The notes beneath the pieces are model-generated. The model was not told the DNA's origin and searched no databases. It saw nothing but the letters and a program-made list of their open reading frames with translations. Made by a program: the position numbers and the translations under genes. Shown one piece after another: positions 1 through 42,071 of a stretch of DNA of 42,071 bases; position 1 is the stretch's first letter; each line of letters begins with the position of its first letter. The stretch comes from Xanthobacteraceae bacterium (GTDB lineage Bacteria; Pseudomonadota; Alphaproteobacteria; Rhizobiales; Xanthobacteraceae): NCBI GenBank assembly GCA_030044555.1, contig JASHVN010000280.1, forward strand, positions 1 to 42,071. Reading direction: 5' to 3'.

Positions 1-59
1 CAAGGGGGGCAGGCGTCGACGAATCTCTTTCAACGCAAATGAAGCGTCGCGCGCGACGC

Positions 60-115
60 CCCCTCCACCATCCTGCTGCGTAGGATGGTCCCCCTCCCCC
101 GCTTTCGCGGGGGCG
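60..115. repeat. REP-like element: two adjacent short GC-rich hairpins
   Basis: Inverted repeats accatcct (67-74) / aggatggt (82-89) and cccccgc (96-102) / gcggggg (107-113). No credible ORF covers them; all overlapping ORFs are Arg-rich wrong-frame artefacts. Confidence 0.4.
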
Positions 116-720
116 GATAAGTGAGATCGTTCTCGCGGCGCGTTTTTTGTTCGCGTCCGAGCTTTGTCAAACAGCGAAAGAAAGACCTCCCGAACAAACA
201 AGGAAGGGAGGCGGAGCGCCGAGAGGCGCATCCATCCAATGGCCGCACCGCATATCCAAGCGTTGCCGCCCGAACATGCGCGGGGCGCGGCTGCGGGCAT
301 CTCGGCGCCCGCTCGCCTTCCGGCGCTCCACCGCGGCACTCGCCAAGTTTTTAGGCTTGGCTCAGCTCCGGACCCGCGCTTCATGAGAGCACGAATGGGT
401 TTTTGCCGTTCCGCTCCCCGGGCAGCGAGCTCCTCGCGGGCCGGTCGTAGTGCCAGCCGGGCGGGTTCCGGAAGCCGCCCGGGAGCGGTGTGCGAGACCG
501 CGCGCGGGCTTCCGCGCTCGCTCCGCTCTCAAGATCGCATCCGGAAAGCGCCCTTTCGGCGAGCGAGCGGCGTCGCTTCTACCTAGTGCGTGACAATTGT
601 CAAGTGTTGTCTCTACAAAGGTGACCTCAATTTGATTTTACGAGGGTTTTCGGATCGGCCTTGGGCCAAGGCGGCGCCTGATCTTGTGACTTTCGATGAG
701 GGCTCGCGAATCATGTGAAC

Positions 721-843
721 GTCATGGCCGGATCGGGATCCCAGCCGCGCGAGCGCGGCTGGGGACCCCGTGTCCCGGCCATCCACGTCTTTTGGCTCGT
801 GTCCCGCCAAGACGTGGATGCCCGGCACGAGGCCGGGCATGAC
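721..843. repeat. Nested-palindrome REP-like intergenic element, the type that yields ghost peptides such as PGLVPGIHV...DVDGRD
   Basis: Outer IR gtcatggccgg (721-731) / ccgggcatgac (833-843), 1 mismatch. Inner IRs atccacgtctt (781-791) / aagacgtggat (809-819) and gcccggc (820-826) / gccgggc (832-838). The ghost ORFs (613..1005 -, 770..1105 +) carry the peptide strings I recall for this repeat in Rhizobiales genomes. Confidence 0.5.
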
Positions 844-1213
844 GGTCAGAATCATCGCGGCTTCTTTGCATCGGCGACAGGATGCGCCGCAAGCAAACCT
901 GTCGTCTTTTAGTTTACCATGTATAGCGCCGCGTTCCCGAGCCGGCGTAGAAACAGATAACCGCCAGCGCCTTGGCGCACGCCCGTTAGAAGTTTCGCTA
1001 ACCATCGCTCTCCGTCACGATTTCTTTGCCGTGTCCGTTTGCCGCTTCTTCAGCGGCGCGGCGGCAAAACGGGCGCGACATAAGAACTGGGGACAAACGA
1101 AATGACACGGCGTCAAAAAGAGACGAGCTACCTGAGAGAAGTTCTGCGTTGGCTCCGGCAATACTGGACTGACTGAACTTCCGCCACTGTCGCACGATGC
1201 GATCGCGCCAAAC

Positions 1214-1259
1214 GCTAAAGCGCGATGATTTGAAGATGAATCATCATCGCGCTTTAGCT
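1214..1259. repeat. Hairpin-forming inverted repeat
   Basis: gctaaagcgcgatgatt (1214-1230) pairs with atcatcgcgctttagc (1244-1259). Confidence 0.45.
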
Positions 1260-1270
1260 CTTTAGTCTGC

Positions 1271-1340
1271 GCATGATCCCTCGGATCACGCCCGAGGACA
1301 TGCTTTTCGGAAAACCGCTTCACACTTTTCCGGATCATGC
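1271..1340. repeat. REP-like palindromic element, same family as the copy at 31958-32015
   Basis: Terminal IR gcatgatcc (1271-1279) / ggatcatgc (1332-1340). Inner IR cctcgg (1279-1284) / ccgagg (1292-1297) and a ttttcggaaaa core. It shares the gcatgatcc...ttttcgg...gatcatgc architecture with 31958-32015. Confidence 0.55.
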
Positions 1341-1390
1341 TCCAACAATAAGCCAAAGCAGAATGGCGATTCAAATAAAACCCATTCCGC

Positions 1391-1470
1391 TCTAGTGTGG
1401 TGGATTTGAAGTTCCTAAGATCCGGCGGCAAGCTCGAGTAGGAACTTCAAATCCAAAAAGCCACACTAGA
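1391..1470. repeat. About 80-bp long-stem palindromic element (MITE/REP-like), copy A
   Basis: Left arm tctagtgtgg-tggatttgaagttccta (1391-1417) pairs with right arm taggaacttcaaatcca-aaaag-ccacactaga (1439-1470), leaving one bulge. Confidence 0.55.
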
Positions 1471-1483
1471 ATCATTAAATTGC

Positions 1484-1558
1484 CAGTGTCCCCTTTGATT
1501 CCGAAGTTCGCATCGGAGCCGCTGCCAGCACATGCGAACTTCGGAATCGGGACACTAG
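1484..1558. repeat. About 75-bp long-stem palindromic element, copy B, related to copy A
   Basis: cagtgtcccctttgattccgaagttcgcat (1484-1513) pairs with atgcgaacttcggaatcgggacactag (1532-1558). It shares the (c)tagtgt termini and gaagttc core with copy A. Confidence 0.55.
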
Positions 1559-1667
1559 CTCTTCGGCGCGCGTAAGATCTTTGCAGCCAGCGCCGCACGC
1601 ATGTTGTATGGAAAATCGAACGCGGCAAGATGGCGGCGCAAATGCTTCTCGCCACAGTGCAGCGTTA

Positions 1668-3431
1668 TTATCCCTCGAGCATAGCAGCGAGCCGGCGGCC
1701 TGCCTCGCTAACAGCGGCATCCCACTGGCCGAGCCGCTCCTGCGCGACGGCCTCGACTGAAGGATACCACAGCGCCCGGCCGTCCCTGGCGGCCCAATAC
1801 CAAGGATAGCCGCAGGGCACGAGAACGATGCCGGGCCTGCCGAGAGCGCCGGCAACATGGATGGCGAAGCTGTCGGCGGCGACCACGGCGTCGAGATTGG
1901 CGACCGCTGCGATCATCTCGGCCGGAGCTTTGATGTGAACGCCGGCGTCGATGGGGCGCGAATTTCGCCGCAAGTCGTGCCGGAATTCGTCGGTCACCAG
2001 GCTCACCGGCGTCGCATTCTCGGGCAACAGCCCGGTGATCTGCTCCATCGAAAGGCCAAGCGGTCCGCCGTCCCATACGATGCCGACCAGAGGCCGCGGA
2101 AACTCGGCAAGGGCATCGCGCCATTTGGCTAACAGCTGCGGCTCGGTCCGCAGATAGGGAATATCACCGGCCACCGTATCGGCGTCGGGGGCGAACATCC
2201 GCAGCAATGCCGGCAGCGGCGTGACCGAAAGCGGTGGTGCAGGTTCGTCGGGAATGATTTGCTCTTTCAAACTGGCGAGCAGTGTCTGGTAACGCGGTTC
2301 AGCCACGACGCGCACCACTTGCTTGGCGGCAAGCCGGTTCACCAGGCGCGCGAGCACCACGAATTCGAGCGCGCCGGTGGTCGGCGGCACGGCCACCCGC
2401 GAGACGTGCGGCAAGGCGCCCGGCTCACGCGGAGGAAATCGGCCGAGCGTGAGCTCCAAGCTCAGCTTCAGCGCCCGGATCGCCTCGTTGTTCGGCTTTA
2501 GCCGCAAGGCGTGGTCGGCGATCTTGACGGCGTCCTCGAACCGGCCGGCCAGTTGCAGCGCCCGCGCCAGCGACAGCGCGGGGGCTGGATCGGATTGGCG
2601 CGTGCGTACGACCTGGCTGAGTTCGGCGATTCCGCGTTCCACGTCGCCTCGTGCGATCATGACGCGAGCGATGATCTCGCGCGCGCCCAAATGGGCCGGC
2701 GCATAAGCGAGCAGCTTGCGGCACGTGGCCTCGGCCTCGGCCCATAGCCCGGCGGCAGCCCGGCAATAAGCGAGATGCTGTAGCGCCGACGAATCAAGCG
2801 GCGCGCGCAGGTGCGCCCGCTCGGCAAGCTCCAGGGCGCGGTCAAATTGTCCGCGCGTGATGTAGAGCGCGGACAGATTGCGCAACGCTGCCGGATCGTT
2901 CGGCGCCAGCTCGAGTGCCCGCAGCAACGCGGCCTCGGCGGCCGAGCGGTTGCGCGCTGCGAGGTCGATCACGCCGAGTTGGACAAACGCGCGCGCTTTG
3001 GCGGGATCATGACGCACGGCCGCCTCGGTCAGCGCGCGCGCTTGCGCGATGTCGCCGCGGCCCATGAGCGCGCGCGCCAGCGCCAGCTTCATATCCTCGT
3101 TGTCTGGGGCGAGCGCCGCGGCGCGCTCCAGGCAGACCACCGCCTCGTCGAAACGCCCATGCAGTTCATGGGCGATCCCCAGATTGGCAACAAGCTCGGC
3201 ATGGTCGGGATAGGCGGTTGCGGCCTCGGCCAACAGATCAAACGCGGTTCCGATCCGCCGCCGCGCCAGCTCCAGGCCGGCCCGCGCATTGAGCGCATCC
3301 GGATCGCCGGCGCCGCTGCCGATGTCGCGCAGCACCGCTTCCGCTTCGTCGAGCCGCCCTCCGGCAATGAATTCCCGCACGGCTGCGACGCGGTCACGCA
3401 TGGTCGGGGCATGGCTCACCGCCGCTGGCAT
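1668..3431 (-). CDS. TPR-repeat protein with a C-terminal glycosyltransferase-family-9 (heptosyltransferase)-like domain
   Basis: 587-aa ORF. The N-terminal ~330 aa are degenerate 34-residue TPR units (A..A...P....A...LG......G....A). The C-terminus (...IVWDGGP...ADSFAIHVAGALGRPGIVLVPCGYPWYW...) resembles the GT9-like fold often fused to TPRs. A 4-nt gap separates it from the upstream gene. Confidence 0.7.
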   Translation of the reverse strand: MPAAVSHAPTMRDRVAAVREFIAGGRLDEAEAVLRDIGSGAGDPDALNARAGLELARRRIGTAFDLLAEAATAYPDHAELVANLGIAHELHGRFDEAVVCLERAAALAPDNEDMKLALARALMGRGDIAQARALTEAAVRHDPAKARAFVQLGVIDLAARNRSAAEAALLRALELAPNDPAALRNLSALYITRGQFDRALELAERAHLRAPLDSSALQHLAYCRAAAGLWAEAEATCRKLLAYAPAHLGAREIIARVMIARGDVERGIAELSQVVRTRQSDPAPALSLARALQLAGRFEDAVKIADHALRLKPNNEAIRALKLSLELTLGRFPPREPGALPHVSRVAVPPTTGALEFVVLARLVNRLAAKQVVRVVAEPRYQTLLASLKEQIIPDEPAPPLSVTPLPALLRMFAPDADTVAGDIPYLRTEPQLLAKWRDALAEFPRPLVGIVWDGGPLGLSMEQITGLLPENATPVSLVTDEFRHDLRRNSRPIDAGVHIKAPAEMIAAVANLDAVVAADSFAIHVAGALGRPGIVLVPCGYPWYWAARDGRALWYPSVEAVAQERLGQWDAAVSEAGRRLAAMLEG

Positions 3432-3435
3432 GCGT

Positions 3436-4092
3436 TCACGCCACCATCACGCGCTTGCCGTCGATGCGGACATCTTCGGTCACACTGATGACCTTGCTGT
3501 GCGCCGTCTCGGTGGCGATTCCGGAAATGCTGGTCGACTGCATTTCCGCCTGCAGCGAGTCCATGCGATCGACGATGGCGAAGCGCTCGACCGCCTTGAC
3601 GGTGAGCGTGTCGGCGCTGGTTTCCTGCACACGCGCCGAACTGCGCAGGCGGTCGGCGATCAGGGTATAGAGCTTTCCGACCCAGCTCGCGCGCTCGGCC
3701 AGAACGGCCAGCAGCTTGGCTTGCAGATCGAGGCTGTCGGCGCGCAGCGACATGCGCTGGCGCGCCGCGATAGCGACCGTCTCGCCTTCGATCGACAGAT
3801 TGCCGCGTCCCGGTAGGCTCACCACGCTCCAGTTGGCGCCCTCGCGCTCGAGCACGCTGAGCACGAAAGCCCGCGCGGCATCGCAGTAGAGAAGCACACG
3901 ATCACCCGGCAGCGGCCGCACTAGGCAACTGACCGCGACCGTAGCCTGCCGCCGCATCCCGGAGAATTCGACACCGACGTTGGCGCCATCGTCATCCACG
4001 CTGACGACACCGGCGAGCTGAAGCCCGGCGGGCGGCTCGCTTTCGAGGGTTTGCATGATGTCGGCGCGCACAGGCAAGTCGGCAGAGGTCAT
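3436..4092 (-). CDS. DUF3540-like protein of vgrG/DUF2169/pentapeptide accessory clusters
   Basis: 218-aa ORF with coding-like GC3. Size and position (after the PAAR-like and pentapeptide genes) match my memory of DUF3540 family context. No catalytic motif recognised. Confidence 0.5.
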   Translation of the reverse strand: MTSADLPVRADIMQTLESEPPAGLQLAGVVSVDDDGANVGVEFSGMRRQATVAVSCLVRPLPGDRVLLYCDAARAFVLSVLEREGANWSVVSLPGRGNLSIEGETVAIAARQRMSLRADSLDLQAKLLAVLAERASWVGKLYTLIADRLRSSARVQETSADTLTVKAVERFAIVDRMDSLQAEMQSTSISGIATETAHSKVISVTEDVRIDGKRVMVA

Positions 4093-4111
4093 GGGTAAAT
4101 CCTCAAAAACT

Positions 4112-5071
4112 TCACAGGAGCAGGAAGCTGCTTGCCGTAACCGTTTTAAAGCCGCTTGTCTTCGCCTCCAGGTCCGTGACGGCGGATAGCAGTTGCTTCT
4201 GCTTCGCGCTCAATTCGGCGCCCTTCAGCTCGCTTACGATCATTTCCGACTTTGTTTGGCATATCGTGCCGTTGAGCCCGACGATCTTCAGGTCGGAGAC
4301 TGGGGCGCTCTTGAAATCGGTCGTTTGGCAGACTTTCGCACTGGTAATGGCAGTCTTCACGTCGTTGCCGATCACGGTGTTGATATACGAGCCAGTCACC
4401 GCCTTAAAGTAAACCCCGAACTGGAGAGCGAACTGGTTGCCGAATATCAAAGAATTATCGGAACCAAAGAAGATTTCAACGTGGGGGAGTATGCCTATCT
4501 CCATCCAATATCCGAGGACCACCTCTAGTTTTCCAATGATGTTCAGATCCGTTTCGGCACCGATCATCAAAGAGAATTTTGTACCGAAAAAGAAATCCTC
4601 GCTGGAGCCGACCGTTTGGGTTTGGGAGTTTCCAATGGTGAGCACCGATTTCGGGCCATTGGCGGTCTGGTTGATGGCGTACCCGTTCAGGGTGATACTG
4701 CCGCCCGTGCCGTTGGCGTCGGCGGTAATAGTCACGTCGTTCGCCGCCGAGAGCGTGTAGTTGCCGTTCTCTAACGTATATTGGGCGTCGCCGCTCGTCA
4801 CTTCGGTGGTGTGGCCATTGCCGATCAACATCAAGGCGGCGCCTTGCACGTTGGCTTGGAAGTCCTTGTCGGTGTAGGTGAGCACGCCCAAATTTTGGGT
4901 GGTGTAGGTCGTACCGCTGGCCGTGGTGGTCAGACCGGTGACCAAGCTCTCCTCGTCGTGCGAGTAGGCGCCAAGCCGCAAATAGCTCGATTGCGTCAGA
5001 CCGCCGGTGCGCGTTTCCGGCACGACAATGCGAACAAAGGCGTGTGACGTGTTGTTCTGGGTTTCTGCCAT
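4112..5071 (-). CDS. Stand-alone octapeptide-repeat beta-helix protein (gp5_C / VgrG-needle-like); function unknown
   Basis: 319-aa ORF. Gly falls at residues 147,155,163,171,180,187,193,203,211,219,227,235, an 8-residue period over about 12 turns (TVGSSEDF/FFGTKFSL/MIGAETDL/...IFGNQFAL/QFGVYFKA/VTGSYINT/VIGNDVKT). It is Thr/Gly/Asn-rich and has no signal peptide. Its centre is AT-richer than the neighbouring genes. Confidence 0.6.
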   Translation of the reverse strand: MAETQNNTSHAFVRIVVPETRTGGLTQSSYLRLGAYSHDEESLVTGLTTTASGTTYTTQNLGVLTYTDKDFQANVQGAALMLIGNGHTTEVTSGDAQYTLENGNYTLSAANDVTITADANGTGGSITLNGYAINQTANGPKSVLTIGNSQTQTVGSSEDFFFGTKFSLMIGAETDLNIIGKLEVVLGYWMEIGILPHVEIFFGSDNSLIFGNQFALQFGVYFKAVTGSYINTVIGNDVKTAITSAKVCQTTDFKSAPVSDLKIVGLNGTICQTKSEMIVSELKGAELSAKQKQLLSAVTDLEAKTSGFKTVTASSFLLL

Positions 5072-5106
5072 GTTGTAGCTCCTTGAGCTTGTGGGTGGCG
5101 CTTACC

Positions 5107-5505
5107 TCAAACCGTCGCCAAAACAACCTGCGTGGGGGCAATTTCGACTCCAATCGCATTCGTGCCGTTCTGCATCGTGGGCGCTCCCAACATGGTAGCA
5201 GGCACGCCGCTGATGATTAGGACCGTCGAACCGGCTGCATACTTGCCTGGTGCCATTTCTGTGCCGGACATGAGTCCGAGCAGGACACCCGGGGAGTCGC
5301 CTTGCGTGAGCGGGATCATCGTCGTCATGTTGTGGCCCGGCATGCCCATGACTAGAAAGGTGCCCTGACTGGGAATCGCCATAATCTTTAGGGCCACATT
5401 CGGGTAGGGGACCGGTACGACCGCAGGGCCCATCGGAGTGTTGCAGACATCCGGAAAGCCCAGTGCCATAGCTGGCAGCGGGCTGTTTGTGTCAACGAAG
5501 GCCAT
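5107..5505 (-). CDS. PAAR-like spike-tip protein, DUF4150 family
   Basis: 132-aa ORF with the N-terminal signature GFPDVCNTPMGPAVVPVPYPNVA (PDVCxTP...P.PYPN.A), which is typical of DUF4150 PAAR-like domains. No C-terminal toxin extension. Confidence 0.85.
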   Translation of the reverse strand: MAFVDTNSPLPAMALGFPDVCNTPMGPAVVPVPYPNVALKIMAIPSQGTFLVMGMPGHNMTTMIPLTQGDSPGVLLGLMSGTEMAPGKYAAGSTVLIISGVPATMLGAPTMQNGTNAIGVEIAPTQVVLATV

Positions 5506-5508
5506 TGC

Positions 5509-6585
5509 TCAGCACTCCTCGTCTCGCGACATGATTCGGGCTGGATCGTAAAGCTCTGCGATGGCACGATCCGGTACCGTCTGCAACATATTGCCGCGGT
5601 GACCGACGAACAGCGTGCCTTCGGTCGAGGCGCAGTGAAAATCCGTGCGCAGGAAATGCGCGCCGGTAAAGTCGCTGCCGTCGACCACGGCGTGATGCAT
5701 GAGCGCGTAAGGTAATTCCGCTCCACGGAAGGAGGCCGACTTGGCCGATGCGCCGGTAAAGACGCCGCACGGCAGTTTGGCTCCGCTGAAGTCGCAACCG
5801 TCTAGCCGTGCGTCCTGAAATACGCACTGCGCCAAGTTGGCGTCGCGCAACTTGGCGGCGCGGAGATCCGCCTTCAGAAAAACAGTATTCGCCACAACGG
5901 CGCGCGCCAGATTCGCGCCGAGCAGGCTGGTGCCCATCATCATCGAGCCCGACAGGTCGACGCCGGACAGATTGGCGCGCTCGAGTTTGGCACCGCTCAA
6001 ATTGGCGTGCAGCAGGGTCAGACCGGTGAGGTCGCGTTCCGACAGATCGCATTCCGCGAACATGATGGTGTCACACTGCATGCGTGCGAGCCCGGCACTG
6101 CGCAGATCGGCTTTGATGATTGCAACATTATTGAGTTTCGCATCGTCGAGTGCGATGCCCGCCAGCTCGCAGACCATGATTATGCTTTTCGTCAGAGCGG
6201 CACCGCGGAAGACGGCGTCATCGAGATCACACTTCATGAATGTTGCTTGCATCATCTCCGTCTGGGTAAAGTCGCCTCGGCTCAGCGTGGAGGCCATGAG
6301 GGTGCATTGCTTGAAGCTCGCAGCCTGCCAATTGGTATCGGCCGCCTTGGCGCGCGAAAAAGTGCATTTTGTGAGCGAGGCTTCCGCAAACGAGGCGCCG
6401 GAAAAGTCGCAATCGTGGAACATCGTCCGCGATAAGTCGGTGCCGGCAAACGTGCAGTTGCGGAACGAGGAGCCGATCACCATGCCGCGGTAGAGACGCA
6501 AGCCGGAGAAGTTCGCGCCGTCCAGATCGGCGTCGCGCACCGGCCAGCCATGCTCGAATGATTGCAGCATGTGCTCAATTGACAT
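5509..6585 (-). CDS. Pentapeptide-repeat protein
   Basis: 358-aa ORF that is almost entirely A(D/N)LxX-type pentads (ANFSGLRL, ADLRSAGL, ANLSGAKLERANLSGVDLSG...). It overlaps the upstream gene by 11 nt; an alternative start is M6 at 6570. Confidence 0.85.
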   Translation of the reverse strand: MSIEHMLQSFEHGWPVRDADLDGANFSGLRLYRGMVIGSSFRNCTFAGTDLSRTMFHDCDFSGASFAEASLTKCTFSRAKAADTNWQAASFKQCTLMASTLSRGDFTQTEMMQATFMKCDLDDAVFRGAALTKSIIMVCELAGIALDDAKLNNVAIIKADLRSAGLARMQCDTIMFAECDLSERDLTGLTLLHANLSGAKLERANLSGVDLSGSMMMGTSLLGANLARAVVANTVFLKADLRAAKLRDANLAQCVFQDARLDGCDFSGAKLPCGVFTGASAKSASFRGAELPYALMHHAVVDGSDFTGAHFLRTDFHCASTEGTLFVGHRGNMLQTVPDRAIAELYDPARIMSRDEEC

Positions 6586-9500
6586 CGCGCGCCACCAATA
6601 AGATCGTTCGATTGATGTTGGCGTTGCTCAGGTCGGCCGCATCAAGCGCCGAGTCCATGAGATCGCTGCTGAACAGATTGGCGTGGCGCAGATTGGCGCC
6701 GCGCAAGTCGGCCTTGTTGAGGCGTGCCTCGAGCAAATTGGCGGCGTAGAAATCGGCACCGCGGAGATCGTTCGCGGAAAGGATCGCACCTTTCAACGAA
6801 GCCATGCGGAACGCCGTCTGCGCTAGCGTCGCCTTGCCGAAATAGGCGCGATCCAACCGCGCCATGCTGAAGTCGGCGCCGCTGACGTCGGCATCGAGAA
6901 AGGAAAGCGTCGCCGCCGCTGTACTGCCGGTAAAGCGCGCCCCCGTAAGGTCGGGGCAGGCTATGAAGCAGACCGTGTGGAGTTGCGAACCGGAAAAATC
7001 GAGTTTCGGCGCGGAAGCCTTGAGGAAGCAGGTCCGCTCGAGCCGCGCGCCGGCAAAGCCAGCGCCGGATAGTGTGACGTCCATGAATTGCGTGCGCTGG
7101 ATCGTCGCGCCATCCCAGGCGCTGTTGTCCAGCGGCGTTTGCATGAAGCAGCACTGCTCGACTTGCGCCGAGCGGAAGCTTGCTCGCGTGAGCGACACTT
7201 TCATCACTTGCAGGCTGTGAAGCTTCGCTTGGTCGAACGATGCGCACTCCGCGCGCGCGCCGAGAAACTTCGTACTGACAAGCTGCGCACCTGCAAACCG
7301 CGTGCCCCGGCAATCGGCCTTGCCGAGATTGGCCTCCGTCAGGTCAGCGTTGCTCATGTCGGCGTTGAGGAGAATCGCTCCGGCAAGCGTCGCGCCGGCG
7401 AAATTGGTCCCGGCGAGCTTGGCGCCGGTCAGGTTGGCGCGCTCGAGAAAGGCGCCGGAAAAGTCGGCCTGCGCGAAATTTCGCCCCGACAGATCGGCAC
7501 CGGCGAGGTCGCGGCCGGCCATGGCGCCGCCGCTGCGAAATTCCTGCTCGACGATGTCGCCCAGCGCACGCGCCACCGCCGGGGCCAGCGGCGTGTCAGG
7601 CTTGAGCGGTTCGGGCGACATGCGCCGAGCTGCCGCCATGCCGGCTTCAAGCTGCTCCTCGGCGCGGTCGATGCCGGACCGCGCCTCCGCCAGGCCCTCC
7701 TTTATTTTGGTATCGGCGGATGCTATCGCCGACTCGATATCTGTTGCTGCTATTGCAGGCTTGGCGGGTTGGCCGTCTAGCGCTGCGCCCAATCCAACGA
7801 ACGCTTCGAGCGGCGTCTGTTCACTCGTCCCCAGCGCCGGCAGCGCCTTGACCAGAGCCGTTTCTGCCTCCGCGAGCGACGTCCGTAGTTTCTCCAGAGC
7901 TTCCGCCGGCACGTTGGGCTTTGCGGCTTGTGCCACAATGGCGTCGATTGTCAGCTTGGGCGGCGGTGCGGGCGGGGCGTTGCGGGCCTCCTCGGGAAGA
8001 GCGATCGGCGGCATTTCAGGCAGGGAGAAGGCATCTCCGGACAAGGCTTCGCGCACCATCGCGAGCGGCCGGCCCTCCGACAGGGAAAAGAAGCGTGCAC
8101 GCGCCAATCTAAGCTGTTCGCTCTCGTCGACGGCGGGGCGGGCCGCCTGAACCATTTCGTTGCGCCAGTTTTTCGCGCGGTCGAGGTTACTTTCGAGTTC
8201 AGCGATTTTGGCTGGATCGGTCTGTGGCGGCACATTGGGGAGGGCGAGCATTTGCGCCAATGCCGTGTCCATCGGTGCATCGGGTACGCCGATGGCCGCT
8301 AACAACGCGTCGATATCCTCAGGCTCGCCTTCACCGCTGGAAATTTTTTTCAATGCCGCGCGCATCGGTTCGGTCTCGGCGGCCATCTTCTCTATGTCAG
8401 CCTGGACCTTGGTCTGTATGGCATCCAGCGCGTCGAGGATTTCCGCAAGGTCGATTTCGCCGCTCTCGAGTTCCTCGGGCAGCAGTTCGAGGACACTAGG
8501 CCCTGGGTCAGGCGGCGGGATATTAATCTGCGGTCGCAGCGCTTCCGGCAGCGCCAAGCGGTCCAACTCCTGCTCAACGACCCACTGCATCGACGCCTGG
8601 CGGCGGACGGCGCGCTCCTTCGCCATTTGGCGCCGCCGCGCCGCGCGGCGCTCCAATTCGGCTTGCGGCAGGCCAGGCGCCAGCTGGTGCTCTGAGAAGG
8701 CGTAGCGCGCGGCTGTGGCCTTATCGAGCCGCAGCCGGCGTACTTCCAGATAATGCTCGAACGGGCGCGGCGGATCGTTTTGCCGCTCATAGGCCAGCAT
8801 GATGTCGGCGACGTCGCTGCCATCCACGGTCTCGACGCCGACGGCCGCGCGATAAATAAAAATGCCGCGCCGCGCTCCGGCAAACAGCCACAGCGTATCA
8901 ATGCGGGTCGGCAATTCATCAACGCCGCGCGCGGTGTCCTTCCAGCCGATAAAGCAGCGCACCCGGAAACTCGGCAAGTGGCCTTGGATCAGCGGCTGAT
9001 CGGCCGAGAAGTTCTGCAACGCGTAGGGTTCGCCTCCGGAAAGAAAGCCGCCAAGGCGCTGATCCTGTGGTGCGAACAGAAACAGCCGCGGATCGGCGTC
9101 GGTCGCCAAACCCGGCGCAATCTTCTTCAGCCAGGCGCTGTCATAGGTGCCCGCGTATTGCAGTCGCTCCTTGGCATCGAATGCCATCGGTCCGAATTTT
9201 GCCGACGGCGGCATCTCTTCGATAAGCCGAATCGCCTGCTCGGGAATCTCCAAGTTCGGCAGGGCCACCGCCTCGCCGCCCATGGAGCGGGCCAGAGCCA
9301 GATGACCCGCGCCGGCCGGATTGGCCGCGTAGCTGGGGCCGCCGAAGGCACGGTTGGGGGCAAGCGGCATCTGGAGAAACGGGTGCGGTGCAGTCTGCCG
9401 CCAGCCGGACGATGTCATCTGCCAGTAGCGGTCGCCCGTCACCAGGATTTGCTTGCGGATCGGGGGTATCGCCCAGCCCAGCATCATTTGCGCCGTCGGC

Positions 9501-17194: not shown

Positions 17195-18144
17195 CGCCGC
17201 TTGGCGACCTTGAAGAACTTCCGCACTACGGGTTCTTCTCGCTCGTGCAGCTGATTGAACGGCATTACGCCGACGCTCCCCGCATCGGCTCGACCAGGGA
17301 GCCGGCGCGCGATGTCGTGCGCTTTCGCGCTACGCCGATGCTCGGTTTTCCGGCGGAGGAGATTTCAGAGGTCAGGCAGGTCGTCGCGGGTGGCGAGCGT
17401 ATCGATGTGCTGGTCAATCTGCTCGGGCTGCACGGCCCGTCTTCACCCTTGCCGCCATTTTTTACCGAGCGCGTCATGTACGCGGACGGGGCCGGCGCGG
17501 TCGGGGACTTCCTCGACTTCTTCAATCACCGGCTCATCAGCCTTCTCCTCCATATCTGGCGCTACTATCGGCATCACCTGCGCTTCGAGGAAGGCTCGCT
17601 CGACCCGATTTCGATCATCGTCGGCGCGCTCTTCGGCCTGTTGCCCGCGGAAAATACCGCAGACGAACGTGAATGGAGGGCGAGGCTGCTGCCCCATGTC
17701 GGGACGCTCGCCCTTTGCAGCCGTTCGGCCCGCTTGGTCGCCGACATCATTGCCAGCCACTTGGATATCCCGGTCAAGGTCGAGGAATTCATCTGGCGCG
17801 AGATCGACATCCCCGAGGAGGCGCGCTGGCATCTCGGCGAAGCCGGGCGGCAACTCGGATTCGATACTGTGGTCGGGGCCTCAATGCCCGACATAGCCGG
17901 CAAATTCCGGCTTTGCCTCGGTCCGCTCAGCAACGAACAATTCCGCGCCTTGCTGCCGGGGCGGGAGGCATACGCGATCCTGTGCCGGCTCATCAGCGTG
18001 ACCTTGCGTGATCCGCTGGCCTGGGATCTCCGCTTTGAATTGGCGCCCGGCGCTGCACCACAATGGCGCCTTGGCGAGGGCGAATTGGGTTGGACAACTC
18101 TGATCGACCCGCCTTCGGGGACGAGCATTAATGTCCTGTTGTGA
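17158..18144 (+). CDS. tssG: T6SS baseplate subunit TssG
   Basis: 328 aa; ...YGFFSLVQLIERHY...RFRATPMLGFPAEEI... is typical of TssG. It overlaps the tssF 3' end by 37 nt. Confidence 0.9.
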   Translation: MASADRNDHAVLTPLGDLEELPHYGFFSLVQLIERHYADAPRIGSTREPARDVVRFRATPMLGFPAEEISEVRQVVAGGERIDVLVNLLGLHGPSSPLPPFFTERVMYADGAGAVGDFLDFFNHRLISLLLHIWRYYRHHLRFEEGSLDPISIIVGALFGLLPAENTADEREWRARLLPHVGTLALCSRSARLVADIIASHLDIPVKVEEFIWREIDIPEEARWHLGEAGRQLGFDTVVGASMPDIAGKFRLCLGPLSNEQFRALLPGREAYAILCRLISVTLRDPLAWDLRFELAPGAAPQWRLGEGELGWTTLIDPPSGTSINVLL

Positions 18145-18444
18145 CTGTCATTGAGCCTTCACACTCATGTCCGATGAATGGCCGGGAGGGCGCAACCAGA
18201 GTTCACCCCCTTCCGTTCATCCGCTTGTGCGGAGTCGACTGATTCCGAGCCGCGGGGGGAGGAAACAGGGGGCACGCGAGCCACTCGATCGGCCTCTTAA
18301 CGCCTTGCGAATAATGCCTTGCGAAGCAAGCCGCGTCACAAATGGTCTGCCGTTTGCAGTGCGCGCCTCGATCGGCGGCGTTCAGATGGCTTGGCACGCC
18401 TGGATTGCCGATGTTTTGGTGGGCAAGGCTGAGCAAGGTGGAGG

Positions 18445-20343
18445 ATGCGCCTCGTACTTGCAGTCGTTGGAGAGAACGCAGAACCTTTGGGCCGCGACGC
18501 AAAAAGGTCGTTCGGGCTCGAGGGCGGTACCTTAGGGCGGGGAGTCAGTTGCACTTGGCAGCTTCCTGATCCGACCAACACCCTGTCGGCGAATCACGCT
18601 GTGATCGCCCACAACGGTCTCGGCTTCACGGTCACCGATACGAGCACGAACGGCGTCTACATCAATACTGTGGATATGCCGCTCGGCCGCGGCAATACCG
18701 CGCCGTTAGCCGACGGAGATATGCTCTATCTGGCCAATTATGTCGTCGCAGTTTCGATCGAGAATGATCCGGTCGACGACCGGCAGCGCTTGGGTATGGG
18801 CGCGAACGCCATGCGCATTGGCGGCGCGGGATCGGGAGCAGGGCGACTGTCAATGCCGCAGGATAATCTCCTTGCGCCCGGCCCTGCTGCGCCTGTGCCG
18901 CCGCCCGATCCTCTCCGCCGGGCGGCGGATAAGCAGGGCGGCTGGCTCGGACCAGGCGCGATGCCGCCACCGGTCGATCCGCTCGCTGGCTTCGATGCCC
19001 GGCCTGCGCCGGGCAGGCACGGGCCCGGATCCCTGGGCTCCGCGCCGGGCGCTTCGCAGCAAGTCCGCGATCCGTTGCAGATGCTTGAAGACGACGCGCG
19101 CGTAGATACCGGAACGGGACTAAACGACGACCTGTTGTCGAGTCGTCCGCTCCGGTCCGGGATTTCTGCGCCGGCTGCCGGCGTCGCACCACAGCGCGCC
19201 CCATCAGGGCCGTTGCCGCCAACACCGAATTTCGATGATTTGCTGGGAAGTGGGCCGCAAAGCCTCGATCGGCCCTCCGCTATTGTCCGGTCCGATCCTC
19301 TCGCGCCCGCTTCGCTCGGCAATTTGAACGCCCCGCGCGCTCCCCTGGGCCAAGCACCAAATCCGTCCAGCCCTCATCCGCAAAAATCCAAGATCATTCC
19401 CGACGATCTCGATTTCAGCGACTTGCTGACAGGCAATCAGCCAGCCCAGCCGCCCGCTGCCGCCCCAGCATCCTCGCCGATCCCCGGCTTCCCGCCGGCC
19501 GACCTCGCCGGCCTGTCGGAGCCGCGCGCGCCGATGCCGGCCGCGGCGCAACTGGCCGCGCCGATACGAAAGCCGCTCGGTCCCGCTCTTGCCAACGATC
19601 TTGTGGCGCTACGCGGACCCGCCACAGCGGCGCCGGCGCCTGGCGTGCCCGTGCTCGACCGCTTGGCAATTCTCAAGGAGCGGGCGGCCCAACGCTCCGC
19701 CGGCGCGCCGCCGGAGAGTGCGCTTGCGGCTCCGCTTGTGGCTGCGCCGGCAGGCGATGAACTCGCCGCGTTCTGGACCGCGCTCGGCATTGATTCCAGT
19801 TTGATCCCGCCGGAGCGGCGTCAGGAGGTGCTGGCCGACCTCGGCCAGGCGCTGCGCGAAATGGCCAGCGGCCTGCAATCGGTGCTGGCCGCGCGCGGCA
19901 TGATCAAGAACGAATTCCACATCGAGCAAACGCGGATTCGCTCGGGCGACAACAACGCCTTCAAATTCTTGAAAAGCGGCCTGGACGCGCTGCGCAAATC
20001 GCTGACCAGGGAACAGGGCTTTCTTCCGCTCGCTCGCTCCGTGCGCGAGGGATTTCAGGACATCAAGGCGCACGAGGTGGCGGCCATGATGGCCATGCGC
20101 GGCGCGGTCAGCAACGTGCTTACGCGCATGAGCCCGCAGCGGCTCGAGACCGACAGTGCGACAACGGGCCTGTTCGGCGGCCGGGTCGACAAGGCCAAGC
20201 TGTGGGACCGGTTCGTCGAACTGCACACCTCGATGGTTAATGATATCGATCGCACGACGCGCGCCTACATCGCTGACGAATTCGCCCGGAGCTATAATTC
20301 TCAGGTGGCGGCGCTGCGGGAAGCGGAGGGGACGCCAAAATGA
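18445..20343 (+). CDS. tagH: FHA-domain T6SS protein TagH (Fha-type) with a long Pro/Ala-rich linker
   Basis: 632 aa. The N-terminal FHA fold is GRGVSCTWQLPDPTNTLSANHAVIAHNGLGFTVTDTSTNGVYIN. Residues ~120-420 are a P/A-rich disordered region, followed by a conserved C-terminal TagH-type domain. An AAGGTGGAGG RBS lies upstream. Confidence 0.88.
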   Translation: MRLVLAVVGENAEPLGRDAKRSFGLEGGTLGRGVSCTWQLPDPTNTLSANHAVIAHNGLGFTVTDTSTNGVYINTVDMPLGRGNTAPLADGDMLYLANYVVAVSIENDPVDDRQRLGMGANAMRIGGAGSGAGRLSMPQDNLLAPGPAAPVPPPDPLRRAADKQGGWLGPGAMPPPVDPLAGFDARPAPGRHGPGSLGSAPGASQQVRDPLQMLEDDARVDTGTGLNDDLLSSRPLRSGISAPAAGVAPQRAPSGPLPPTPNFDDLLGSGPQSLDRPSAIVRSDPLAPASLGNLNAPRAPLGQAPNPSSPHPQKSKIIPDDLDFSDLLTGNQPAQPPAAAPASSPIPGFPPADLAGLSEPRAPMPAAAQLAAPIRKPLGPALANDLVALRGPATAAPAPGVPVLDRLAILKERAAQRSAGAPPESALAAPLVAAPAGDELAAFWTALGIDSSLIPPERRQEVLADLGQALREMASGLQSVLAARGMIKNEFHIEQTRIRSGDNNAFKFLKSGLDALRKSLTREQGFLPLARSVREGFQDIKAHEVAAMMAMRGAVSNVLTRMSPQRLETDSATTGLFGGRVDKAKLWDRFVELHTSMVNDIDRTTRAYIADEFARSYNSQVAALREAEGTPK

Positions 20344-20852
20344 CGAGATTGCCGAGCCGGCCTCGGCGCAAGCTGATCGTCATGGGCGTTCTTCTTGCTG
20401 CGGCGGCAGCGTCGGGATGCGCTTCCGACAAGAGCGCCAAAACGACGCCGATCAAATTCGTTATCCAGGCCGATCAACAGGTGAATCCGGATGCCAGCGG
20501 CCAACCGTCGCCGGTGGTCGTGCGAATCTACGAACTCAAATCAACGACCGCCTTCGATCAGGCGGCGTTCTTCGATTTGTTCGATAACGACGCCAAGGTG
20601 CTTGGTTCCGATCTGGTCGCCAAGCGCGAATTTGAGCTCAAGCCGGGCGACAAGGTGGATTTCGACCGCGATACGCCGGTCGACACGCGCTACATCGGCG
20701 TCACCGCCGGCTTCCGCCTTGGCGACGATGCGCAATGGCGCACCACGGCCGAGATAAAACCGGAAAAAAACAATAGCATCATCGTGAAGGTGGCGGCGCA
20801 GTCGATTAGTATCGAAGCGGAAGCGGGCAAGGATTGGTGGAAGCTTTTTTGA
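20340..20852 (+). CDS. tssJ: T6SS outer-membrane lipoprotein TssJ
   Basis: 170 aa. Signal peptide with lipobox (LLAAAAASGC), then ...NPDASGQPSPVVVRIYELKS...FFDLF..., typical of TssJ/SciN. ATGA start/stop overlap with tagH. Confidence 0.9.
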   Translation: MTRLPSRPRRKLIVMGVLLAAAAASGCASDKSAKTTPIKFVIQADQQVNPDASGQPSPVVVRIYELKSTTAFDQAAFFDLFDNDAKVLGSDLVAKREFELKPGDKVDFDRDTPVDTRYIGVTAGFRLGDDAQWRTTAEIKPEKNNSIIVKVAAQSISIEAEAGKDWWKLF

Positions 20853-20943
20853 CCGGATGCGCCGCCACGTGCAGGGGTGGCGAAGACAGCACGCGTCTTA
20901 AAAGCAAACGAATAAAAGGCGATAGAGGCACAGAGGGCGACAG

Positions 20944-22284
20944 ATGTCGGTGACGAGTAAGCCTATCTGGTCGGAAGGCATGCTGATGCGCCCGCAGCAT
21001 CTGCAGCAATACGATCGCTGGATCGAACAGCTGCTGGAGAACCGCGTCGGCGGCCTCGTCGGTCATGGCTGGGGCATCAGGCGGCTCGCTTTCGATCGCA
21101 ACTTGCTGGCGCTTGGACAAATTGCGCTGACCGAGTGCGAGGCGATCATGCCCGATGGCACGGCGCTGGTATTGCCCGACTTTGGACGCCTACCGCCGCC
21201 GCGCGTGCTGCCGCCGGCAGCAAAAAACATCCTGGTCAAGATCGGTGTGGCCGCGCGGCAGCGCAGCGGCGCGGAAGTGTCGTCCGCCGACGCGCCGAAG
21301 CGGCGTCACGATCAGGAGACCTTGCAAGTCCGCAACGTCACCGCGCCGGAGAAGCCGCCGGTGGACGTCAATGTCGCGACCTTGACGACGCGATTTGTCT
21401 TTGACGGCGAGCCCGAGGACGATGTCATCACGCTGCCGGTCGCGCGCATCAGGGATGTGGAGCCGGGCGGCGCCCTCGTCTTGTCGGACACCCATGTGCC
21501 TCCGGCGACCGACATCCACGCGGTGCCGCGGCTGATTTCGCTGCTCAACGAAGTACGGTCGTTGTTGCGCAGCCGGGCGGATGCGCTCGCCGCGCGTGCC
21601 GATCCGTCGCGATCGAACGCCGACAGCGCCGGATTGATCGACCTCGTGACATTGTCGATCGTCAACGGCGCCGAGGCGGTTTTCGACCATTTCGCGGCCA
21701 CCCACGGGCAGCACCCGGAGGAGTTTTTCCAGGCCTTGCTCGATCTTGCCGGCCGGCTGTCGAGCTTTTCCGGCGATCGCCGCAAGCCGTCCGATCTTCC
21801 GGCTTATCGGCACGAGGATCTCGAGAGCAGTTTTACGCCGGTTATCGATCTGTTGCGCAAGCTTTTGTCGGTCGTGATCCAGCACGCGGCAATTTCTCTG
21901 CCCTTGCAGGATCGCGGCTACGGCATTCTGATTGCGGTGATCTCCGATCGCACGCTGTTCCAGGGGTCGCGTTTCGTGCTGACCGCAGTTGCCAGCGTCC
22001 CAACCGAGACATTGCGCAGCCAGCTGCCGACGCAGATGAAAGTCGGCTCGGTCGAACAAATTCGCGACCTCGTCAATCTTCAGCTTCCCGGGATTCCGAT
22101 TCGTCCACTGGCCGTGGCGCCGCGGGAAATGCCGTTCTTGCAGAACGCGGTTTATTTCGAGCTCGATCAATCGGTCGAGCTGTGGCGCAGCCTGGTGCGC
22201 TCGGCCGCCTTCGCCTTCCATGTCAGCGGCGACTATTCCGAGCTGCATCTCGAATTCTGGGCTATCCGCGGAAAGCGTGCGTGA
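20944..22284 (+). CDS. tssK: T6SS baseplate subunit TssK
   Basis: 446 aa. The N-terminus KPIWSEGMLMRPQHLQQYDRW is the canonical TssK motif. Confidence 0.92.
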   Translation: MSVTSKPIWSEGMLMRPQHLQQYDRWIEQLLENRVGGLVGHGWGIRRLAFDRNLLALGQIALTECEAIMPDGTALVLPDFGRLPPPRVLPPAAKNILVKIGVAARQRSGAEVSSADAPKRRHDQETLQVRNVTAPEKPPVDVNVATLTTRFVFDGEPEDDVITLPVARIRDVEPGGALVLSDTHVPPATDIHAVPRLISLLNEVRSLLRSRADALAARADPSRSNADSAGLIDLVTLSIVNGAEAVFDHFAATHGQHPEEFFQALLDLAGRLSSFSGDRRKPSDLPAYRHEDLESSFTPVIDLLRKLLSVVIQHAAISLPLQDRGYGILIAVISDRTLFQGSRFVLTAVASVPTETLRSQLPTQMKVGSVEQIRDLVNLQLPGIPIRPLAVAPREMPFLQNAVYFELDQSVELWRSLVRSAAFAFHVSGDYSELHLEFWAIRGKRA

Positions 22285-22298
22285 CGAGGCCGCAACAG

Positions 22299-23192
22299 AT
22301 GGATGAACCGACAGTCGTTGGACGCCGGCCGGTGGGCCCGACGCGCAACACGCGCCGGACCCAGCCGGCAGCCGGCGTTTCGCGGCTGGCGCCAGCAGCG
22401 GCGCCGGCACCGGCGCCGGTTCAGCACGCTGCAGAGTCCAGGCCGGAGCTTGCCGACCCTGCCGACAATGCCGAGACCGTGGCGCAGATCGTGCTCGATC
22501 CGAAATCGCCCGAGGACGGGCTGGTCGCTGCCGCGGCGCCGCTGTTTCTCCTCGTCGCGCAACTGCGCAACATCGTCGAGAATGCCGACATCGCTGCTTT
22601 GCGGCGCCGGGTGGTCGAGCAATTGCGCCGTTTCGAGGAGCGCGCCGTGCGTTATCAAGCGCGCGGCGGCGACGTCAGCGCCGCCCGTTACGTCATGTGC
22701 GCGCTGATCGATGAGGCGGTGATGACGACGCCGTGGGGCAGCGGCAGCGCCTGGAGCGACAACAGTCTGCTCAATCAGTTCCACAACGAGACCTGGGGCG
22801 GTGAAAAGGTTTTTCAGATCCTCGAGCGCGTGCAGAGCGAGCCGGCCAAATATCTGGCGCTGCTCAAGCTGCTCGACCTCTGTCTGCTGATGGGATTCGA
22901 GGGCAAGTATCGCGTGGTCGACGGCGGGCGCGAGCGGCTCGAGGATCTGCGTGCGGAACTCGGGCGCCTGTTGCGCCAGTATTCGCCGTCGCCGTCGGCA
23001 GAGCTCTCCGCGCAATGGCGCGGCACGAGCGCACGCCGCGGCGTGCGCGGCTACGTGCCGCTTTGGATCGTTTTTACCGCCGCCGCCCTTGTGGTGCTCA
23101 TAGGCTACAGCGTTTTTCGCTGGCGTCTGTCCGACGAAGTGGCGCCGGTCGCGCAAATGCTCGATGTCGTCGGCCAAGGCGTGTCGCAGTAA
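22299..23192 (+). CDS. tssL: T6SS membrane-complex subunit TssL (DotU family, no OmpA/peptidoglycan-binding extension)
   Basis: The DotU core is ...ARYVMCALIDEAVMTTPWG...WSDNSLLNQFHNETWGGEKVFQILER..., with a single C-terminal TM (YVPLWIVFTAAALVVLIGYSVF). Start taken at ATG 22299; a GTG at 22281 overlapping the tssK stop is an alternative. Confidence 0.88.
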   Translation: MDEPTVVGRRPVGPTRNTRRTQPAAGVSRLAPAAAPAPAPVQHAAESRPELADPADNAETVAQIVLDPKSPEDGLVAAAAPLFLLVAQLRNIVENADIAALRRRVVEQLRRFEERAVRYQARGGDVSAARYVMCALIDEAVMTTPWGSGSAWSDNSLLNQFHNETWGGEKVFQILERVQSEPAKYLALLKLLDLCLLMGFEGKYRVVDGGRERLEDLRAELGRLLRQYSPSPSAELSAQWRGTSARRGVRGYVPLWIVFTAAALVVLIGYSVFRWRLSDEVAPVAQMLDVVGQGVSQ

Positions 23193-23204
23193 GGGGAGCT
23201 AGGC

Positions 23205-26200
23205 GTGTTCGCTGCACAGCTTGCCGCGCTGTTTTCGATCCGGGGCATCATCACGCTTATCGGTCTGCTGGCGATCAGCGCGCTGATCTGGGTTGGCGGA
23301 CCGTATCTCGAGCTTTACGGGGAGCACCCGCTGGCGCCGGAATTCAACCGCGCCGCTGCGATTGCGGGGCTGTTCGCTGCGGTTTTGATCGTCACCTTGA
23401 CGCGCTACTGGCTCGCCCGCCGCGCCAACCGGCGCGTGATCAAGTCGCTCATGGAGAGCGAAGGCCTCATCGAGACCTCGGACAATCGCAGCCAGGAAGA
23501 AGTCGAGATCATCCGCGAGCGTTTCGAAAACGCGCTGAGGGTCCTGCGCGACACGGTCTTTGCCGGCAAGCGCGGCCCGAGCTACCTCTTCCAGCTTCCC
23601 TGGTACATCATCATCGGCCCGCCCGGCGCCGGCAAGACAACGATCCTGCGCAATTCGGGGCTCGAGTTTCCGCTCGCCGACCGCCTCGGCGTCGATCCGG
23701 TCGCCGGTTTCGGCGGCACGCGCAACTGCGACTGGTGGTTCACCGAAGAGGCGGTTCTGATCGACACCGCCGGCCGTTACACGACGCAGGACACGAACGC
23801 CGAAGTCGACCGGGCCGCCTGGCGCGGCTTTCTCGATCTGTTGCGGATGCATCGGCGGCGCCGACCGATCAACGGCATTCTCGTCGCCATCAGCCTGTCC
23901 GACCTGCTGCTGCAGGATGAAGGCGGACGCCGGCGCCATGTTGAAGCGATTCGCACGCGCATTCAGGAGCTGTTGAAGACCTTCGGCATGCAAATGCCGG
24001 TTTATGTGCTGGTGACCAAGTGCGATCTGGTCTCCGGCTTCAGCGAATATTTTGACAGCCTGGATGACACGGGACGCGCACAGGTGTGGGGCAAGACCTT
24101 CCCGGTCGAAGGCCCGGGCGATCGGCTCGCCGACATCGTCACCCTGCAAATGAAGGAACTCACCGAACGTCTGGACGCGGCATTGCTCGGCCGCATGCAC
24201 GACGAGCGCAACCTCGGCCGCCGGGCGACGATGTATGCCTTCCCCAAGGAATTCTGGGGCATTCGCACGGCGATCGGCGCCTTCGTCAGCGACGTTTTCC
24301 GGGCGAGCCGCTTTGAAAACCGCCCGATGTTGCGCGGGGTCTATTTCACCAGCGGAACGCAGGAGGGCACGCCGATCGATCGCGTCATCGGCACGCTCAG
24401 CCGCAGCTTCGGCCTGCAATCGGGCCAGCGCGCGTCACCGCTTGGGCAGGGCAAGGCCTTCTTCATTCGAAAGCTTTTGACCGACGTGATTTTCGCCGAG
24501 CAAGGGCTGGTCGGCCGCAATGCCAAGCTCGAACGCAAGCTCGCCTTGATGCATGGCGGCGGTTACATCGCCGCTCTCGGCATCATGGTCGGGGCATTGC
24601 TGCTCTGGTATGGCGCCTTCGCACGCAGCGAAGCCCGCATCGCCGATACCAAGGTTGCGGTTCAGGCGGCGCAGGCGCGCGTGCAGGATCTGCGCGGCAC
24701 GCCGGATTTCGGGTCGCTCTTGCCGGCGCTCGATGCTGCGCGGCGCGTGCGGGTCGCCACCGGCGAGGACAGCTGGTTCGCCTGGCTCGACGGCGTCGGC
24801 ATCTCGGCCACGCCGATACTCGCGCCGCTCGCACAGGATGCCTATGACCGCGTTCTGCTCGGACAGCTTCTGCCGGCCTTCGCCAACCGGCTCACCTACC
24901 ACATCAGTGCGCTGCTGCGGACCGGCAACGAGGCCGCCCTCGATCAGGTCAAGGAGGTTTTCCGCACCTATTTGATGCTCGGCGATCCGGCGCATTTCGA
25001 TCGCGCCAGGGTCGCGCAGGCGGCCCGCGACGAAGTCGCGCTGGCGTATCCGCTCGATCCGACGTCGGCCGCAGCGATGAATCAGCATTTCGCGCGCCTT
25101 ATCGAGCTCTTGCCCAAGCCGATTAACATCGATCCACAGTTTGCGGCCGACGTGCGTTCCCGCTTGCTGCGGCTCCCGCCGGTCGATCAGGTTTATGCCC
25201 GGCTTCTGCGTGAGGGAGCGCAGAGTGCGCGCTTGCGTCCGATCGATCTGGTCAGCGTGATCGGGATGGGACAGCTCGAGATTGGCCAGCAGCGTGCCGC
25301 GCAAGCTTATTTTCCGCCATTAGACCAGCAGCAGGATCCAGGAGTAGTGGCCGACGGCTCGGTCATTCCCGGTATTTTCACCCACGACGGATTCTATAAT
25401 TTCGTATTGCCGCAATTGCCGCTGCTGGTGCGGGAAGAGGAAGGGGCCGATTGGGTCCTTGCCGGCGGCAATCTCGACAATGCAGGCACGCAGCAGGTCG
25501 CCTTGAAGGTGATGGATCGCTACGTCGCCGATTACATCCGCGTCTGGACCAACGCGATCAACAGCGTGCATGTGGTCAGGTTCGACGATATGCAGCGCGG
25601 ATCGGCGATCCTGCGCGGTCTCGCCAGCCCGCAGAGTTCGCTCCAGCAGCTCGTCGCCGTCGTGCGCGACAACACCATCTTGCCGCCGCCGGGTCAGCAA
25701 TCGGCTCAGCCGATGGCCGGTGGTCCTCCCGGTGCAGGTGCGCCGCCTGGTGGGGGTGGGGCTCCGGGCGCCAGTCCGCAGCTGGCCTCCGCGGTCGTTG
25801 GAAGTATCTCCGGGGCGGCTTTCTCCGCCGCTTTCGGCGACACGCCGTGGCCCGGCACGCGCATCACCGAAGCATTCCGTCCCTTGGCGCAATTGGCGAT
25901 GGCGGGCGAGGGAGGACAGCCCGTGCCCATGGACCGGGTGCGAGACCTGTTTGGCGGCCTCTACGCGGTGATGGCCAATATCGCCACCGCGCCGGATCCA
26001 GGCCAGGCGGCGTTTCAATTGGTCCAGCGCCGGGTGAAGGACCCGAACAACGATGCCTTTGGTGCATTGCGCAGCGATTCCGCGCTGCGGCCGGAGCCGG
26101 TGCACAGCATCATGAATGACATCGCGTCGTCGGCGTGGAAGGCGCTGCTCAACCAGGCCCATGATTACGTGGACAGCATCTGGAAGCGCGACGTGCTGCC

Positions 26201-26867
26201 GGTCTGCCAAAGCTCGATCTTCCAGCGCTATCCGCTTTTCGCATCGTCGACCGAAGATGCGACACTGCAGGATTTCGGCGATTTCTTCCGCCCCGGCGGG
26301 GTGATTGACGACTTCTTTCAGAAATATTTGTCGACGCTGGTGGTCGACCGGCGCATGGGACTCTGGCCGGCGACGATCGACGGCGTGACGGTGCCGATCC
26401 GGCCCGATGCGCTCGCCCAATTCGAGCGCGCGCGGGAAATTCGTTTGGCTTTCTTCAACGGCTCGGGCTCGGCACCGAGCGTGAAGTTCAGCATCAAGCC
26501 GGTGTTTCTCGATCCGAGCCTGCTGAGTGCGTCATTTAACCTGGACGGCAAGGAGATCGTCTATCGGCATGAGGAGCCGCGCGCGTCAGACCTGCAGTGG
26601 CCGACCGACGTCGAGGCGAGCACAGTGTCGGTGACGCTCAACGGCGTCAATGGCCAGGAACTGAAGGTGCAGCAGTCGGGGCCCTGGGCGCTGTTCCGGC
26701 TGGTGGATGCGTCACAATTGTCCTCGCGGGGCAGCCCCGATCGCTTCACGATCACCATCGGCAAGCCTGACGGCCCCAAGGTCACCTATGAGCTGCACGC
26801 GGCAAGCGTGACAAATCCCTTTAGCCTCAAAGTTCTTCGCTCCTTTCGCTGCCCCGACGACCTATGA
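23205..26867 (+). CDS. tssM: T6SS membrane-complex subunit TssM (IcmF family)
   Basis: 1220 aa with a GTG start after an AAGGGGAG RBS. It has N-terminal TM helices, Walker A GPPGAGKTT, and a long periplasmic IcmF-type C-terminal region. Confidence 0.93.
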   Translation: MFAAQLAALFSIRGIITLIGLLAISALIWVGGPYLELYGEHPLAPEFNRAAAIAGLFAAVLIVTLTRYWLARRANRRVIKSLMESEGLIETSDNRSQEEVEIIRERFENALRVLRDTVFAGKRGPSYLFQLPWYIIIGPPGAGKTTILRNSGLEFPLADRLGVDPVAGFGGTRNCDWWFTEEAVLIDTAGRYTTQDTNAEVDRAAWRGFLDLLRMHRRRRPINGILVAISLSDLLLQDEGGRRRHVEAIRTRIQELLKTFGMQMPVYVLVTKCDLVSGFSEYFDSLDDTGRAQVWGKTFPVEGPGDRLADIVTLQMKELTERLDAALLGRMHDERNLGRRATMYAFPKEFWGIRTAIGAFVSDVFRASRFENRPMLRGVYFTSGTQEGTPIDRVIGTLSRSFGLQSGQRASPLGQGKAFFIRKLLTDVIFAEQGLVGRNAKLERKLALMHGGGYIAALGIMVGALLLWYGAFARSEARIADTKVAVQAAQARVQDLRGTPDFGSLLPALDAARRVRVATGEDSWFAWLDGVGISATPILAPLAQDAYDRVLLGQLLPAFANRLTYHISALLRTGNEAALDQVKEVFRTYLMLGDPAHFDRARVAQAARDEVALAYPLDPTSAAAMNQHFARLIELLPKPINIDPQFAADVRSRLLRLPPVDQVYARLLREGAQSARLRPIDLVSVIGMGQLEIGQQRAAQAYFPPLDQQQDPGVVADGSVIPGIFTHDGFYNFVLPQLPLLVREEEGADWVLAGGNLDNAGTQQVALKVMDRYVADYIRVWTNAINSVHVVRFDDMQRGSAILRGLASPQSSLQQLVAVVRDNTILPPPGQQSAQPMAGGPPGAGAPPGGGGAPGASPQLASAVVGSISGAAFSAAFGDTPWPGTRITEAFRPLAQLAMAGEGGQPVPMDRVRDLFGGLYAVMANIATAPDPGQAAFQLVQRRVKDPNNDAFGALRSDSALRPEPVHSIMNDIASSAWKALLNQAHDYVDSIWKRDVLPVCQSSIFQRYPLFASSTEDATLQDFGDFFRPGGVIDDFFQKYLSTLVVDRRMGLWPATIDGVTVPIRPDALAQFERAREIRLAFFNGSGSAPSVKFSIKPVFLDPSLLSASFNLDGKEIVYRHEEPRASDLQWPTDVEASTVSVTLNGVNGQELKVQQSGPWALFRLVDASQLSSRGSPDRFTITIGKPDGPKVTYELHAASVTNPFSLKVLRSFRCPDDL

Positions 26868-27577
26868 CTGGGTCCGCCATTGTGACTTTCGGGGTCTATG
26901 GGAAAATTCCGGCCAACGCCGATTTCATCTACCGGGATCTGCCGCGGGCGTTCGTCGACCGCTGGGATCAATGGCTGAGCGAATCGCTCGCGGCGAGCCG
27001 GGAGGCTTTGGGTGATGCCTGGGTGCCGGTCTATCTGAAGAGTCCGCCGTGGCGTTTTGCCATCGATGCCGGGCTCGCCGGCCCTTATGCCTGGATGGGT
27101 CTCTTATTGTCGTCCATCGATCAAGTGCAGCGATGCTATCCGCTGACGCTCGCGGTGGCGCTGCCCGAATCCATGACCATTGCGCGGCTGCGGCAGGATT
27201 TCGATCCCTTGCTCGAAGAGCTGGAGGAAATCGCGCTTGGCCTGGTCGGCGGCGAGCGCAGGCTCGACAGCGCCATGGACGACATTGGCGCAATAGCGCG
27301 TGAGATCGACCTGCGTGCGCGCTCGTCGCCGCTGTCGCTGCGCTGGGGCGATGCGCGCGCGACGGTTTGCGTTGATCACGCCCGCGCGCCTTCGATCAGC
27401 GCCATGCTGTGTGACGAATGGCCGGGCGGCACGACCGGCGCCAGCTGCTGGTGGCACCGCGGCTGGGGACATTGCGGCCCGGTGCGGATCGCCGCTCAGG
27501 GATTGCCGCCGCCCCGCGGGTTTGCCGCTTTTCTCGATGGATCATGGATCAAGCACGGCTGGATCGCCAATGCTTGA
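26864..27577 (+). CDS. tagF: T6SS post-translational regulator TagF (ImpM/DUF2094 family)
   Basis: 237 aa. The N-terminus FGVYGKIPANADFIYRDLPRAFVDRWDQWL is the TagF signature. ATGA overlap with tssM. Confidence 0.88.
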   Translation: MTGSAIVTFGVYGKIPANADFIYRDLPRAFVDRWDQWLSESLAASREALGDAWVPVYLKSPPWRFAIDAGLAGPYAWMGLLLSSIDQVQRCYPLTLAVALPESMTIARLRQDFDPLLEELEEIALGLVGGERRLDSAMDDIGAIAREIDLRARSSPLSLRWGDARATVCVDHARAPSISAMLCDEWPGGTTGASCWWHRGWGHCGPVRIAAQGLPPPRGFAAFLDGSWIKHGWIANA

Positions 27578-28298
27578 GAACGACCTTGTGACGCCGCCGT
27601 CGCTCACGTGGCATTGCTGTTCCGCCACGCGCGCCGGCCTCCGTCACATAGTCAACGAAGATGCCGCCGCGGAGCTTGCCGACGTGGGGGTGTTCGTCGT
27701 CGCGGACGGCATGGGCGGTCATACCGATGGAGCGTTGGCCAGCCGCTCGATCGTCGAGATCATCCGCTGTGTCGCCTATATGCATGACGGCTTGGATGCG
27801 CGTGTCGCCGATATCGAAGCCGCCTTGCACTCGGTCAACGAAGCCTTGCGCCGGGAGGCTGCGTCCCGGCCGGGCAGCAACGTCATCATCGGTTCGACCG
27901 TCGCCGTTCTCGTCGTGAACGAACACTATGCGGTCTGCATATGGGGCGGTGATTCACGGATTTATCTTCGCCGCCGCGACCACCTCTATCAGCTCACCAA
28001 AGATCACACCTTGCAGGCCGAAGAGGATGCCGACGCGCCGAGCGGGATTTTGACGCGTGCCGTCGGATCAGCCGAAACCCTCGACCTCGACCGGGTGGTC
28101 ACCACCGTCGAGCCCGACGATACATTTCTGGTGTGCAGCGACGGCCTCACCAAAGTGCTGTCGGACGAGGATCTGAATGCCTTGCTGGCAGAGCCGATCG
28201 AAGGCTTGGCGGCGCGCCTCGTCGCCAGCGCCGTTGACGGGGGTTCAACCGACGACATCAGCGCCATTCTGGTCCGTTGCACCGAGAAGACAATATGA
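27570..28298 (+). CDS. pppA: PP2C-family Ser/Thr phosphatase PppA
   Basis: It begins at the internal ATG 27570 (MLENDLV...), overlapping the tagF stop by 8 nt. PP2C motifs: RHIVNEDA, VVADGMGGH, WGGDSRIY, LVCSDGL, DDISAILV. Confidence 0.88.
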   Translation: MLENDLVTPPSLTWHCCSATRAGLRHIVNEDAAAELADVGVFVVADGMGGHTDGALASRSIVEIIRCVAYMHDGLDARVADIEAALHSVNEALRREAASRPGSNVIIGSTVAVLVVNEHYAVCIWGGDSRIYLRRRDHLYQLTKDHTLQAEEDADAPSGILTRAVGSAETLDLDRVVTTVEPDDTFLVCSDGLTKVLSDEDLNALLAEPIEGLAARLVASAVDGGSTDDISAILVRCTEKTI

Positions 28299-29194
28299 AC
28301 GCGCCGGTGGACGGCCCGGTCGTGCCTATCGGCTATGCGCTGCGCGGCCGCTTCAAACTCTTGGAGGTCATCGGAGAGGGAGGGCTCAGCACGGTGTACC
28401 GCGCCGTGGACGAGATCGGCGTGCAGGCGCGGGAGCCGAGCCCGGAGGTTGCCGTCAAGGTCGTTCGGCCGCATCCGACGCTGCGCGATGAACTGATTGA
28501 GCTTCTTCATCGCGAGGCGCGTCTGCTGCGCGACTTGGTGCATCCCCACCTGGTGCGCATTTACGACTCTGATTACGACGGCAAATATCACTTTCTGGTC
28601 ATGGAGCTTCTGCAAGGGCGCTCGCTGGCGGTGATCTTGCGCGAGCGCCAGGGCCGGCCGCTGTCTCCCGACGTCTCTTTCCGCATCATCCGGTCGGTCG
28701 GCAGCGGCCTTGTCCATATGCACCGTCTGGGCATCGTTCACGGCGATCTCAAGCCCGGAAATGTTTTCATGACGGCCGAGGGCGACGTAAAGATCCTCGA
28801 CTTTGGTGCCGCGCTGATGCCCGACCATGCGCCGCAGCAGAACGAAACGAACGCGGCGGTTTCTTTGCCCGACGGGGTTGGGCTCGTCACTCCGGCCTAT
28901 GCGTCGCCCGAAATGCTCGCGGGGGAGCCGTGCGCCGAAGCGGACGATGTCTATGCGCTTTCCGTGCTCGCCTATCTGGCATTGACCGGGCATCATCCGT
29001 TTCTTGGCCGTGCCGCCGACCAGGCGCTCAAAGAGGGGCTCAAGCCTGCTACGCCCGCCACCCTGTCGGCAGCGCAATGGCGCGTGCTTGCAGCCGGCTT
29101 GGCGCTGTCACATTGCGAGCGCATCCAGACGGTAGGCGAGTTCGTCGAGCAACTCAGCCGCCCGACCCTGAGCTACAGGCTCTTTGGCCGCTGA
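28295..29194 (+). CDS. ppkA: Ser/Thr protein kinase of the T6SS threonine-phosphorylation pathway; PpkA-like but kinase domain only
   Basis: Hanks motifs: GEGGLSTVYRA, VAVKV, HGDLKPGNVF, DFG, SPE. The start at ATG 28295 gives an ATGA overlap with the pppA stop. About 300 aa, with no TM segment and no extracytoplasmic domain. Confidence 0.85.
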   Translation: MNAPVDGPVVPIGYALRGRFKLLEVIGEGGLSTVYRAVDEIGVQAREPSPEVAVKVVRPHPTLRDELIELLHREARLLRDLVHPHLVRIYDSDYDGKYHFLVMELLQGRSLAVILRERQGRPLSPDVSFRIIRSVGSGLVHMHRLGIVHGDLKPGNVFMTAEGDVKILDFGAALMPDHAPQQNETNAAVSLPDGVGLVTPAYASPEMLAGEPCAEADDVYALSVLAYLALTGHHPFLGRAADQALKEGLKPATPATLSAAQWRVLAAGLALSHCERIQTVGEFVEQLSRPTLSYRLFGR

Positions 29195-29266
29195 GCCAAG
29201 TGGTGACTGTCGTAAAAGCATCAAATACGGAAAATATGTTTCCAGCTGTGTTGAAGCGTTTCGGCA

Positions 29267-29281
29267 TGGCACTCGTCGAGC
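29267..29281 (+). promoter_or_regulatory. Candidate sigma-54 promoter upstream of vgrG
   Basis: TGGCAC-tcgtc-GAGC: perfect -24 box, correct GG-N10-GC spacing, degenerate -12 box (GAGC instead of TTGC). It lies about 93 nt upstream of the vgrG ATG. Confidence 0.35.
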
Positions 29282-29373
29282 GTCGTGACGCCGATCTCCA
29301 CGCAGCTCAAATTGTTGCGCTAGCGCGCCGGCCGGCCGCGTAAGCCCAACGCGACTTTCGAGGACAGACACGG

Positions 29374-30858
29374 ATGGCCGACAACAATCTTGTCATCGAA
29401 CTCGAATTCGTCAACAAGCCCAACATCAAGCTCGACGCGCAGGGATTCGAGGGTAGGGAGAGCATTTCGCAGCTCTTCAGCTTTCGCGTCTATGCGACGA
29501 CGACGTCGAACGATCTCGATACGGCATCGCTGGTCGGCGAGCGGGTCAAACTGAAGGTCACGACCGCCTGCGGCCATTGGATCGCGTGCGGCCTTTGCAC
29601 GCAGGTCGAAGAGCTCGATCCAACCGCGACGGACGAGCGCGTGCTGCAATTCCTCATCAAACCGCGCTTTGCCGCGGCGCAGCTCGTGGTCGAGAACCGC
29701 ATTTACGGGCCGGCGCAGGCGGTAGGCGTTGACGACGTGGTCAAGCAGGGCATCGGACGAGCCCCGATCGCCATTCCGGCCGAGTACAATCTCGACTCCT
29801 ATCCCAAGCGCAATTACGTCGTTCAATACAACGAAAGCCATTTCGCCTTCATCTCCCGGCTCTGCGAGCGCGACGGGATTTTCTACTTCTTCAAGCATGA
29901 GGACGGCGGCGAGAGCGTCGTGTTCGCCGACAAGAACCTGGCGTTCCCCAAAATCAAGTTCGGCGGCCGGTCGTCGATCCTCTATTCGCATCATCGCGAT
30001 CGCCATATGGGGCGCCAAGCCGATGAAGCTGCCGTGCTGGTGTTCGGCCAGCGCCGCACGCTCTCGAGCAAGACCATCAAGTTGCGCGACTATAACGAAA
30101 CGATGCCTTCCGTTGTCTCCGGCAATAACGACGTCGGCCAAGGCAACGCGTTTCTCGGCAAGGTCGAATGGTTTGGCGGACATTTCCCGGACGAAGGCGC
30201 GGCGACCAAGCTGGCGCGGATCCGGGCGGAGCGGATTGCGGCTGAGCAGACGACCTATGTGGTGGAGACCGATGCGCCGGAATTGCGCGCCGGCGCCATC
30301 TTCGAAATGCAGGGGCATCCGCGATTTGACGGGGAATATCTTGTCGTCAGCGCCACGCATTCGGGCTATCGGCCGGCTCCTGTCGGCTTCCAGGCGTTTG
30401 CGCAGGACGGCCGTGCCTATCGCAACAGCTTGCAGTGTATCCGCTCCGATGTCCCCTATCGGCCGCCGCTGGCAACGCCGGTGCCGCTCGGATACGGCTT
30501 GCATACGGCTAAAGTGGACGGCGAAGCCTGGAACGGCCGCGCCGAAATCGACGGCCAGGGCCGGTACAAGTTGCAGCTCACATTCGTCGACGAAGCGGCG
30601 CCGAGGGGGCGAGGCAGCGATTATGTTCGCAAGATCGAGCCCTATGTCGGACCGAGCCAGACTGGCCTGCATTTTCCGCTGGTCGCAGGCACCGAAGTTC
30701 TCGTCGCCTATATGAACGGCGACATCGACCGGCCGATCGTCATTGGCGCCGTCCACAACCCCGACATGATCGACTTGGTGACGGCGGACTCAAATCTGTT
30801 CAATCGCCTCAAGTCGCAGTCGGGCGCCTTCTTGGAGATTTTCGACGGTCCCGTATGA
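29374..30858 (+). CDS. vgrG: T6SS spike protein VgrG (TssI), short form: gp27-like plus gp5 OB-fold only, no C-terminal beta-helix
   Basis: 494 aa. The N-terminus ...AQGFEGRESISQLFSFRV...LVGERVKLKV... and the block ...YVVQYNESHFAFISRLCERDGIFYFF... are typical VgrG. It ends ...GTEVLVAYMNGDIDRPIVIGAVHNPD...KSQSGAFLEIFDGPV*, which is where the beta-helix of canonical VgrGs starts. Confidence 0.9.
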   Translation: MADNNLVIELEFVNKPNIKLDAQGFEGRESISQLFSFRVYATTTSNDLDTASLVGERVKLKVTTACGHWIACGLCTQVEELDPTATDERVLQFLIKPRFAAAQLVVENRIYGPAQAVGVDDVVKQGIGRAPIAIPAEYNLDSYPKRNYVVQYNESHFAFISRLCERDGIFYFFKHEDGGESVVFADKNLAFPKIKFGGRSSILYSHHRDRHMGRQADEAAVLVFGQRRTLSSKTIKLRDYNETMPSVVSGNNDVGQGNAFLGKVEWFGGHFPDEGAATKLARIRAERIAAEQTTYVVETDAPELRAGAIFEMQGHPRFDGEYLVVSATHSGYRPAPVGFQAFAQDGRAYRNSLQCIRSDVPYRPPLATPVPLGYGLHTAKVDGEAWNGRAEIDGQGRYKLQLTFVDEAAPRGRGSDYVRKIEPYVGPSQTGLHFPLVAGTEVLVAYMNGDIDRPIVIGAVHNPDMIDLVTADSNLFNRLKSQSGAFLEIFDGPV

Positions 30859-30877
30859 GCGGTTGGCTTGATCTCGC

Positions 30878-31234
30878 ATGACTGTGTGGCGTCCAGCTGA
30901 CCGCGAAATTGATGCCGTGCTCGAGGCGGTGGCGCACGCGATCCGTGCGACGATCGCTCCCGGGGCACCCGTTCAGTCGCCGCCGCCGTCAGCGGATGGG
31001 ATTCGCGAGGTCCAGTTGGACGACGGACGCATTGTCCGCACAAAGTTATTCGCGCAGGAAATGAAGCAGGAGCACCGCGGCGCCCGCACGGTGCTGATTT
31101 ACGCCGTCGGCGGCAGCGCAGTGGTCGATCGCGACGGCTACGCGGTCAGCGGCCAAGCCGTTCTCGATATCGTCACGCGCGCCTTCCTCGACGTGGACTG
31201 TCATTTGGAAGCGGTCGGTGCCGTCACGCCATGA
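30878..31234 (+). CDS. Hypothetical 118-aa protein between vgrG and hcp
   Basis: ATG 19 nt after the vgrG stop and high GC3 throughout. No signal peptide, TM segment or recognisable motif. Confidence 0.55.
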   Translation: MTVWRPADREIDAVLEAVAHAIRATIAPGAPVQSPPPSADGIREVQLDDGRIVRTKLFAQEMKQEHRGARTVLIYAVGGSAVVDRDGYAVSGQAVLDIVTRAFLDVDCHLEAVGAVTP

Positions 31235-31362
31235 TCGGCATTCGGGACCACTGCGCAGGTCCCGGTGCGTTCGCCGTCGGTTGCGCTGAAATCTGCGCAG
31301 TGCGTTTCCTGCGTTCGCTGCAAAAACGCGCGTTTTTCAACGATTACAGCGAATGGCGAAGT

Positions 31363-31377
31363 TGGCACGCCGGTTGC
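31363..31377 (+). promoter_or_regulatory. Sigma-54 (RpoN) -24/-12 promoter of hcp
   Basis: An exact TGGCAC-gccgg-TTGC match to the TGGCAC-N5-TTGC consensus, about 64 nt upstream of the hcp start. A sigma-54 enhancer-binding protein is encoded in the same locus (34925..36631). Confidence 0.8.
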
Positions 31378-31440
31378 GATGGGCATCGCGCCGACACCTG
31401 TCGGCATACCTCATGCGTCAAGACATAAAGGAGCGCAGCC

Positions 31441-31953
31441 GTGTCAATGGAAGCCTACATGACGATAAAGGGGAAGAAGCAGGGCGATATTCATAAGGAT
31501 GCATCGAAGCCGAAGAGCCTGGGCCAGCACGCCAGGAGCGATTCTTCGATGCAGGAGAAGATCACCATCGTCGGCTTCGGGATGGGAATCGTGGTGCCGC
31601 GCGACATGTCGAGCGGCGTCGCTACCGGCGCTCGTAATCACCAGCCGGTGGTTTTCACCAAGTTCTTCGACCGCTCGTCGCCACTGCTCTGGCAGGCGCT
31701 GGCCCAAAACGAGCTGCTCGATGAGGTCGTGGCCGATTTCTATCGCACCGATCCGGGTGGAATGCCGAAGCCGGAGAATTTCTTCAAAATCACCTGGAAA
31801 CACGCGACCTTGATCGAGGGTCGGTCCTATGTGCCGTTGACCATCAACCCGCAGAACAACTTCTTCCAAAACATGGAGGATTGGTCCTTCACCTATAAGG
31901 AGGTGAAGTGGGAGCACGTCCCGGAAAGCACCAGCGGCGAAGACAGGTGGTAA
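31441..31953 (+). CDS. hcp: T6SS inner tube protein Hcp (TssD)
   Basis: 170 aa, Hcp1-family pattern (...AYMTIKGKKQGDI...ITIVGFGMGIVVPRD..SG.ATG.R.HQPVVFTKFFDRSSPLLWQAL...W.FTYKEVKWEH). An AAGGAG RBS at 31428-31433 favours GTG 31441 or ATG 31447 as the start. Confidence 0.92.
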   Translation: MSMEAYMTIKGKKQGDIHKDASKPKSLGQHARSDSSMQEKITIVGFGMGIVVPRDMSSGVATGARNHQPVVFTKFFDRSSPLLWQALAQNELLDEVVADFYRTDPGGMPKPENFFKITWKHATLIEGRSYVPLTINPQNNFFQNMEDWSFTYKEVKWEHVPESTSGEDRW

Positions 31954-31957
31954 TCGC

Positions 31958-32015
31958 CTTTGGAGCATGATCCCGAAAAGTGGATACCGGTTTTCGGAAA
32001 AGATCATGCTCAAAG
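31958..32015. repeat. REP-like palindromic element immediately after the hcp stop, same family as 1271-1340
   Basis: ctttggagcatgatc (31958-31972) / gatcatgctcaaag (32002-32015), with inner ccgaaaa (31973-31979) / ttttcgg (31991-31997). On the reverse strand it gives the ghost peptide MIFSENRYPLFGIML. Confidence 0.6.
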
Positions 32016-32034
32016 GAGAAATCTAGCCCTGCCG

Positions 32035-32069
32035 CTCCCGCCGCCGCCAACGTGGCGGCGGGAGTTTTT
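32035..32069 (+). terminator. Rho-independent terminator downstream of hcp
   Basis: Perfect 11-bp GC-rich stem ctcccgccgcc (32035-32045) / ggcggcgggag (32054-32064), an 8-nt loop, then TTTTT (32065-32069). Confidence 0.8.
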
Positions 32070-32198
32070 ATTGCGTCATTCCAGCTACACAAAAGATCGT
32101 AACTCTATCTCGGGTGAGAGGGGTGGGAGCGTCGGCGGCTGAGCTTTGGTCTCTCGGGCAGCCCCGCTTCCAGCGGCAAGATCAAGGGACGCGCAACG

Positions 32199-34928
32199 AT
32201 GATCCAGGTGGACTTGAAGCAATTGCTTGGGCGCCTCAACGCCTACAGCCGGCGCAGCCTGGAAACGGCGGCCGGACTGTGTGTGTCCCGCGGCAATTAT
32301 GAGGTCGCGATCGAACACCTGCTTCTGGTCATGGCCGACGACGCTCAGCGCGATATTCCGCTCGTGCTCAACCAGTATGGAATCGATATCGGCCAGTTCA
32401 AGCGCGCGCTGCAAAAGGCGGTCGACGGGATGCGCACCGGCAATACGGGGCGGCCGGTCTTTTCGCCCACCCTTGTCGAATTTCTCGCGGACGCGTGGCT
32501 GATCGCCTCAATCGAGCTGCGGCTCGGTCAAATCCGCTCCGGGGCGATATTCCTGACCTTGCTCGCCAACGGCGCCCGATTCTCGCTTGCTGAATGGTTC
32601 GATCTGATCAGGGCCATCCCGGTAGCCGATTTGAAAGCCAAGTTCGCGGAGGTCCTGTCGTCATCGACAGAAGAGGCCGGTTCTCTCGCCGTCGAAAGTG
32701 GCAAGGGGGCGGCTTCGTCCGGCGCGTCGCCCGCCGCCAATCCCGACAGCGCGCTGGCGCGTTTCACGGTCAACTTCACGGAGGCCGCGCGCAAGGGGAA
32801 GATAGACGCGGTGTTCGGCCGCGATCGCGAAATCCGGCAGATGATCGATATTCTCGGCCGGCGGCGGAAGAATAATCCCATCTGCGTTGGCGATCCGGGC
32901 GTCGGCAAAACCGCAGTGGTCGAGGGCCTGGCGCTGAAAATCGCGCAAGACGACGTTCCGGACTTCCTCAAGGGCGTCGATCTGCTCAGCCTCGATCTCG
33001 GCATGCTGCAGGCGGGCGCCGGGGTGAAGGGCGAATTCGAAAATCGTCTCAAGGGCATCATCGACGAGGTGAAGGGGTCGCCCAAGCCGTTGATGCTGTT
33101 TATCGATGAAGCGCACATGCTGGTCGGCGGCGGTGCTTCGGCCGGCGGCGCCGACGCCGCCAATCTGCTCAAGCCGGCGCTCGCGCGCGGAGAACTGCGC
33201 ACGGTGGCGGCGACCACATGGAGTGAATACAAAAAATATTTCGAGAAAGACCCGGCGCTGGCGCGGCGTTTCCAATTGGTCAAGCTCGATGAACCCTCGC
33301 CCCGGGACGCGGAAGTCATCTTGCGTGGATTGCGCCAGGCCTACGAGGGCAGTCACGGCGTCTATATTCGCGACGACGCGGTGGCCGCCGCTGCGGCGCT
33401 GTCGGCCCGTTACATTTCCGGGCGTCAGCTTCCGGACAAGGCGGTCGACGTGCTCGACACCGCTTGCGCGCGCGTCAAGCTTTCGCTGACGACGCGCCCG
33501 GCCGAACTCGAGGATAAAGAGCGCTCTATCGCCATGCTGGCGCGCGAGCGTGATGCGCTCACGCGCGACTCCGTCGTGGCAGGCCGGTCGCAGGCCGAGC
33601 GGGTCGAGGCGATCGAGGCGGAGATCAACACGATCCAGACCGCGCTCACGGCGCTCGAGCGGCAATGGCGCGCCGAAGCGGCGCTGGTGTCGGACGTTGT
33701 CGCGTTGCGCAACCGCCTTCACGGTGGCAGCGACGGCGGCGCCGCGAAGTCCGGCGGAACGGCAACAGACCCGCAAGACCGCGATGACGCGCCGATCGAT
33801 CGGACGAAGCTGCAGGCCGAGCTGCAGGAGAAAATGGCGCAGCTCCAGGCGCTCCATTGCGGCAAGCCGCTGGTCCATTACGAAGTAACGCCGGAGGCGG
33901 TCGGGCAGGTGATCGCGGACTGGACCGGCATTCCGGTCGGCAACATGGTCAAGGACGAAGCCCAGGCGATACTGACGCTCGCGGAAAAGCTGCGCGATCG
34001 CGTGAAGGGCCAAGACCACGCGATCCAGGCGCTCGACGAAGGCATGCGCGCCGCCAAGGCCGGGGTGAACAATCCCGGCCAGCCGATGGGCGTGTTCCTG
34101 TTCGTGGGGACATCCGGCGTCGGCAAGACCGAGCTCGCAACGCAACTCTCCGACATTCTCTTCGGCGGCGAACGCTTCCTTATCACTATCAACATGTCGG
34201 AATTCCAGGAGAAGCACACCGTCTCCAAACTTGTCGGCGCGCCCGCTGGCTATGTCGGATACGGCGAAGGCGGTGTGCTCACCGAGGCGGTACGACAGCG
34301 GCCTTATTCGGTCGTGCTGCTCGATGAGGTCGAGAAGGCCGATCCGGAGGTGCTGAACCTCTTTTATCAGGTGTTCGATAAGGGCACTTTGTCGGACGGC
34401 GAGGGACGCATTGTCGATTTCAAAAATACCGTCGTCGTGCTCACGTCCAACCTTGCCACCGACATTATCACCGAACTGGGCACCCGGGCGGAGCGGCCGA
34501 CGATCGCCGAGCTTACCGAGGCGATCCGGCCGACTTTGTCGCGGCACTTCAAGCCGGCGCTGCTCGCACGCATGCAGATCGTGCCGTTTTATCCGCTGAT
34601 GTCGGATATTTTGGCGGAAATCGTCCGATTGAAGCTCGACAAAGTCGGCCGCCGCCTGGCGACCAGCCAGAAGCTGAAGTTTGAATATACGGACGCCGTG
34701 GTCGAGGCGATCGCAGCGCGCTGCACCGAGGTCGAGACCGGTGCGCGCAACATCGATCACATCGTCAACAAGACGCTGTTGCCCGACATTGCGACCGAAG
34801 TGCTGGCGCGCCTCGGGGCGGGGCGCGAGTACCGGGCGCTCAAGGTTGATGTCGGCGCGGACGGGCACTTCAACTATCTGTTCGATGAGGCGGGAGAGAT
34901 GCCTCAGACCCTCGCGGCGGCGGAGTGA
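32199..34928 (+). CDS. clpV: T6SS AAA+ ATPase ClpV (TssH)
   Basis: 909 aa. Clp N-domain, then two AAA+ modules with Walker A GDPGVGKT and GTSGVGKT. No ClpP-binding loop is obvious. Confidence 0.93.
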   Translation: MIQVDLKQLLGRLNAYSRRSLETAAGLCVSRGNYEVAIEHLLLVMADDAQRDIPLVLNQYGIDIGQFKRALQKAVDGMRTGNTGRPVFSPTLVEFLADAWLIASIELRLGQIRSGAIFLTLLANGARFSLAEWFDLIRAIPVADLKAKFAEVLSSSTEEAGSLAVESGKGAASSGASPAANPDSALARFTVNFTEAARKGKIDAVFGRDREIRQMIDILGRRRKNNPICVGDPGVGKTAVVEGLALKIAQDDVPDFLKGVDLLSLDLGMLQAGAGVKGEFENRLKGIIDEVKGSPKPLMLFIDEAHMLVGGGASAGGADAANLLKPALARGELRTVAATTWSEYKKYFEKDPALARRFQLVKLDEPSPRDAEVILRGLRQAYEGSHGVYIRDDAVAAAAALSARYISGRQLPDKAVDVLDTACARVKLSLTTRPAELEDKERSIAMLARERDALTRDSVVAGRSQAERVEAIEAEINTIQTALTALERQWRAEAALVSDVVALRNRLHGGSDGGAAKSGGTATDPQDRDDAPIDRTKLQAELQEKMAQLQALHCGKPLVHYEVTPEAVGQVIADWTGIPVGNMVKDEAQAILTLAEKLRDRVKGQDHAIQALDEGMRAAKAGVNNPGQPMGVFLFVGTSGVGKTELATQLSDILFGGERFLITINMSEFQEKHTVSKLVGAPAGYVGYGEGGVLTEAVRQRPYSVVLLDEVEKADPEVLNLFYQVFDKGTLSDGEGRIVDFKNTVVVLTSNLATDIITELGTRAERPTIAELTEAIRPTLSRHFKPALLARMQIVPFYPLMSDILAEIVRLKLDKVGRRLATSQKLKFEYTDAVVEAIAARCTEVETGARNIDHIVNKTLLPDIATEVLARLGAGREYRALKVDVGADGHFNYLFDEAGEMPQTLAAAE

Positions 34929-42071: not shown

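Follow-up and report, generated by a model that had tools for sequence, protein, structure and literature searches.

The question raised by this locus is where the needle of its spike comes from. To our knowledge, current T6SS models without exception depict VgrG as a single chain, in which gp27 and an OB fold are followed by a prism whose tip binds PAAR. The only VgrG within the window (the whole 42,071-nt stretch of DNA analysed here) is a 494-aa protein with Phage_GPD at residues 28–332 and Phage_base_V at residues 395–461, followed by only about 33 residues and no prism. About 24 kb off, on the opposite strand, lies the gene for a 319-aa protein, here called X, which a preliminary description of this DNA had proposed to supply the absent needle as a separate polypeptide. 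Fused relatives, synteny and an intermediate with adjacent genes support that proposal, and X is probably the C-terminal, needle-forming half of VgrG, parted by gene fission from a hub of gp27 and OB fold (Table 1).

Table 1 Position of the features discussed in the text, numbered along the window.
Feature	Coordinates	Strand	Evidence
TPR protein, 587 aa	1668..3431	-	conserved last module gene, in split and fused forms
TvpC-like DUF3540 protein, 218 aa	3436..4092	-	PF12059, E 2e-28
X, 319-aa stand-alone protein, probable C-terminal (needle) half of a split VgrG	4112..5071	-	SD, homology, VgrG slot, dN/dS
X residues 284–304, predicted amphipathic helix, ~15 residues from the C terminus	4160..4222	-	both AF2 runs, pLDDT about 65–70
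X residues ~62–268, beta-strand-rich repeat region, proposed trimeric beta-prism	4268..4888	-	periodicity, shuffle test, AF2
X residues ~10–36, FVRIVVPE...SSYLRLGAY, proposed docking hairpin	4964..5044	-	conservation, fused VgrGs, AF2
DUF4150/PAAR-like (PIPY) tip protein, 132 aa	5107..5505	-	PF13665 (DUF4150/Tox-PAAR-like), E 4.8e-31
TvpB-like pentapeptide-repeat protein, 358 aa	5509..6585	-	pentapeptide families, E 1e-38; matches TvpB/TagB
TvpAB-like DUF2169 + pentapeptide-repeat protein, 1060 aa	6575..9757	-	DUF2169, E 1e-69, plus pentapeptide repeats
Hub-only VgrG, 494 aa: gp27 + OB fold + one strand, ending ...GAFLEIFDGPV-stop	29374..30858	+	Pfam, alignments
orf118, small conserved gene after the short VgrG here and after the TPR gene in fused loci	30878..31234	+	
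Hcp	31441..31953	+	PF05638

The family of X is annotated everywhere as 'hypothetical protein' and has no Pfam domain. The ATG of X follows an AGGAG 7 nt ahead and starts 35 nt past the end of the DUF4150 gene, the spacing first described for this DNA. The protein carries an octapeptide repeat of 12 Gly at a spacing of ~8, and the positions originally listed for them (147, 155, 163, 171, 180, 187, 193, 203, 211, 219, 227 and 235) are exact. An 8-residue repeat with a fixed Gly (VxGxxxxx) is the hallmark of the needle beta-helix of T4 gp5 and VgrG. The proposed period of 8 withstood a shuffle test, the Gly power over residues 140–240 exceeding the maximum over all tested periods in 20,000 of 20,000 shuffles. 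In a 21-member family alignment of X, Gly 147, 155, 163, 171, 211, 219, 227 and 235 are kept in 90–100% of the sequences, and the hydrophobic period-2 and period-8 signals are kept across the family as well. Along the chain, the repeat passes from an irregular 8–9-residue spacing (residues 62–139) to strict Gly-ended octads (140–235), and the octad register then runs on as a D.K motif to ~residue 268. With 40% identity to its Bradyrhizobium counterpart, X is the most diverged protein of its module, the other module proteins and the VgrG standing at 53–67%. X is under purifying selection, with a dN/dS of 0.21–0.25 at a dS of 0.3–0.57 among Bradyrhizobium orthologues; the other module genes give similar values, and the short VgrG gives 0.12–0.21.

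Structure prediction is consistent with a prism-forming chain. An AF2 monomer of X built on a 78-sequence alignment is confident but extended (pLDDT 82.7), a depth of alignment that was needed, as 21 sequences gave a pLDDT of only 41. Residues 130–283 are modelled confidently with zero intrachain strand pairing, as would be expected for one chain of an intertwined oligomer, and from the model together with the repeat we infer a trimeric beta-prism fold. The helix predicted between the repeat and the C terminus makes the seating of a PAAR-like cone there hard to picture. When the model was compared with known structures by Foldseek, a check proposed at the outset, VgrG1, VgrS and phage trimeric fibres took the top ranks in the PDB non-significantly (best E 1.7), and no match in the PDB or BFVD was significant (all E > 0.07).

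The 'gp5/VgrG-type' label initially given to X holds for its homology to the C termini of real VgrGs, described below, and fails for the gp5 repeats of Pfam, to which there is no significant similarity. On X, Gp5_C (PF06715) scored 18.3 bits against a Pfam gathering threshold of 20.4, and Gp5_trimer_C (PF22178) 13.7 bits against 30.9; the window's X was in both cases the only one of 21 family members to match, below threshold. DUF2345 (PF10106) showed no significant similarity to X, and searches of X and of all 21 family members with Pfam and NCBIfam returned no family at threshold and no toxin domain. Comparison with canonical VgrGs by hhalign gave a probability of 5–7%, with all alternative alignments in the prism part and none significant, and the same method found no relation of X to the DUF3540 (TvpC) family. 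The X family profile retrieved only chance matches among PDB sequences (aspartate racemase, GCN4 chimera).

The same profile, searched against 1.84 billion representative proteins, gave 81 matches, about 18 of which are clusters of full-length VgrGs (724–1035 aa) that carry it at their C terminus, over ~350 residues, with E-values down to 5e-66. Some of these VgrGs, such as P0032, P0036, P0040 and P0049, cover the profile nearly completely. All ten full-length VgrGs submitted to a domain check have an N-terminal Phage_GPD, and eight also have Phage_base_V. X is thereby a homologue of what follows the OB fold in bona fide VgrGs, while its own ATG sets it apart from a covalent continuation of gp27 and OB fold in one polypeptide. 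Aligned with P0032, the window VgrG matches over residues 20–499 (34% identity, 5e-88) up to its own C terminus, and X matches at residues 611–872 (4e-31), with its N-terminal motif at about 509–545. Full-length VgrGs of 780–1035 aa unite both parts, a homologue of the short VgrG coming first and a homologue of the whole of X after it. The junction in the fused VgrGs is exactly where the short VgrG gene of the window stops and the X gene starts: the last element of the short VgrG is FLEIFDGPV, directly before the stop codon, and the next conserved element of the fused VgrGs, FVRIVVPE...SSYLRLGAY, opens X. It had been suggested that the N terminus of X loosely recalls the NELRFED start of VgrG helices, but the true counterpart is the C-terminal AFLEIFDG of VgrG itself, not SSYLRLGAY of X.

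The opening motif is the best-conserved part of the X family, with R14, P18, S28, Y30–G34 and Y36 invariant. It comes after the ...EI.DG strand in fused VgrGs, and AF2 places strands at X residues 8–18 and 28–34 with a pLDDT >90, a hairpin for which we propose a role in docking to the hub. A regular expression for the motif, designed post hoc, never matches more than once in a locus or gene copy, is absent in four loci and has no other match in 1.03 M six-frame residues. In fused VgrGs, the hairpin is preceded by a low-complexity linker that varies from 5 to ~100 residues and followed by a stretch rich in Ser and Thr, from tens of residues to as many as ~190 long. Because these variable, low-complexity linkers flank the hairpin, the prism is perhaps tethered to the hub rather than rigidly continuous with it.

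Among the close homologues of the window VgrG that were listed (491–528 aa), 33 of 33 have no X domain. The tails that were read among close short VgrGs (at least 54% identical) mostly stop at or just past the ...EI.DG strand, as the window VgrG does; the exceptions are one fragment (P0131) and five proteins with tails of 6–10 residues, and the tail of P0126, which was not listed, was left out of this comparison. Of eight listed short VgrGs that are more distant (30–34% identity), seven likewise stop at the equivalent strand or within a few residues of it.

The gene order of the fused loci, namely L003, L004 and L020 (Azorhizobium doebereinerae), is TvpAB-TvpB-DUF4150-VgrG(full)-DUF3540-TPR-orf118(-Hcp). 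In the window, L002, L021 and 15 Bradyrhizobium species it is TvpAB-TvpB-DUF4150-X-DUF3540-TPR, so that X fills the slot of the full-length VgrG in otherwise identical modules. X is linked to a DUF4150 gene in every locus examined, and DUF4150 and DUF3540 genes flank it in all loci. The short VgrG-orf118-Hcp unit lies within 10 kb in 9 of the 15 Bradyrhizobium species that have the X module; orf118 has no Pfam match, and the C-terminal half of the TPR protein has no match in the PDB. Both halves are intact, with conserved ends, in the 15 Bradyrhizobium species and in many metagenomic lineages. In one Bradyrhizobium locus (L016), the TvpAB, PAAR and X open reading frames are broken. The metagenomic locus L027 is an intermediate in which the two halves are adjacent genes: after DUF4150 come a 528-aa VgrG ending ...EIFDGPAAATTTTT before its stop codon, a gap of 14 nt and a 399-aa X (E 1.6e-79), then DUF3540-TPR-orf118-Hcp. 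Distant short VgrGs in L024 (Minicystis) and L025 adjoin stand-alone proteins that combine the N-terminal motif of X with a C-terminal repeat like that of X. In Minicystis (Myxococcota) and in one metagenomic lineage, a single hub-only VgrG sits beside two paralogous needle-like proteins with different middle parts. In a further locus (L023), P0041 joins a DUF3540-type OB fold to an X-like region.

The module around X belongs to a known class. In Serratia marcescens Db10, the class III Tvp system consists of VgrG1-TvpAB-TvpB-TvpC-Paar1 (Monlezun, Earl & Coulthurst 2026, EMBO J / bioRxiv 10.64898/2026.02.23.707444); class III is the equivalent of 'synteny type C' among DUF2169 loci (PMC11883445) and of the Burkholderia T6SS-5 genes tagAB/tagB/tagC/tagD. 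Its accessory set, comprising DUF2169 plus pentapeptide, second pentapeptide, DUF3540 and single-domain DUF4150 proteins, occurs in a single cluster here and, as in Serratia, in one operon with the spike gene. The Serratia VgrG is full-length with an unusually long prism (186 Å), whereas the vgrG slot of our locus is filled by the post-OB part alone and the hub gene lies far away; the full-length vgrG in the cluster that marks class III (700–800 aa or longer, with a long prism) is lacking here and present in L003, L004 and L020. The gene order also differs from Serratia, with DUF4150 before the spike gene and DUF3540 after it, the conserved TPR gene is extra, and the proposed prism of X differs in matching no Pfam family. 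Serratia TvpC is a VgrG mimic with an OB fold and a short prism, is trimeric and binds Paar1, TvpAB and TvpB; in the model for that system, a PAAR-TvpAB-TvpB cap sits on the prism tip and TvpC is replaced before firing, through a hand-over step that is itself deduced (10.64898/2026.02.23.707444). The terms Bradyrhizobium, Azorhizobium, rhizobi-, Hyphomicrob-, Alphaproteobacteria and truncat- are never mentioned in that paper (10.64898/2026.02.23.707444).

With VgrG split over two genes, hub and needle would be joined non-covalently, an arrangement of which we found no description in the literature. In our model, three X chains would form an octapeptide-repeat prism, and the FVRIVVPE...SSYLRLGAY hairpin would pack on the strand with which the hub-only VgrG ends (...FLEIFDG), restoring non-covalently what the fused relatives have covalently. 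The far end of X would bear the DUF4150 PAAR-like tip, as their genetic linkage suggests. The co-transcribed class III TvpAB, TvpB and TvpC would pre-assemble and chaperone this tip, as published for Serratia, and the acceptor prism for the Tvp-capped tip, after a presumed hand-over from TvpC, would be X here and VgrG itself in Serratia.

The strongest competing explanation is that X is mainly cargo or a specialised effector, a hydrophobic, membrane-active beta-helical toxin derived from the C-terminal extension of an 'evolved' VgrG rather than a structural needle. The divergence of X within its module would fit such a role, as would the lack of any Pfam prism family match and a partly hydrophobic outward face, which follows from the three consecutive hydrophobic residues that precede each octad Gly. 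A precedent exists in the Serratia class III VgrG1, whose membrane depolarisation toxicity has no assignable separate effector and may reside in its long prism (10.64898/2026.02.23.707444). We nonetheless consider this explanation unlikely: in fused VgrGs, the X-like region is the sole prism candidate after the OB fold, with only short or low-complexity linkers between, and these proteins would have no PAAR-like platform without it. Moreover, neither Pfam nor NCBIfam recognises a toxin domain in X, and the module holds no candidate immunity gene beside it. Structural and toxic roles are compatible. An effector or tail-fibre-like cargo role, which is not needed to explain X, may be an added one.

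It is very improbable that TvpC (DUF3540) instead gives the prism for the PAAR-like tip and that X is a Tvp accessory or scaffold that never enters the fired spike. The trimeric OB-and-prism architecture of Serratia TvpC and its binding partners speak for this possibility, and the P0041 fusion links both families. However, TvpC occurs in fused loci just as it does in split ones and therefore does not compensate for the split, the ground on which it was rejected as the needle. Furthermore, TvlC-type proteins have no gp27, the OB fold of TvpC would duplicate that of the short VgrG, Serratia TvpC leaves before firing, and the fused relatives continue their VgrG polypeptide with sequence found in X, not in TvpC. 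Most improbable of all is that a disrupted vgrG is in decay and has left X and the short VgrG as its remains, in a system that is dead or uses a VgrG encoded elsewhere: although the adjacent split in L027 resembles a frameshift in a Thr-rich linker and L016 has its broken frames, the pseudogene reading of X was rejected on its dN/dS and conservation, the short VgrG is constrained too, both halves persist intact across species, X is preceded by an SD sequence and starts at an ATG of its own, and a review reports a symbiotic phenotype for a vgrG mutant of Bradyrhizobium sp. LmicA16, a strain that may lack the split arrangement.

A needle-forming half of VgrG encoded apart from its hub has partial parallels elsewhere. 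Like the needle of bacteriophage T4, the octapeptide-repeat protein X is a polypeptide apart from the OB part, with the break after the OB-containing part. T4 gp5 is processed to gp5* and gp5C, and the needle stays attached in the trimeric spike. The T4 break arises by proteolysis of one gene product, with a lysozyme domain between the parts, whereas here it is genetic and spans different operons. T4 also makes gp27 as a protein of its own, which is fused to the OB fold here. Phages P2 (gpD and gpV) and Mu (gp44 and gp45) encode hub and central spike on separate genes, resembling our locus in having a hub and a separately encoded trimeric needle that bears the tip, the trimer and its tip being proposals in the case of X. 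In these phages, the division falls between gp27 and the OB fold, and the needle keeps the OB fold that X lacks; P0041 is nearer to the gpV type than X is. The Francisella VgrG (NCBIfam NF041249), a prism-only spike of ~164 aa, is likewise a T6SS needle polypeptide without gp27 and OB domains, but its T6SS is of another subtype and its sequence is unrelated to X; we know of no hub-only partner VgrG of gp27 and OB fold in Francisella. Only the DUF3540 protein of the window matched the NF041249 model, weakly (E 0.022). A 'split vgrG locus' has been mentioned for some Acinetobacter strains (PMC6838775), in one sentence that analyses neither junction nor family, conservation or partner. The VgrG there is of another type and has no link to DUF2169 or Tvp modules.

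The conserved, selected split at the OB/prism boundary suggests, at the level of sequence, that a spike can have its hub and its needle as separate subunits, with a predicted docking element formed by the terminal strand of the hub and the N-terminal hairpin of the needle. A family of 'hypothetical proteins' without a Pfam domain would become a core spike component, and the locus would offer a natural system to study the class III Tvp hand-over of a PAAR-capped tip to its acceptor. More tentatively, the short VgrG may be a generic hub into which interchangeable, separately encoded needles plug through the N-terminal hairpin ([FY].[RH][IL].VP ... SY[LI][RH]LG), an idea that we regard as quite possible without favouring it. 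One such needle would be present in Bradyrhizobium and its relatives. If needles are interchangeable, this would be an unrecognised way to diversify T6SS spikes, the non-covalent joint inside the spike would have to survive firing, and the Tvp pre-complex would act as the loader of a chosen needle-tip unit onto the hub. The docking motif could serve to engineer exchangeable T6SS needles, and the split bears on gene annotation and the search for effectors in Bradyrhizobium symbionts, in which the T6SS has been reported to influence nodulation.

X constitutes the part of a split VgrG that follows the OB fold: it matches the post-OB part of fused VgrGs, fills the vgrG slot and has a homologue adjacent to its hub in one comparison locus (L027), which supports the separately encoded needle half put forward in the preliminary description. 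X and the genes for the PAAR-like tip and the class III chaperones are co-transcribed from a minus-strand operon of six protein genes, in which X has an AGGAG 7 nt 5′ of its ATG start codon and gaps of 35 and 19 nt to the preceding and following genes. The accessory gene set of this module is of an already known kind, 'synteny type C' among DUF2169 loci (PMC11883445), found in Burkholderia as tagAB/tagB/tagC/tagD. A full T6SS occupies the plus strand, and its sole VgrG contains Phage_GPD (residues 28–332) and an OB domain (395–461). Because its alignment to a canonical 757-aa VgrG reaches residue 462 only and the chain ends 32 residues later, this hub has no prism past the OB domain, in agreement with the preliminary description.

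Features of the needle module and the T6SS in the window
Feature	Coordinates	Strand	Length
TvpAB (DUF2169 + pentapeptide-repeat protein)	9757-6575	-	1060 aa
TvpB (pentapeptide-repeat protein)	6585-5509	-	358 aa
DUF4150 PAAR-like protein	5505-5107	-	132 aa
X	5071-4112	-	319 aa
TvpC (DUF3540 protein)	4092-3436	-	218 aa
TPR protein	3431-1668	-	587 aa
HATPase_c_2 kinase and response regulator	10126-11066	+	136 and 144 aa
Full T6SS	11321-36631	+	
Short VgrG	29374-30858	+	494 aa
orf118	30878-31234	+	~118 aa

Re-reading of the translation found every glycine position first listed for X to be exact. For glycine in residues 140–240, the period-8 signal exceeds the highest value that each of 20,000 shuffles reaches at periods 3–15. 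Glycines 147, 155, 163, 171, 211, 219, 227 and 235 are 90–100% conserved in a 21-member family alignment with alternating hydrophobic residues, and the octad register persists as a D.K motif up to residue ~268.

Pfam and NCBIfam searches assign X to no curated family, and its homologues, where named by the source, are 'hypothetical protein'. Searching 1.84 billion representative proteins with an X profile gave 81 matches, including stand-alone proteins of ~300–460 aa and ~18 full-length proteins (724–1035 aa) that match at the C terminus, some across nearly the whole of X. All ten long matches scanned are VgrGs, each containing Phage_GPD and eight also Phage_base_V, with the X-like region following. 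X lacks two features of a VgrG, a chain shared with gp27 and OB and a match to curated prism models, yet despite the latter it is related to the C termini of real VgrGs. The window VgrG aligns to residues 20–499 of P0032, one of these long VgrGs (34% identity, 5e-88), and terminates there, while X aligns to residues 611–872 and its N-terminal motif to ~509–545. At fused junctions, a variable linker joins '...SG.LFEI.DG' to 'YVRL..P...SY[LI]RLG.Y'; the C terminus of the window VgrG reads '...SGAFLEIFDGPV*' and X begins with 'MAETQNNTSHAFVRIVVPETRTGGLTQSSYLRLGAY'. Judged from these alignments and matching junctions, one ancestral polypeptide gave rise to both window genes, each encoding one half of it. 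The split point falls where fused forms already accept linkers of 5 to ~100 residues.

Gene order places X in the exact slot of vgrG. Fused loci L003, L004 and L020 (Azorhizobium doebereinerae) read TvpAB-TvpB-DUF4150-VgrG(full)-DUF3540-TPR-orf118(-Hcp-ClpV), whereas the window, L002, L021 and 15 Bradyrhizobium species read TvpAB-TvpB-DUF4150-X-DUF3540-TPR, with a separate short VgrG-orf118-Hcp unit at most 10 kb away in 9 of those 15 species. The orf118-type gene comes after the short VgrG where the halves are split and after the TPR gene where they are fused, and thereby marks the ancestral order. This gene of ~118 aa has no match in Pfam and always lies directly upstream of hcp (also L001 15347-15739, L003 15264-15620 and L027 15240-15593). 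L027 (10001-12801; ENA ERZ27256378) is an intermediate state of the split, in which a 528-aa VgrG with a Thr-rich tail, ending '...EIFDGPAAATTTTT*', is followed after 14 nt, in a different frame, by a homologue of X (399 aa, E 1.6e-79), with the ancestral gene order kept around both. The adjacent halves, their different frames and the Thr-rich tail suggest fission by a frameshift within a Thr-rich linker, the halves dispersing later. An assembly error is unlikely to have produced this arrangement, since the 528-aa product occurs on three contigs and a 527-aa relative (P0134) has the same ending. In a rough neighbour-joining tree, fused forms are basal and the window and Bradyrhizobium needles form one stand-alone clade; other stand-alone groups nest within fused ones, so fission may, with low confidence, have recurred.

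Both halves are maintained. Among the matches listed, 33 short-VgrG homologues of at least 54% identity are 491–528 aa long, except one 467-aa fragment, and an X-like region was found in none of the 33; those whose tails were read stop just past the '...EI.DG' strand, although a few additional residues form a short tail in some. Seven of the eight more distant short VgrGs listed (30–34% identity) stop at, or a few residues from, the equivalent strand. X is under purifying selection, with dN/dS of 0.21–0.25 among Bradyrhizobium orthologues with unsaturated dS (short VgrG, 0.12–0.21), and, when the window is compared with Bradyrhizobium, is the fastest-diverging protein of the module, at 40% identity (others 53–67%).

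Several loci showed further peculiarities. In Bradyrhizobium sp. RDT10 (L016 5340-10957), broken or shortened ORFs for TvpAB, DUF4150 and X accompany an intact short VgrG, which could reflect module decay or sequencing errors. An assembly labelled 'Microbacteriaceae bacterium K1510' (L028, GCA_023243025.1) encodes a VgrG 72% identical to that of the window and shares the gene order of window 20000-41900 (TssJ...PpkA-short VgrG-orf118-Hcp-ClpV-sigma54 activator-kinase-ParA-histidine kinase); an actinobacterial name on a proteobacterial T6SS suggests mislabelling or contamination. In Bradyrhizobium sp. B120 (L029 13892-14848), a 318-aa NEL (novel E3 ubiquitin ligase) domain protein, a candidate host-directed effector, separates the short VgrG-Hcp unit from the needle module.

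Distant hub-only VgrGs of 490 and 503 aa occur in a Minicystis sp. MAG (L024 12477-15231; GCA_047601355.1) and a metagenome contig (L025 5072-8642), with DUF2169 genes and a pair of paralogous, separately encoded needle-like proteins (398–459 aa) flanking each. The latter proteins open with the X-type motif 'GKYLRIEVPNF...MTSYLHLGAV', differ in the middle and match the X profile in their terminal octad repeat (1e-8 to 1e-13). Two such paralogues beside each hub suggest interchangeable needles. DUF4150 proteins fused to Peptidase_S41 lie close by. A regular expression for the N-terminal motif, built post hoc from the sequences scanned, matched no locus or gene copy more than once and four loci not at all; every match lay at a needle N terminus or fused-VgrG junction, with zero matches elsewhere in 1.03 million six-frame residues. 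A third architecture, similar to the gpV-type spikes of phages, occurs in L023 (6898-8502): a 534-aa fusion of a DUF3540-type OB fold and an X-like region (P0041) fills the vgrG slot, followed by an ordinary DUF3540 gene.

The AF2 monomer of X rose from pLDDT 41 with a 21-sequence alignment to 82.7 with 78 sequences. The latter model has an N-terminal hairpin (strands 8–18 and 28–34, pLDDT >90), some hairpins over 100–130, a confident, extended, partner-less chain at 130–283 and a helix at 284–304. Such a pattern has the appearance of a single chain from an intertwined oligomer, but falls short of proof. Foldseek, a check named in the preliminary description, found nothing significant in PDB or BFVD; the PDB list was led by VgrG1 (4uhv), VgrS (9mlp), VgrG1 (7q5p) and trimeric phage fibres at E ~2. 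In profile–profile comparisons with canonical VgrGs, every alternative alignment fell in the prism region at a probability of just 5–7%, and no relation to the DUF3540 family was found.

Other genes of the neighbourhood also merit mention. The TPR protein is the constant final gene of split and fused modules alike; its C-terminal ~250 residues weakly match a heptosyltransferase (GT9, E 0.008) and have no sequence match in PDB. Given the Ser/Thr-rich linkers of needles and fused VgrGs, a TPR-glycosyltransferase acting on both is conceivable. The DUF3540 protein weakly matches (E 0.022) the C-terminal part of the NCBIfam prism-only Francisella VgrG model, which fits the published prediction for TvpC (OB plus short prism). 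Between the needle module and tssA, the anti-sigma-type HATPase_c_2 kinase and single-domain response regulator may form a partner-switching regulator of the T6SS; in L002 the equivalent position is taken by HATPase_c_2 together with a response regulator-SpoIIE phosphatase.

Known spike splits differ from this division of OB and needle into two genes. T4 gp5*/gp5C are separated by proteolysis, unlike the separate genes of the window, P2 gpD/gpV and Mu gp44/gp45 divide between the gp27 part and the OB fold, whereas the window cut lies after OB, and the prism-only Francisella VgrG is unrelated to X. 'Split vgrG loci' are mentioned in one sentence for Acinetobacter (PMC6838775). The Tvp papers (bioRxiv 10.64898/2026.02.23.707444; PMC11883445) and a 2026 review make no mention of a split spike or of these organisms, and the other literature searched holds no description of such a split spike.

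We propose that three X chains would build the prism, with the N-terminal hairpin packing onto the terminal strand of the hub to restore the fused architecture non-covalently and the DUF4150 cone seated on the far end. The TvpAB-TvpB-PAAR cap would be assembled first on TvpC, as in Serratia (bioRxiv 10.64898/2026.02.23.707444), and then passed to X, not VgrG. Given the variable linkers around the hairpin, the needle may be tethered instead of rigid. This mechanism assigns no role to the predicted helix 284–304. The partly hydrophobic outer face of X, together with the unexplained VgrG1-linked toxicity in Serratia (bioRxiv 10.64898/2026.02.23.707444), makes an added membrane-active role of the needle possible.
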